64,000 nt of DNA, taken from an uncultured delta proteobacterium. Its GTDB lineage: Bacteria > Desulfobacterota > Zymogenia > Zymogenales > Zymogenaceae. The stretch is taken from positions 384,001-448,000 of the forward strand of contig CAVTLK010000005.1 in the NCBI GenBank assembly GCA_963735595.1, read 5' to 3'. Positions 1-64,000 of the stretch are shown here, one piece after another. A program made the position numbers and the translations under genes. How positions within the stretch are numbered: position 1 is the first letter of the stretch; each line of letters opens with the position of its first letter. The notes under the pieces were generated by a model. The model saw only the letters and a program-made list of their open reading frames with translations, made no database searches and was not told the DNA's origin.

Positions 1-738
1 GGCGACGGAGTTCGCATTGGACCCTATGCTATCGTGGGAGAGCGGGTCCGGCTCGGCGACAACGTTTCGATCGGCTCCCATACGGTTATCGAGGGCGACA
101 CGGTCCTCGGCGACGGCTGCGTTGTTTACCCGCACGCCTGTATCGGGGCGAAATCCCAGGACCTTAAAGACTCGGGGTCCGGGGGCAAGCTTGTAATTGG
201 TAAGGCGTGCGTCTTTCGTGAATTTGTTACGGTCAATACCGGGACCCCGGACGGGGGCGGTGTAACCAGCATGGGCGACGGTAACTTCCTTATGGCCTAC
301 GTGCACGTCGCCCATGACTGCCATCTCGGCAGTAACATCGTCATGGCCAACGTCGCGACGCTGGCCGGGCACGTCACGATTGAGGACTTCGTCGGTCTCG
401 GTGGTCTGGTGGCCGTCCACCAGTTCGTCAGGATCGGGAGGAACGCGTTTATCGGCGGAGGTACGATGATCCCGATGGATATCGCCCCGTTCATGAAAGC
501 GACGCACGGTGATAATCCCCGTGCCCGGATTATCGGCCTCAATTCGATCGGGCTGGGGCGAAGAGGGTTTGCGCCCGAAACGATTGAGGCCCTCAAACGT
601 GCCTACAGGATCATCTGGAGATCAAAGAAGCTGTGCGCGGAGGCGCTCGATCAGGCACAGGCCGAGCTCGGGGGCGTCCCGGAGGTAGACTATCTTCTGA
701 ACTTTATCCGCTCCTCGACCCGCGGCATCACACGATAG
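1..738 (+). CDS. lpxA: UDP-N-acetylglucosamine acyltransferase (5' truncated by window)
   Basis: Hexapeptide repeats, FREFVTVNTGT, HVAHDC, LAGHV, VHQF, GLNSIGLGRRGF; frame is open from base 1. Confidence 0.95.
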   Translation, partial: GDGVRIGPYAIVGERVRLGDNVSIGSHTVIEGDTVLGDGCVVYPHACIGAKSQDLKDSGSGGKLVIGKACVFREFVTVNTGTPDGGGVTSMGDGNFLMAYVHVAHDCHLGSNIVMANVATLAGHVTIEDFVGLGGLVAVHQFVRIGRNAFIGGGTMIPMDIAPFMKATHGDNPRARIIGLNSIGLGRRGFAPETIEALKRAYRIIWRSKKLCAEALDQAQAELGGVPEVDYLLNFIRSSTRGITR

Positions 739-880
739 CCGATCGGGCGACCGACGGAAGGATCTGCACGTCGTCCGCCCCCGTTCGGGCGGGGCGTTGT
801 AAAACGGCGCTGGAAGCAGCGGATACGGCCAGGGAAATAACCCTACGGGCCGCCGCGCCGGCGCCGTCATAGGATTAGCG

Positions 881-1861
881 GTGAACACTACGGACAGAAA
901 AATCAGGGTCGGGATAGTCGGTGTCGGCTATCTCGGCAAGTACCATCTCGAGAAATACCTCGGCATCCAGGGGGTCGACGTTGTCGGCATCTGCGATACG
1001 AACCAGGAAACCGGAAAGCGGATTGCCGAGGAAAACGGAATTCCCTATACCGTCGATTATCGGCAGTTCATCGGCACGGTCGATGCGGTCAGTGTCGTCG
1101 TTCCGACCGTGCATCATCATCGGGTCGCGATAGATTTCTTGAATGCGGGCGTCGACGTCTTCGTGGAAAAACCGATCACCACGAGCCTCGTCGAAGCGCA
1201 GTCTCTTATCGATACCGCGGAATCCCGGGGATTGATCCTCCAGGTGGGTCACCTGGAACGTTTCAACCCCGCGGTCCTGGCCCTGAATGGGACGATGCGG
1301 GAACCGATGTTCATTGAATCCCATCGTCTCTCCCCCTTCCCCGATCGATCTGTTGATATAGACGTGATCCTCGATCTGATGATCCACGACATCGACATTA
1401 TCCTCAACATCGTGAAATCTCCGATCAGACATATCGATGCGGTAGGCGTGCCGATCATCACCGACCAGGTGGATATCGTCAACGCGCGGCTTAATTTCGA
1501 GAGCGGGTGCGTGGCTAACGTTACCGCCAGCCGTGTCAGTCTGGAGAAGATGAGGAAGATCAGGATATTTCAATCCGACGCCTATATCTCTATTGATTAC
1601 GCCGCGCAAAAGATCGAGGTCTATAAGCGAATCGGCGACGGTAAGGATCATTTTTCCATCGTCAAACAGGACATGGACATATCCCCGTCCGACTACCTCG
1701 GCGACGAGATCCGGTCCTTTGTTGAGGCGGTCCGTACCAGGGGAACACCCTCCGTCACCGGCAGGGACGGCAAACGCGCACTCGAGGTGGCGATGCTGAT
1801 ACGAGAGCGGCTCGAAGAGTCGATGACGCGGCTCAGAGAAAAGGGAATCCTTACCCAATGA
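881..1861 (+). CDS. Gfo/Idh/MocA oxidoreductase, GnnA-like (putative UDP-GlcNAc 3-dehydrogenase)
   Basis: GVGYLG Rossmann motif, VEKP, GHLERFNPA, DLMIHDID; lies between lpxA and lpxB. Confidence 0.85.
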   Translation: MNTTDRKIRVGIVGVGYLGKYHLEKYLGIQGVDVVGICDTNQETGKRIAEENGIPYTVDYRQFIGTVDAVSVVVPTVHHHRVAIDFLNAGVDVFVEKPITTSLVEAQSLIDTAESRGLILQVGHLERFNPAVLALNGTMREPMFIESHRLSPFPDRSVDIDVILDLMIHDIDIILNIVKSPIRHIDAVGVPIITDQVDIVNARLNFESGCVANVTASRVSLEKMRKIRIFQSDAYISIDYAAQKIEVYKRIGDGKDHFSIVKQDMDISPSDYLGDEIRSFVEAVRTRGTPSVTGRDGKRALEVAMLIRERLEESMTRLREKGILTQ

Positions 1862-1902
1862 GCGATAGGCATACGCGCAACGCTGCGGACGACGGCCGCG
1901 TA

Positions 1903-3027
1903 ATGAAACGGGTCCTTATCGTGGCAGGAGAGGCGTCCGGCGATCTCTACGGCGGCCAATTGATCCGGGAGGTGACCCGTGTTGCCCCCCGGACATCGTT
2001 TTTCGGCGTCGGCGGCGTCTCGATGCGGGAGGCGGGGCTTTCGGTCCTCTCCCGGTCCGAAGATATTACCGTCGTGGGCCTCTTCGAGGTAATCCGCCAC
2101 CTGGGGGTAATCAGACGGGCGCTGAAGAATGTCACCGAGTCGATCCGCAGCAAACGCCCGGACCTCGTCGTTCTCATCGATTTTCCAGACTTCAACTTTC
2201 GAGTGGCGCGGGCCGCCCGCAAAGCGGGCGTCCCGGTCTTTTACTATATCAGCCCGCAGGTGTGGGCGTGGCGCCGGGGCAGGGTCAAGACGCTGGCGGG
2301 GCTTGTCGACAAGATGATCGTAATATTTCCCTTTGAGGTTGACATCTATCGAAAGGCCGGGATCGACGTGGAGTTCCTGGGGCACCCGCTCGTGGATGAA
2401 GTGAGCCGGAAGGTCAGGGGGCTGACGATTGCCAAAGCGCGCAATCCCGTCATTGCGCTGCTTCCCGGGAGCAGAAAGGGCGAGATCGAGCGCCACATGC
2501 CGGTCATGCGGGAGGCGGCGGGCATCATCGCAAAAAAGCTCCCGAATGCGTCGTTCATTCTACCGCTTGCCCCAACGCTCGTCCCGGAAGATATCGAGAG
2601 TTACCTCGCCGATTCGCCCGTACCGATACGGATGCGCGAGGGGGCGTTCCACGAGGTGGTCAAGGGGGCGGACGTCGCCGTGGTCAGCTCGGGAACGGCC
2701 ACCGTCGAGACGGCCCTTTTGGGGACCCCGATGGTGGTCATCTACCGGCTCAATTCGCTTACGTTTTTCCTTGCGCGGATGCTGATCCGGGTGCCCTATA
2801 TCGCCATGGTCAACCTGATCGCGGGAAGGCTCGTGGTGCCGGAATTGATTCAACATGAGGCCCGCGCCGAAACGATCGCCCGGGAGGCCCTCACCATCCT
2901 GGATGACGGGGTGATACGTCGGCGGATGAAGGCCGATCTGCGGGAGGTCGCGCGGGTCATCGGCCGGCCCGGCGCGTCACGCCGGATCGCTGCCAGGGTC
3001 GTGGAATTCCTGAACCGCAAGGGTTAG
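1903..3027 (+). CDS. lpxB: Lipid-A-disaccharide synthase
   Basis: AGEASGD, IDFPDFN, SPQVWAWR, LLPGSR, SGTATVE; alternative start 1858. Confidence 0.95.
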   Translation: MKRVLIVAGEASGDLYGGQLIREVTRVAPRTSFFGVGGVSMREAGLSVLSRSEDITVVGLFEVIRHLGVIRRALKNVTESIRSKRPDLVVLIDFPDFNFRVARAARKAGVPVFYYISPQVWAWRRGRVKTLAGLVDKMIVIFPFEVDIYRKAGIDVEFLGHPLVDEVSRKVRGLTIAKARNPVIALLPGSRKGEIERHMPVMREAAGIIAKKLPNASFILPLAPTLVPEDIESYLADSPVPIRMREGAFHEVVKGADVAVVSSGTATVETALLGTPMVVIYRLNSLTFFLARMLIRVPYIAMVNLIAGRLVVPELIQHEARAETIAREALTILDDGVIRRRMKADLREVARVIGRPGASRRIAARVVEFLNRKG

Positions 3028-3128
3028 CCCTGAGCGCGCCCTCGATCCTGGAGCGAAACGGCGCTTCTATACGATGCCCGGATACGGGCCGTAAGACACT
3101 CGATCGTGAAAAGTTAAAAGGGCGGACG

Positions 3129-3731
3129 ATGGGAAACGGAATCGAACAACTTCTCGTAGTAGACAAGGCGCTCTTCTTTGGCATTAACGGATCGTGGGCG
3201 TCGCCTGCCCTGGATATCGTAATGGTTTTCATTACGCTGTTTGGAAACGGGCTTTTCCTGGCGGGCATCGTGGCGCCGCTCCTCTATTTCGGAGATCGGC
3301 GCCATTTTAAGTCCCGCGGCCCGGTGATCGTTGCCGCGGTGCTCCTCGGGGTCCTGATAAACAACATCATCAAGGAAGCCGTGGGGCGGCCGCGGCCGCT
3401 GGCCGAGTTTTCGGAGGAGATCCGAACGGGGGCCGTCTGGGTGCATACCGTCTTTGAACGTTGGCGCGGCAACTCGTTTCCCTCCGGCCACTCCCAGAGC
3501 GCTTTCGGGACGGCGACAGCCGTCGCATATTATTACCGGGGATGGTATACTCCACTGACGTTCGTCCTGGCAGCTGCGGTAGCGGTTTCAAGGGTGTACC
3601 TGGGCGTCCACTTCCCGTTGGATACGGCGACGGGGGCGCTGGTCGGGGTGGCCTGCAGCCTCGGGATGTGTGTGGCCTGGGAAAAGGGGAAACGCCTCGT
3701 CGCGCGGCGAAAAAAGGCAACGCAACCGTAG
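3129..3731 (+). CDS. PAP2 family membrane phosphatase (LpxE/LpxF-like candidate)
   Basis: C1 KEAVGRPRP, C2 PSGH, C3 SRVYLGVHFPLD; several TM helices. Confidence 0.9.
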   Translation: MGNGIEQLLVVDKALFFGINGSWASPALDIVMVFITLFGNGLFLAGIVAPLLYFGDRRHFKSRGPVIVAAVLLGVLINNIIKEAVGRPRPLAEFSEEIRTGAVWVHTVFERWRGNSFPSGHSQSAFGTATAVAYYYRGWYTPLTFVLAAAVAVSRVYLGVHFPLDTATGALVGVACSLGMCVAWEKGKRLVARRKKATQP

Positions 3732-3806
3732 CATGACGGAGATCGGGATTTTCGCGCGGGGAGACGGTCTTTCGGACCCCGGGGTGTAATTAGATTAATT
3801 TCTATC

Positions 3807-4397
3807 ATGGCAAATCGAATGACTGACACATCCTTCCGGCAGCGTCTTTTAGAGGCCGACCGCAGGGTATTCCTGTTCCTCAACGGCTCCTTTCACAGCC
3901 GCGTGCTTGACGTCTTCATGGTGGGTATTAGCCAGTCCGGGAACGGATGGCTGTTGGTGCCGATATTGGCGCTTATCCTCTACCGGGTTGAAGGAATATG
4001 GCTCTCCCACCGGCTTATCGTTATCGCGGCCACGGTAATCCTCGGGGGGATCCTTGTCGTTATTGTCAAGAATATAATCGGCCGCCGAAGGCCGTTATCC
4101 GCATTCAGGGAAGATATAAAGAACGGGAAGGTTTCGGTGCATACGGTACTGGAGCGGGCGCGAAAGAAGTCGTTTCCCTCGGGACATTCCCAAACGGCCC
4201 TGGCCGCATTTATCTCAATAACCTGGTACTGGGCCGGATGGTATACGCCGCTGATATTAGTCTGGTCGATCATCGTTTCCTTTTCGCGGATATACCTGGG
4301 CATCCACTTTCCGATCGACATTATCGTCGGGGCGGTGCTCGGAATTCTTATGTCTCTCCTGATTTGCGCCGCGGCGGCTTTCTTCGGGTTTGCATAG
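3807..4397 (+). CDS. PAP2 family membrane phosphatase, paralog of upstream gene
   Basis: C1 KNIIGRRRP, C2 PSGH, C3 SRIYLGIHFPID. Confidence 0.9.
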   Translation: MANRMTDTSFRQRLLEADRRVFLFLNGSFHSRVLDVFMVGISQSGNGWLLVPILALILYRVEGIWLSHRLIVIAATVILGGILVVIVKNIIGRRRPLSAFREDIKNGKVSVHTVLERARKKSFPSGHSQTALAAFISITWYWAGWYTPLILVWSIIVSFSRIYLGIHFPIDIIVGAVLGILMSLLICAAAAFFGFA

Positions 4398-4706
4398 GCC
4401 GAGTGGGCGTGCCCGGCCGGCAGCGCCCGGATTCCCCCGCTAACGGCGTGTAAAAAAGCGGGCGCCCGACGGATTGACGAGATGGACGGGAAATTCCCGC
4501 GTAACCGGCCGTATATAAAAGATTTCTTGAGGATGATCGATAGGTGTGATACTCTAACATGTTAATGAAACGTCACCGGGGAGAGGAGGCCGGGTAATCG
4601 GGAACGGTGAAAATGATCACGGCCCGCGCCCGCGCCCGTGCCGTATGCCGGTGCCAGGAGTCCCGGTATGATCCTCCGGCTTTTCCGGAGGCATAGAAGA
4701 ATCTGC

Positions 4707-6548
4707 ATGGATATCGTAAAGGGAATGATAGTCACAAAAATCAAAGAAACGATCCTGGGAATCAAGGCGCGGTACAAATCAGCCGATGAGGTTTTCCAGC
4801 TCTACCAGCGCCTGCTCGCCTATATTAAACCGTATCGGGGCAGGTTTATCGTGGCAATTGCGATGAATCTGATTTATTCGGCCACCTCGGCGGGCGTCGC
4901 GTATATGGTGCAGCCCCTCATGGCCGAGATCATCGAAGCAAAGAATATGCGGCTGCTGATTCTCCTGGTCATCGTGATTACGGTCATAAACCTCACCAGG
5001 GCCATAGTCAACTTCACCGGAACATACCTGCTGAGGTCGGTCGGCCTGCTCCTGGTCAGGGACGTAAGGGATAGGCTCTACGGGCACATCCAGAAGCTTT
5101 CGCTCAAGTTCTTTTCCGGGACCCATACCGGTGTTCTCACCTCCAGGATCACTAACGACGTGAACCTGATCACGGTTTCGGTCAATGCCATTGAAGGACT
5201 CGTCAAGGACCCGCTGACTATTATCGGGCTAATCGTGGTCGCGTTCACGATGGACCCGAAACTGTCCCTCTTTACCTTCGTGGTGCTGCCGTTTATCGCC
5301 CTGCCGGTGATTCAGATCGCTCGGAAGGTCAGGAAATTCTCGACCAAGGGACAGGAGAAGACCGCCGATATCACCACCGTCCTCATGGAGACGTTCTCCG
5401 GCGCACGGATCGTCAAGGCCTTCGGTATGGAAAAGTATGAGACCGAGCGGTTCGAACGGGAGAACTTCAAGCTCTTCAAGACCTTTCTCAGGAGCGCGCG
5501 CGTCAAGGCGATGAATGACCCGGTTAACGAGTTGTTTGCCACGGTCGGCCTGGCGGTAGTTCTCATCTACGGCGGATACCAGTCGTTTCAGGATAAGGCG
5601 TACTTCTCGCATTTCATTGCGTTTTCCGTGGCCGTTGCGATGATTTGGCCGTCGATCCGTTCGATCACCAAAATATTCAATTCCATTCAGGAGGCCATCG
5701 CTGCAGCGGTGCGTATATTTAACGTCCTTGATACCAAGCCGGATATCGTCGACAAACCGGGAGCGCACGACCTTGGCCCAATCAAAAACGAGGTGAAGTT
5801 CTCTCACGTATGGTTTTCTTATGACGACCAGCCCGTTCTCAGGAATATCAACCTCAGGGTTCGGGCGGGCGAGGTAATAGCCTTCGTGGGCATGAGCGGC
5901 GGCGGCAAGACAACCCTCGTAAACCTCGTCCCCCGGTTTTACGACGTCACGAAGGGATCGGTTACCATTGACGGGATGGACGTCCGCGACGTTACCATGA
6001 AATCGGTACGGTCTCAGGTCGGGATCGTGACCCAGCAGACGATCCTCTTTTCCGACTCCATTAAGAACAACATCGCCTACGGCACGCATGGCACGTCCGA
6101 TGAGATGATCTTCGCCGCGGCCAGGGCCGCAAACGCCCATAAATTCATCAGACGGCTGCCGAATGGGTACGATACCCTGATCGGGGAACAGGGGATGCGG
6201 CTGTCGGGCGGGGAGCGCCAGCGCATATCGATCGCCCGGGCTATCCTCAAGGATGCGCCGATTCTTATCCTGGACGAAGCGACCTCGTCGCTGGATACGG
6301 AAAGCGAGATGGAGGTTCAGAAGGCGCTGGAGAATCTCATGAAAGGCCGAACCACGTTCGTTATCGCGCACCGCCTGTCCACGATAAAGTACGCGGACAG
6401 GATCGTGGTCCTGGTTTCCGGCAGGATCGTGGAAGAGGGAACCCACGATGAACTACTCGCCAAATCGGGTGAGTATAAGAAGCTTTACGACATGCAGTTC
6501 CGTGATACTTCCGACATCACGTATGAGGAGCCGGTTTCCTCACCATGA
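4707..6548 (+). CDS. msbA: Lipid A export ABC transporter (TMD+NBD)
   Basis: TM domain plus Walker A GMSGGGKT, LSGGERQR, ILILDEATS; LPS context; start uncertain (4707/4725). Confidence 0.88.
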   Translation: MDIVKGMIVTKIKETILGIKARYKSADEVFQLYQRLLAYIKPYRGRFIVAIAMNLIYSATSAGVAYMVQPLMAEIIEAKNMRLLILLVIVITVINLTRAIVNFTGTYLLRSVGLLLVRDVRDRLYGHIQKLSLKFFSGTHTGVLTSRITNDVNLITVSVNAIEGLVKDPLTIIGLIVVAFTMDPKLSLFTFVVLPFIALPVIQIARKVRKFSTKGQEKTADITTVLMETFSGARIVKAFGMEKYETERFERENFKLFKTFLRSARVKAMNDPVNELFATVGLAVVLIYGGYQSFQDKAYFSHFIAFSVAVAMIWPSIRSITKIFNSIQEAIAAAVRIFNVLDTKPDIVDKPGAHDLGPIKNEVKFSHVWFSYDDQPVLRNINLRVRAGEVIAFVGMSGGGKTTLVNLVPRFYDVTKGSVTIDGMDVRDVTMKSVRSQVGIVTQQTILFSDSIKNNIAYGTHGTSDEMIFAAARAANAHKFIRRLPNGYDTLIGEQGMRLSGGERQRISIARAILKDAPILILDEATSSLDTESEMEVQKALENLMKGRTTFVIAHRLSTIKYADRIVVLVSGRIVEEGTHDELLAKSGEYKKLYDMQFRDTSDITYEEPVSSP

Positions 6549-6641
6549 CTTTTGCCGTCGGCCCCCGGCGCCCGTAATCGACCGATAGATCGCGGGGTTG
6601 CCGAGGAGACCGCGAGCTGAATACCGTGCGAGGGTCGAATC

Positions 6642-8501
6642 GTGGATATCCTGGAGCGGCTCCATTCCCTTGATATCGTACTCTTTTACCTCATTAACCA
6701 TTCCATGAGCTCGCCTTTCATGGACGGCTTTATGCTTTTCATGACAAAAATGGATCTTTCTAAGGTCCTGATGATCACCGTTATTTCGATCTACGCGGTA
6801 TTCAAGGGGCGGGGCAGGGCGCTGTGGGTGATCGTCCTTGCCGGCCTCGCCGTGGGGCTTACGGATCAACTGTCATCCCATCTGCTCAAGAACGTCTTCG
6901 AGCGCATTCGTCCCTGTCATATCCTGCCGGATGTCCACCTGCTGGCCCGGTGCCCGTCAAGCTTTTCGTTTCCCTCTTCGCACGCGGCAAACTTCAGCTC
7001 GGTGGCAACCGTGCTGATCGGATATGTCCCTATGAGCGCCCTCGTCATGATCCCGCTGACGCTGGTCGTGGCGGCGTCGCGCGTTTCGGTGGGCGTTCAC
7101 TGGCCGTCGGACGTGATCGGGGGGATCATGGTCGGCGCGATCAGCGGGTTCGTCGTCGTTTTACTGAGCAGGAAGGTTCGTAACTCCTGGAAGAAACCCG
7201 CGGGCCGGCGCGATACCGGCGATACGGTATGGTTCCTGTTCTACACCGCGGTTATGTCTCTGCTATTTCCGGTTATCCTTTTCGTGTATGGCAGGGGGAT
7301 CCTGGCCGGAAGGCAGGGGAGAGCGGGTTGGCGTGAGCGCCTGGGCAGGATGGATCCGGTCGGCGGCCGGCCCCTCTGGGTACATGCCGCCTCGGTGGGA
7401 GAGACGGCGGCCGCCGTTGCCCTTATCGAGCAGATCAGGGCCGACAGGGGGGATATCCCGGTGGTCCTTTCGGTCAATACCCCGGCGGCGCGCTCAATCG
7501 CCGCGGCGCGGCTGAAGGGCGGGACGGTCTGCTATTTCCCTTTCGATTTCCCATGGGTCGTGCGGCGGGCGCTGGACCGGATCGACCCCCGCGCGGTTAT
7601 CTTCATGGAGGCCGAGATATGGCCCGCCTTTGTCCGGGAGGCCGCTCATCGGAAGATTCCCCTTCTCCTGGTCAACGGCAGGATGTCGGAGAAGACCTAC
7701 AGACGCTTCCGATATATCAACGGGTTTATGCGGCGGGTACTCGGCCGCTTTTCCCTCGTCACGGCACAGTCGGCCGAATACAGGGAACGATATACCACGC
7801 TCGGGTGTGATCCGGCCCGGGTGCTGGTCACCGGCAACATTAAGTATGATATCGGCCCGGGCAAACAGAAGGCGGCAGATGACCTGAAGCAATTCATGTC
7901 GGTGAGAAAGCGGCCTGTCCTGATCGCCGGGAGCACGCACGGCGGCGAGGAGGAGATCGTCCTGGATGCCTTTACGCGCCTTGCCGGACGATTTCCCGAC
8001 CTGCTATTGATACTGGCTCCGCGCCATCTGGCGAGAACCGGCGACGTGGAGCGGCTGTTGAAGGGCCGGACGATCGGGTACGTAAAGCGGAGCCGGCTAC
8101 CGGCCGACGGCCATGCGCCCTCTCACGCGGTGCTCTTGCTGGATACCCTCGGCGAGCTGGCGGGATTGCTGGCATTCGGGGACGCGGTCATCATCGGCGG
8201 CAGCCTCGTTGCCGGCATCGGCGGCCATAACGTCCTGGAGGCGGCCGCGGTGGGAAAGCCCGCCGTCTTCGGCCCTTTCATGGGCAACTTTCCGCAGATA
8301 TCCAGGGACCTGATCGAGGCCGGTGGCGGATTCGTGGTACGCGACGCGCATGAGCTTACCGAGATCGCCGCGCGGTTAATCGCGGACCGCACCTTTGCCG
8401 AAGACGCGGGACGGCAGGCGCTTGACCTGGTCCGCGCCAACCGGGGGGCGACGGCCCAGACGGCGGCGGCCGTTGCCCGTTATCTATCAGATGGCGGGTG
8501 A
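6642..8501 (+). CDS. waaA: Fusion: N-terminal PAP2 phosphatase + Kdo transferase (WaaA/KdtA)
   Basis: N-term KNVFERIRP/PSSH/SRVSVGVHWPSD; C-term WVHAASVGE, EAEIWP, NGRMS, GSTH, APRH, DTLGEL, GGHNVLE. Confidence 0.9.
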   Translation: MDILERLHSLDIVLFYLINHSMSSPFMDGFMLFMTKMDLSKVLMITVISIYAVFKGRGRALWVIVLAGLAVGLTDQLSSHLLKNVFERIRPCHILPDVHLLARCPSSFSFPSSHAANFSSVATVLIGYVPMSALVMIPLTLVVAASRVSVGVHWPSDVIGGIMVGAISGFVVVLLSRKVRNSWKKPAGRRDTGDTVWFLFYTAVMSLLFPVILFVYGRGILAGRQGRAGWRERLGRMDPVGGRPLWVHAASVGETAAAVALIEQIRADRGDIPVVLSVNTPAARSIAAARLKGGTVCYFPFDFPWVVRRALDRIDPRAVIFMEAEIWPAFVREAAHRKIPLLLVNGRMSEKTYRRFRYINGFMRRVLGRFSLVTAQSAEYRERYTTLGCDPARVLVTGNIKYDIGPGKQKAADDLKQFMSVRKRPVLIAGSTHGGEEEIVLDAFTRLAGRFPDLLLILAPRHLARTGDVERLLKGRTIGYVKRSRLPADGHAPSHAVLLLDTLGELAGLLAFGDAVIIGGSLVAGIGGHNVLEAAAVGKPAVFGPFMGNFPQISRDLIEAGGGFVVRDAHELTEIAARLIADRTFAEDAGRQALDLVRANRGATAQTAAAVARYLSDGG

Positions 8502-8510
8502 GAACGGGGC

Positions 8511-9602
8511 ATGAGGATTACGCAAATCATCACATCGCTTCATCAGAACCCGCGCGCCCGATGGTGGGTCATAGCCGGGCTCTTTCCCGTGTATCTCGCG
8601 TCGCTGGCCTACGGCGCCGTCATGCGCGTCAGGCGGTGGTGTTACCGCGTTGGGGTGTTTCGGGTCAGGCGTTTGCCCGTCGTGGTGGTCTGCGTGGGTA
8701 ATATCACGACCGGCGGAACGGGCAAGACGCCCGCGGTCATTCACCTCGCGCGGCGGATCGCCGGTTCCGGCATTAAAACAGCCGTGATATCGAGGGGTTA
8801 TGGCTTTCACGTTACCGGGGGTTACCTCATCGTCTCCGGCCCGGACGGCCCGCTCCGGGAGGCCGGGCAGGCCCCGGATGAAGCCCTTATGACCGCCCGG
8901 AAGCTCCCCGGAGTCCCCGTCGTAGTCTCGCCCAACCGATACCGGGCGGGCAAGGCCGCCCTGGACTGTTTCGGCGCCGAGGTTTTGCTTATGGACGACG
9001 GGTTCCAGCACCTCGGCCTCTTTCGGGATATCGACGTCCTCGTGGTGGATGGGGCCAATCCCGTTGGAAACGGACTGGTGCTGCCGGCAGGCCCGCTTCG
9101 GGAGCCGGTGTCGGGCGCGGAACGCGCCGACGCGGTCTGGCTATACGGGCAGGCGACGGAGAGACTACCCGCCGGGCTAACGGCCTTTCTGGACGGCAAA
9201 CCGATCATCCGGGCGCGGATGGTGCCGGGTGGGTTGGTGACTGGCACGGGCGAGGCGATTCCGGCGGGAAGGTTGGCCGGGACGCGGGTATTGGCGTTCT
9301 GCGGAATCGCCCGTCCCCAGCGGTTCTTCGAGGCCGTCGGGCGGATGGGGGCCGTGACGGCCGGTCGTGAGGCCTTTCCCGATCACCATCGCTACGCGGA
9401 TGACGACGTGGACCGTCTTAACCGCCGGGCACGGGAGGCCGGGGCCGGGTTGATGATTACCACCGAAAAGGACCTGGCTCGGCTTTCGGCCGGGAAGACG
9501 TTTACGGTGCCGGTCGCCGCGCTCGTCATGGATCTCGAGGTTACCGGCGATGACGCGCTGATCGAAATGATTGCCAAACGGCTGAAGGAGAGGACGGCAT
9601 GA
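8511..9602 (+). CDS. lpxK: Tetraacyldisaccharide 4'-kinase
   Basis: VGNITTGGTGKTP, SRGYG, DDGFQH, PAGPLRE, FPDHH, TTEKD. Confidence 0.95.
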   Translation: MRITQIITSLHQNPRARWWVIAGLFPVYLASLAYGAVMRVRRWCYRVGVFRVRRLPVVVVCVGNITTGGTGKTPAVIHLARRIAGSGIKTAVISRGYGFHVTGGYLIVSGPDGPLREAGQAPDEALMTARKLPGVPVVVSPNRYRAGKAALDCFGAEVLLMDDGFQHLGLFRDIDVLVVDGANPVGNGLVLPAGPLREPVSGAERADAVWLYGQATERLPAGLTAFLDGKPIIRARMVPGGLVTGTGEAIPAGRLAGTRVLAFCGIARPQRFFEAVGRMGAVTAGREAFPDHHRYADDDVDRLNRRAREAGAGLMITTEKDLARLSAGKTFTVPVAALVMDLEVTGDDALIEMIAKRLKERTA

Positions 9603-10177
9603 ACGACAGGGCGAGACCGGCGGTCTTTCTCGACCGGGATGGGACGATCAACGTGGAGGTAGGATACCTTTCGCGCCCGGAGGATCTGAGGCTCATCAAT
9701 GGTAGCGCGGGCGCGATCAGGCGGCTCAACGAGGCAGGGTTCCTGGTGGTAGTGGTTTCCAACCAGTCGGGGGTAGCCCGGGGTTACTTCAGCGAGGAGG
9801 CGGTTGAAAGGGTTAACGGGGCGATGGCACGCCGCCTCGAGCGGCGCGGCGCGCGCCTTGATGCAGTATACTACTGCCCCCATTACCCCGAGGGGGTTGC
9901 GGACCGTTACCGCCGGGAGTGCGACTGCCGAAAACCGGCCCCGGGTATGGTCCGGCGCGCCCAGGAGGACCTCGGTATCGACGTCCCGCGTTCCTACGTC
10001 GTCGGGGACCACCTGGGGGACATCCTGCTGGCGAAAAACGTCGGCGCCAGGTCGATCCTCGTTGCCACCGGCCACGGCGCCGATGAGATAGAGAAGCTCA
10101 CGGGGAAGGGGATCGAACCCGACTTTGTCGTGAAAAACCTGGCCGAAGCGGTTGACCGCATACTATCTGAGCGCTAA
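9599..10177 (+). CDS. gmhB: D-glycero-beta-D-manno-heptose 1,7-bisphosphate phosphatase
   Basis: FLDRDGTIN, SNQSG, YCPH..CDCRKP, VGD. Confidence 0.92.
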   Translation: MNDRARPAVFLDRDGTINVEVGYLSRPEDLRLINGSAGAIRRLNEAGFLVVVVSNQSGVARGYFSEEAVERVNGAMARRLERRGARLDAVYYCPHYPEGVADRYRRECDCRKPAPGMVRRAQEDLGIDVPRSYVVGDHLGDILLAKNVGARSILVATGHGADEIEKLTGKGIEPDFVVKNLAEAVDRILSER

Positions 10178-10192
10178 CAAGGAGGAATAGTC

Positions 10193-10363
10193 ATGGCGAT
10201 AGACAAGGACCTTCTGGATATACTGGCGTGTCCCCAATGCAAGGGAGACGTTACGCTGACCGAGAAGGGAGACGGCCTGATCTGCAGGAAGTGTAAACTC
10301 GTTTACGAAATCAAGGACGATATACCCATCATGCTCATCGATGAGGCAAAGAAGGTCGATTGA
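10193..10363 (+). CDS. Trm112/YcaR family small protein (56 aa, absent from ORF track)
   Basis: Manual translation MAIDKDLLDILACPQCKG...LICRKCKLVYEIKDDIPIMLIDEAKKVD; RBS AAGGAGG. Confidence 0.92.
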   Translation: MAIDKDLLDILACPQCKGDVTLTEKGDGLICRKCKLVYEIKDDIPIMLIDEAKKVD

Positions 10364-10371
10364 GCCGGGGC

Positions 10372-11397
10372 ATGAAACGAATCATCATTAAAGGGACGAA
10401 CTGGATCGGGGATGTCTTCCTGTCTCTGCCCGCGGTTTACTCCCTTTCGGCCATCTTTCCCGATGCCGCCATAGACATCGCCCTCAAGCGGCCGCTGGGG
10501 AGCCTCCTGGGCGGTGTCGACGTGATCGACTCGATGCTCGACTACGAAGCGACGCCTTCCGGGGAGATTGACCTGGTGCGCAGGATGAGGCGTACGCGCT
10601 ACGATATCGGTGTGATCTTTCCTCGCTCCCTCCATTCGGCGCTCCTGGTCTATTTCGGGGGGGCGCGTCGGCGCGTCGGGTATCTGGCGGACGGCCGGCG
10701 GCTGCTCCTGACCGACACAGTAGCCAGGACGCGCGAGATCAGGACCGTCCATCAGAGCCACTACTACCGGCATCTTGTATCGGTGCTCGGAGATCCCGGC
10801 CCCCTGGTCATCCCCCGCATCGGGCCCGAGGCGGAGGCTCAGGCGTGGGCCGATGATTTCCTGCGATCGGCGGGGCGCGGTCAGGGGCCGCTCATCGGCA
10901 TAAATCCCGGCGCGGCCTACGGGGATGCCAAGCGGTGGTTTCCAGACCGATTTGCCGCCGCGTCCGACCGACTGATCGGACGGTTCGGGGGCGACGCCCT
11001 TATCGTCGGGGGAGAAAAGGACAAGGAGATCGAGGCGGAGGTTGCGCGGTCCATGAGGTCCGTTCCGATCCGGGCGATGGGCGCCACTACGATCAAGCGC
11101 CTGATCGCCCTCATTGCCCGGTGCAGCCTCTTTATCACCAACGACTCAGGCCCGATGCATATCGCTGCGGCCCTCGGCGTACCGGTCGTCGCGATCTTCG
11201 GGCCAACCAACCCCGATACGACCTCTCCCATGGCGCCGATGGGCCGGTCGACCGTTATTTGGCACGAGTTCGAGTGCTCGCGCTGCCTGTTGCGAAGCTG
11301 TCCTATCGACCATCGGTGTATGAAATCGGTTACGGCCTCCGAGGTCTACGAGGCCGGGGCACGGCTATTATCGGGGGACCAAACCGCGGCCGATTGA
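10372..11397 (+). CDS. waaF: LPS heptosyltransferase II (GT9)
   Basis: NWIGD, NPGAAYGDAKRW, TNDSGPMHIAAA, FGPT. Confidence 0.85.
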   Translation: MKRIIIKGTNWIGDVFLSLPAVYSLSAIFPDAAIDIALKRPLGSLLGGVDVIDSMLDYEATPSGEIDLVRRMRRTRYDIGVIFPRSLHSALLVYFGGARRRVGYLADGRRLLLTDTVARTREIRTVHQSHYYRHLVSVLGDPGPLVIPRIGPEAEAQAWADDFLRSAGRGQGPLIGINPGAAYGDAKRWFPDRFAAASDRLIGRFGGDALIVGGEKDKEIEAEVARSMRSVPIRAMGATTIKRLIALIARCSLFITNDSGPMHIAAALGVPVVAIFGPTNPDTTSPMAPMGRSTVIWHEFECSRCLLRSCPIDHRCMKSVTASEVYEAGARLLSGDQTAAD

Positions 11398-11632
11398 CCG
11401 TCCCGGCGGGGTAATAATATCTATGATAAGTACATGAAATATCCCGTAAAAATACCATAACCTATTGATTATATTGACTTATCGAGCTGCTTAATACATA
11501 GGCACTATCGGAAATCAATCGTCATTTCGAGATGTTACATACCTGTCACCGTCATTTATCAACAGGTTATCCAACGGCGGCCGTTGGATTGTATACATGA
11601 GCTATATGCATAGAAAAATATAACTATCGAGT

Positions 11633-12328
11633 ATGAAACGAGATACGGCTGAACGCCCGCGCGTCATAGAAAGCCTCGAGGGGGCAAACGGTGATATCAT
11701 CCTTTTCTCCCGCCGGACCCCGGACGGCGTCCGCTACGAGATCACGATCGGCGGCCACTTCGTCATGGCGGCCTCCGACGGGCCGACGGAGCGGCGCCTG
11801 GCTACGGCGGCGCTGTCCCTCGTAACAAAGGGCGCCGACATTGCGGTGCTGGTCGGCGGGCTCGGGTTGGGGCTGACGCTTGCCGAGACGCTCGTCGACC
11901 CGCGCGTTGGGCACGTTGTCGTCGCCGAGATGGAAGAGGGGGTTATCCGCTGGAACCGCACCTACCTGAAGGAATTCAACGATCGAGCGCTCTTTGACGG
12001 GCGGGTTACGGTTCGGGAGGGTGACGTCATGGAGGTCATCCGGAAGAGCCGCCGGGCTTTCGACGCCGTCCTCATGGACGTGGACAACGGGCCGTCGTTT
12101 CTGATCCTCGAACGAAACGAGCCTCTCTACACGAGACGCGGAATAAAGAAGATACGCCGATCTCTGACCGAAGGGGGTATCCTGGCGGTCTGGTCAAACC
12201 GGCCGGATGATCTCCTGGAAGAAACGCTCACGGAGGTCTTCGGAAACGTCGAGTGCGAGCTGATCGTCGACGAGAATCTCAGGGAAGACCTCCCGCCGAC
12301 TGCCATCTATACGGCGAAGAAATGCTGA
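11633..12328 (+). CDS. Spermidine synthase-like SAM-dependent methyltransferase fold protein
   Basis: VLVGGLGLG motif I, DAVLMDVDNGP, GGILAVWS. Confidence 0.75.
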   Translation: MKRDTAERPRVIESLEGANGDIILFSRRTPDGVRYEITIGGHFVMAASDGPTERRLATAALSLVTKGADIAVLVGGLGLGLTLAETLVDPRVGHVVVAEMEEGVIRWNRTYLKEFNDRALFDGRVTVREGDVMEVIRKSRRAFDAVLMDVDNGPSFLILERNEPLYTRRGIKKIRRSLTEGGILAVWSNRPDDLLEETLTEVFGNVECELIVDENLREDLPPTAIYTAKKC

Positions 12329-12350
12329 ATCATGCGTTCAGGAGAATTGA

Positions 12351-12950
12351 ATGAAAAAGGTCCTGGTGATCCTTGCCCACCCCGATGAGAAGAGCTTTAA
12401 CGCTGCCATCGCCACGAGGTGCGCCGAGGCGCTTACCCGAAACGAGTATGAGGCGGTCGTCCACGATCTCTATCGGGAGGGATTCGACCCGATCCTGCCC
12501 GCGGCCGAGATACCCTTGGATGGGAAGGTCGATGCCGTTGTCGAGCGTCACTGCGGGGAGCTCGTTGAGGCCCACGGCCTCATCATCGTACACCCTAACT
12601 GGTGGGGGATGCCGCCGGCGATCCTGGCGGGGTGGGTAGACCGGGTCTTCCGGCCGGGGGTGGCGTACCGGTTTCGCGAGGGCGATAAAGAGGAGGGTGT
12701 TCCGATCGGGTTGCTTGCCGGGAAAACGGCGCTGGTGTTCAACACCTCGAACACCGCCCGCGAACGGGAGCTTGCCGTCTTCGGCGATCCCCTCGAGGCG
12801 TTCTGGAAGACATCTATTTTCGATTTCTGCGGGATAACCGAGCATTACCGGCGAACGTTTTCGGTCGTCGTCACGAGCACCGAAGCGGGACGCGAGATAT
12901 GGCTTGCCGAGGCCGCCGCGACGGTCGATCGGCACTTTCCGAAGGAGTAA
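12351..12950 (+). CDS. Flavodoxin-fold NAD(P)H dehydrogenase (quinone)
   Basis: ILAHP..SFN, DLYREGFDP, PNWWGMPPAILAGWVDRVF. Confidence 0.88.
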   Translation: MKKVLVILAHPDEKSFNAAIATRCAEALTRNEYEAVVHDLYREGFDPILPAAEIPLDGKVDAVVERHCGELVEAHGLIIVHPNWWGMPPAILAGWVDRVFRPGVAYRFREGDKEEGVPIGLLAGKTALVFNTSNTARERELAVFGDPLEAFWKTSIFDFCGITEHYRRTFSVVVTSTEAGREIWLAEAAATVDRHFPKE

Positions 12951-13038
12951 CGATCAGGCATGGATATAAAGGGGATTCTATATAACCCTATTTCTCAGTT
13001 TTAGCCGCGGTGTCAACCGAATAAGGCAGTGCGTCACC

Positions 13039-13905
13039 TCAATTCAACCTAAAAACCCTTCCTACCGCCGATCGGAACAGCAAGAGGCGGGACCGGAGCG
13101 TTGCCCTTTCGATGCCCGCCAAGAGCACCGTGTCGCTTCCCGCGTATCCTCTTATAATCATTGAGAAATCGTCGTCCTGAAGCTTTTGCCTTATCGATTT
13201 CAGCTTGCGCAGCGAGCGCAGCAGCCGCCTCAGGTTTCGTATCCGTCTTCGCCGCCCGAGTTCCGGATGAACCGCCGCCTTGTCGAAATCAATAATGTAG
13301 ACTGCGCCCTTTTTGTCCACGAGGATGTTATTCATGTTAAGGTCGGCGTGGTCAATCCCGGCATCGTGCATTGCTCTGACGGCCGCTCCGGCCCTTTTCA
13401 GGATAGCCGCAAGGCGGTTGGTGTCGCCCCGGTTTTCCCCGATGAATACGGGAAGCGTCCATGAGCCCGGTATCAACCGGGTCGCGATGCGGCCGCGGTG
13501 CCAGATAAGTCCCGCGCGTGTCGATGACGCCCCGACGACCTCCGGCACGGGGACGCCCAGCGTGCGCGCCCGCGCCAGGACGGCGAGCTCACGGAAGGGC
13601 CGGGATGAACAGAGATAGCGGTCGAAGAGGACCTTCCCGATTAGCCCGCCGCGCCGGTAACGGCGCAGCACGACGTCGCCGATCCCGTCAATCGCGTGGA
13701 CGGATGTCGATCCCCGGCCGCCGGAAAGTGCAGTCCGTGCCGTCTGCGGAAGGAGAGGCTCCCCTGTCAGGATTCGCGATAGTGGGCGGGAACTCTCGTA
13801 TTTCTTTTGGAGGATGAGGGTTTCGATTCCTTTTGTGCGCAGGACGAAACCGGGCGGCGTGGTCTCCGTTGGGGCCGGGTGGGGATTCCGATAGTCCTTC
13901 CTCAT
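13039..13905 (-). CDS. kdkA: 3-deoxy-D-manno-octulosonic acid kinase (Kdo/WaaP family)
   Basis: GGRG, VLRRYRRGG, HADLNMNNILV, IIDFDKA, NLRRLLRSLRK. Confidence 0.85.
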   Translation of the reverse strand: MRKDYRNPHPAPTETTPPGFVLRTKGIETLILQKKYESSRPLSRILTGEPLLPQTARTALSGGRGSTSVHAIDGIGDVVLRRYRRGGLIGKVLFDRYLCSSRPFRELAVLARARTLGVPVPEVVGASSTRAGLIWHRGRIATRLIPGSWTLPVFIGENRGDTNRLAAILKRAGAAVRAMHDAGIDHADLNMNNILVDKKGAVYIIDFDKAAVHPELGRRRRIRNLRRLLRSLRKLKSIRQKLQDDDFSMIIRGYAGSDTVLLAGIERATLRSRLLLFRSAVGRVFRLN

Positions 13906-13932
13906 TGCCGTCCGCCTGTTACCCGTTACCCA

Positions 13933-15057
13933 TTATATATACACCCTCGGCACCCGCTTGCCGATGAGGCACGTGATCTCGTAGTTGATCGTCGAGAGTT
14001 TTTCTGCCATCTCGTCGGTGGATATCTCGGCGGCGCCCTGCCTTCCCATGAGGACGACCTCGTCGCCGACGGCGGCACCCTTGATGTGTGTTACGTCAAT
14101 CATCGTCATATCCATGCAGATGCGCCCGATGACGGGGGCGCGTTCGCCGCGCACGAGGACCTCGTAGTTGTTGGACAAGAGCCGCCGGTAGCCGTCGGCA
14201 TATCCGATCGGCAGCGTCGCCACGTCCGTCTCTGCGGCCGTGACGTAGGTGCCCCCGTAGCTGATGGGCGTGCCCGGAGGGACGCGCTTGAGAAAGCGAA
14301 TCCTCGTCGCGAGGGTCATAGCCGGCGTAAGCGGTATCGAGCGCCTGACTTCCCGGGAGGGGTAAAGGCCGTAGATCATGATCCCCGGCCGCACCATGTC
14401 GAGGTAGGAGGCCGGAAACGCCAGCACGCCGCCGGAGTTGGCCATGTGGCGGATGGGGATGTCGATCCCCCGGGAAGAAAGCTCGCCGAGGAGCCCCGTG
14501 AAAGTCTCAATCTGGTTACTGGTGAAGGCCGGGTCGGCCTCGTCCGATTTCGGGAAATGGGTGAATATACCCTCGATGATGAGGTTCGGCAGTCGCTGCA
14601 GAAAGGCGATGTAGTCAAGCGTTTCGGCCGGGGTGATCCCGACGCGGCCCATGCCGGTATCGACCTTCACGTGGACTTTGGCCGGACGTTCGGCCGGGGC
14701 GCCGGCCGAGAGGGCCCGCGGGCTTTCGGTGTCAGAGACCGACTGGGCCAGGTCGAATTGCAGGACGGTCTCGATTGACTCGGGCGGGGCGGCGCCGAGG
14801 ATCAAGACAGGCGCTGAGATCCCGGCCCCGCGGATCTCCACCGCCTCCTGTGCGTAGGCGACGCCCAGGTGCGTCGCGCCGGCCCCGAGCGCGGTGCGCG
14901 CCACCGGCACGGCGCCGTGTCCGTAGCCGTCGGCCTTGACCACGGCCATGATATTAACACGGCCGCCGACCAGCCCCCTGATCCCCTGGATGGAGCCCGC
15001 TACCGCCGAGAGGTCGATAACGGCCCGTGTGTCCCTGATAACGGATTCATCATACAT
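13933..15057 (-). CDS. alr: Alanine racemase
   Basis: AVVKADGYGHG, KVDTGMGRVG, IGYADGY, GRICMD. Confidence 0.96.
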   Translation of the reverse strand: MYDESVIRDTRAVIDLSAVAGSIQGIRGLVGGRVNIMAVVKADGYGHGAVPVARTALGAGATHLGVAYAQEAVEIRGAGISAPVLILGAAPPESIETVLQFDLAQSVSDTESPRALSAGAPAERPAKVHVKVDTGMGRVGITPAETLDYIAFLQRLPNLIIEGIFTHFPKSDEADPAFTSNQIETFTGLLGELSSRGIDIPIRHMANSGGVLAFPASYLDMVRPGIMIYGLYPSREVRRSIPLTPAMTLATRIRFLKRVPPGTPISYGGTYVTAAETDVATLPIGYADGYRRLLSNNYEVLVRGERAPVIGRICMDMTMIDVTHIKGAAVGDEVVLMGRQGAAEISTDEMAEKLSTINYEITCLIGKRVPRVYI

Positions 15058-15097
15058 AGGATAGTGCCCGATTATAAGGCGCCGATAAATGCTTGAT

Positions 15098-16042
15098 TTA
15101 CGGACGCAGCCGCACGAGATAGATGCCGTCGCTTTTCGTACCGACCCATATGGTTTGGTCCGGCCCGGCCGTAAGCGAGGTTATCCCGATGGGGGCGTTA
15201 CCTTCCGCCGAAAAGGATTCAAACGCTCCCCCCTTCGTCGAGGCATAGAGCCCCGTATCGGAAGCGATGACGGTGGTCTCGCCGTATACGAGGAACGCCG
15301 TTATCCTGCCCGGTTTTCCGGGCAGCGCGACATTACGCAGGCCGTCGGCGGAAAGCACGAACGCCCCGCCGGCGTCCGTCCCGATTAAAAGGCGGTCCCC
15401 GTCGACCAGGAGCGCCCGGACAGTCCGGCCCGAAAGCTCGCCGACCCACCCGGTCTTTGCTGCAAACGCGCCCCCAATGATCAGGAGTCCGCCTTTCCGG
15501 TGCGCGCGGTCGCGTGCGCCGGCGATGATCGTGCCGTCTTCGGCCGCTGCAAGCGCCGTGACGCCCGTATCCCTGATGATCGTATGGAGCGCCCCGTCGG
15601 GGCCGGCGTAGTAGAGGCCGGAATCGGAGCCGATGGTCACGATGCCGAACCGGGCCGCAATCGCGGTGATCTTCATTCCCGGGTCTACGGGAAACCGCGA
15701 CGCCGTCCAGAGGTCATCCCGGTCGGTAATGCGGTAGATAAACCCGGGGGACGTGGCGGCCCAGAGGTCCCCGGCAGGGTCCTGCGACAGGGCGACGGCC
15801 GGGATTTTTTGAAAGATCGGCAGGAAGTAGTAATCGGAAAGGATATGCAGCCCCCCCGCCGAGGCGATAAAGACGCCGGCGTTACCGGCGGAAGAGACGG
15901 CGTTGACCGTGTTATCAAAGAGCCCCTCCTCCGCCGTCCGGTGGTCGATGATCTCGAGCTGCCCACACCAGGCCGGGACCCAGAGGCAGGAAACCAGCAT
16001 CAAGGATAACCAGAGCATCGGTAAAATTCTCTGTTTCGTCAT
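15098..16042 (-). CDS. Secreted beta-propeller repeat protein (two-component regulator propeller-like)
   Basis: Hydrophobic signal peptide; repeats like DLWAAT, TIGSDSGLY, IWVGTKSDGIY; start set at ATG 16042. Confidence 0.65.
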   Translation of the reverse strand: MTKQRILPMLWLSLMLVSCLWVPAWCGQLEIIDHRTAEEGLFDNTVNAVSSAGNAGVFIASAGGLHILSDYYFLPIFQKIPAVALSQDPAGDLWAATSPGFIYRITDRDDLWTASRFPVDPGMKITAIAARFGIVTIGSDSGLYYAGPDGALHTIIRDTGVTALAAAEDGTIIAGARDRAHRKGGLLIIGGAFAAKTGWVGELSGRTVRALLVDGDRLLIGTDAGGAFVLSADGLRNVALPGKPGRITAFLVYGETTVIASDTGLYASTKGGAFESFSAEGNAPIGITSLTAGPDQTIWVGTKSDGIYLVRLRP

Positions 16043-16348
16043 TGGATTTCTACTGCTCCACGATCCGTCTTCAATACGACACGGCCCGCGGCGGTTCGTT
16101 CCGCTTGCACCGGGGTGATAAGGCCCTGCGTCCGACGATACGAAACACCCGGAACCTCGTCGGTTATCCGGGACAGTCAATTGCTCAATTGCTTCGACGG
16201 GGCCCGGCGCCCCGGCCGTATATTTATTACTTACTGTAGTATATAATATGGATTGCCGTGATAGTACAATAAAAAAATCGAGATTTCAATTCTCTTGACA
16301 TTGCCAACGCACGGAGTTTAATATACTATTTTTCCTCAGGGGGAGATT

Positions 16349-17236
<888 letters not shown>

Positions 17237-17268
17237 GTTCGTCGGTAGATTCCGGGAGGAGTAAGGAT

Positions 17269-17670
17269 ATGAAAAAGATTGCCATTCTTTTCCTTGCGCT
17301 CTTCACAATGGTCACGGTCGCGTACGCCGGCAGTACGGTCGCCAAGCCGGCTACGCTCAAATTCAACGATTGCCCCAAAGGGCTGAAGGTCGTCAAGTAC
17401 GGCCTCAACTACATCACCAGCGGCCCTAACCGGGGCAAGGCCCGCGTGTACGTGAAGGTCCGCGCGTTGGACTCGGTCCTGCTCGGCTGCGCCTATCTCA
17501 AGGTCTATACCGAGGACGGGAAAGTAATCTACAAAGGAAAGAAGCGAATAAAGCTCTTCATGGGAAGCGAGGATACCTACGGCGCGTATGTCCCGGCCGC
17601 GCGTATCAAAGGAGGGGACATCAAGGCCGAGATCGGGGTGGGGTGCAGCTGCGGAAGGGGAGGATACTGA
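17269..17670 (+). CDS. Hypothetical exported basic protein (133 aa)
   Basis: RBS GGAGGAG, signal peptide MKKIAILFLALFTMVTVAYA. Confidence 0.7.
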   Translation: MKKIAILFLALFTMVTVAYAGSTVAKPATLKFNDCPKGLKVVKYGLNYITSGPNRGKARVYVKVRALDSVLLGCAYLKVYTEDGKVIYKGKKRIKLFMGSEDTYGAYVPAARIKGGDIKAEIGVGCSCGRGGY

Positions 17671-17732
17671 CCCGACCACGATCGACCGCGGAGTCCCCGG
17701 ATTCATCTACCTGTTTATTTACGGAACCGATT

Positions 17733-19797
17733 GTGACAAAAGAACTGCTGTTTGAAATTGGTACGGAGGAGATCCCGGCCGGATTTGTCGGCCCGGCGCT
17801 GACGGCGATGGAGGGGCTCTGCAAGGAACTCCTGGATACGTATCGCATCGACGCGGGCGCCGTCACTACCCTGGGAACCCCCCGAAGGCTCGTGCTGATC
17901 GTCGAGGGCGTGTCCGAAAGCCAGCGGCCCGAAACCGTCGAAAAGATCGGGCCGCCGGTATCGGTATGCCTGGGGCCGGACGGCAAACCCAACGAAAAGG
18001 CCGTTGGATTTGCCAGGGGGCAGGGCGTTGCCGTCGAGGACCTCAAGCGGGTAAAAACCGATAAGGGCGAATACATGGCGGCCGTCAGAGAGGACAAGGG
18101 CCGTCCTACCTCAGACGTGCTGCCCGAGATACTGACCAGGCTGATTTCCGATATCCCTTTCAAGAAGAGCATGCGCTGGATGGACCAATCGGTCCGCTTC
18201 GTTCGGCCCGTTCACTGGATCGTGGCCGTCTTCGGCGGGCAGGTCGTCCCGCTGACCTTCGGCAATATCACCAGCGGTAACCTCACCCGGGGGCACCGCT
18301 TTCACGCGCCGCAGCCGATCGCAGTCAGCGGACGCCAGGGATTACCGGAAAAAGATGAAGGAGGCGTTCGTTATCGTCGATCCCGACGAGCGGCGCGGCC
18401 TCATCGAGCGCCAGGTGACCGAGGTCGCCGCGTCCTGCGGGGGCGCGGTGCTGCCCAATCCGGGGCTGGTCGAGGAGATCGTATACCTGACGGAGTTCCC
18501 CTTTGCGGCGGCGGGCGTCATACCAGAGAAGTACCTCGTCCTCCCCAAGGACGTGATGGTCACCGCCATGCGCTCCCACCAGCGCTACTTCTCGGTGGTG
18601 AACGGCCGGGGCGAAATCGTGCCCCGCTTCATCACGGTAAACAATACGAAGCCCACGGATATCTCCCTGGTCATGCGGGGAAACGAGCGCGTCCTGGCGG
18701 CGCGGCTCGAGGACGCGCGCTTCTACTTCGAGGAAGACCTCAAGGTCAAGCTGGCCGACCGGGTCGAGGCCCTGAAGACGGTCGTCTTTCACTCCAAGCT
18801 CGGGACGTCCTACGAGAAGGTAATGCGGTACCGGGAGCTTTCCGGATGGCTTGCCGACCGGCTGGCGCCCGAGAAAAAGGAAGACATCCTGTCTGCGGCG
18901 TTCCTTGCCAAGGCCGATCTCGACACCGGCATGGTCGCCCAGTTCCCGACGCTCCAGGGAGCGGTGGGAAGGGAATATGCCGTCCGGGAAGGGATCAAGC
19001 CGTCGGTAGCGGCCGCCATCAGCGAGCACTACCTCCCCCAGGGCGCGAAAGACCCGTTGCCGGAAGGCATCGAAGGGACGCTCGTGTCGCTGGCCGACAA
19101 GATGGACACCGTCTGCGGGTTCTTCGGGGTGGGGCAGACGCCGACTGGCGCTGCGGACCCCTATGCGCTGAGGCGAAACACCATCGCGATCCTCAACATT
19201 ATCGTCGGCAAGAAGCTGAGGCTGTCGCTCGTGGAATTTATCGACGCGGCGGTCAACAACCTTGCCGGCAAGATCACCAAGACGCCTGCCCAGACGAAGA
19301 TCGATGTCCTCGATTTCTTCAGGGGGAGGTTCTCCGGCATACTCGTGGGCGAGGGATACCACGCCGACGTCGTGGAGGCGGTCCTCTCGGTATGGATGGA
19401 CGACGCGGTCTCTTCCAAGAAACGCGCGGCGGTGCTCTCGGTATGGAAGGGCCGCCCCGAATTCTCGGACCTGGCCGGCTCCATCAAGCGAGTGGCCAAC
19501 ATCCTCAAGGGTAAGGAGACCGGCGCGCCCGACGAATCGCTCCTTAAAGAGGACGTCGAGCAAAAGCTCCTTGCCGCGTACAAAAAGGCGCAGGGCGAGA
19601 TAGACACGCTCCTCTCGTCGGAGGATTATGATTCGGCGCTGGGGGTTCTGCTGAAGCTGAAGGCCCCGATCGACGAGTTCTTCAACGGCGTCATGGTCAT
19701 GGACAAGGACGAGAAGATCCGCGACAGCCGCCTGGCACTCCTGAACCTGGTCCGCTCGCTCTTCATGAAACTCGGGGATTTCTCGCTGATCGAATGA
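17733..19797 (+). CDS. glyS: Glycine-tRNA ligase beta subunit (apparent frameshift near 18330)
   Basis: LLFEIGTEEIP, RFVRPVHWI, GNERVLAARL, DPYALRR split over two frames. Confidence 0.93.
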
Positions 19798-19917
19798 CGG
19801 GTCCCTATATATATAAGGGCGTAAGGGGATAATGGCGTAAGGGCATCGGGGCGCCGTCCGTAACTGTAATTATATATACACTCCACTGGATAGATCCGAC
19901 TCAAAAGGAGACTGACG

Positions 19918-22599
<2,682 letters not shown>

Positions 22600-22624
22600 C
22601 CGACGGGGGGGCAGCGCCCCCCAC

Positions 22625-23120
22625 CGTCATTGCGGATAAAGCGAAGCACGGTGACAGTGGGGGGACTGCTATGACACTTCTCCGTCATTGCGAGCGCAGC
22701 GAAGCAATCCCCTTGTTGTACGGTGACAGTCGGGAGGTTGCCGCGTCGGCCCCGATGGGGCCTCCTCGCAATGACGACGAAGTGGGTGAGCGGAATTCCG
22801 ACGGCACTTCTCCGTCATGGCGAGCGTAGCGAAGCAATCCCCTTGTTGTACGGTGAAGACGGGTAACAGTGAGGGGATTGCCGCGTCGGCCCCGATGGGG
22901 CCTCCTCGCAATGACGGCGGAGTGGGTGAGCGGGATTCCGACGGCACTTCACCGTCATTGCGAGCGCAGCGAAGCAATCCCCTTGTTGTACGGTGAAGAC
23001 GGGTGACAGTGGGGAGGTTGCCGCGTCGGCCTGGCGGCCTCCTCGCAATGACAATAATAGTCGTCGCCGAGGGCGACGTCGTTAAGCATTGCCGCGGCCC
23101 CTCCGGGGCCTCGCAAAGAC
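22625..23120. repeat. Array of CGTC-tagged palindromic repeat dimers (3 units of about 130-140 bp plus degenerate ends)
   Basis: CGTCATTGCGAG..AAGCAATCCCC - TTGTTGTACGG..GACAGT - G(A/G)TTGCCGCG..CTCGCAATGAC repeated. Confidence 0.92.
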
Positions 23121-23148
23121 ATTCCAACCGTATCAGTGAGGTGACGTC

Positions 23149-24201
23149 GTGACCGAAACCAAGGAGACGACCGAGAAGAAGGAACCGATCGAAAAAAAGG
23201 TACCGACCGAGAAGAAGGAACCGATCGAAAAGAAGGAGCCGGCCGAAAAGAAGGTAAAGACCACGTTCGTCGCGTTCTCCGGGACGGGTTCGGCCCTGCT
23301 CGGATACGCGGCCGCCCTCATCCTGTGCGGCGCGCTGGCCTTTATCCCCCTGCCGTTCGTGACGGTCGCGGTACGGAAATGGTTTTACCGCTGCCTCTCG
23401 GTTACCGATTCGGGCACGCCGGTCTCCGTTTCGTTTGACGGGAGCGCGGCCGCCCTCCTGAAATACTGGATACCGTCTCTCGTCCTCTTCGCGGTGACGG
23501 GCGTCTCGCTTTTCTTCGGTATCACCGAGAAGTCCGAAGGGTTCCTGACGTTCCTCCTGATCACGATCTCCATCCTCGCGCTGGTGCCCCAGGCGTGGCT
23601 CTGGGCCGCAAAGCACACGTACACGGTTGCCCATACGAAGGCGTCGATTGGCTCTGTCCCGGTGACGTTCGCCTTTTCCGGGAAGGGGACGACGGCGCTC
23701 TGGCACGGGCTGAAGATGCTCTTTTCGGCCTTTGCCGCGGGCCTCCCCATGCCGTGGGCGCTCACGGGTGCGGTTTCCTGGTGCCTGGGGGCCACCGATA
23801 TAAAGGCCGGGACCGACTTCCGGCCATCCTTCTCCGGCAAGGGCGGGTCGCTTTTCTGGTACGGAGTGGGCTTTGCGATCGCTCCCTTTTTCGCCTTCCT
23901 CATCGCCCCCTCGCTGGTCCGGGGCCTGCTGGCCTGGGCCGCCCGCTACACCAATGTCATCGGGCTGGAACGGACGGTCGAGTTCGAATTCACCGGGAAG
24001 GCCGGCCCGATCTTCGGGTACGTCTACCTCCTGCTCGGCCTCGGGGTCCTGGGGCTTATCCTCAACCTGCTGTTGGCCGAGGTCGCGCCCGAGCCGGCCC
24101 GTTTTGCGCTGGTGAGTGCGCTGTTCGTCTTCACGGTCCCCTTTATTGCCGCCGCCTTCCTCAGGTGGTGCGCGCAGAACCTCGACGTCGTCAAGAAATA
24201 G
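23149..24201 (+). CDS. Multi-pass membrane protein, YjgN/DUF898-like, with N-terminal EKK repeats
   Basis: Repeated F(S/D/T)G(K/T/S) plus TM pair modules; GTG start with GAGGTG RBS. Confidence 0.65.
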   Translation: MTETKETTEKKEPIEKKVPTEKKEPIEKKEPAEKKVKTTFVAFSGTGSALLGYAAALILCGALAFIPLPFVTVAVRKWFYRCLSVTDSGTPVSVSFDGSAAALLKYWIPSLVLFAVTGVSLFFGITEKSEGFLTFLLITISILALVPQAWLWAAKHTYTVAHTKASIGSVPVTFAFSGKGTTALWHGLKMLFSAFAAGLPMPWALTGAVSWCLGATDIKAGTDFRPSFSGKGGSLFWYGVGFAIAPFFAFLIAPSLVRGLLAWAARYTNVIGLERTVEFEFTGKAGPIFGYVYLLLGLGVLGLILNLLLAEVAPEPARFALVSALFVFTVPFIAAAFLRWCAQNLDVVKK

Positions 24202-24475
24202 GCGGTAATGACGGCGAAGTGGGTGACAGTGAGGGGATTGCCACGCCCCCTCCGGGGCCTCGCAATGACGGTAAAGTGGGTGAGCGGGATTCCGTCGTCA
24301 CTTCTCGGTCATTGCGAGGGAGTGAAGGAGATTGCTTCGCTTCGCTCGCAACAGGCTCCGCAATCCCCTTGTTGTACGGGGAAGTCGGGTGACAGTGAGG
24401 GGATTGCCGCGTCGGCCTGGCGGCCTCCTCGCAATGACCGCGAAGTGGGTGAGTGGTGTTCCGACGGCACTTCTC

Positions 24476-24976
24476 CGTCATTGCGAGGGAGCGAAGGAGA
24501 TTGCTTCGCTTCGCTCGCAACAGGCTCCGCAATCCCCTGACTATGTAGTAGATATCTATAATCACCAAGAATCTCTTCCGGTCCTTTCAAGGGATGGAGA
24601 AACAATTCTACGTCTATATCATGGCCAACGAACATAATACCGTCCTATACGTCGGAGTCACCAATGATCTGGTCCGGCGGGTCTTTGAGCATAAAGAGAA
24701 ACTCGTAAAAGGGTTTTCCAGGACGTATAACATCACCAAGCTGGTCTACTACGAGGTAGTCCAGGAAGCCGTGGCGGCCATCGCAAGGGAAAAGCAGCTG
24801 AAGGCGGGGTCGAGGGAAAGGAAGGTTGTATTGATAGAAAGCGTGAATAAGGAATGGAAGGACCTGTACGAGGAAATAGTCTAGAAGTGGAATGTTCGGC
24901 TTTTGACGGGATTTCAGTACGGTTTACGGTGACAGTGAGGGGATTGCCGCGGCCCTTCCGGGGCCTCGCAATGACG
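24476..24976 (+). mobile_element. Putative autonomous repeat element: inverted CGTC arms enclosing a GIY-YIG gene
   Basis: Left arm 24476-24537 and inverted right arm 24939-24976 bracket CDS 24594-24884; mobility is inferred. Confidence 0.55.
24594..24884 (+). CDS. Stand-alone GIY-YIG nuclease (96 aa)
   Basis: YVYIM..LYVGVT..L.RRV.EH..GF..Y..KLVYYE..AIAREKQLK..N.EW.DL. Confidence 0.93.
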   Translation: MEKQFYVYIMANEHNTVLYVGVTNDLVRRVFEHKEKLVKGFSRTYNITKLVYYEVVQEAVAAIAREKQLKAGSRERKVVLIESVNKEWKDLYEEIV

Positions 24977-25288
24977 GCGAAGTGGGTGGGCGGTGAGGGA
25001 TTCCGTCGTCACTTCACCGTCATTGCGAGGGAGTGAAACGACCGAAGCAATCCCCTTGTTGTACGGGGACAGTCAGGGGATTGCCGCGGCCCCTAAAGGG
25101 GCCTCGCAATGACGGCAAAGTGCGTCGAAGCAGGCAAAAACGCCGATAATCAGGGCTTTTAAAAGGCAAAAGCGACTTTAGACCCGCTATTGCTTTCCCG
25201 CCCGCCATAACCGCACTTTTCGGCCCTCAACCGCCCCCCGCGGGCGCAATAATAAGGCAAAACCAATTAGATTCCTCTAATTTTTTTC

Positions 25289-25317
25289 TTGACAAACCTT
25301 TCCCGGAATGGTACAAA
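25289..25317 (+). promoter_or_regulatory. Sigma70-like promoter of porin pair
   Basis: TTGACA-17 bp-TACAAA with extended TG. Confidence 0.55.
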
Positions 25318-25588
25318 ATGTTGAAATGCTGGAATAGCAGTATCGTCATGCACCTTTATGTTCCTAATATCAATGAGTAATATCTCCGGGCCCGAGGGCA
25401 ACTGAACCTACCGACAGACAACTCACCCTGCCGGGTTTCGGACGAGCGAGAGTGGAAGGAGGTGATGATGAGCGGCCGTCACGTGGAAACAGACGGTTAT
25501 TTTCCTGGTTGAAAAACAGGGTTATGTTCACGGTTTTTCAAAGTACGAGCAGGAAAGATAATTAATGGGAAAATCAGGAGGTAATTTA

Positions 25589-27328
25589 ATGAGGAAATTA
25601 TGGATTTTAGCAGTAGCAGCCATGCTGGTTGTCGCCGTTGCCGCCCCTTCGTTTGCGGCCGAGACGACCATCACGGGCAGCTACCGGATCCGCGGAGTGT
25701 CCGACTGGAACTATGACAAGAGTAATTTAGTCCCAGGGTTGATCGTAGTGCCGCCCGGCGTACCCTTGCCGTACATAGCCGGGACCGGCGAGAATACCTA
25801 CACCGGGTACTTCGACCAGCGGTTCCGGATGACCATCACCCACAAGCGCAGCGAGTTCCTGAAGGCCGTCGTCAGCATCGACATCGCTGAAGACGTCTGG
25901 GGCCAGCAGAGGAACTTCCGCGGCAACTACTCGACCGGCGGCACCGACGGTTACATCAACACGGCCTACATCGAGGCGATCACCAAGGTCGGCCTCTTCA
26001 AGCTCGGTGTTGACAACCTCGGCGGCCGGTTCGGCCACGGGACGTGGTCGGACAGCGGGATGAACGCGGGCGGCGGCGGAAACCCCGGCATCACGTGGGG
26101 CATGAAGGTCGATAACTTCATCGCCACCGTCAGCTACGTCAAGTACGTCGACCTGATCGACCAGGTATTCGCGAACAAGGCCGGTTTGCCCGCGGGCTCT
26201 CTCCGGATATGGAACGGCGGCCTCGGCAATGAGATCGGCGGAAGCGGCTCCAAGTTCTACAACGACGACCTCAACACGTGGGTCATGACGGCCCACTACG
26301 TCACCAGCAACTACAAGGTCGGGCTGCTCTACCAGCTCATCCACGACCCCAAGACGATCAGCGCGGCCTTCTTGGTCGGCGGCATTTCCGACCAGGGCTT
26401 CTTCGCGGGCGAGCCGCTGGGTATAGCGTACTTAGCGGCTATTACCGGAGCGGGCTGGCCGACCCCCACGGGCGCGATCGGCCCCCCGGCACTCGATACC
26501 GGTTTCGGGCGCGCGGGCATGTATGACGCGTACCTGCACATCGTGGCGCTCTACGCAGACCTCAAGTTCATGGACGGCAAGCTCCGCGTGAAGGCGGAAT
26601 ACGACCGGATCTGGGGCGCGGGCAACCTCAACAGCCGCGGCGACGCATTCAATACCGCGCTTGGCGCCACGGCCCTTCCGGCCATCTACCGGCTCAAAGA
26701 CATCACGGTCGACGGGCACACGGTCTACGCGGACGTCTCGTATGACTTCGATGTAGCGAAGGTCGGCGCGGCGTTCCTGTACGGCGCGGGCGAGAAGCAC
26801 TGGCGGCCGTACGCACAGACCCACTACCACTTCAACACGACCGGTAACGACGACTTCCACTGGGGCAACATCATCGTTCCGGGAGATTCGGCCCTGCTGG
26901 CCTCGGGAGCCTTCCCGCTCGGCCTGGGCAACTCCCCCGAGAACGTGACCTCGGCGAAGATCTACGGATCATTCAGCCCGATCGAGAAGCTGGACATCCA
27001 CGGCGCGGTCATCTGGGCGATGTACACCGAGCCGGTCGGCCGCTATGCGGGCGGCACCTTCGGAGTGCCTCTCCAGCCCTTCTACGGCCACCCGATGAAC
27101 TACATGAACGGCAGCTCGTCGGTGGGCTATGTTCCGGCGCACGGAAGCCACGACCTCGGATGGGAGCTTGACCTCGGCGTGACCTACCAGATCATGGAAG
27201 GCCTGAGCCTCAATTCGGAGTTCGGCGTCCTCTTCACCGGCGACGCGTTCGATTACGTGACCGCGACCGGCGACCAGGACTGGGGCAACATCTACCGGTG
27301 GGTCAATACGCTCACCTACGAGTTTTAG
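25589..27328 (+). CDS. Outer-membrane beta-barrel porin-like protein 1
   Basis: Signal peptide ending SFA, amphipathic strands, C-terminal LTYEF; RBS AGGAGG; alternative start 25565. Confidence 0.8.
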   Translation: MRKLWILAVAAMLVVAVAAPSFAAETTITGSYRIRGVSDWNYDKSNLVPGLIVVPPGVPLPYIAGTGENTYTGYFDQRFRMTITHKRSEFLKAVVSIDIAEDVWGQQRNFRGNYSTGGTDGYINTAYIEAITKVGLFKLGVDNLGGRFGHGTWSDSGMNAGGGGNPGITWGMKVDNFIATVSYVKYVDLIDQVFANKAGLPAGSLRIWNGGLGNEIGGSGSKFYNDDLNTWVMTAHYVTSNYKVGLLYQLIHDPKTISAAFLVGGISDQGFFAGEPLGIAYLAAITGAGWPTPTGAIGPPALDTGFGRAGMYDAYLHIVALYADLKFMDGKLRVKAEYDRIWGAGNLNSRGDAFNTALGATALPAIYRLKDITVDGHTVYADVSYDFDVAKVGAAFLYGAGEKHWRPYAQTHYHFNTTGNDDFHWGNIIVPGDSALLASGAFPLGLGNSPENVTSAKIYGSFSPIEKLDIHGAVIWAMYTEPVGRYAGGTFGVPLQPFYGHPMNYMNGSSSVGYVPAHGSHDLGWELDLGVTYQIMEGLSLNSEFGVLFTGDAFDYVTATGDQDWGNIYRWVNTLTYEF

Positions 27329-27392
27329 GACGGGCGTTTGTAATTGGTTTTTAGAAGTACGTAAAGACCAAGAAATTTAAGGGAGGAATTTA

Positions 27393-28820
27393 ATGAAAAA
27401 GGCATTGACAATCTTAGTCGCGATGCTGTTCCTGGTCGTGGCGGTCGGCGCTGTGTACGCTGCCGAGACGACCTTCAACGGACAGTACAAAGTTCGCGGA
27501 TGGAGCAACTGGAACTTCGACAAGAAAGTTACCGCTCCTCTCTCCGAGAGGGGACGGTACGACGGGTACTTCGACCAGAGGTTCCGCCTGACCATCACGC
27601 ACACCCGGAGCGAGTTCCTGAAGGCCGTCGTACAGCTTGACCTCGTTGAGGACACCTGGGGACAGCAGAGGAACTTCCGCATCAACAACAGCACGACGGG
27701 CAGCTTTGTCCGCAAGGCGTACATCGAGTTCACGCTTCCCAAGGTTGGGACGTTTACCGTTGGCAAGCAGCCCGCCCTCCTCGGGTACGGCCTTGCCTTC
27801 GCCGACAGCTCCGGCAACCTCGACGGCCTGACCTGGTCGAACAAGTGGGGCCCGTTAGGCGTATCGGCGATGTACTTCAAGCTGGATGACAACATCCTGC
27901 TGGGCGGAGCGAACGAGTCCTACAACCGCGACAGCCAGCTCTGGCTGTTGGACCTCGCCTACACCCCGAACGACAACCACATGATCGAGCTCTTCGGCGG
28001 TTATGCGGACTTCGACGCGGGCATGCCCATCACGCACAACTGGGCTTTCAACTGGGTTACCCCGTTAGCCCCCCCGCTCACGAACGCCTTCGATGACATC
28101 GACGCCAATATCGGCCTGGTGGGCCTTGCCTACACCGGCGAGTTCGCGGACATGATCACCGTCAAGGGCGAGTTCAGCTACCTCTTCGGCAGGGCTGACC
28201 TCCTGGATGCCGGCGGGGCCAACAATTCGAAACTCACCGGACACAACCTCTACGTTGATGTTGCGTACCACAACGACCTGATGACGGTCGGCGCGGCGTT
28301 CATCTACGGCAGCGGCGACACCTCGAGCGGCTACGGCGCCAACCACCTCAACGTCAACTTCATCCTGGCCGACGAGTTTGTCTTCGGCAACATCATTGCC
28401 TCGGGCAACGGCGGCCTGAACGACGCCTTCGGCGGCGGCCTCGGCTTCTGCGACGACATCGAGAACCTGACGGCGGCCAAGATCTACTTCGAGATCACCC
28501 CGCTCTGCTGCGGCGGCAAGCTCACGCTGAACGCGGCCGTGATCTGGGCCAAGTGGACGGAAGATGTCGGAGCCGGAACCCCCTACGGGCATCCGGTCAG
28601 CTACTACGGAAACGGCTATACTCCGTTCGGCTATGCCTCGACGGACCTCGGATGGGAAGTGGACTTCGGCCTGAGCTACGAGATCATGGAAGGCCTGACC
28701 TACAGCCTGGCCACCGGCGTCCTGTTCACCGGCGAGTCGTTTGATTATCTCGGCGGCGGTGTGAAGCAGGAATGGGGCCCGATGTGGACCGTCAACAACA
28801 ACCTGATCTACGAGTTCTAA
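27393..28820 (+). CDS. Outer-membrane beta-barrel porin-like protein 2 (paralog)
   Basis: Signal peptide, shared GYFDQRFR/RSEFLKAVV/WGQQRNFR/IMEGL blocks, C-terminal LIYEF. Confidence 0.8.
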   Translation: MKKALTILVAMLFLVVAVGAVYAAETTFNGQYKVRGWSNWNFDKKVTAPLSERGRYDGYFDQRFRLTITHTRSEFLKAVVQLDLVEDTWGQQRNFRINNSTTGSFVRKAYIEFTLPKVGTFTVGKQPALLGYGLAFADSSGNLDGLTWSNKWGPLGVSAMYFKLDDNILLGGANESYNRDSQLWLLDLAYTPNDNHMIELFGGYADFDAGMPITHNWAFNWVTPLAPPLTNAFDDIDANIGLVGLAYTGEFADMITVKGEFSYLFGRADLLDAGGANNSKLTGHNLYVDVAYHNDLMTVGAAFIYGSGDTSSGYGANHLNVNFILADEFVFGNIIASGNGGLNDAFGGGLGFCDDIENLTAAKIYFEITPLCCGGKLTLNAAVIWAKWTEDVGAGTPYGHPVSYYGNGYTPFGYASTDLGWEVDFGLSYEIMEGLTYSLATGVLFTGESFDYLGGGVKQEWGPMWTVNNNLIYEF

Positions 28821-28850
28821 GAGTTCTCAGTCGTAAGACAAAAGAACCCG

Positions 28851-28885
28851 AAAACCCCCTCAGGGAAACCTGAGGGGGTTTTTTT
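28851..28885 (+). terminator. Rho-independent terminator
   Basis: AAAACCCCCTCAGG-GAAA-CCTGAGGGGGTTTTTTT after porin 2. Confidence 0.92.
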
Positions 28886-28954
28886 ATACGCGCCGGCCCG
28901 GACGACCCCGAAAATAGTTGATTTTGACGGGAAAATGCCGTATAAACGTAGTAT

Positions 28955-29420
28955 CCGTCGCCGAGGGGACGGACGGGGCTCGCAATGACGGCGAAGTGGG
29001 TGACGGACTGAGTCGCCACGGCGCCTACGGGGCCTCGCAATGACCTTTTCACCGTCATTGCGAGGAGCGAAACAGCTTGCTTCGCTTCGCTCGCAACAGG
29101 CTCCGCAATCCCCCGACTGTCACCGTACAATAAGGGGATTGCCACGCCCCCTAAAGGGGGCTCGCAATGACGGCGAAGTGGGCGACGGGTGACAGTGGGG
29201 TGTGCGACGGCACTTCACCGTCATTGCGAGGGAGCGAAACAGCTTGCTTCGCTTCGCTCGCAACAGGCTCCGCAATCCCCCGACTGTCACCGTACAACAG
29301 GGAGGTTGCCACGGCCCCTAAAGGGGCCTCGCAATGACAATAATAATCGTCGCCGAGGGCGACGTCGTTAAGCATTGCCACGTCGGCCTGACGGCCTCCT
29401 CGCAATGACGGCGAAGTGGG
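28955..29420. repeat. CGTC palindromic repeat array (no nuclease gene)
   Basis: Five CTCGCAATGAC and two CGTCATTGCGAG arms; shares blocks with the 22.6-25.1 kb arrays. Confidence 0.9.
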
Positions 29421-29473
29421 TGGTTCTGGTGTGTGGTATGTGCGGTTCATTCAGTATTACCGGGGAATAGACC

Positions 29474-30088
29474 ATGATCGAGAAATTCCTCTATACGTGC
29501 CCCGTCTGCATGGCCGAAGAGTCTATCGCGACCGCAAAGGGGGGAGACGCCGCCTGCCGGAAGTGCGGGGCGCGTTTTTCCTACACGGAGGACTACCGGC
29601 TGGAGGTTACGACGGGGAATACGAAACAGACCATGACGCTGCGGGAGGCCTACGAGAAGATACGCGGCGGCGGGCTCACGGCGCGGTCCGACGGGGCGTT
29701 TACCCCCCAAAAGGGCGAGCGCCTGTGGGCGGCCAGTAACCGGGCCGAGCTTTTCCAGGAAGAAAAGGCGGGGATGTTCCGGGGATACAAAAAGATCAGG
29801 GCGCAGCTCTTCCGCTTCTCGCTGATCGATACCGGTAACCTCTACCTGACCGACAGGCGGCTGTTTTTCCACGGGACCCGGGACTACGAGATCGGGCTGG
29901 AAGAGCTCTCGTCGGTGACGATCGAATCGCACGCGATCATGCTGAATACGAAACGCGGCTACGCGCTGTCGGTTTCGTTTTCCCACGAGAGCGGAAAGAA
30001 ATGGGAAGACTACATCAGGAAGGCGGTCCAGAATTTCTACGGGAAGAAGATTATAGCGGAGTATCACCCGAGGATCACGTTTCATTAA
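29474..30088 (+). CDS. Hypothetical protein with N-terminal CxxC..CxxC zinc ribbon
   Basis: LYTCPVC..CRKCG; GNLYLTDRRLFF resembles PH-like strands. Confidence 0.7.
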   Translation: MIEKFLYTCPVCMAEESIATAKGGDAACRKCGARFSYTEDYRLEVTTGNTKQTMTLREAYEKIRGGGLTARSDGAFTPQKGERLWAASNRAELFQEEKAGMFRGYKKIRAQLFRFSLIDTGNLYLTDRRLFFHGTRDYEIGLEELSSVTIESHAIMLNTKRGYALSVSFSHESGKKWEDYIRKAVQNFYGKKIIAEYHPRITFH

Positions 30089-30112
30089 CGATGAGCTGCA
30101 GGAGATCGCGCC

Positions 30113-30745
30113 GTGTTTCTTGATATTGTCTACGCGGTTATCATGTTCTGCGTAAAGACCGGGCTCAGGCTGAAGTACCGGATTCACGTCGAGGGGGTGG
30201 ATAACGTCCCGAAGAAGGGCCCGGCCGTATTTCTCTGCAACCATACGAGCGTGGCCGATTCCTTCTTTATCGGCTGCTTCCTTCCCCGGAAGATCTACTT
30301 CATGGCCAAGAGCACCGAGTATGCGTTCGCCCCGGTCCGGTTTTTCCTTTACCTCTCCCGTACGTTCCCCGTCCGGCGGTACGACATAGACCCGGTTTCG
30401 CTGAGAAACGCGATGAGGGTGCTCTCCTTCGGGGGGCTGGTCGGCATCTATCCCGAGGGAGAACGGACGTGGGACGGCCAGATGCTCCCGTTCAGGACCG
30501 GGACGATCAGGTTCCTCCTGGCGGCCGGCGTGCCGATCATACCGGCGGGCATATCGGGGGCGTTCGAAAACCAGCCGCGGTGGGGGGGAAAGATCGGCAG
30601 CCCCGACGTCCGCCTTGCCATCGGGCGGCCGATCCACGCCCCGAAGATCAAGGGAAAGGACCAGACGCGCCGGGATATCCAGGCGCTTTCCGATACGATC
30701 CGCGCGCGCATATCCGAGCTCACGAAGAGGCCGTCGGCCGCATGA
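30113..30745 (+). CDS. 1-acyl-sn-glycerol-3-phosphate acyltransferase (PlsC family)
   Basis: NHTSVAD (HxxxxD), FPVRR, YPEGER. Confidence 0.9.
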   Translation: MFLDIVYAVIMFCVKTGLRLKYRIHVEGVDNVPKKGPAVFLCNHTSVADSFFIGCFLPRKIYFMAKSTEYAFAPVRFFLYLSRTFPVRRYDIDPVSLRNAMRVLSFGGLVGIYPEGERTWDGQMLPFRTGTIRFLLAAGVPIIPAGISGAFENQPRWGGKIGSPDVRLAIGRPIHAPKIKGKDQTRRDIQALSDTIRARISELTKRPSAA

Positions 30746-30843
30746 GGCCGGCGCGCGGTGAGGAAATCTCCGGCCTACCCCCGCCCGCCCGCGCGACCGG
30801 GCCGGCCCCCCGCACACTGTCCGCCAGCCGCCATACGATTCGA

Positions 30844-30871
30844 TTGACAAAGTAAGAAAATAGGCTATAAT
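30844..30871 (+). promoter_or_regulatory. Sigma70-like promoter upstream of uppP
   Basis: TTGACA-16 bp-TATAAT. Confidence 0.7.
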
Positions 30872-30891
30872 TTTATACTCAAGGGGTTCCT

Positions 30892-31677
30892 ATGCCGTTT
30901 CTCGTCGCGATTATGCTGGGCCTCATACAGGGCCTCACTGAATTTCTACCGGTAAGCTCGTCGGGACACCTGGTCATCGCGCAGCATTACCTGCCCGGGT
31001 TCTCGGAGGCGCCCCTGCCCTTTGACGTTATACTCCACCTCGGTACGCTGGTTGCCCTTGTTATTTATTTCTTCCGTGATATCAAACACATCGCGGCTTC
31101 CTTTTTCCGGTACAATGATGATGAGGCTGCTGCCGACCGGCGCCTCGGCTGGCTCATCGTCATCGGCACGATACCGGCGGGCGTCGTCGGGCTGTGCTTC
31201 AAGGACCAGATAGAAACGCTCTTTTCCAACGTCACGCTCGTGCCGTACATGTTCATCGCGACGGCCGTGCTGCTGTTCGCCGGGGAGCGGCTGGGGCGGC
31301 CCGAGAGGCCGATACGGTCCATGAGGGTCCGGGACGCGGTTATCATCGGGCTGCTGCAGGCCGTTGCGATCATGCCGGGCATCTCCCGAAGCGGCTCGAC
31401 CATCGCGGGGGGGCTCATGACGGGCCTCGAAAAAGACGCCGCGGCGCGGTTCTCTTTCATCCTTTCGATACCCGCGGTCCTCGGCGCGTTTATCCTCTCG
31501 CTGGGCGACATGACGGACGTGACTGTCCCGTTTGTCGTCGGGGCGGCCGTCGCCTGCCTCGTGGGGCTGGGGGCCATCTGGCTGACGTTTCGCTTCGTGG
31601 TGACAAAGCGGCTCTGGGTATTCTCACTTTACCTGGTCGTTGCGGGAACAATTCTCATCGCCCTGCAACACATATAG
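30892..31677 (+). CDS. uppP: Undecaprenyl-diphosphate phosphatase
   Basis: QGLTEFLPVSSSGH, PGISRSGST, FSFILSIP. Confidence 0.96.
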   Translation: MPFLVAIMLGLIQGLTEFLPVSSSGHLVIAQHYLPGFSEAPLPFDVILHLGTLVALVIYFFRDIKHIAASFFRYNDDEAAADRRLGWLIVIGTIPAGVVGLCFKDQIETLFSNVTLVPYMFIATAVLLFAGERLGRPERPIRSMRVRDAVIIGLLQAVAIMPGISRSGSTIAGGLMTGLEKDAAARFSFILSIPAVLGAFILSLGDMTDVTVPFVVGAAVACLVGLGAIWLTFRFVVTKRLWVFSLYLVVAGTILIALQHI

Positions 31678-31681
31678 GTAT

Positions 31682-33937
31682 ATGGCTAAATTCCTCATCA
31701 TACGCAAGGCGGTCTACCGGGACGTAATCGGCCTTTTTCTGCTGGCCCTTTCGGTCTTCCTGGGGATGAGCCTCCTGTCGTTCCATGCCGCAGACCCGAC
31801 GGCGAGCGCCGGCGAATCGGCGGGCGCGGTCCTCAACTGGGGGGGGATCGTGGGAGCGTGGCTGGCGCACCTGTTGTTCGCGTACCTGGGGGTCGTCGCG
31901 TTTGCCGTGCCGCCGGTTTGCCTGGCCGCCTCGATCCATTTCTTCAAGAAGGAAGGAATCCGCTACCTCGGGTACGACCTTATCTGCGGCCTGTTCGTCG
32001 GCCTTTCGGCGATGACGATCCTGGGGCTCTTCTTCAGCGAAGGGCCGGTGCTCTATTCCGACACCGTCCATGCCGGGGGCCTGGCCGGGGGCGGGCTTGC
32101 GCGGATCTTCACGGGCCTCTTCAACACCGCCGGGGCGTTCGTCTTTTCGTCATTGGCGCTGGTACTTTTTCTCGTGCTGTTGTTCGGGATAAGCATGGGG
32201 GACGTCGTCAGCAGCGCGGCCTCGGCCGCCTCGGCGTCGGCGCGGTTCCTCGGGGGGCTGATGCGCCGGGAGGCGGTTCGCGTTTCGGACGGCGATGCGC
32301 CGGCACGGGGAATAAAGGTAAGAGCGGCATCGAAGCCGCGCGCGGCCGGTGACGAAGACGAAGACGAAGGAGAACGCGCAAACTCCGTTGACGGGCAGGA
32401 GGAGGCGCACAGCGCCGAACACCTCCCGCCGGTGATCAAGACCCCCCAGAAGAAGGAGGCCCGGCCCGAAACGCAGAGAGAAGGACATGCCCCGATCGGG
32501 TACACGCCGCCCGCGGGCGGCTACCGGCTGCCGCCGATAGAGCTGCTGAAACAATCCGACCACGAAGGGCCGGGTGTCGACCGGGAGGTACTGGTGACGA
32601 CGGCCAGGAACCTCGAAAAGAAACTCGCCGATTTCGGTGTCAGTGGGCGGGTGACGGAAGTGCGGCCGGGGCCCATCATCACGCTGTACGAGTTCGAGCC
32701 GGCCGCCGGCGAGCGTATAAATAAAATCGCGGCGCTGGCCGACGATATTGCGATGGCGATGTCGGCCTACTCCGTGCGGATTATCGCCCCGATACCGGGC
32801 AAAGCGGTGGTCGGGTTCGAAATCCCCAACGAGTCCCGGCAGACCGTCATGATCCGGGACATCATCGATTCGGAGCGCTTCGACCAGTCCAAGTCGCGGC
32901 TCTCGTGCGCCATCGGGAAAGACATCTACGGTAACCCCATGGTGGCCGACCTGGCCAAGATGCCGCACCTGCTGGTGGCCGGCGCCACGGGCGCGGGCAA
33001 GAGCGTGTGCATCAACACGATGATCCTCTCGATACTCTACAAGGCGACCCCTCAGGAGGTCCGCTTCCTCCTGATCGACCCGAAGATGCTGGAGCTTTCC
33101 CTCTACGCCGGGATTCCCCACCTGCTGCTTCCGGTGGTGACCGACCCCCGGCAGGCGGCGGTCGCGCTGCGGTGGGTCGTGGAAGAAATGGAGCGCCGCT
33201 ACCGGGTCATGGCCGAGCTCGGCGTGAAGAATATCGCGGGATACAACGCGAAGATCGAGGGGCCGAGGCCCGCGCGCGCCCTGGAAGGGCCGGACTATGA
33301 AAGTATGCCGCTCCTGCTGGTGGTTATCGACGAGCTGGCCGATCTCATGATGACCTCATCCAAGGAGGTGGAGGAATCGATCACCCGGCTTGCCCACATG
33401 GCGCGCGCGGCCGGTATTCACCTTGTGCTTGCGACCCAGCGGCCGTCGGTAAACGTACTGACGGGGGTCATCAAGGCGAATTTTCCCGCCCGGATTTCGT
33501 TCCAGGTGTCCTCCCGGGTCGATTCGCGAACGATTCTCGACACGTCGGGGGCGGAGCACCTGCTGGGGAAGGGGGACATGCTGTTCCTGCCCCCGGCGAC
33601 ATCCAAGCTCATCAGGGTCCACGGGGCCTACGTCTCCGAGGAGGAGATAGGCAAGGTCGTCGGCTTCGTGCGAAGCCAGGGGGCGCCGACGTACGAAGAG
33701 ATCGACCTCGATAGGCCCGAGGACGTCGGCGGCGGTACCGGGGACGACTACGACGAAAAATTCGATGAGGCCGTGGCGCTCGTCGCGGCGACCGGGAAGG
33801 CGTCCATCTCTCTGGTGCAGCGGCATCTGCGCATCGGGTATAACCGGGCCGCCCGGATCATCGAGAAGATGGAGGAGGACGGTATAATTGGGCCTTCCGA
33901 CGGCGTAAAGCCTCGGGAAGTGTTCGTACATAAATAG
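31682..33937 (+). CDS. ftsK: DNA translocase FtsK
   Basis: N-terminal TM region, PHLLVAGATGAGKS, IDELADL, ATQRPS, gamma domain IGYNRAARI. Confidence 0.96.
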   Translation: MAKFLIIRKAVYRDVIGLFLLALSVFLGMSLLSFHAADPTASAGESAGAVLNWGGIVGAWLAHLLFAYLGVVAFAVPPVCLAASIHFFKKEGIRYLGYDLICGLFVGLSAMTILGLFFSEGPVLYSDTVHAGGLAGGGLARIFTGLFNTAGAFVFSSLALVLFLVLLFGISMGDVVSSAASAASASARFLGGLMRREAVRVSDGDAPARGIKVRAASKPRAAGDEDEDEGERANSVDGQEEAHSAEHLPPVIKTPQKKEARPETQREGHAPIGYTPPAGGYRLPPIELLKQSDHEGPGVDREVLVTTARNLEKKLADFGVSGRVTEVRPGPIITLYEFEPAAGERINKIAALADDIAMAMSAYSVRIIAPIPGKAVVGFEIPNESRQTVMIRDIIDSERFDQSKSRLSCAIGKDIYGNPMVADLAKMPHLLVAGATGAGKSVCINTMILSILYKATPQEVRFLLIDPKMLELSLYAGIPHLLLPVVTDPRQAAVALRWVVEEMERRYRVMAELGVKNIAGYNAKIEGPRPARALEGPDYESMPLLLVVIDELADLMMTSSKEVEESITRLAHMARAAGIHLVLATQRPSVNVLTGVIKANFPARISFQVSSRVDSRTILDTSGAEHLLGKGDMLFLPPATSKLIRVHGAYVSEEEIGKVVGFVRSQGAPTYEEIDLDRPEDVGGGTGDDYDEKFDEAVALVAATGKASISLVQRHLRIGYNRAARIIEKMEEDGIIGPSDGVKPREVFVHK

Positions 33938-33952
33938 TAAAAGGAGCCGATT

Positions 33953-34681
33953 GTGAAACGAATAGCAGGCATCTCGATTCTCGTGGGGATCATCGTTGGG
34001 CTTTACGGCATTTCGGCGGCGGCCGAGGAGGGCGTCAATGAGGTTATCGACAAGCTTCAGGCCAACTATGACCGGACGGAGGATTTCTCCGCGACGTTTA
34101 CCCAGGAGACGATTTCCAAGAGCATAGGCGCGCCCGCCGTTATGAACGGGAAGATATATATCAAGAAGCCGGGGATGATGAGGATCGACTATACCGATCC
34201 CAAGAAGTGGCAGATCATCAGCGACGGGGTGACGTCGTGGCTCTATTTCCCGGACGACAAGCAGGTGCGGATCTATAAGACCGCCGAGGCCTTCGAAAAC
34301 GTGCCGTTTTTGAACTTCCTGTTCGGAAAGGGCAGGATATCAGACGATTTTACCGCGTCCTTTGGCGAGCTCGAAAAGAGCGAGGCGGCCAACAGCTACC
34401 TCCTTGTTCTGGCGCCGAAGAGCGCGGATTCCACGATAGACCGCGTCCTTATCCTCGTCTCCAAGAACGAATACCTGATCAAGCAGCTCAATACGTATGA
34501 TGTGCTCGGGGGCGTGATACGGATCGCGTTCAAGGACATCGCGCTCAACTCGGGCCTCAAGGACTCGATGTTCCATTTCATCGTCCCGTCGGGAGTCGAG
34601 ACGTTCAAGATCGAGACAAAGACCCCGCCGAAGGCGAAGGGTAACGTTAAGATCGAAATTATCGAGGACAACGAGAAATAG
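33953..34681 (+). CDS. lolA: Outer-membrane lipoprotein carrier protein
   Basis: Signal peptide, FSATFTQ, IKKPGMMRIDY, IISDG; follows ftsK. Confidence 0.85.
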   Translation: MKRIAGISILVGIIVGLYGISAAAEEGVNEVIDKLQANYDRTEDFSATFTQETISKSIGAPAVMNGKIYIKKPGMMRIDYTDPKKWQIISDGVTSWLYFPDDKQVRIYKTAEAFENVPFLNFLFGKGRISDDFTASFGELEKSEAANSYLLVLAPKSADSTIDRVLILVSKNEYLIKQLNTYDVLGGVIRIAFKDIALNSGLKDSMFHFIVPSGVETFKIETKTPPKAKGNVKIEIIEDNEK

Positions 34682-34748
34682 GTCTGTCCTCCTGTTCCGT
34701 ACGGCATGAGGCCCCCGGGGGCCTCATGGCTTTTTTTGGGGCCGTGGT

Positions 34749-36056
34749 ATGCGTACCTACTGTATGATCGCCCTGGGGTGCGACAAGAACATCATCGACG
34801 CCGAAACGGCGGCAAAGTGCCTCATCGACCGGGGATTCGTATCCGTGCCGACGCCGGAGGCGGCCGATATCGTTATCGTGCATACGTGCGCCTTTATCGA
34901 CGAGGCCAAGGAGGAATCGATCTCGGTCATCCTGGAGGCGGCGCAGGGAAAGAGGGAGGGCGCCGCCCTCGTGGTGTCCGGCTGCCTGGCCCAGCGCTAC
35001 GCGCAGGAGCTGGCCGAACAGATGCCCGAGGTCGATCTCTTCGTCGGGGTCGGCAGGCACGACCGGATCGCCGACCTGTTGGGGTCCGCGCGGGTCTCGG
35101 TGGGGGAGGCCGGAGAGAGCCCCGTCGATACGAGAAACCGCATCCCGTCCACGCCGCCCTGGTCGGCCTTCGTCAAGGTCTCGGAGGGGTGCGATAACCG
35201 CTGCTCCTATTGCGTTATCCCGTCCATCCGCGGGCCTCTTCAGAGCAGGCCGGTAGGCCATATCATCGAGGAGATTCGCTGGCTCGAAAAACGGGGGCTG
35301 GTGGAGCTCAACCTGATCGCCCAGGACGTCGCCGCGTACGGCGCGGACCTCGGCACTGACGACGGTCTCCCCGGGCTCCTCGAAACGATCCTGGCCGAGA
35401 CCGGCGTGCCGTGGATACGCCTCCTCTATCTCCATCCGGCGCACATCAGCGACCGGCTCATCGGTCTGGTGTCCGACCGCGGCCGTATCCTTAACTATAT
35501 GGATATCCCCATCCAGCATATTAACGACGGGATCCTGTCGGCCATGGGAAGAAGGATCGACCGGGCCGGGATCGTCTCCCTCCTGGAACGGCTCACGAGC
35601 CGGATCGAGGGCCTCTTTTTGCGGACGAGCCTTATCGTCGGTTTTCCGGGCGAGGGAGACAGGGAGTTCGACGAGCTGGCAGACTTTATCGCGGAGGGCC
35701 GTTTTCATCACGTCGGGGTATTCCGGTATTCCCGGGAGGAAACAACACGGGCCATGTCGTTTTCCGGCAGGGTGCCGAAGAATACGGCGAGGAAAAGACG
35801 CGATACGATCATGTCCGTCCAGGAGAAGGTATCCCACTCGCACTATAAGCGCCTCGTCGGCGGCGAGGGGGACGTGCTGGTGGAACGCCCCTACGGGGAG
35901 AAGGGTGCATCACTCGCGGGGCGGTTCTACGGCCAGGCCCCCGAGGTTGACGGCATCGTCGCCGTTTACGAGTCATGCGCGGCGCCGGGAGACATCATCC
36001 GCGTCAGATTTACCTACGCGTATCCCTATGACCTGGCGGCGCGGGCGATCCGATAG
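34749..36056 (+). CDS. rimO: Ribosomal protein S12 methylthiotransferase
   Basis: LGCDKNIID, TCAFIDEAKEES, EGCDNRCSYCVIP, QAPEVDG. Confidence 0.93.
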   Translation: MRTYCMIALGCDKNIIDAETAAKCLIDRGFVSVPTPEAADIVIVHTCAFIDEAKEESISVILEAAQGKREGAALVVSGCLAQRYAQELAEQMPEVDLFVGVGRHDRIADLLGSARVSVGEAGESPVDTRNRIPSTPPWSAFVKVSEGCDNRCSYCVIPSIRGPLQSRPVGHIIEEIRWLEKRGLVELNLIAQDVAAYGADLGTDDGLPGLLETILAETGVPWIRLLYLHPAHISDRLIGLVSDRGRILNYMDIPIQHINDGILSAMGRRIDRAGIVSLLERLTSRIEGLFLRTSLIVGFPGEGDREFDELADFIAEGRFHHVGVFRYSREETTRAMSFSGRVPKNTARKRRDTIMSVQEKVSHSHYKRLVGGEGDVLVERPYGEKGASLAGRFYGQAPEVDGIVAVYESCAAPGDIIRVRFTYAYPYDLAARAIR

Positions 36057-36097
36057 GGGCGAGAGCGGCCGGGGGGCCGTTCATTTCTGATTTTTGC

Positions 36098-36125
36098 TTG
36101 ACAAAGAGAAGAAATAGTATATAGT
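36098..36125 (+). promoter_or_regulatory. Sigma70-like promoter
   Basis: TTGACA-16 bp-TATAGT upstream of dksA-like gene. Confidence 0.55.
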
Positions 36126-36209
36126 TTCAAAACTTATTACCGGCATACGCATCAAAAGATAATCGTGCGTTTTCGCCTGTTTCATCTGTCATTATTCAGC
36201 GGAGATAAA

Positions 36210-36659
36210 ATGGACGAAAAGAACAAAGATAAAATGGACGCAAATTACAAAGAGCTGCGGGAATCCCTGCTCAAGACGCGGGAGAGCCTGATAAAAGAGA
36301 TCAAACTGAAGGCCCGGTCCGAGAGCGACGATACCGTAAAGACCGAGGTCGGGGATATATATGATCTGGCCAGCAACGAACGGGACCGGGAGCTCAATCT
36401 CCTGATTTCCGATCGAGAGAGGGAAAAGCTCCTTCAGATAGAGGATGCCATCAACCGGATCGATGATGGCACATACGGGATTTGCGTGGAGTGTGAGTCG
36501 CCCATACCGAAGGAGCGCCTTGTGATCATGCCGTTTGCGCGGCTGTGCGTGAACTGCCAGGCCGAAAACGAGAGATCGAAGACCATGGAAAAGGAGTTCA
36601 AGGAAGAGCGGGAATACCGTAAACTGGCGTTCACCAGCTCGGACGAGGAAGAAGCCTAA
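36210..36659 (+). CDS. DksA/TraR family C4 zinc-finger protein
   Basis: GDIYDLA coiled-coil tip, GTYGICVEC..IPKERL..LCVNC. Confidence 0.9.
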   Translation: MDEKNKDKMDANYKELRESLLKTRESLIKEIKLKARSESDDTVKTEVGDIYDLASNERDRELNLLISDREREKLLQIEDAINRIDDGTYGICVECESPIPKERLVIMPFARLCVNCQAENERSKTMEKEFKEEREYRKLAFTSSDEEEA

Positions 36660-36664
36660 TATCC

Positions 36665-37678
36665 GTGAAAACCACCCATCTCTTGAAGTATATCGTCGGC
36701 GCGGCGGTAATCATTGCTCTCCTCGGCCTCTGGTACGCCAAAAAGGATACGGTCACCGTTAGCGACTCCCGCCTTACCCTGGGGACCGTCGTCGAGATCA
36801 CGCTCATCGGTAACAATAAAGCGGCGCTGGAAGACGCGATGACCGCGGCGTTTGCGCGGATCACCGAGATCGAAATGGTGGCCGACCGATTTACCTCGGA
36901 GAGCGAGATATCGGCCGTCAACCGGAGAAAGACCCCGGCAACAATTGCCGTATCGGCCGACATGCTCAGGATGCTGCTGATCTCCCGGAAGGTCTCCGAC
37001 CTTACGGGCGGCGCGTTTGACGTCACGGTGGCGCCGCTGGTCGACCTATGGGGATTTGACGTCGGCGGAAGGCTGCCTGCGCGCGATGAGATAGAGCGGG
37101 AGCTCTCCCGGGTCGACTACCACCGGGTAGCAATCGACGAGGCTTCGTCAACGATCACGCCCACCGACGGTTCCGTGCGCCTGGAACTGGGCGGTATCGC
37201 CCAGGGATACGCGGCCGGTGAGGTCGAAAGGCTCATCAGGGAACGGGGTATAAAGAGCGGGGTTATTAATATCAGCGGTGATATCGCCGTCATCGGGGAC
37301 AAGAACGGTAAGCCATGGCGGATCGGCGTGCAGGACCCGCGAGACACCGATAAACTGTGCGCCGTCATCAATGCAAAAGATATCGCCATCGTTACCTCCG
37401 GGAACTATGAGCGATGTTTTTTTGTGGACGGCGTGAAGTATCACCACATCCTCAATCCCAAGACGGGATACCCGGCGCGCGGGTGCGCGTCGGTTACGGT
37501 GGTGACGCGGGACGTCGTCATTGCCGACGCGCTATCCACCGCGATCTTCGTCCTCGGCCCGGATGAGGGTATGAAACTCGCCGGGACGCTGGACGGCGTT
37601 GAGGTATTGATCGTTACCGAAGAGGGAGAAATGATCTACTCTCCCGGCCTTTCCACGATCATGGAGCCGGTCGATTGA
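36665..37678 (+). CDS. apbE: FAD:protein FMN transferase
   Basis: GAFDVTV, LGGIAQG, TSGNYER, YHHILNPKTG, ADALST. Confidence 0.93.
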   Translation: MKTTHLLKYIVGAAVIIALLGLWYAKKDTVTVSDSRLTLGTVVEITLIGNNKAALEDAMTAAFARITEIEMVADRFTSESEISAVNRRKTPATIAVSADMLRMLLISRKVSDLTGGAFDVTVAPLVDLWGFDVGGRLPARDEIERELSRVDYHRVAIDEASSTITPTDGSVRLELGGIAQGYAAGEVERLIRERGIKSGVINISGDIAVIGDKNGKPWRIGVQDPRDTDKLCAVINAKDIAIVTSGNYERCFFVDGVKYHHILNPKTGYPARGCASVTVVTRDVVIADALSTAIFVLGPDEGMKLAGTLDGVEVLIVTEEGEMIYSPGLSTIMEPVD

Positions 37679-37814
37679 GGATTGCCGGCCGCCGCGGGGG
37701 GATTCCCCTCCCGGCGAGGGGGCCTATCGTCGGCCGGGAACCGTTCTTACGTCCGACCCGGTTTCCCCGTAGAGTTGATGTGATTCCACTATTACCAATT
37801 ATAGAACAGACAGC

Positions 37815-38180
37815 GTGTTTACCCGAGCCGATAAAATCCTCATCATTACACTGATCGTCCTTACGGCGGCTTCCTATCCGGCCATCAGGCACCTTTCGGC
37901 CGGGGCCTCATTCCTTGAGGTCGAGGTGGAGGGGGAGACCGGAATGGTGGTCCGTCTGGACCAGGACCGGGACATTACGGTCGAGGGCAGGCTCGGCGCG
38001 ACAACTATCCGTATTGACGAGAGCGGTGCGCGGTTCATCCAATCGCCCTGCATCGATAAGAAATGCGTCGAGTCGGCCCCGGTCAAGGACGCCGGGGAAA
38101 TAGCGGTCTGCGTTCCGAATCGTGTCATGATCCGGGTCCTCGGTGAAAACCGGGTGAAGACCGATTTCATCTCGCGGTGA
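37815..38180 (+). CDS. NusG domain II-containing membrane-anchored protein
   Basis: N-terminal TM, SPCIDKKCV, VCVPNRV. Confidence 0.85.
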   Translation: MFTRADKILIITLIVLTAASYPAIRHLSAGASFLEVEVEGETGMVVRLDQDRDITVEGRLGATTIRIDESGARFIQSPCIDKKCVESAPVKDAGEIAVCVPNRVMIRVLGENRVKTDFISR

Positions 38181-38184
38181 CACG

Positions 38185-38763
38185 ATGAAAGACGTCAGAC
38201 GGCTCGTCATTATTGCCCTTCTTTCCGGCCTCGCGGTGGTGATCTATGCCGTCGAGTCATTCATCCCGACGCCGTCGCCCTGGCTTCGCCTCGGATTTTC
38301 ACACATCATCACCCTTTTTGCCCTCCTGTTTTTCGGGACATCCACGGCCTTTATGGTCTTTTGCATAAGAACGTTCGTGGGATCGCTGATTATCGGTAAG
38401 CTCCTCTCGCCGACGTTTATACTGGGGTTTTTCGGGGGGTGCTCTGCGCTCGCCGTGATGGCCGTAATGGTCGATCTGCTCAGGGGGAGGTGGTTTTCGG
38501 TAGTCGGGATCTCGGTTGCGGGGGCATGGATCAACAACGTCGTGCAGGTCGTGCTTGCCTACCTGGTCTTTATCCGGCACCCCGACATTTTCCTGATCCT
38601 GCCCGCGTTCGGCCTCTTCGCGCTGGGCACCGGCATCGTCAACGGCATCGCCGTCCACTATCTTCAGCGATACGCGGTCGCCGCGTTAGGATTGAAACCA
38701 CGGTTTGCCGGTTGGAACGATTTGAACGGTCCAGACGAAGGGCGCGCTCAGGGAGCGCGGTAG
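38185..38763 (+). CDS. Gx transporter family membrane protein
   Basis: VESFIP.P.PWLRLG, SVVGISVAGA..NNVVQ. Confidence 0.85.
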   Translation: MKDVRRLVIIALLSGLAVVIYAVESFIPTPSPWLRLGFSHIITLFALLFFGTSTAFMVFCIRTFVGSLIIGKLLSPTFILGFFGGCSALAVMAVMVDLLRGRWFSVVGISVAGAWINNVVQVVLAYLVFIRHPDIFLILPAFGLFALGTGIVNGIAVHYLQRYAVAALGLKPRFAGWNDLNGPDEGRAQGAR

Positions 38764-39896
38764 CCGGTCAGAAACACGCCGAGTCTCTCCACCGCCGCTT
38801 CGATGTTTGTCATCGAATTAGCATAACAGAACCTGATATACCCCTCGGCATTGGCGCCGAAATCGATGCCGGGGGTCACGCCGACACCGGCGCGCTCGAG
38901 TATCTCGAAGGCAAACGAGTAGGAGCTCTTGGTGAACTTCTTCGCGTTGGCCAGGACATAGAAGGCGCCCTGGGGGTCGACGGTGATGCCGAATCCGAGC
39001 GACTTGAGCGCGCCGATCATGTAGCGCCTGCGTTCGTTATAGATGGAGCGCATCCGGTCCACCTCATCGCCCGCCTGGGTCAGCGCGGCGATTCCCGCCC
39101 ACTGGACGAAGGTGTTGGCCGAGATAAAGAAATTCTGCTGCATCTTCTGAATGGGGCGGACGAACTGCTTCGGGGCGATCACGTAGCCGAGGCGCCAGCC
39201 GGTCATGGCATAGCGTTTGGAAAAGCCGTTCATGACAAAGGCGTTGTCGGTGAATTCGAGGATCGAGTGTTCCGTATCCTCGTAGACCAGTCCGTGATAG
39301 ATCTCGTCTGACACGATCGTAGGGCCCATCGCGGCCAGGTCCTTCATCCGGTCGGCCGAAAGGAGGTTACCCGTCGGGTTTGAGGGCGAGTTTATGAGGA
39401 TCGCCTTTGTGTTTGGGCCGAGCCTCCGCTTGACGTCGTCCGGGTCAAGCTGAAAGCCCGCATCCTCGAACACCGGGACGTAGCCGGGCACCGCCTCGAC
39501 ATAGGTGATGAAGTTGGGATAACACGCGTACCCGGGGTCCGAAAGGACGATCTCGTCGCCCGGGTTAAGCAGGGCGGAGAAGACCAGCAGCATCGCCGGG
39601 GATGTCCCGCTGGTAACGATCACCCGGTCCGGAGAGACGACTACCCCGTATCGGGTCCGGTAATCGTCACAGATGGCCTGCCTCAGCTCCAACAGCCCGA
39701 GGCTGTGGGAATACTGGGTTTTACCGTCGGCAAGGGCGGCTACGGCCGCGTCCTTAATGACCGCGGGCGTGTCAAAATCGGGCTCGCCCACCTCGAGGTG
39801 TATGATATCCCTGCCGGATCGTTCCAGCTCCTGGCAGCGCTCCAGCACGTCCATGACGATGAATGGGTTGATCTTCTCGGTCCGGGAAGCGACCAT
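38748..39896 (-). CDS. Class I/II PLP-dependent aminotransferase (aspartate aminotransferase-like)
   Basis: VGEPDF, NSPSNPTG, DEIY, GFSKRYAMTGWRLG. Confidence 0.92.
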   Translation of the reverse strand: MVASRTEKINPFIVMDVLERCQELERSGRDIIHLEVGEPDFDTPAVIKDAAVAALADGKTQYSHSLGLLELRQAICDDYRTRYGVVVSPDRVIVTSGTSPAMLLVFSALLNPGDEIVLSDPGYACYPNFITYVEAVPGYVPVFEDAGFQLDPDDVKRRLGPNTKAILINSPSNPTGNLLSADRMKDLAAMGPTIVSDEIYHGLVYEDTEHSILEFTDNAFVMNGFSKRYAMTGWRLGYVIAPKQFVRPIQKMQQNFFISANTFVQWAGIAALTQAGDEVDRMRSIYNERRRYMIGALKSLGFGITVDPQGAFYVLANAKKFTKSSYSFAFEILERAGVGVTPGIDFGANAEGYIRFCYANSMTNIEAAVERLGVFLTGYRAP

Positions 39897-39899
39897 CGA

Positions 39900-40064
39900 T
39901 TAGCGCTCCTCAAACGACATGCGGATACGAAAGTAGGGCCCGTAGTGGACGCTCGATCCGCTGGGGATAAAGTTGACCCCTGCGATTTCCCACCCCTGCC
40001 CGAGGAATTCCTCGATGTTATCGGTGGTGCGATCGTTGACGGTGATGATCCGGTATATCCACAT
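39900..40064 (-). CDS. Small hypothetical protein (DUF4177-like GWE motif)
   Basis: MWIYRII...LGQGWEIAGV; stop lies 3 nt before aminotransferase start. Confidence 0.5.
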   Translation of the reverse strand: MWIYRIITVNDRTTDNIEEFLGQGWEIAGVNFIPSGSSVHYGPYFRIRMSFEER

Positions 40065-40172
40065 AGGGGCAATTGGCCTTTTCAACCTTTCAAACGGGCG
40101 GCCGTATCATCACGTCCGATCCCGCTCGGGGGAACTAATACGCCTGAATTACGGCGGGATCGGGGATAGTGT

Positions 40173-40646
40173 CTATTTGGCTATCTCGATGTTACCGGCC
40201 CCCTCGTAGGCGACGACCGTATCGCGGAACGAGCCCGGGATCGGCCGCACCGTGTGGGTGGCGGGGTCGGTGAAGACGGAGACGGTGTGTCCCCGGGCGG
40301 CGATGACGTCCCGCTCGGGAACATAGACCACGTACTTCATCCGAAAGCTCGAGTTGCCGAGCCGGTCGATACGGGCGGAAATCTCGATGACATCGTCGAA
40401 AAAGAGGGGGGACAGGAAGGAGCAGCACGATTCGACCATCGCCATGCCGATCCCCTGCCGCTTAACGTCGGCCAGGCGAAGGCCCAGGGAGCGGAAATAC
40501 TCGAACCTTCCTATCTCCAGGTAAGTAAAGAAGCTGATGTTGTTGACGATACCTTCCTGATCGGTATGGGACATCATCACGCGTGAGGATGTCCTGAACC
40601 TGAAATCGGTACGGTCGTCTCTTGCGCGCTCGGCCCGGGATGACAC
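40173..40646 (-). CDS. Acyl-CoA thioesterase (hotdog fold, YbgC/FadM-like)
   Basis: TDQEGIVNN..YLEIGR, SPLFFDD, LGNSSF. Confidence 0.85.
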   Translation of the reverse strand: MSSRAERARDDRTDFRFRTSSRVMMSHTDQEGIVNNISFFTYLEIGRFEYFRSLGLRLADVKRQGIGMAMVESCCSFLSPLFFDDVIEISARIDRLGNSSFRMKYVVYVPERDVIAARGHTVSVFTDPATHTVRPIPGSFRDTVVAYEGAGNIEIAK

Positions 40647-40656
40647 GGCTGGGTCG

Positions 40657-41950
<1,294 letters not shown>

Positions 41951-41964
41951 GGTCGTCACCGTTT

Positions 41965-41995
41965 AAAAAAAAAAGGCCGGATGAATCATCCGGCC
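41965..41995 (-). terminator. Rho-independent terminator after ferredoxin
   Basis: Minus strand GGCCGGATG-ATT-CATCCGGCC followed by T10. Confidence 0.8.
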
Positions 41996-42002
41996 GGTCT
42001 GA

Positions 42003-42203
<201 letters not shown>

Positions 42204-42218
42204 TTAGGGTGAAAGATA

Positions 42219-42247
42219 ATTTTAAAATAAATCAAGACAACATGCAA
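42219..42247 (-). promoter_or_regulatory. Sigma70-like promoter of ferredoxin
   Basis: TTGCAT-17 bp-TAAAAT on minus strand. Confidence 0.55.
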
Positions 42248-42351
42248 CACTTTTTTATTTTTCCGCGCGCCTTTTTGCCGCCGCTCTTACAGGCCGGAAG
42301 CTACCGGTACGGGCGGTGGCGCGTCGGCACGTATGATATTGGCCTCGGCGC

Positions 42352-42380
42352 TTGAATTACCGCCGGTCCTGGGGTATACT
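42352..42380 (+). promoter_or_regulatory. Sigma70-like promoter of glpD
   Basis: TTGAAT-17 bp-TATACT. Confidence 0.55.
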
Positions 42381-42476
42381 ATAGGACAGACGCACGGGCG
42401 GTCCCACCGATTGGGTGGTCTGGCTGATAGGACCCCGGCGCCGAAATCTCCATTAACCGGTTCAAGCGAGGCGGCA

Positions 42477-44151
42477 ATGATACGAGACGTTAAACAGATG
42501 AGCGAGCGTCACTACGACCTGATCATCATCGGCGGCGGCATCACCGGCGCGGCGGTGGCCTGGGACGCGAGCCTGCGCGGGCTCTCCGTGGCGATGTTCG
42601 AAAAGGACGATTTTGCCCACGCGACCAGCGCCGCGACCAGCAAGCTGATCCACGGCGGGCTGCGTTACCTCAAGAACTTCGAGCTGGGCCTCGTGCGCGA
42701 GTCGCTGGCGGAGCGGCGGATCATGGAGATAATCACGCCGCACTTCGTCCACCCGATCCCCTTTATCGTCCCGCTCTACGGCCACGGGATGGAGAGCCGC
42801 CTCCCGTTCCAGGCGGCGCTCTCGGTCTACGACCTGCTCGCCTACGACAAGGAAGACCTCAAGGACAAGGACAAGCGCATCAAGAACCACAGCATCATAT
42901 CGGAAGGCCAGGTCAAGAAGCTCCTGCCGGGCGTCCACACCCACGGCCTCAACGCGGGGGCCGTCTATTACGACTGCCAGATGAGCTGCCCGGAGCGCCA
43001 CGTGCTGGACTTCGTGGCGTCGGCGGCAGACTACGGGGCGGAAGTGGCAAATTACGCCTTAGTTGTCGATATCCTCAAGAACCGCAGCTCCGTGGTCGGG
43101 GTGCGGATCAGGGACCTGACCGACGGCGCCGAATACGAGATCATGGGGCGGGTGGTCATCAACGTCACCGGGCCCTGGGGGGATATCACGCTGGGGATGC
43201 TGCACCGCAAAGACGTGGAAAAACGGCTCATCCGCTCCAAGGGGATACACCTGATCACCCGCTCGCTGACCACGGAATACGGCGCCGTGCTCAGGACCAG
43301 GGACGGGCGGCACTTTTTCATCATCCCGTGGCGGGGGATGTCCCTCATCGGGACCACCGACCGCCTCTACAAGGGCGACCCCGACCATTTCAAGGTCTCC
43401 GAGGAGGATATCCAGGGCCTGGTGGACGACACCAACGAGAACTTCCCCGGCGCAAAGCTCAAGCGCAGCGACGTGCACTATTTTTACGGGGGGCTCAGGC
43501 CCATCGTGGAAAAGGACACCGATATCGACGTCTACGACGCCTCGCGTAAATACGAGATCTACGACCACGAGAAAGACGACAACGTCAAGGGGATCATCAC
43601 GGTCATCGGCGGCAAATACACCACGTCGCGAAACCTCGCCCGGCAGGTCGTGGACATGATCTACACCAAGCTGAAGCAGGAGCCGGCCGAGTGCCTGACC
43701 GACACGACCCCGCTCTACGACGGGGCGACCGGGCCGCTGCGCCGCTATCTCGATAAGGAACTGAAGAAGCACGCCCGGCAGTATAAGGCCGAGGTTATGG
43801 AGAACCTGATCTACCAGTACGGCACGGAGCACGGCAGGGTGCTCTCGGTGGCCGAGAAGGACGAATCGCTCAAGGAAAAGGTGGCCGACAGGAAGGCCGG
43901 ACATCATGGCCGAGGTGAGCTACGCCGTGACCGACGAGATGGCTTTACATCTCGACGACGTGATCTTCCGCAGGACGGGCATGGGCACCATCGGCAACCC
44001 CGGGGATGCGGCGCTCAAACGGTGCGCGGATTTGATGGGGCGGCTGTTGGGCTGGAGCGCGGAGCAGAAGAAAAAGGAGATCGCCTGGGTGAAGACCCAT
44101 TTCGTGCCCATCAAGAAGGACGGGGAGATACCGCCGATAAAGGACGTGTGA
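42477..44151 (+). CDS. glpD: FAD-dependent glycerol-3-phosphate dehydrogenase/oxidase (apparent frameshift near 43895)
   Basis: IIGGGITG, TSKLIHGGLRYL, IGTTD, GGKYTT; C-term LDDVIFRRT in next frame. Confidence 0.88.
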
Positions 44152-44696
44152 GGGGGTAGGGGAGAGGAGGGGTGTTGCGGCGCTTATTCTCTTGCGTGGC
44201 AAAGGATTTTACATTTTCCATGCCGTAAATCCCCACTCGTTATTACGAGCCGCCTGAAAGGCGGCGCGGCAATCTCGTCGATGATCACTCGCGAAGCGGG
44301 GCGATCACTCTGTAGATCAACGTATTAAAAGAGCCGCGCCCTTGCCCCACCCGCACCGATGAGATTGCTTCGGTCGCCGAGGCTCCCTCGCAATGACGGA
44401 TATGATTTGTCACGCTGAACCGTAACCGGTTAAGTCAAGTCACTCCACTGTACCTTCGCAGCCGTACCTCACTCGTCGTTGCGAGCCCCCGGAGGGGGTG
44501 CGGCAATCTCATCGGTGATCGCACGCGAAGCGGAGCGATCACTCCGTAAATCACGCGGTAAAAAACCACCCCTATGCCTACCCGCACCGATGAGATTGCT
44601 TCAGTCGTTACACTCCCTCGCAATGACGGGTATGGCTTTTCTGTATAGACCATATCGTAATAAGTCCGGGACCCTTTTACCAGATAGAACCTCACT

Positions 44697-45180
44697 CGTC
44701 ATTGCGAGGAGGCCGACAGGCCGACGCGGCAATCTCATAGGTGATTGCGAGCGAAGCGACGCGATCACTCCTCAATATAAGTCGTCGGAGAGATCGCGCC
44801 ATTCGGGATTGAGGCTATCGATCAACTCCTCTTTTTTCTTCCTCGAGCCGCCCTTGATCCGCTTTTCTCTCAGTATTGCGGTTTCGGCCGTCGGGAATGT
44901 CTCGCAGTAGACGAGTTTCGAGACGCGATACTTCGCGGTAAAGCCCGGGTTTATCCCTTCTTTATGCTCCTGGACACGCCGTGTTATGTTATTTGTGATT
45001 CCGGTATAGAGGACGGTGCTGCTATTATTCGTCATGATGTAGACGTAGAATTGCCTTGCCATTGGTTTTTACCCGGGAGTCTTAAAATCGGAGCAACGTC
45101 AGGTTTTTTTACTGAGCCTACGCTCTTTGCCACCCGCACCGAGGAGATTGCTTCGGTCGCTTAGCTCCCTCGCAACGACG
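44697..45180 (-). mobile_element. Putative autonomous repeat element 2: inverted CGTC arms enclosing a GIY-YIG gene
   Basis: Arms 44697-44736 and 45144-45180 bracket CDS 44772-45062; mobility is inferred. Confidence 0.55.
44772..45062 (-). CDS. Stand-alone GIY-YIG nuclease (96 aa), paralog of 24594-24884
   Basis: YVYIM..LYTGIT..RRV.EH..AILREKRIK..NPEW.DL; 50/96 identical to copy 1 by manual ungapped alignment. Confidence 0.93.
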   Translation of the reverse strand: MARQFYVYIMTNNSSTVLYTGITNNITRRVQEHKEGINPGFTAKYRVSKLVYCETFPTAETAILREKRIKGGSRKKKEELIDSLNPEWRDLSDDLY

Positions 45181-45224
45181 GGATCGGGCGTTGCCCAGTA
45201 CCATGTGATCTAATGAACCGGTAG

Positions 45225-46388
45225 TCACTTAATATCCCCCTCCCCAAATCCCTTCAACTGCTCAAGCACGAATTTTCTGATCTCGCCCGCTTTCGGGTAG
45301 CCTTTCAGGGCGTCTTTGGGGTGGTATTCCTTTAAGAGCGGTACCGCCTTTCCCCCGCAGTCGCACGTGGGTTTCTCTCCCCGCGGCACCGTGATGTGCC
45401 GGTTGCACTTCTCACACCGGTAGGTGTCCTTCCTCCCCGATTTCTTGCCCCGCTTTGCGAAGGGTTTTCCCTCTATATCCACGATATCAAACGAGAAATC
45501 GACGGTGGTGGCGCTCGATATCGACGTCCCCACGCCGTAGGAATCGCACAGCGGGTTCAGCTCTTTAATCGAATACTCGTCCAGCCCGCCGCTTGCCAAG
45601 AGCTTCACGTGGGAGAAACCGCGCAGGTTCAGCTCCCAGCGCACCTCCGCGAGTATTTCCTTGAAGTTCCCCCTGCGGGAACCGGGGGTATCGAGCCTGA
45701 CGCCGAAGAGGTCCTTCCCCAGCGCCTCGGCCACACTGACCGCCTCGAACTTCTCGTCGTTGAACGTATCAATCAGCACGATCCGGTTGACGGCCCTGTC
45801 GATGATCTCGTTAAACGAGGTCGCCGCCTCCACCGTATCGCCTATTAACAGAATCAGCGCATGCGGCATCGTGCCGGTGGGGGGGAGTTCCAACAGCTCG
45901 GCCGAGGCCACGGAGCTGACGCCGTCGCACCCGCCGACGTAGGCGGCCCGGTCGATCATCGGGGCGATAGCCGGGTGCATCCGGCGCGCGCCGAAGGAGA
46001 GCAGCGGCCGGTGCCCGGCGGACACCCGGCAGCGCGCGGCCATGGTGGCGATCCCCGTGGCCTGGCATAAAAACCCGAGAATCGCCGTCTCGTGGACGCC
46101 GAAGTCGGTATATTCGCCCTCGATCTCGAGGACCGGCTCTCCCGGATAGAATATCGACCCCTCGGGCAGCGCCCTGATCGTCACGTCGTGGATCGACAGG
46201 AGGTCAAGCACCTCCTCCAGCCCGCAGAAGACCCCCCACTCCCAGTTCCTCGGGAAGCCCTTGAGGAAGACCTCGGCGGCCACACGGCGTTTGATCTTCT
46301 TCGCATCGAGGACCTGCCTGGTACGGACGAAATAGATATCGGTGACCTTGCCCTGCCTGATCTCTTCTTCGGTGAGCGTATAAAACAT
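45225..46388 (-). CDS. pncB: Nicotinate phosphoribosyltransferase
   Basis: TDIYF, FGARRMHP, GTMPHA, LIDTF, VRLDT, SGGLD, YGVGT. Confidence 0.88.
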   Translation of the reverse strand: MFYTLTEEEIRQGKVTDIYFVRTRQVLDAKKIKRRVAAEVFLKGFPRNWEWGVFCGLEEVLDLLSIHDVTIRALPEGSIFYPGEPVLEIEGEYTDFGVHETAILGFLCQATGIATMAARCRVSAGHRPLLSFGARRMHPAIAPMIDRAAYVGGCDGVSSVASAELLELPPTGTMPHALILLIGDTVEAATSFNEIIDRAVNRIVLIDTFNDEKFEAVSVAEALGKDLFGVRLDTPGSRRGNFKEILAEVRWELNLRGFSHVKLLASGGLDEYSIKELNPLCDSYGVGTSISSATTVDFSFDIVDIEGKPFAKRGKKSGRKDTYRCEKCNRHITVPRGEKPTCDCGGKAVPLLKEYHPKDALKGYPKAGEIRKFVLEQLKGFGEGDIK

Positions 46389-46421
46389 GATGAGTCCTTT
46401 CGTGATAGACGGTGATGGCGT

Positions 46422-46450
46422 AGGATAGCGTCAGGGGGGCGTTTTGTCAA
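46422..46450 (-). promoter_or_regulatory. Sigma70-like promoter of pncB
   Basis: TTGACA-17 bp-TATCCT on minus strand. Confidence 0.6.
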
Positions 46451-46513
46451 CAGACAAACGAAGGGGGACGGGTACGGGAAGACACGGGGGCGTCCGGCGG
46501 GATAGAAAGCCGG

Positions 46514-47272
46514 TTATACCGTGATCCCGATACTTAAAAGATACTCGGACAGGCGATTGAGGAGGGCGGGGTCCCGGATAAGGTCCTCGGTTATCGCGAA
46601 CTCCCGCGTCAGCGCCTCGGAAACCGTGACCGGCGAAAGGGCCGCGGCCGATTCCTTGACGGCGGAAAGCGTGCGCCCGCCGCCGCCTATTTGGGCCACG
46701 GCGTGCGCGCGCTCGACCACGGCCGCCATGAAGTCGGCCGAATCAATGATCTCGGAGACGATCCCGATCTCGCGGGCCTCTGCTGCCTGCACGACCCTTC
46801 CCGTGGCGCAAAGCTCCAGGGCGCGCGCCGTGCCCACGCGCCGGGCCAGGGGGAAGACCAGCGGGTTGATGCCGAAGTTGACCTCAACGTGGCCGAAGGA
46901 CGCCCCAGGGGCGGCCAGGATGATATCGCCTGCCAGCGCCAGGTCAAATCCGCCGGCCAGTGCGATGCCGGCGACGGCGGTGATGACGAGCTTTTTACAC
47001 CCATAGATGGCCTCGTGGAACTCGAGGATGCGGTGGCGGAACGAGCCGAATTTCGTCTGCACTGCCTCCGTCAGGTCGAAGCCCGCGCAGAAAAAACGGC
47101 CGCCACCGGAGATGACGATGACCTCAACCGAGGGGTCGGCTCCGGCGGTTGCGAGAAAGGCCTCCATCTCGTCGCGCAGGCGCACGGACAGGGCGTTGAG
47201 CGCGCGGGGGCGCGAGAGGACCGCCAGGGCGAGGGAGCCATCGCGAGATACGGCCAGATCGTGATATTCCAC
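46514..47272 (-). CDS. Enoyl-CoA hydratase/isomerase family protein
   Basis: RPRALNAL, FCAGFDL, GIALAGGFDLALAGD, EVNFG. Confidence 0.88.
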   Translation of the reverse strand: MEYHDLAVSRDGSLALAVLSRPRALNALSVRLRDEMEAFLATAGADPSVEVIVISGGGRFFCAGFDLTEAVQTKFGSFRHRILEFHEAIYGCKKLVITAVAGIALAGGFDLALAGDIILAAPGASFGHVEVNFGINPLVFPLARRVGTARALELCATGRVVQAAEAREIGIVSEIIDSADFMAAVVERAHAVAQIGGGGRTLSAVKESAAALSPVTVSEALTREFAITEDLIRDPALLNRLSEYLLSIGITV

Positions 47273-47344
47273 TGGCGGCCTCCTTAAGCAGTTCGGCGCG
47301 CCGGGGAGGCGCGCCGTTGCGGGTGAGTTTGAGCGTCCGGGCGG

Positions 47345-47968
47345 TTACTCCTCGAACACGAAGGGAAAGGTGAACGAGACGGCCTCGCCCGTTACGGTGG
47401 TCGGGGTGATAACGAGCTTGACACGGCCCATCGAGGCCGCAAGCCTCTGGAGATAGATGAAACCGTGAATGCGTGCCCCGGTGGTAACCGGGCCGAATCG
47501 AAAGGCCAGCGGCACCACGTCGGAGGCGTACCGGTCGTAGGGGTAGTGGTAGGGAGACCACCCCATGCCCCAGTGGTTCCATTCACTATAGCCGCCGCCC
47601 CAGAAGACCACGGGAGGGTAGGCATAGGCCGATACCGTGGCCCGGTCCACCGCTTCGGCGGGAACGACGCCGTACTGTACGTTGCCTTCGTCGTACATGA
47701 ACACCGAATCCTCGTGTATCGCGATATCCTGCCCGGTATTGTTGGAAATGGCGACGAGAAACGGGGTGAAGGCGCTGCCCACGTCCATCGGGTCATAGCG
47801 CCAGGCGTCCGCGTAAACCGATATGGTGATTGACTCCTTCGTGAGCGTGAGGCTCCTGGATCTCGCGTCGGCGATTCCCTCAGCCGTCGGTGCGGGGATG
47901 AGCGACGGGGCGCATGCCAGGAGCAGGAGCACCGCCGGGACCAGACAGAGCGCGCGTAAACGTCTCAT
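47345..47968 (-). CDS. Hypothetical lipoprotein
   Basis: Own RBS (AGGAG) and ATG, signal MRRLRALCLVPAVLLLLAC with lipobox; appears fused to the TPR ORF only through a frameshift. Confidence 0.7.
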   Translation of the reverse strand: MRRLRALCLVPAVLLLLACAPSLIPAPTAEGIADARSRSLTLTKESITISVYADAWRYDPMDVGSAFTPFLVAISNNTGQDIAIHEDSVFMYDEGNVQYGVVPAEAVDRATVSAYAYPPVVFWGGGYSEWNHWGMGWSPYHYPYDRYASDVVPLAFRFGPVTTGARIHGFIYLQRLAASMGRVKLVITPTTVTGEAVSFTFPFVFEE

Positions 47969-47978
47969 CGTTTCACTC

Positions 47979-49819
47979 CTATTTATCCGTTGTTGTGGGG
48001 GGGGGGACCTGCGGCGGTTCGTCCTTTTTCCCGGATCAGCGCCGCCGTTGGTATCCGTGCCGGGTGTGGCGTCGTCGACAGGGGCCCCGTCCGGGGAATC
48101 CGTATCGCCGGACGAGTCTTTCGGGGAAATTGTCGCCAGCAGCTCTCGTGCCTTGCCGTTCTCGGAATCGTATTTCAAGGCCTTCTTGAGCTCTATTGCC
48201 GCCTCGGACTTCTTGCCCAGGGCGATCAGTATCTCGCCCTTGACCTGGTAGCCCCTGCTGTAGTCGCTGTAGGCCCTGAGAGAGGTGTTGACCAGGTTCA
48301 GGGCATCGTTGAGGTCTCTCGTGCGGTTCTTATTGTCCTGGCTGTCGATCGAGAGGATCAGCTCGGCGATGTCGACGTAAACCTCGTGGAGGTCGGGCTT
48401 GATCTGGATTACCTTTTTGAGGGCGGCGATCGCCTTGGCGGGCTGGTTGTCCTCCCGGTACATCGCGGCCATATTGAGGTAGGATTCATACGACGTGGGG
48501 TCGATCTCCACCGCCTTGAGATACGCCTCCTCAGCTTCGTCCCTGTCCCCCTTCTTCAGGTAGGTATCGCCGATGCCGACATACGCATCGGCGCTGCCGG
48601 CGTCCAGGTCGATGGCGTCCTTAAAGGCGTCGAGGGCCTCGGAGTATTTACCCATCGACCGGTAGATGTTGCCGAGACTGACGTAGAGCTGGGGGTCCTC
48701 CGGGGAGGCGCTGATGGCGTTCTTGAGGATGGAGAGCGTCCCTTCCGCCTTTCCGAGCTTGATCCTGTTCATGACGAGATACTTGAGGGCATCGGCGTCG
48801 GTCCCGTCGATGGACACGGCGCGGGAGAGATAGGTATCGGCCCGGCCGTATTGTTCCTCGTCGAAGTAGAGCCTGCCGAGGTTGAAGTTGGCGTCGAAAT
48901 AATTGGGCTCTATCTCGAGGGATTTCCTGAAGTTATTCTCCGCGTCGGTGAAGAGGGCCGTCTCCATGTTGATAAGCCCCAGGTCGTTATAGACCTGATA
49001 GAGCCCCGGCTCCATCTCCAGCGCCTTGTTGTACCATGCCTCGGCCTCGTCGTAGATCTCCATGAGCATGAGGCAGCGGCCCATCGCGTAGATCGGCTCC
49101 ACCCGGTCAGGATTGGACTTCATCGCCCGGCCGAAAAAGCCGATGGCTTCGTCGTACCGGCCGAGGTGAAAGTAGGTAAGCCCGAGGTTATAGTTCGCGT
49201 CGAAGCTGGACGGGCTGGATTTGACCGCGTTCAGGAAAAAGTCGCACGCGTCTTCATAGTCTTTTCGGGAAAAGCAGATCTTGCCCAGGTTGTAACAGGA
49301 GACGTAATGATTCGACTTGATCCGGGTGGCCTTCTTGAAATACTTCTCCGCCTTTTCGGTCTCTCCCTGGCGGTAGTATATCTCTCCGATGCTGCCCAGG
49401 GCGTCGTAGTTATCGGACGCGATATCCAGGATCGCATCGTACATGTCCAGCGCGTCATCCCACTGTTCGAGGTCCATATAGATACTGCCGAGGGCGGAGT
49501 AGGCGGGTATATAATCGTTGCCGTATTTTATCGCCTTCTTGAGGTACGTAACCGCGGCGTCGCTATCCAGCAAGGCATAGGATATCTCACCCATGCGGGT
49601 CAGCGACTTGTAGTCCTTGGGGTCATCCGCCAGTATCTCCTCGTAGGCGGTCCTTGACTCGATGTAGTTCTTTTCGGAGAAGAGCGCCTCGGCAGCAAGG
49701 TACTTCTTGATCAGCTCCGGATCGGTTTGTTTCTCGTCACCGCCGCATGAAAGTACCAGGGGAAAAAGGAGGGTAAAGAGAAAGAGTAGTGTAAACGGCC
49801 GGAGTCTATTTGTCTTCAA
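47979..49819 (-). CDS. TPR-repeat lipoprotein (apparent frameshift near 48027)
   Basis: Lipobox LVLSC, many TPR units (e.g. ANYNLG, YNDLG); restoring one A gives ..KDEPPQVPPPTTTDK* ending 47979. Confidence 0.8.
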
Positions 49820-50004
49820 TTGTCTTCATGTCAAAAAGATTAGTTTTATTATCATATTATGATACCCCATGCTCCTTTTGTTAGTCAAGGGAAAAGAGAA
49901 AAACGCCTCCTCATTTGGCCTTGCGGGCGCCGTCGGGAAGGAGTAGTATATAGAAGATAACGAAAAACGATTGTGCACAGTCATATCAAAGGAGGGGAGA
50001 CGAG

Positions 50005-50834
50005 ATGAAGAGAAAGCCGGCGGTCGCGGGGCAGTTCTACCCCCTCAACCCGAAGACCCTCGAACGTGAGGTGTCGTCGTTCCTGGAGCCGGGCGGCCAA
50101 AGGAAACGGGCCGTTGGGGTCGTTTCTCCCCACGCGGGATACGTCTATTCGGGCGGTATCGCGGGCATGGTCTTTTCCCGGATCCAGGTGCCCCCGAGCG
50201 TCATCGTCCTCGGCCCCAATCATCGCGGAGTCGGCCGGGACGTGGCCGTTGCCGCCCGGGGCGCATGGGAGATGCCGTTTGGGGACGTTCCGATCGACGA
50301 AACCCTTGCCCGGCTGATCCTCGAATCCTCGAAGTCCGCCGTCGAAGACGAGCGGGCTCACGCCCTCGAACACTCTCTGGAGGTCCAGGTCCCTTTCATC
50401 CAGCAGGTCAGGCCCGATTTTCGCCTCGTTCCCATCGCCCTGGGGCGGCTTTCGCTGCCGGAGTGCCTGACGTTCGGTCAGGAGCTGGCCGAAGCGATCG
50501 GCCAGCACGGCGGGGACGTCCTGATCGTGGCGAGCAGCGACATGACGCACTACGAGCCGGCCCAGGCCGCGGAAAAAAAGGATCGGATGGTCATCGATCG
50601 GATGCTCCGTCTTGATCCGGACGCGGTCTACGAGACGGTTCGGGATAATCGGATCACGATGTGCGGGGTCGTCCCGGTGACGGTCATGCTTTCGGCGGCG
50701 CGCGCCCTGGGGGCAAAGAGGCCGAGCTCGTCGGCTATATGACCTCCGGGGATACGTCGGGAGATTACGGCAGCGTTGTCGGGTACGCGGGGATAATCGT
50801 TAGTAGGTATGCGAAGAACACGAAGCGCTTTTAG
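50005..50834 (+). CDS. amrB: AmmeMemoRadiSam system protein B (MEMO1 family; apparent frameshift near 50715)
   Basis: PAVAGQFYP, PHAGYVYSG, GPNH, EHSLEVQ, SSDMTH, MCG; tail YMTSGD..VVGYAG in next frame. Confidence 0.88.
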
Positions 50835-50887
50835 GGGTCCGGGCGCCGTCCCGATACGGTCCGCCCGGCAGGGGCGGCGCGTGCCCG

Positions 50888-51389
50888 CTATTCCTTGACC
50901 TCGCACGGTGGCGCCGTCGGGGATTCGGCCGCGATCTGCTTCCATGGACCTGCCGGTCTTGGCGGAGTCGGGGGCTGTCTGCGAGGATGTCGTCTTCCTG
51001 CTGCCTGCCGTCCTTCATCTTCATGAGGAACCAGTTTTATCTCACCGCGTCCTTTCATGCGGATGAGGGCGAATTTCCCCACGAGCTTCGTCCCGGAAAG
51101 CTCCACCTCTATTCGGCCCGTTTCCCAGCCGGCCGGCGAGATATCCCGATAGGTTCCCCTATCCCAGACCATGACCGGGCCCGCGCCGTAGCTTCCCTCG
51201 GGGATGACGCCCTCATAGTCCGCGTACGACAGGTCGTGATCGTCCACGGCAACGGCAAGGCGCTTTTCGGAGGTAGTCATTGACGGGCCCTTGGGTATCG
51301 CCCACGACACCAGGACGCCGTCCTTTTCGAGGCGGAAATCGTAGTGGAGCCGTTTTGCGCTGGTGTTTCTGAATCACGAAAGGGGGCAT
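50888..51389 (-). CDS. Stand-alone LigD 3'-phosphoesterase domain protein (several apparent frameshifts)
   Basis: FVIQKH, HYDFRLE, SWAIPKGPS, KRLAV..DH, YGAG.V.VWD.G spread over frames. Confidence 0.8.
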
Positions 51390-51399
51390 GATCGCTCCT

Positions 51400-52317
51400 T
51401 CAGGTGACCCTGTCCCGCTTCTTGAGGAGAAGCTTGAAGGCTTCGTTCTTAACCGTTTCCCGGACACTCTGGCTCTTAGCCAGCATGGCGAGGTCCTTGA
51501 CCTGCAGGTAATTGAGCTGGGCGACGGCCAGCGGGGTGGGGGTTCGGGGATTCTTGACTATCGCAAGGCGGATCTCCGAATTCTGTATCCATTTTCTGTT
51601 TTTCGCGATCATCTCCAGGACGTCGGAAGGAGCGGCGAAATCCTTGGCAATCTGGGCAATCTCCGATTCGGTAATACGGGGATTCCTGATGATGAGACGC
51701 GCCACGGACGCGTTGAGCTCGCGCAGGAGGATCGCCCGCTCCGCCTTGTCGGCCTTCGGGGCCAGGATCATCTTGTCCTTGACGGACATATTCTTGATCT
51801 GGATGGCCTTGATCTCTATGCGTTCGGGACTCTCGGCCGATGTCGTCACCGTTGATCCTCCAGGGGCGGCGAGGTCGCTGACGTCGAGTATCGGCTCGTC
51901 GGTGGGCGGACCGAGATTGATGAGCGGCCCCGGAGGTGACGGCCGTCCGTGCCGGACAGCCTCCCGATAAAGTCCTCGAGCTCCTTTTTCATCTTGACAA
52001 AATCCAGGAACTCGAGGGCGAATCCCGATTTCAATCCCCGTTCTTCGGCCTCCCTCGTATCGATCGTCCTGACTACTTCGGCCGCCAGTATCAACCGTTT
52101 TTTCATGATCGGGCAACGTGAGGGAGACCTCGACGGGCGTCTGGATGGGAAGCGGATTACCCGATTTTATGAACATCCCGCCAAAGCTGATATTTTCCGT
52201 CCAGTCTTCCCTGAGCCGTTCGATATTCTTATACTGGATTTTTATCTTTACTACGATCGCGGGTATGGGCGCGGTTGTCGCCAAAGGGTCTTTGTCCCTT
52301 CCGGTCGGTTCTTCCAT
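51400..52317 (-). CDS. PilZ-like domain protein with C-terminal helical repeat domain (compensating frameshifts)
   Basis: ENISFGGMFI; AEVVR..GFALEF in alternate frame 51846-52106; C-term RNPRIT, IVKNPRTP. Confidence 0.7.
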   Translation of the reverse strand: MEEPTGRDKDPLATTAPIPAIVVKIKIQYKNIERLREDWTENISFGGMFIKSGNPLPIQTPVEVSLTLPDHEKTVDTGGRSSQDDRYEGGRRTGIEIGIRPRVPGFCQDEKGARGLYREAVRHGRPSPPGPLINLGPPTDEPILDVSDLAAPGGSTVTTSAESPERIEIKAIQIKNMSVKDKMILAPKADKAERAILLRELNASVARLIIRNPRITESEIAQIAKDFAAPSDVLEMIAKNRKWIQNSEIRLAIVKNPRTPTPLAVAQLNYLQVKDLAMLAKSQSVRETVKNEAFKLLLKKRDRVT

Positions 52318-52421
52318 CAGGCGGTCCCCCATCGAGGTATACGGTGGCAGTATACCACCTTCGGCGCAGATCATGTCAAAATGAAATAGATGTAATCGAC
52401 CGCTATCGTCACGGTTGTATA

Positions 52422-52450
52422 TTGACATGGCCGCATCCGCTTGGTACAAT
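52422..52450 (+). promoter_or_regulatory. Sigma70-like promoter of response regulator-glgC
   Basis: TTGACA-17 bp-TACAAT with extended TG. Confidence 0.7.
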
Positions 52451-52615
52451 TATCCGGCAGCGCAGTATCATGCCGACGACTAAGAAGAACGTATCGATCG
52501 GCGAGGCCCAGGCGTCGCCTGATATACCGACCAGCCGGTTGCTGAATCGATGAACTATTGAAAGGCCCTCTGGATGACGCGAACGCATTGTCCGGACGCC
52601 GAGCGGGGGAGATCT

Positions 52616-52984
52616 ATGGCACGGATCCTAATCGTCGATGATGATGAAAATATCAGCGCCCTCTACGAAGAGGATCTCAAGGATGAGAACTATGAAGTAG
52701 CGGTCGCGTCCAACGGCAAGGAGAGCATCGAGATGCTCAAGACCTTCGCGCCGGACCTGATTGTAATGGATATCAGGATGCCGGAGATGGACGGTATCGA
52801 GGCCCTCGGCAAGATTATCGCAATGCACAAGAATATACCGATTATCCTCAACTCGGCATACTCCTCCTACAAGGATGACTTCAGGAGCTGGGGGGCGGAC
52901 GCCTACGTGGTCAAATCGTCGGATACCGGCGCTCTCAAAGAAAAGATCAAAGAGATCCTGGACCGAGCGGGCCAGGGGAAGTAG
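52616..52984 (+). CDS. Single-domain response regulator
   Basis: ILIVDDD, PDLIVMDIRMPEMDG, YVVKS. Confidence 0.92.
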   Translation: MARILIVDDDENISALYEEDLKDENYEVAVASNGKESIEMLKTFAPDLIVMDIRMPEMDGIEALGKIIAMHKNIPIILNSAYSSYKDDFRSWGADAYVVKSSDTGALKEKIKEILDRAGQGK

Positions 52985-54190
52985 ATGAAAATACTGGCCG
53001 TGATCCTGGCGGGGGGGAAGGGGGAGCGGCTCTATCCCCTGACGCGGGACAGGGCCAAGCCCGGCGTCCCCTTTGCCGCTAACTACCGAATCATTGATTT
53101 TACACTGTCCAACTGCGCCAATTCAGACCTGAGAAAGATCGTTCTTCTTACCCAGTACAAATCCTTTTCGCTTGACCGGCACATCCAGCGGGGGTGGAGC
53201 TTTTTCTCCCACCAGATGGGCGAGTATGTCCAGATCGTCCCCGCCCAACAGCGGATCAGTGAAGACTGGTATCAGGGAACGGCCGACGCGGTCTATCAGA
53301 ATATATATATCCTCGAGCAGGAGCGTCCCGATCTCACGCTGGTCCTTTCGGGAGATCACGTCTACCGGATGGACTACCGTAAGCTTATTGCGTCACACCT
53401 GAAGAACGGTGCCGACCTGACCATCGGGGCAATCCCCATGCCGAGAGAGACCTCCACCCAGTTCGGGGTGATGATCGTCGACGAGGACTTCAGGATTACC
53501 GGTTTCCAGGAAAAACCGGAAGACCCGGCGACCATCCCCGGGAAACCCGATCAGATATTGGCCTCGATGGGCATCTACGTCTTCAATACGAGAAACCTCG
53601 TGGTCCGGCTGATGGAGGACGCCAAGCTCTCCGAGAGCTCCCACGATTTCGGCAAGAACGTTATCCCGGCGATGATCGGACGTGATAGGGTCTTTGCCTT
53701 TCCGTTTGTCGACGAGGAAACGAAATGCGCCGCCTACTGGAGGGACGTCGGCACGATCGAGGCATACTGGGAAGCCCATATGAACCTGATATCGAAAAAC
53801 CCGGAGTTTCCCCTCATCGACCGCTCCTGGCCGATCTATACCTATGAGCCGCCCCTGGCGCCGGCCCATATCATCTCCGCCGGCACTCCCGGCGAAGGGA
53901 TCAGGAACTCGATTATATCCGGCGGGACGCAGATAGTCGGGGCCCGGGTGGATGATTCGATCATCGGAAGAAACGTCACGATCCTCGAGGGATGTGAAAT
54001 CTCGCAGTGTATCATCATGGATGACGTGGAAATCAACCGGAACGTCCGGCTGAAAAAGACCATTATCGATAAGCGGGTGGTCATCCCCGAGGGGATGACC
54101 ATCGGCCATGATAACGCCGCCGACGCGGCTCACTTCGACACCAGCCCCACCGGCATCGTGGTAATCCCCAAACGAATGCGCTTTGAATGA
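52985..54190 (+). CDS. glgC: Glucose-1-phosphate adenylyltransferase
   Basis: LAGGKGERL.PLT..RAKPGVPF, YQGTADAV, SGDH, DFGK, YWRDVGT. Confidence 0.96.
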   Translation: MKILAVILAGGKGERLYPLTRDRAKPGVPFAANYRIIDFTLSNCANSDLRKIVLLTQYKSFSLDRHIQRGWSFFSHQMGEYVQIVPAQQRISEDWYQGTADAVYQNIYILEQERPDLTLVLSGDHVYRMDYRKLIASHLKNGADLTIGAIPMPRETSTQFGVMIVDEDFRITGFQEKPEDPATIPGKPDQILASMGIYVFNTRNLVVRLMEDAKLSESSHDFGKNVIPAMIGRDRVFAFPFVDEETKCAAYWRDVGTIEAYWEAHMNLISKNPEFPLIDRSWPIYTYEPPLAPAHIISAGTPGEGIRNSIISGGTQIVGARVDDSIIGRNVTILEGCEISQCIIMDDVEINRNVRLKKTIIDKRVVIPEGMTIGHDNAADAAHFDTSPTGIVVIPKRMRFE

Positions 54191-54266
54191 TGCGTGGTAC
54201 CCGCTATAACGCCGCAGGAGCGGGACGGCCGACCAGGCAAAACACCGCTTTCGGGAGACCGGACTC

Positions 54267-55049
54267 ATGGTAAAAGAGCTTGCTTCAGTCGCGCTTTTTT
54301 TCCTCATCACCGCCGGGTCTTTTTACGGCCTGGCGCTGTCGTGGAAGCGTGTGGGCAGGGCGGGCCGCGCCGCGGTAATCGTCGGCATCGGTGCGGCGTA
54401 CCCTGCCTTAGTATACCTGATTTCGCTCTGGGCGGCGCGCGGCGGGTGGCCCAATGGGATGCCGTATATGATGGTAGCCCTCTTCGTAGGCGTGCCGGCG
54501 ATCGTCGCATTTGCGGTCCTGTTGATCATCGCGTTGTTCGGCGGCGGCTCCGGGCGCAGGGCCGGCATGGTAACCTCCTTTGTCGTGCTGGGCGTCATCC
54601 TTCTAACCCTGGTCTTCAACAAATACGTCCGGCTTGCGTGGTACGGGAGAGACCTGGATAATCCCGATCCCGGCAGGAGGGGCTACGCGGTACTGATGAT
54701 TGGCGAGACCCGACTCAGGGCCGCCGAGCCGATGATTATAGAGGCCGTCAATGATCCGCATCCCTCGGTCCGAAAAGACGCCATACTTGCGCTTGCCACG
54801 ATCGACGATCCGGACACTGCCGCGGTGGTGCGGGCGGCCCTGTTCGACGAGGACGCCGGTGTCAGGGAAACGGCGGTGATGGCCATCGTACCCCTCGGAA
54901 GGGGGGGGCCGGAGGCGATGTCGGACCTGAAGCGAATGCTCACCGACCCCGATCCGCAGGTCCGGGAGGCCGCGGAAAGCGGGCTGGACACGCTTGATCC
55001 GGCGTGGAGGACCGCGCCCGACGCCCCCCAGTCGTACCGAAGGCCCTAA
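54267..55049 (+). CDS. Membrane protein with C-terminal HEAT repeats
   Basis: About four TM helices then D.(D/H)..VR..A repeats. Confidence 0.75.
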   Translation: MVKELASVALFFLITAGSFYGLALSWKRVGRAGRAAVIVGIGAAYPALVYLISLWAARGGWPNGMPYMMVALFVGVPAIVAFAVLLIIALFGGGSGRRAGMVTSFVVLGVILLTLVFNKYVRLAWYGRDLDNPDPGRRGYAVLMIGETRLRAAEPMIIEAVNDPHPSVRKDAILALATIDDPDTAAVVRAALFDEDAGVRETAVMAIVPLGRGGPEAMSDLKRMLTDPDPQVREAAESGLDTLDPAWRTAPDAPQSYRRP

Positions 55050-55114
55050 TCCCCAACCTGTTCCTAAACTCCCCATCGGTAAGAAAACTTTAAGTAACTG
55101 ATGTTCGAAAAGTG

Positions 55115-55140
55115 TTGACACATGCCGACAGGTATGTTAG
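55115..55140 (+). promoter_or_regulatory. Promoter -35 with overlapping imperfect palindrome (possible repressor operator)
   Basis: TTGACA at 55115 overlapping ACATGCC-GACA-GGTATGT (55120-55137). Confidence 0.45.
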
Positions 55141-55228
55141 AGCTTAAAGCGCAACTTCACCCTTTATAACGCCGCTTGCTCCGATTCCGCCCGGAACCCG
55201 ACATACCTTCTCAGTCGGCGGAGGTCTG

Positions 55229-56209
55229 ATGATTTACGACCAGGATCACCGAGCTCCTCGATATCCGCTATCCCATACTCATGGGTGCAATGCACCACAT
55301 CACGATGGCCGAAATGGTCGCCGCCGCTGGCCAATGCCGGATGCATCGGCTTTATCCCCGCCGCATCGTTTGCCGGCCCGGAAGACCTCAGGGGGGAGTT
55401 GGAGAAGGCCCGCGGGCTGACGGACGGGCCGATCGGCCTCAATATCTCGATGCTGCCCGGCGCCGACGCCGGGGCGCTGACCGATGAGTTCGTGAGGGCC
55501 GGCATCGAGGCGCGGGTCGGTGCGTTCGAGACCGCCGGCCGCTCGCCAGAGCACCTGATCGGCCGGATTAAACAGGCCAAATATCCCCATCATCCATAAG
55601 GTCCCGCGGGTCAGGCACGCCGTCCGGGCCGAGGCCGTTGGCGCCGATGCGGTAATAATCCTCGGGTTTGAGGGCGGCGGGTTCGTCGGGTCGGGCGACG
55701 TCGGCTCACTCGTCCAGGTCAACAGGGCCGCACGCACGCTGTCGATACCGGTGATAGCGGGCGGCGGCGTTGCCGACGGGCGGGGACTGGCGGCGATGCT
55801 TGCCCTCGGGGCCGAGGGCGTTTTAATGGGGACACGGTTTCTGGCCTCCCGGGAGGCGCCCGTCGCCGACCGTCTGAAACAGTGGATACTCGGAGCTACC
55901 GAGAACGACACGATGGTCCTGTTCAAGTCCGTGGGGACCCCGGTTCGATCGATACGAAACGAGGCGGCGCTTGCGGTCTCGTCCCTCGAGGCCGAAGGTG
56001 CGACAATGGAACAGGTCCTGTCATACTGCGGGGAGAGGATCGGTGCGTATGCCGCCGCGACCCTCCCCATCGATGACGTGCTCTTTTCCGTGGGCCAGGA
56101 CGTCGGGTTGATCGACGGTATAAAGACTATCCGCGAGATCGTCGACGATATCGTCGGCGATGCCCGGCGTGCCGTCGGCCGGATCGATTCAATCATGGGG
56201 GGGTGCTGA
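55229..56209 (+). CDS. Nitronate monooxygenase/FabK-like flavin oxidoreductase (several apparent frameshifts)
   Basis: TRITELLDIRYPILMGAM, TDGPIGLNI, GFEGGG, PVIAGGGVADGRG, MGTRF over several frames. Confidence 0.8.
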
Positions 56210-56329
56210 CGGACTACGTATCCTGACGATATATTCCACGCTCTCATCCTGACAGGGCCGATTACGTCTAAAATATATCCATAACGATCTACTTTATATA
56301 ATATTATATATGGTATAGGGGGATATCGT

Positions 56330-57883
56330 ATGCGTATCGGAGATCTTCTTAGCAGGGCCGCCCGGTGCTATCCCGAAAAAGAGGCCGTCGTTTTTGAGGA
56401 GACGCGCCTTACGTACCGCCAAATCAACGAACGCACCAACCGGCTTGCGGCGGCGCTCATAGATATGGGGGTGAAGCGGGGGGATCGGGTCGGGGTCATC
56501 TGCCATAATTCCCATAATTTTACCGAGATCTTTTTTGCCTGCGCGAAGATCGGGGCCGCCTCGACGAACCTGAACTGGCGTCTTTCCCCCAGGGAACTTG
56601 CGTTTCTGATAAACGACGCCGGGCCGGATATCGTTTTCTTTTCCAAGCGGTTCGAGTATCTCTTCGAGCCGATGAAGGCGGACCTCAAGAAAAAGCACCG
56701 CTTCGTGGCCGTGGACGGCGTCTTCAATAAAGAGATGACCGATTACGAGAAGCTCATCGCCAAGTACAAGGCGGACGAGCCCCGGGTGACCGTGGCAGAG
56801 GACGATACGGCGCTGCTGCTCTACACCAGCGGGACCACCGGCAGGCCCAAGGGCGTCATGCTGACGCACAAGAATATGATGGCAAACTGCGTCTCCACCA
56901 TCATCGAGATGGAAATGACCAGGGACTGGCATATCCTGGGGCTGCTGCCGATCTTCCATGTCGGCATATTCGTCCTTATCGACATGGTGTGGATCGGCGC
57001 GAGGGTGACCTACGTGCACTCCTTTGACCCCGCGGTGATCTTCGAGATCGTTCAGAAGGAAAAGACTACCGTCACGGCGTTTACCCCGGTCATTTTCAAG
57101 TTCCTCCTGGATCACCCGGATATAGACAAGTATGACCTCAGCTCCCTGAAGACGATCATCTACGCCACCGCGCCGATGCCGGTGGAGCTATTGAAACGAT
57201 CGATCAAGAGGTTCGATTGCGACTTTATCCAGTTCTTCGGGATGACGGAGACCAGCCCCACCCTGACGATGCTGGTCCGGGAGGACCACGTCCTTGATGG
57301 TCCCGAATATAAGGTTAAATGGCTCGGATCGGCCGGCCGCCCCGTCAGCAATGTCCAGGTTCGTGTCGTCGATGAAAACGGCAAGGACTGCGCGCCCGGT
57401 GTGATCGGGGAGATCATCGGGAAGGGCGAAAACGTCATGAAGGGATACTACAATATGCCCGAAGCGACGGCCGAGGCGATCCGGGACGGCTGGTACTACT
57501 CGGGAGATATGGGCTACTTCGATGAATACGGATACCTCTTCATTGCGGACCGGAAGAAAGACATGATCATCTCCGGCGGGGAAAACATCTACCCGCGTGA
57601 GGTGGAAGAGGCCATCCAACTGCTCGAGGGCGTCGCCGACGTGTCGGTCATCGGTGTGCCGGACGACACGTGGGGCGAGGCGGTCAAGGCGATCGTCGTC
57701 AAGAAACCGGGGGCCGAGCTGACCGAAGCGATGGTCATCGACCACTGCAAGAAAAATATCGCGAGCTACAAGAAACCCAAGAGCGTCGATTTTGTCGAGG
57801 CCCTGCCGCGGAGCGCGATGGGCAAGGTCCTCAAGCATGAGCTGCGGGAGCCGTTCTGGAAGGGGAGGGAGAGAAAAATCTAA
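56330..57883 (+). CDS. Long-chain-fatty-acid-CoA ligase
   Basis: YTSGTTGRPKG, FGMTET, SGDMG, DRKKDMIISGGENIYP, GKV. Confidence 0.93.
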   Translation: MRIGDLLSRAARCYPEKEAVVFEETRLTYRQINERTNRLAAALIDMGVKRGDRVGVICHNSHNFTEIFFACAKIGAASTNLNWRLSPRELAFLINDAGPDIVFFSKRFEYLFEPMKADLKKKHRFVAVDGVFNKEMTDYEKLIAKYKADEPRVTVAEDDTALLLYTSGTTGRPKGVMLTHKNMMANCVSTIIEMEMTRDWHILGLLPIFHVGIFVLIDMVWIGARVTYVHSFDPAVIFEIVQKEKTTVTAFTPVIFKFLLDHPDIDKYDLSSLKTIIYATAPMPVELLKRSIKRFDCDFIQFFGMTETSPTLTMLVREDHVLDGPEYKVKWLGSAGRPVSNVQVRVVDENGKDCAPGVIGEIIGKGENVMKGYYNMPEATAEAIRDGWYYSGDMGYFDEYGYLFIADRKKDMIISGGENIYPREVEEAIQLLEGVADVSVIGVPDDTWGEAVKAIVVKKPGAELTEAMVIDHCKKNIASYKKPKSVDFVEALPRSAMGKVLKHELREPFWKGRERKI

Positions 57884-57888
57884 AGAAT

Positions 57889-57924
57889 GGTATTCATCGG
57901 CCGCGTGCGCGGCCGATGAATACC
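57889..57924. repeat. Perfect 17-bp inverted repeat just after the CoA ligase stop
   Basis: GGTATTCATCGGCCGCG-TG-CGCGGCCGATGAATACC. Confidence 0.85.
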
Positions 57925-58334
57925 GATTGATATCGTCATTGCGAGCCGCCGAAGGCGGCGCGGCAATCCCGGACGTTGTTCCAAAAGGGCCTATACGGCA
58001 CCAGGCATGATTAGTACGGGGAGGCGTTTTTCGCGGCCGATGAATACCGATTGATATCGTCATTGCGAGCCGCCGAAGGCGGCGCGGCAATCCCGGACGT
58101 TGTGCCAAAAGGGCCTATACGGCACCAGGCATGATTAGTACGGGGAGGCGTTTTTCGCGGCCGATGAATACCGATTGATATCGTCATTGCGAGCCGCCGA
58201 AGGCGGCGCGGCAATCCCGGACGTTGTTCCAAAAGGGCCTATACGGCACCAGGCATGATTAGTACGGGGAGGCGTTTTTCGCGGCCGATGAATACCGATT
58301 GATATCGTCATTGCGAGCCGCCGAAGGCGGCGCG
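57908..58334. repeat. 124-bp tandem repeat (3 full + 1 partial), each carrying one CGTC arm
   Basis: Unit starts 57908, 58032, 58156, 58280; one substitution (TGTTCC/TGTGCC) in unit 2. Confidence 0.95.
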
Positions 58335-58374
58335 ACCGATCGAGAATACTTCTTGGATATATAAGGATAGACAC

Positions 58375-59523
58375 ATGCAGTACGATCTCTTTTCGAGCGA
58401 ACACGAGCAGTTCAGGCAGCAGGTCAGGAAATTCCTCGCCCAGCAGGTGGCGCCCCACGCGCCGGAGTGGGAGAAAAACCGCGAGATCCCCCGGAAATTC
58501 TGGAAGGACATGGGGGCCATGGGATTCCTGGGGTTCTGCTACGACCCCGCATACGGCGGCGTTGGGGCGGACGACCTCTTCCGCGTGGTGATGGCCGAAG
58601 AGCTGGCCCGCGCCATGATCGGCGGCGTCGGGGTCGCGGTGGCCGGCCACAACGACATGGCCACCACCTATGTCAACCTCCTGGGGACGCACGAGCAGAA
58701 GCTCAAATGGCTTGCCCCCTGCACCACGGGGGAGGCCGTCTGCGCGATCGCCGTGACCGAGCCCGGCACCGGATCGGACGTCTCGGCTATTACGACGCGG
58801 GCCGAAAAGAAGGGCGACAACTACGTCATCAACGGGCAAAAGACGTTTATCACCAACGGTCATTACGGCGACCTCCTGGTTACGGCGGTCAAGACCGACC
58901 CGAAGGCCGAGCCGGCCCACCAGGGGGTGTCGCTTATACTTGTTGAAAAAAACACGCCGGGGGTCGTCTCGCGAAAGCTCGAAAAAACCGGCGGACACGC
59001 CTCTGATACCGCCGAGATCTTCTTCGAGGACGTGAAGGTGCCGGTCGGAAATCTGTTGGGCGGCGAAGGCCAGGGATTCTACGCGATCATGAAGAATTTC
59101 GCGCTCGAGCGGCTGGTTGTCGGCATGCTCTGCGTTTCGATAGCCGAGGTAATCCTGGAAAAGACGATCGAGTATGCCCGGAGCAGGGTCGCGTTCAAAA
59201 AGCCTATCGTGAAGTTCCAGGTGATCAAGCACAAGATCGTCGACATGGCCACGGCGGTCGAGATAAACCGCGCGTTCGGTTACCAGTGCGCAAAGAACTA
59301 CGCGGCGGGCGTGGAGGTGACCAAGGAGATATCGATGTTCAAGGCCGTCGCGGGCGAGATGGTCAACCGGGCGGCGTACGAAGGCACGCAGATACACGGG
59401 GGGTACGGGTGCATGGCCGAATACGACGTGGCCCGCCTCTACCCCGACCTGCGGTCCGTGTCGATCGCCGGGGGAACCACCGAGATCATGAAGGAGATCG
59501 TGGGCAGGCTGATGGGCCTATAG
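58375..59523 (+). CDS. Acyl-CoA dehydrogenase
   Basis: AVTEPGTGSD, NGQKTFITNG, QIHGGYG, IAGGTTEIMK. Confidence 0.95.
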   Translation: MQYDLFSSEHEQFRQQVRKFLAQQVAPHAPEWEKNREIPRKFWKDMGAMGFLGFCYDPAYGGVGADDLFRVVMAEELARAMIGGVGVAVAGHNDMATTYVNLLGTHEQKLKWLAPCTTGEAVCAIAVTEPGTGSDVSAITTRAEKKGDNYVINGQKTFITNGHYGDLLVTAVKTDPKAEPAHQGVSLILVEKNTPGVVSRKLEKTGGHASDTAEIFFEDVKVPVGNLLGGEGQGFYAIMKNFALERLVVGMLCVSIAEVILEKTIEYARSRVAFKKPIVKFQVIKHKIVDMATAVEINRAFGYQCAKNYAAGVEVTKEISMFKAVAGEMVNRAAYEGTQIHGGYGCMAEYDVARLYPDLRSVSIAGGTTEIMKEIVGRLMGL

Positions 59524-59722
59524 GCGTATAGTCCTATAGGCGTATAGTCCAATAGTCCAATAGGCTTTCCCGCGGAGCCGGGCCTGTCGGCGGGGAAAAA
59601 AATAACGGGGTGAGCCGGGCGCGTTTACGTGAAGCCCAGGCGTACCCCGTTATTAATTTCCATCCTGCGGTACGGGAGTCGTCTGTCACGCCCGGATACC
59701 ACGGGAGGCGGTGCGGCCGCTC

Positions 59723-60625
59723 CTATATCATGGTCAGCCATTTGGTGTATTTTTCGATCTCCCCCCGCATGGCCTGGTTCATCCGCTCCTTGACGGCGCA
59801 GGTGACCGGGCCGGGACACGGCCTTTTCAGGTCTTTGCCGTCTATCGAGGCGATCGGCTGCACCTTGACGATGCTCCCCGAGTAGAATGCCTCGTCAAAA
59901 CCGAGCATCTCCTCCGGCCTGATGTCGGTCTCGCTCATGGTATACCCCATGTCCCGGACAAGCTCCATGATCGCGCGCCGCGTTATACCGGGGAGGGCAG
60001 AGGTGAGCGTGGGGGTCTTTACCGTATCGCCGGTCACAAAGAAGACGTTGGAGGTCGCCCCCTCCGCCACGAAACCGGCGGTATCCAGCATGATGACGTC
60101 CTCGTATCCCTTCTTCTTTACTTCCATCTTGGCCAGGAACGCATTGACGTAGTTGCCCACGACCTTGGCATGGACGGGGACGGTGCCGCCGTGGATCTTC
60201 CTGAAAGACGAGATCCCCGCCCTGACCGGCGCCGAGAGGACTTCCTGCTTAACGCCGAAAAGGTCGTAGTCGAGGCAGAAGATCGCGACATCGACCTTCG
60301 GGTTCGAGGGGGTCACCGAAAACTCGATAAGGGGGTAGTAGGCGAAAAACTTGGCCGCACCGCTCTTGACGCCGTTGCCGGCGGCGGTGGCGATGACGGC
60401 GTCGCTGAGCTCCTGCCGCGAGAGGGGAAGCTCCATAAAGGTGAGGGCGGCCGAGTTGAAGAAACGCTCGATATGCTCCGAGAGGCCGAAGAGGGCCGGG
60501 CCCTTCGTCGTGTTGACGATATCCACCACCTCGAAGATTGCCGAACCCCGCGAAAAGCTGTGGGAGAGGAGCGGAACCGTAGCCTTATCCCAGTCAACCA
60601 TTTCTCCGTTTAGCCATGCCTTCAT
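59723..60625 (-). CDS. ilvE: Branched-chain amino acid aminotransferase (class IV)
   Basis: WLNGEMV, HIERF, AKVVGNY, EGATSNVF, LPGITR, PGPVT. Confidence 0.82.
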   Translation of the reverse strand: MKAWLNGEMVDWDKATVPLLSHSFSRGSAIFEVVDIVNTTKGPALFGLSEHIERFFNSAALTFMELPLSRQELSDAVIATAAGNGVKSGAAKFFAYYPLIEFSVTPSNPKVDVAIFCLDYDLFGVKQEVLSAPVRAGISSFRKIHGGTVPVHAKVVGNYVNAFLAKMEVKKKGYEDVIMLDTAGFVAEGATSNVFFVTGDTVKTPTLTSALPGITRRAIMELVRDMGYTMSETDIRPEEMLGFDEAFYSGSIVKVQPIASIDGKDLKRPCPGPVTCAVKERMNQAMRGEIEKYTKWLTMI

Positions 60626-60813
60626 TTCACACTTCCTGTCCTTGTTAGATGTTTACATTGCCCGGACCCGAAAGGAGCCGGGTGCTGCGCGGGCATGTAT
60701 GATAAAGCGGACAAACGATACCATACCGCGGCCGGTTTTTCAATAGTAAATCAGGTGTAATCGCCGTTTGATACCGTTATGGGAGGCAGTACCGGCGCAT
60801 TGGGCCGGGCTGT

Positions 60814-60843
60814 AAAAAGGCGGCCCCTCGGAGAGGGGCCGCC
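60814..60843 (-). terminator. Rho-independent terminator after penicillin acylase gene
   Basis: Minus strand GGCGGCCCCTC-TCC-GAGGGGCCGCC-TTTTT. Confidence 0.8.
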
Positions 60844-60876
60844 CGGTGACACTGAATGTTCGGCGTCGTGGGGTTA

Positions 60877-63268
60877 TCACGGAGCGGGCGTCAGCGTCAG
60901 CAGGTCTTTCAGATCCCGCGCCGTATCAAAGTGCATGGGGATCTGGCCGCCGTCGGCCCATAACCCGGCCTGGTCGTCGTAGTGGGGGCTCTTGAGGAGC
61001 CCCGACTGGCCGGGCGGGGAGACAAAGGTGGAGTTTTCCATGTTGGAAAAGTCAACGATCATCCTTATGACGCCGCCGGACTTCATTTCGAACGGCTTGA
61101 GATTGTCCCAGAGGCCGGCGTTGATCGTAAAGTCGTCTCCGCCCGTGGGTATCGGGCTGAGGTTGAAGAAGGGAAGCTTCTTTCCCATCGGGTGCTCAAA
61201 CCGCATGGTGTGGATGTCTCCCCATCGCCAGTCCGACGGATCATTGCCGATCCGGTCAGAGAGCTCGTCCACCGCCTCGATCATGCTCTTTTTGATGATA
61301 TCGTCTCTGGATTCAGTGATGTCGGCTGTCGCGACATCGTCGAAGAGGGCAAAATCGCGGTTGCCGATGTTCTTGGTCAACACGAGGTCGATGATGTAGA
61401 CGAGGTAGGGCGCTGACAGTTCCCGGAAGAGGTCGTCGCCGATCTCGTCGGCAATCGTGTTTTTCATCATGCGGAAATAGAACGCGTTGAAAAGCGCGGC
61501 GGCCCCGCTCTGCTTGTCTATGCGGAAGTCCCAATCGTCAAAGAGGGCAATCGGCTCTTTGAGCTCCGCGGTCGTCCTGCAGGCGGCCGTGATATAGGGT
61601 ATCCACCGCTCGGCGACCACCGATCCCGTGTCAGTCTGGAGGCCCCGGGCGTCTTCCAATCCGATCGTCTCCGTTTTCTTCATGATCTGGTCAAACCGCA
61701 TCGCCCGCTCGAAGAGGTAGTAGTTCGTCATGGGGTAGGTGGTCGATTTCGGCAGGTTATTGAAGGAGCCAAGATAACCGTTTGCCGGATTGTAGTCGTA
61801 GGGAAGCTCATCGAAGGGCATGATAGCCCACCCACTCGTGGACTCCGTCCCACCCCGGCACCGGCACCGTACCGTTTCCGTTCATACGGATGGGCACCCG
61901 CGCGATATACTGGTAGCCGATGTTCCCTTCCGCGTCGGCATAGCCGATGTTGAGCGTCGGGGTCGCAATGAGGGACAGGGCGGCCCTGAATTCGTTGAAG
62001 TTTTGTGCGCGGTTAAGCGCCAGAAAGCCCGTGAAGATACCCGCCGGCTCAAAGCCGACCCATTTCATGGCGGTGTTGGCGGGGGCCTCCTTGATCACAT
62101 CCGAGATGACGGGGCCGTGCCGGGATACCCTGACGGTCAAGTTTTTCGTGCCTGATCCCCTCCTTGGTCTTGATCGCCAGGGTCTCCTCGATGACCTCGA
62201 AATCACGGTATCCCTCTTCGGTCAGGTACTGGTTCGCGTTATCGGGATTGACCTGCTCGATGAAGTAGTCAAGCTCGTCCACCCGCCCGTTGACCGTGCT
62301 CCAGGCGATGACGCCGTTGGTCCCCAGGACGTTGACCCCCGGCGCCCCGGGCGTGGAACCGCCCATGACGGTAAACCCCGGGGCGGAAAGGTCGATGAGG
62401 TAGAAAAGGGCGGGGATCTTCGGTTCAAGGTCCGGGCTTCCGGTGAAGATCGCCTCTCCGGTCGTAGTCCGGGCGGGGGCGAAGATCATCCAGTTGCTGG
62501 CCGGGACCTCCGGGATAAACGGGGAAGCGACCGGTACGTTTGCGGGACGGGCCGGCGTCGATACGAATGGCGGCGATATCCCCGCCGTCCGCGGGCAGCG
62601 GCGGTTCCCCCTCTTCAGGGGAGACGGTCGGGGCAAAATCGGGATAGCTCGGGGTAAGGAGCGCGAGGATGTCCGGCCCCGCCTTCAGGCCGATGTTGTG
62701 GAGAATGAGGTCGGCCTTCACGGAACGGGTGAGGCTGTAGGCCATGAGGGTGCCGACGACGACGCTGTCTTCCGGCTCCCATGGCTACCGGTTTCGTCCC
62801 GAGGATGGCGTATTCGCGGGGGAGCCTTTTTACCGTCGAGATATAGGCGTTGACGCCCGCGGTATAGGCCTCGATGATCTCCTTCTCGTCCTGCGGCATG
62901 GCGGCGTATTCGGCGCGGGCGGTGCGGTAAAAGCCCAGGGTCTTGAGGTACTTATCGGTGTCGAGGGTGGCCTCCCCGAACAACGAGCTGAGCTCGCCGC
63001 GGCCGGCCAGGCGCGTCATGTCCATCTGGAACATGCGCTCCCGGGCGGTGACGTAACCCTGGGCAAGGAAGAGGTCATGCTCGTTTTCGGCGAACAGATG
63101 GGGGACACCGTAGTCATCGGTGCGCACCTCCACGGGCGCCGAGAGGCCGGAAAGCTCAATACTGCCCGAATAGGGGGGAACGGCCGAGCGGAAGAAGGCT
63201 TGATAAAAGACGTACAGGCCTGCGATAAGAATGATCAGAACAACGACGAATACCTTAGTAATTTTCAT
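60877..63268 (-). CDS. Penicillin acylase family Ntn-hydrolase (broken into about five frames)
   Basis: DDYGVPHL, QGYVTARERMFQMD, SNW nucleophile motif, HGPV, ADAEGNIG, PGQSG..SPHYDDQ. Confidence 0.85.
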
Positions 63269-63310
63269 GGAAAAACCCCCATGATGAATGGCGGTCCGTG
63301 AAAAAAGGCT

Positions 63311-63856
63311 CTATGGCTCCTTCCTGCGCCTTGGGCGTCGTGACGGCCTCGTTCCGCATCTTTTCGAGGGTGCCCTTGGCCGCATCGATTTGTTTCTGGG
63401 TATCGGCGGGCAGGAGCGTTACGGCCGCGTTGACGACCCTGAGCAGGTGCGGGGCGATTCGGGAAGACGAGGTGGCCGAGGGGATAAGGTGGCGGCGATG
63501 ACGACGATAAAACAGGCCACGACAATCCCCTCGAACAGGCCGAAAAAGGCCCCGGCGATACGGTCGTACACCGAGAGGTCCGCGCCGGATATCGCCTTGG
63601 AGATAACGACACCAAGCACGGATACGGCAATCGAGACCGAAAGGAGAATGACGGCAAAGCCGACGATATTAGCGGGCGGGCCCGCGGGGATGATCTCGGA
63701 AAGGTATCCGGCCGCCCAGGGGTATCCGATGAAGGCCACGACGACACCGACGATAACGGCAATCAGAGAAAAGATATCCCGTATGAAACCCTTCGTGATA
63801 CCGTAGATGACGGTCGTGCTAATGAGGACTATCAGGATTATGTCAAAGATACTCAT
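63311..63856 (-). CDS. cvpA: CvpA (colicin V production) family membrane protein (apparent frameshift near 63480; 3' end approximate)
   Basis: MSIFDII..GITKGFIR, DRIAGAFFG. Confidence 0.78.
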
Positions 63857-64000
63857 TGTCACGACCTGCTGATTTTGTATACCAGTCTTTTGTCGGTATG
63901 GACCGGCCGCCTTTTCGCACTTCCGGCGCCGGGCCGTCAACCGACATACCGGCCCATTGAACTATCGGCCTGCCGATCAATAGGCCTACTGGAGATACCA

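Follow-up and report, generated by a model that had tools for sequence, protein, structure and literature searches.

A nuclease gene enclosed by inverted hairpin arms

The window, by which we mean the whole 64,000-nucleotide stretch of contig C5 analysed here, carries a small nuclease gene between two inverted hairpin arms (24477-24975). Both arms match the form GTCATTGCGAG...GCAATC with their GTC tags pointing outward, and the 407 bp in between hold an intact 96-aa GIY-YIG open reading frame. We refer to the gene as ssn, after the family to which it is assigned below, and to the arm-gene-arm unit as a cassette. The features of the cassette and its surroundings are as follows.

22622-23052, no strand: neighbouring cluster of gene-less dimers of the same spacer family, from repeats and spacers
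24236-24438, no strand: lone arm and gene-less dimer with a 36-bp spacer, upstream in the tandem cluster of the cassette, from the arm pattern
24477-24534, plus strand: left arm, a GTC-tagged composite hairpin with outer stem ATTGC/GCAAT, a nested inner hairpin and its tag outward
24535-24593, plus strand: left inner stub and 5' leader, containing TATAAT at 24557-24562
24594-24884, plus strand: ssn gene for a single-domain GIY-YIG nuclease of 96 aa (Pfam GIY-YIG, E 6e-15)
24926-24941, plus strand: right inner stub (spacer tail), common to gene-less dimers by sequence recurrence
24942-24975, minus strand: right arm, a GTC-tagged hairpin of 34 nt with its tag outward
25019-25113, no strand: downstream gene-less dimer with a 26-bp spacer, from the arm pattern
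28954-29424, no strand: third nearby cluster of gene-less dimers, with 26-bp spacers and in opposite orientation, from repeats and spacers
44698-45179, minus strand: second ssn cassette with its own inverted arm pair (gene 44772-45062, 53% identical)

The composite hairpin of the left arm (58 nt) equals that of the neighbour at 24308-24365, and the right arm resembles 24236-24269 and 25079-25113. Gene-less dimers near the cassette have the same arms around spacers of 26-36 bp. The spacer tail kept after the ssn stop (24926-24940) also appears in gene-less dimers (22648, 22720 and 25063), and the first bases of the left stub and leader are common to the same cassette type in a sister species. 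The arm pair with its reading frame, the short-spacer neighbours and the retained tail had all been reported in the preliminary description, and each was found again here. The same description had pointed to the TATAAT at 24557. The hexamer is present, but a promoter scan made no sigma-70 call that includes it and showed no matching -35, and it is absent from the closest sister-species cassette (L014); its role as a promoter is thus unsupported and was dropped.

Three intact small GIY-YIG genes (24594; 44772, minus strand; C2:850424) and one 5'-truncated gene (C3:109489) were found in the genome. Each of the four has an arm at a distance of 38-69 bp, whereas of 20,000 random 290-bp stretches 1.4% fell within 150 bp of one. 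Two intact copies sit inside a dimer and the C2 copy between two dimers. The copies are 53-59% identical to each other, with no recent identical ones among them. Gene-less dimers at 44259-44627 retain the inner stubs of the 44772 cassette, and families of gene-less dimers with fixed spacers of 26, 51 and about 68 bp are dispersed on several contigs. No ssn remnant was found inside a 517-bp head-to-head dimer at C1:906785.

That no RAYT flanks these repeats, as first described, also held on genome-wide inspection. The UvrC gene and four HUH Y1 transposase genes lie 9.6-216 kb from the nearest arm. None of the four transposases is flanked by arms or lies within 9 kb of one, and each has other, unrelated flanking repeats. 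A reading as RAYT-flanked repeats was therefore rejected, the gene at the arms being a GIY-YIG gene. The transposases have distinctive surroundings of their own. One, of 175 aa (L005:1159-2615; G000 C4:58769), has tandem arrays of a 25-bp GTAG-headed unit on both sides, with 22 overlapping family copies listed and one inverted copy directly 3' of the gene. Two adjacent genes for proteins of about 325 aa, 79% alike (L006/L007; G000 C5:3337-4792), each lie between their own GGGGTC-ended terminal inverted repeats in a TIRYT-like manner, and inverted ends of a third kind occur at L008.

Other features of the window were recorded alongside. Tandem porin-like genes occupy 25565-28820, the first with a weak DESULF_POR1 match, and arm clusters lie on either side of them (22.6-25.1 kb and 29.0-29.4 kb); this recalls the NTS clusters beside Neisseria membrane-protein genes. 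An 18-bp coding tandem repeat of 5 copies (23151-23258) marks the start of a 350-aa membrane protein without a Pfam family. At 57908-58334, a near-perfect 124-bp tandem array has one arm per unit, suggesting that the unit was amplified locally and recently with no partner arm.

An Ssn protein subgroup and its hairpin subtype

Ssn homologues are defined in PMC11893778 by a tblastn match to Neisseria SsnA with E<1e-10 over more than 75% of its length. We used the N. gonorrhoeae orthologue as query in place of the N. meningitidis protein; it has 94 aa, the residues Y6/Y17/E64 and eight NTS copies within 1.7 kb. It matched the window gene at 24594-24884 over residues 2-94 of 94 (E 9e-26, 47% identity), placing the gene among Ssn homologues as so defined, and the other three genome copies with E values of 1e-23, 1e-19 and 2e-11. 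The 96-aa product has GIY-YIG as its one Pfam domain (E 6e-15), within the limit of a single domain in fewer than 150 aa used for Ssn. Y6, Y17 and E64, essential in SsnA, align to Y8, Y19 and E66, which are invariant in 19/19 alignment rows. On sequence homology, the window gene belongs to the Ssn family (SsnA).

A search of NCBIfam with the protein returned no Ssn model above cut-off, and a structure search found no solved Ssn, the best solved matches being 1zg2 and Slx1. UPF0213/YhbQ, Slx1 and UvrC GIY-YIG domains share the fold and catalytic core of the window protein, but at about 19-26% identity, and the YhbQ-like matches L220, L226, L229 and L230 had no flanking hairpins. The window protein represents a subgroup with Ala71-Gly72-Ser73-Arg74, where Neisseria has Trp-Asn at the Gly72-Ser73 positions. 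An AlphaFold model (pLDDT 91) puts residues 72-73 in the turn between the E66-bearing helix and the next helix, where they may touch DNA.

According to the accessible text of PMC11893778 (Chenal et al. 2025), SsnA of Neisseria binds NTS hairpins in single-stranded form and cleaves the DNA a few bases upstream of them, three homologues act likewise with differing specificity, and SsnA lowers the integration of transforming DNA. The SRM repeat is reported near 71% of SsnA homologues and on both sides of 42%, and NTS-ssnA-NTS was proposed to be a domesticated mobile element, IS200/REP-like. The window locus shares with this system a single-domain GIY-YIG protein of about 95 aa with three essential residues and 47% identity to the Neisseria orthologue, as well as flanking CGTCAT-headed hairpins with many genomic copies. 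It departs from it in the ATTGC/GCAAT outer stem and long, variable inner hairpin, in Gly72-Ser73 for Trp-Asn, and in having four copies in one genome.

The preliminary description knew of no characterised system of this kind, which does not stand: the pairing, the hairpin-specific cleavage of ssDNA in vitro and the REP/IS200 analogy appear in the 2025 paper as far as its text was accessible (PMC11893778). With the Ssn nuclease/NTS-SRM hairpin system already published there, we rejected a categorically new system. The locus is the known Ssn system with a hairpin subtype outside the published pattern, and no discovery in kind.

This subtype is abundant in the genome. A strict arm pattern finds 119 arms, 46 of them on C5, and three Markov-resampled versions of C5 contain none. 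The base preceding the GTC tag is C in 88/159 arms and T in 61/159, and 35 head-to-head arm pairs were listed. The published SRM, NTS and NTSvar patterns matched 0 arms. SRM has 36 matches genome-wide, with 10 on C5 against 4-11 in resampled DNA. We read this mismatch as marking a subtype and not as exclusion from Ssn, since the SRM pattern is a search tool that is itself both-sided in 42% of homologues. The arms are a long, variable-loop subtype on an ATTGC/GCAAT stem, outside the published SRM pattern. As ssDNA, the left arm folds at -18.1 kcal/mol (z -2.9) and the right arm no better than shuffles (z -0.9); folding support is weak in 3/4 arms tested. The core words of the hairpin are absent from 14 supplementary files of PMC11893778. 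Among papers accessible without subscription, our search found no description of the ATTGC/GCAAT long-hairpin core and, beyond PMC11893778, none linking GIY-YIG to these repeats.

CGTC REPs were defined by Di Nocera et al. (2013), who in the accessible text (PMC3733652) found no dedicated transposase and described four families with 8-9-bp stems and 4-5-base loops, with long-loop exceptions. The arms agree with these repeats in the CGTC/TGTC tag, AT at the stem base, head-to-head heterodimers, conserved spacers and the lack of a flanked RAYT gene. At 34-58 nt and with nested hairpins, they are set apart from families 1-4 by the stem and loop sizes described in that text.

Flanks of homologues elsewhere were examined in 181 loci (21 relatives, 80 genomes, 80 metagenomes), a sample that favours close relatives of the query. 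After 5 short or identical entries were dropped, 153 were left below 80% identity, and 139 of these had at least 250 bp on each side. The hairpin was defined as GTC followed by five bases that start the stem, the complement of these no more than 70 bases on, and finally C. By this general rule, which was framed after inspection of the homologue flanks, 133 of the 139 loci have a hairpin within 300 bp (3.75 when shuffled) and 110 have hairpins on both sides (0 when shuffled). The two-sided loci comprise 77 with outward tags, as at the window locus, 9 inward and 24 direct. The homologue flanks thus bear out what had been expected of them, and with all four genome copies at arms they agree with the earlier view of a GIY-YIG protein as the dedicated partner of CGTC-type hairpins.

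A homing-type or other free-standing nuclease gene might have landed in a repeat-rich spacer, making the association incidental. The spacer is indeed a hot spot in which relatives hold other inserts. Against this, hairpins accompany 133/139 homologues, the matching of subtypes described below holds inside single genomes, and the match to a group I intron endonuclease is weak and partial (21 bits, cut-off 56). We consider an incidental association highly improbable, and the identification as a homing endonuclease was rejected on that partial match and on the flank counts, provided that these hold in an unbiased sample.

The kind of hairpin follows the kind of protein, as told by residues 71-73. 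In 143 labelled rows, stems fell into 94 GC (as here), 30 NTS-like CC, 14 CT, 1 TC and 4 other. All 87 Gly72 proteins have a GC (ATTGC) stem, which 45/52 non-Gly72 proteins lack (139 rows of four classes), and 29/30 CC-stem rows are Trp72, as in Neisseria. G296 holds both kinds, with the Gly72 gene flanked by the ATTGC/GCAAT stem and the Trp-type gene by NTS-type (CC) stems. G146, G231 and G269 have 86-324 GC arms, yet any stems found beside their Trp-type genes are of NTS type. A quick protein tree (153 rows, 96 columns) was mostly unresolved, with 4 starred branches, and an independent-pairs test of the residue-stem link had only 2 supported pairs. The ATTGC/GCAAT subtype goes with the Gly72 subgroup, but shared ancestry alone may explain the link. 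Separately, the arms beside Gly72 genes at L223 and L225 (G118, G177) start with GACATTGCGAG, not GTCATTGCGAG, an altered tag.

Probable movement of cassettes and distribution of arms

The orthologous spacer, which has the membrane-protein gene upstream and the porin-like gene on its other side, lacks an ssn gene in 5/5 relatives (G001, G002, G003, G005 at one of two paralogous sites, and G007); of those compared, a single lineage carries the gene at this position. No arms are present there in G001, G005 and G007, and G003 has two arms beside GTAG-type hairpins. In that G003 spacer (locus L041) the GTAG-type hairpins adjoin the CGTC arms; two repeat systems use common spacers. At this site G002 carries a shortened dimer whose inside matches the 3' part of the full G002 cassette, 22 kb away, with 88% identity over 94 nt. 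The match covers the last codons and the 3' stub, which identifies the G002 dimer as a gene-less dimer formed by internal deletion and lying at a second site.

Other copies have stayed in place. The window cassette type also occurs at the C3 site (about 70% identical), which is common to G002, and the site of the 44772-type copy is kept in G002 and G003. Further copies hold position across sister species (L018, L026, L031; L014 with the truncated C3 copy), so movement must be rare. Our data suggest that cassettes have moved, but rarely; their mobility is plausible. Conservation shows no sharp stop at the tags. None of 17 isolated dimers has a target-site duplication (mean longest match 3.1 nt, against 3.25 in mismatched pairs). 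A metagenome pattern scan for the orthologous junction gave 0 matches, and sequencing runs, 4 of 24 aligned, covered at most 18% of the stretch in any one and yielded only relatives' contigs and repeat cross-matches. Viral contigs (4 loci) and plasmids (26 records, several chromosome-sized) gave no indication that a phage or a plasmid serves as vehicle.

GIY-YIG chemistry is hydrolytic, which would leave the rejoining of cut strands to host repair. This bears on whether the cassette could be a self-sufficient transposon, excised and re-inserted by Ssn as by a RAYT or IS200 transposase, the strong form of the view taken in the preliminary description. Such an element would account for the outward-tag arm-gene-arm layout (77/110 loci), the empty sites and the miniatures; it would also fit the lack of target duplication, as IS200/IS605 elements make none. 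However, to our knowledge GIY-YIG enzymes have no covalent strand-transfer or strand-joining step. In addition, a lone head-to-head cassette presents one correctly oriented arm per strand, so that each strand would be cut once. The copies are 53-59% identical with no recent identical ones, and 33/110 loci have other layouts. We therefore regard self-sufficient transposition as improbable.

Gene and repeat counts were compared in 301 genomes of the phylum, each at least 90% complete, using a back-translated Gly72 motif; the tally was made by hand and kin are non-independent. The motif occurs in 3/211 genomes with 0 strict arms, 2/50 with 1-9, 17/40 with at least 10, and 11/16 with at least 40. 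Two of the three motif-positive, arm-less genomes have variant arms beside the gene, and the third motif hit has no Ssn by profile. Five genomes with at least 40 arms have no motif, and in these a profile search found Trp-type Ssn only in three and none in two. All five are draft assemblies of 30-500 contigs. In arm-rich genomes without a matching gene, the gene may have been lost once the arms had expanded or may be missing from the assembly, or another enzyme may have spread the arms. The expected correlation of gene with repeat number is seen in the rise with arm count and broken in 5/16 arm-rich genomes.

These exceptions are among the points in favour of a purely host-serving nuclease, one that cuts hairpins, for example to limit integration of incoming ssDNA, while the repeats spread through an HUH transposase in trans or plain recombination. 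In the accessible text of PMC11893778 that is the sole role shown in vivo, in Neisseria. Some ssn copies hold fixed positions, and no matching gene is seen in genomes that have 78-324 arms. In addition, of the 14 GTAG-type sites in the genome, 6 are no more than 200 bp away from a CGTC-type arm, indicating RAYT-type traffic in the same spacers. Host service alone does not readily explain why a single genome holds four divergent copies, all with stubs of their own, why the orthologous site is empty in 5/5 relatives, or how an internally deleted cassette came to lie at a new site. Moreover, these arms border none of the HUH transposase genes. We hold this explanation to be rather doubtful. The preliminary description had inferred an autonomous form of the repeat family. 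That such a form spreads the repeats is favoured by the empty sites and the deletion derivative, and made less likely by the arm-rich genomes without a matching gene and the long-fixed copies.

A proposed model for hairpin spread

The cassette resembles RAYT/REPIN systems (TnpA-REP, REPtron), as described in the sources accessible, in that the enzyme gene is flanked by its own palindromes, gene-less dimers are dispersed, and inheritance is partly vertical. Unlike those systems, it has a hydrolytic GIY-YIG enzyme instead of an HUH tyrosine transposase and a GTC tag instead of GTAG. We favour, on balance, a process in which the nuclease triggers the spread of cassettes and dimers and the host completes it.

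In this model, the Ssn enzyme would likely bind arm hairpins as ssDNA and cut a few bases 5' of the GTC tag. By analogy with the Neisseria homologue, cleavage would be Mg-dependent, restricted to ssDNA and orientation-specific. Cuts would be made while the locus is single-stranded, during replication or uptake. In a lone cassette they would fall once per strand, at opposite ends. In a tandem cluster, successive same-strand arms (24308, 24477 and 25019) could release a whole arm-spacer-arm unit, the gene-bearing one included. Host repair and recombination would then mend the cuts and occasionally place a copy of a cassette, or of a dimer formed by internal deletion, elsewhere between genes; arm clusters would expand in the same way. 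The nuclease would thus trigger spread without completing it alone.

More broadly, and with considerable doubt, we propose that Ssn genes are the missing mobilisers of CGTC REPs, acting in a REPIN-like manner through a GIY-YIG nick and host repair. There would be several enzyme-hairpin pairs, in which the stem is read by residues 71-73, a turn that follows the catalytic helix and leads into the next one: Gly72 with ATTGC, Trp72 with ATTCC, and Gly71-x-Leu with ATTCT.

The large Gly72 subgroup with its long-hairpin target widens the Ssn system, and it is invisible to the published repeat pattern. In Data 4 of PMC11893778, as accessible, Nostoc favosum (locus L060), which has a gene of the same subgroup and the same hairpin subtype, is cd10448/SsnA-positive yet scores 18 SRM against 21.5 shuffled, as by chance. 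Because the pattern misses the long-hairpin subtype, the link between gene and repeat has been underestimated. With full, deleted and empty alleles now matched, the question of what spreads CGTC REPs, left by both Chenal et al. and Di Nocera et al., can be put to the test. The correspondence between residues and stem allows specificity to be tested directly, with a view to a new class of tools that cut ssDNA. If the turn at 71-73 does read the stem, it would amount to a small reprogrammable code for ssDNA cutters.

Follow-up and report, generated by a model that had tools for sequence, protein, structure and literature searches.

An Ssn-like GIY-YIG nuclease gene and its co-diverging GTC-tagged repeat arms between glpD-like and pncB genes of an uncultured delta proteobacterium

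Identification of the locus and its nuclease

The window analysed here is a stretch of 64,000 nt from the genome of an uncultured delta proteobacterium, hereafter G000. Three tandem repeat units were found in it between two convergent host genes, a glpD-like gene on the plus strand (42333..44151; glycerol-3-phosphate dehydrogenase-like, below the NCBIfam cut-offs) and pncB on the minus strand (45225..46388; nicotinate phosphoribosyltransferase, NF006415, 506 bits against a cut-off of 243). The glpD-like gene is frameshifted at 43890-44151, with its final 81 codons in another frame; the congeners G001, G002 and G003 align across this region, and the frameshift is probably an assembly error.

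All units share one plan: a plus-strand arm comes first, then another hairpin and a spacer, with a minus-strand arm last. The plus-strand arm is composed of GTC-RTTGCGAG, a variable inner hairpin and GGCAATC, and the inner tails of each unit pair via a 15-bp stem. Unit 1 (44239..44397) is a gene-less dimer with arms at 44239-44274 (plus strand, decayed) and 44363-44397 (minus strand), an inner hairpin at 44280-44310 and a 38-nt spacer at 44311-44348. Unit 2 (44475..44627), a gene-less head-to-head dimer, has arms at 44475-44508 (plus) and 44594-44627 (minus), an inner hairpin at 44514-44544 and a 35-nt spacer at 44545-44579. Unit 3 contains a gene encoding a GIY-YIG nuclease of 96 amino acids, designated the type-2 paralogue (44772..45062, minus strand; ORF with a match to PF01541). 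Its start codon is separated by a leader (45063..45131, minus strand) from the tail of the 5' arm (45146..45179, minus strand; GTC tag, TGCGAG class). Its stop codon abuts a type-2-specific inner hairpin (44740..44770), beyond which lies the 3' arm (44698..44734, plus strand), inverted relative to the 5' one. The type-2 tail on the inward side of the 5' arm ends GGTGCGGG, and the same tail precedes all four type-2 genes identified. Measured between GCGATCACTC and ACCCGCACCGA, the spacers of units 1, 2 and 3 are 38, 35 and 361 nt long. The original prediction, made from the letters of the DNA, had described three tandem dimers at this junction, with variable spacers of 35-40 bp in units 1 and 2 and the gene in the corresponding slot of unit 3, and the coordinates of all units confirmed this layout; the second, inner hairpin, present in all three units, had not been part of that description.

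Unit 2 was predicted to fold into a single long hairpin (z -5.4; none of 200 shuffles equally stable), and for single arms the lowest-energy fold was not a tag-plus-stem hairpin (z -0.7 to -3.6). A sigma-70 promoter scan of the leader (45063..45131) gave no match, and a promoter and terminator scan of the locus gave no promoter and one terminator-like match, at chance level. Membership of an RNA family was rejected, the sole Rfam match (mir-279) scoring 24.5 bits where 56 were needed, as expected by chance. Four small-share DNA runs, searched at 80%, matched only contigs of relatives and provided no usable evidence of excision; one of these contigs joins 44552 to 45227.

A type-1 paralogue, copy 1, is located elsewhere in the window on the plus strand (24477..24975), its gene at 24594-24884 being flanked by arms at 24477-24534 (plus) and 24942-24975 (minus) with CCC-type tails. 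An identity of 50/96 between the two proteins had been claimed, and recomputation gave the same value; comparison of arms and tails likewise bore out that the type-2 unit has the polarity of copy 1 and different inner tails.

The sole domain of the type-2 protein is GIY-YIG (PF01541, E 8.9e-17), and no NCBIfam profile matched it. Conserved residues are Y8, Y19, R29, E66 and N85; in an alignment of 48 sequences Y19 and E66 were invariant and Y8 was present in at least 90%. An AlphaFold2 model based on the 48-row alignment had a pLDDT of 91, and its best matches among solved structures were UPF0213 BH0048 and Slx1, both GIY-YIG folds. Neither Pfam, nor the model, nor the fold search indicated an HUH or DDE domain; GIY-YIG was the only one found. 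Chenal et al. (Nat Commun 2025; PMC11893778) described the Ssn family (SsnA, CDD cd10448) together with its NTS/SRM repeats. Homology to N. meningitidis SsnA was judged by proxy, using the N. gonorrhoeae orthologue (L130), the gene for which has NTS repeats on both sides; it was matched at E 4e-16 by tblastn over 93% of the length with 36/89 identical residues (40%). This lies within the limits set for Ssn proteins (E<1e-10 over at least 75% of the length), as do the size and architecture of the protein (one GIY-YIG domain, PF01541, in a compact model of 96 amino acids, the limit being <150) and the catalytic Tyr, Tyr and Glu, with Y8, Y19 and E66 spaced as Y6, Y17 and E64 of SsnA. The protein is an Ssn homologue, placed by a quick tree in a different subclade from the NTS-flanked homologues. 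Among type-2 genes dN was 0.09-0.25 and dS, near saturation, 1.0-3.1, giving dN/dS of about 0.06-0.16, a codon-level signature showing purifying selection on the nuclease gene.

Arm families and site turnover among congeners

Four nuclease homologues were identified in G000: the type-2 gene, copy 1, a gene at C2:850424 and a 5'-truncated one on C3. An arm pattern search of the genome gave 128 matches, which were sorted by inner tail into families that we label T1 (50), T3 (25), T4 (15) and T2 (5), with 33 unsorted. Head-to-head arm pairs within 450 nt numbered 31, two of which hold a nuclease gene, and the gene-less pairs have family-specific spacer lengths of 25-26, 49-51 and 67-68 nt. Type-2 arms are few (5/128), so the type-2 paralogue has spread little. 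Over 359 arms, sequence conservation outward of the arm ended at base -1, which was C or T in 86%. The arms therefore have the unpaired YGTC tag before a palindromic stem, and the head-to-head dimers, by which CGTC-REPs are recognised. The published SRM pattern had no match in 44151-45250 or in the type-1, type-2 and type-3 loci, and it did match loci L007, L009, L015 and L020.

Clusters of T1 arms lie in the window at 22684-22979, 24236-25113 and 29054-29277, and in all three cases the orthologous G003 region has a different content. At 57935-58216, T3 arms are arranged in tandem with a 124-nt period, as three full copies and a partial fourth, a position occupied by one arm in G003. In G000, T4 dimers whose spacers measure 67-68 nt are located at C2:766882-767329, C4:276417, C5:258880 and C5:489036, and a full-length nuclease matching them was not among the four homologues of this genome; a search for the T4 tail in congeners gave two matches in G003 and none in G001 or G002. 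GTAG-tagged palindromic repeats share intergenic sites with GTC-tagged arms at L125 in G003 and at the G003 sites orthologous to G000 C5:408235, 413053 and 489035.

The same pncB-glpD junction holds a type-2 gene in G002 (75%) and G003 (84%), so that it is present there in three of four congeners; the gene is a resident of the junction rather than a recent arrival. In G001 a decayed T1 dimer occupies the junction instead, and in G006 and G007, which belong to other genera, no arms were found at it. A second type-2 gene in G002 (L012, 66%) has no counterpart in G000, where about 600 nt without arms or gene form the corresponding site. Recent insertion of the type-2 copy was rejected, as G002 and G003 have the same site, and its duplication from copy 1 within G000 is unlikely, as the quick tree does not place the two as sisters. 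A single clade (SH-aLRT 97) unites the four type-2 proteins, and the 5' tail and 3' inner hairpin are common to all four; T1 genes (L014, L018, L019 and the truncated L021) and T3 genes (L004, L013) have their own tails. Within the genus three protein clades thus carry three tail types at six sites; with ten genes sharing these sites, independent cases are few.

Silent divergence at the junction was unusual between G000 and G003, its closest relative. The pS of the nuclease gene was 0.597 (bootstrap 0.44-0.75), a value exceeded by one other among 133 syntenic ORF pairs (95th percentile 0.33) and four times the local median of 0.147. The values for pncB (0.284) and the next ORF upstream (0.298) were raised too, to about twice the local silent divergence. 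This suggests a recombination tract that may begin at the cassette and reach pncB and its neighbour. In comparison with G002, the pS of the nuclease gene (0.566) was unremarkable (median 0.493, 55 ORFs), and genes beside other arm clusters had, by inspection, no raised divergence between G000 and G003. These pS values speak against plain vertical inheritance of the allele in G000 and G003, and the simplest reading is that the divergent allele would be a replacement from another lineage. Alternatives are local mutagenesis or weak codon bias; codon bias of the nuclease gene is indeed weaker (GC3 0.67), which is able to raise pS.

Across 165 kb, seven of eight arm clusters differed in length and arm content between G000 and G003. 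Orthologous intergenic regions, in which whole stretches had been replaced, contained neither a clean empty site nor a target duplication or an excision joint. Sites had also swapped occupants, as G002 has a type-2 remnant where G000 has copy 1. Aligned in this way, the genomes show rapid turnover at fixed intergenic sites.

Remnants of the nuclease gene were traced by an exact search for the type-2 hairpin, which gave eight matches in three of five genomes and none for a reversed control. One match, L121 in G002, is the remnant at the G000 copy 1 site; it is a gene-less type-2 dimer whose 94-nt interior still codes for 10 of the 11 residues in a stretch of the nuclease C-terminus (tblastn 7.8e-6). 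At the DNA level its similarity to each of the four type-2 genes was significant (p 0.002-0.008). L117 in G000 and its orthologue L122 in G003 retain the last 8 codons (p<=0.014 in 7/8 comparisons) and are hybrids with a T4-like 5' tail joined to a T2 3' end. Gene-less dimers had been proposed to be internal deletion derivatives, partly because the unit 1 spacer seemed to resemble the gene leader. Free local alignment of the spacers of units 1 and 2 with the gene flanks was not significant (best p=0.012 of 16 tests) and did not support that resemblance (p=0.076), but a comparison anchored at the tail that they share did match the first 20 nt of the leader, counted from the 5' arm tail, to the spacer starts (p 0.0015 and 0.003 for unit 1, 0.0045 and 0.018 for unit 2; 16 tests, mononucleotide shuffles). 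The 3' ends of both spacers had no clear match to the gene. Derivation by internal deletion is therefore evident directly at L121, L117 and L122, and is weakly indicated for units 1 and 2.

Association of nuclease and arm lineages

To begin with, 179 loci were assembled, comprising 21 from one search, the best 80 of 422 metagenome hits, 75 of 78 loci from 366 genome hits (three duplicates left out) and 3 PLSDB regions. Exclusion of 24 loci with short flanks or broken ORFs left 155. Among the matches listed, a GTC-tagged arm was found within 300 nt at 147/155 loci (about 12 when shuffled) and arms on both sides at 116/155 (0.2 when shuffled); both arms were of the same stem class at 108 of 112 loci, and only 47/155 had the gene inside a head-to-head pair. 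On a quick IQ-TREE of the 146 distinct proteins among these matches (98 columns, 80/143 forks open), arm class changed 17 times, compared with a mean of 44.6 in shuffled data (0/200 as low). Because kin share labels, prediction across phyla was also assessed, near relatives of the nuclease being spread over many phyla: among the matches listed, the nearest protein from another phylum predicted arm class at 67 of 72 loci, the nulls being 37.4 and, within phylum, 40.1.

The 155-locus set is biased to close relatives, and for this reason 200 genomes of the phylum were drawn. Matches were present in 48/201 genomes, usually as one copy per genome; of the 66 matches, 45 were new and examined (43 complete), 13 were already in the earlier set and 8 were left out. 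Arms lay on both sides at 34/43 loci, and 22/43 had the gene inside the pair. The nearest protein among the matches listed earlier predicted the class of these held-out loci in 34 of 41 cases (null 14.3, maximum 25); of the misses, four fell in a class poorly represented among the training loci, and three were perfect hairpins mislabelled by the class rule. In four of six genomes with several classified paralogues, all paralogues differed in class and matched their proteins, as in G062, where three paralogues have three classes.

Arm class and tail thus match the nuclease lineage, showing co-divergence in the sequences compared. The original prediction had proposed this, and had treated incongruent phylogenies, or a lack of flanking dimers at most homologues, as grounds for abandoning it; congruence was found across phyla and within single genomes, and arms on both sides are prevalent, but enclosure of the gene in a dimer is far less general. 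Physical linkage alone would yield such congruence, so matched cutting specificity does not follow from it.

Relation to Ssn, CGTC-REP and RAYT systems

The element is best described as a putative variant of the Ssn system, and is classed as a variant since its arms fail the SRM pattern. According to Chenal et al. (2025), the sites at which SsnA and three homologues cleave ssDNA lie a few bases upstream of the respective hairpin, and SsnA reduces integration of repeat-bearing DNA in N. meningitidis; origin as a domesticated mobile element, an analogy to RAYT/REP and pair-wise co-evolution were put forward there as hypotheses. Shared features are a single-domain GIY-YIG protein of about 95 amino acids, the catalytic spacing, GTC-tagged hairpins on both sides and a repeat specific to each homologue. 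The locus differs in its arms, which are longer, have interrupted stems (GTCATTGCGAG...GCAATC around a variable inner hairpin) and do not conform to the SRM pattern, in its separate subclade, and in the presence of four paralogues with distinct tails in one genome. The arms are set apart by the published pattern, and the SRM logo in PMC11893778 could include TGCGAG-class arms. SRMs flank both sides in only 42% of homologues in that study, so the mismatch weakens the view that these arms are SRMs, not the view that the system works like Ssn.

Similarity to the CGTC-tagged REPs of Di Nocera, De Gregorio and Rocco (2013; PMC3733652), for which that study reports no dedicated transposase, extends to the YGTC tag, mainly head-to-head heterodimers, conserved spacers and location in intergenic regions and between convergent genes. 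Compared by description, those REPs (CGTC-1 to -4) have stems of 8-9 bp and loops mostly of 4-5 nt, whereas the arms here are longer with interrupted interiors; a term search of four supplements of PMC3733652 did not find the arm motif. RAYT/REP systems (REPtron, REPIN, BIME), for which co-evolution was described by Nunvar et al. (2010; PMC2817692), are alike in having a gene between inverted REPs, adjoining tandem modules, dispersed doublets and enzyme-repeat co-evolution. RAYTs, however, are HUH/Y1 transesterases of IS200/IS605 type acting with GTAG-tagged REPs (PMC2817692), and here Pfam, model and fold search gave a GIY-YIG hydrolase and no HUH motif with catalytic tyrosine. The RAYT/REP-like pairing that had been suggested therefore stands as regards inverted repeats co-diverging with their enzyme, the inverted gene-inside layout being confined to the loci counted above, and fails as regards RAYT-like strand-transfer chemistry; strand transfer would need the host.

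The searched literature, mostly without subscription papers, did not yield any account of GIY-YIG genes with TGCGAG-class arms, of nuclease-repeat congruence or of deletion derivatives, and in the preprint 10.64898/2026.09.22.753630, as far as its text was available, SsnA loci serve only as a benchmark. The Ssn system itself is already known, and the new part is the comparative evidence. The flank tests presented in PMC11893778 used one homologue per genome, and the parts available contain neither a test of tree congruence nor any description of deletion derivatives or of turnover at sites. Mobile origin and co-evolution, merely hypothesised in the available text of that paper, gain comparative support from this locus family through congruence that persists when hosts are controlled for, through gene-less dimers that retain parts of the gene and through the turnover of cassettes at sites that stay the same.

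How the cassette may be maintained and spread

We consider it probable that the locus is a repeat-bounded Ssn-type cassette whose enzyme is predicted to cut ssDNA outside its own arms, host recombination then likely copying, swapping, expanding and deleting the cassette. By analogy with SsnA (Chenal et al., 2025), the enzyme would bind its own hairpin arm on exposed ssDNA and hydrolyse ssDNA only, a few bases 5' of the GTC tag. In a head-to-head unit the nicks would fall on the top strand at the left edge and on the bottom strand at the right one, and the breaks may be repaired by host recombination from other arm copies or incoming congener DNA. The enzyme, a hydrolase, has no means of rejoining DNA, and any spread would thus depend on repair by the host; nicking followed by such repair would account for the tandem units and hybrids, for the gene remnants, for the swaps between sites and for the divergent allele. 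The element would act as a resident REPtron-like gene, with units 1 and 2 as non-autonomous derivatives, and not as a cut-and-paste transposon. Because the SRM pattern does not match the arms, and tag plus stem is not the lowest-energy fold of a single arm, the SsnA recognition rule may not apply here.

A bolder extension, which we advance only tentatively, is that each nuclease lineage nicks only its own arms and host recombination copies the cassettes. They would then form a transposase-free selfish class and the missing engine of CGTC REPs, the propagator of which was left open in 2013 (PMC3733652), with orthogonal pairs coexisting, competing for intergenic sites and seeding gene-less dimers. 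With an intact paralogue for each of three repeat subfamilies, G000 provides a test set for orthogonal ssDNA-cutting specificities outside the SRM class.

A considerably less likely account, not mutually exclusive with the favoured one, is a host-domesticated ssDNA restriction enzyme that trims incoming or exposed ssDNA at the arms, the repeats being spread by processes of the host or by a different enzyme and congruence reflecting linkage only. The effect of SsnA on integration (PMC11893778), purifying selection, the usual single copy per genome and one site shared by three of four congeners would all fit. It accords poorly with the patchy distribution in the phylum, absence from the junction in G001, G006 and G007, near relatives in many phyla, the additional G002 gene L012 and gene remnants in dispersed dimers.

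That the GIY-YIG protein is the enzyme of a true autonomous transposon, excising and inserting the arm-bounded unit with gene-less dimers as MITEs, is improbable. Inverted arms bounding the gene, a sharp outer arm boundary, fixed dimer spacer lengths (25-26, 49-51 and 67-68 nt) and L012 at a second site are what a transposon would leave. To our knowledge, however, GIY-YIG domains hydrolyse DNA and no joining step is known for them; HUH and DDE domains were not found, the gene-inside-dimer layout was in the minority among the matches listed, and orthologous sites offered neither empty site nor target duplication. That this is an ordinary GIY-YIG gene of repair type (UPF0213/Slx1-like) which happens to lie where repeats accumulate between convergent genes, a view suggested by the solved-structure matches, by similarity to UPF0213 (PDB 1zg2, 1ywl) and Slx1 in fold and active-site residues, and by the unrelated type-1 dimer collected at this junction in G001, is very improbable and largely refuted by the flanking-arm frequency and by arm class tracking the protein, UPF0213 and Slx1 being distant (35% or less) and the three UPF0213-like rows lying apart on long branches with arms on both sides in 0/3.

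Several homologous loci had unusual settings. An Ssn-type gene on a Planktothrix plasmid (L132) has an MmeI-type restriction gene on one side and DISARM drmA on the other, and one on an Azospirillum replicon (L131) lies inside the sufB-sufC operon. At L260 (G053:C40:3891) the match is within an open frame of 1299 amino acids, without arms, a possible fusion to a large protein judging from the continuous frame. The genes at L006/L237 (G018) and L236 (G058) stop early, and a short run of conserved codons continues beyond the stop into the 3' arm.
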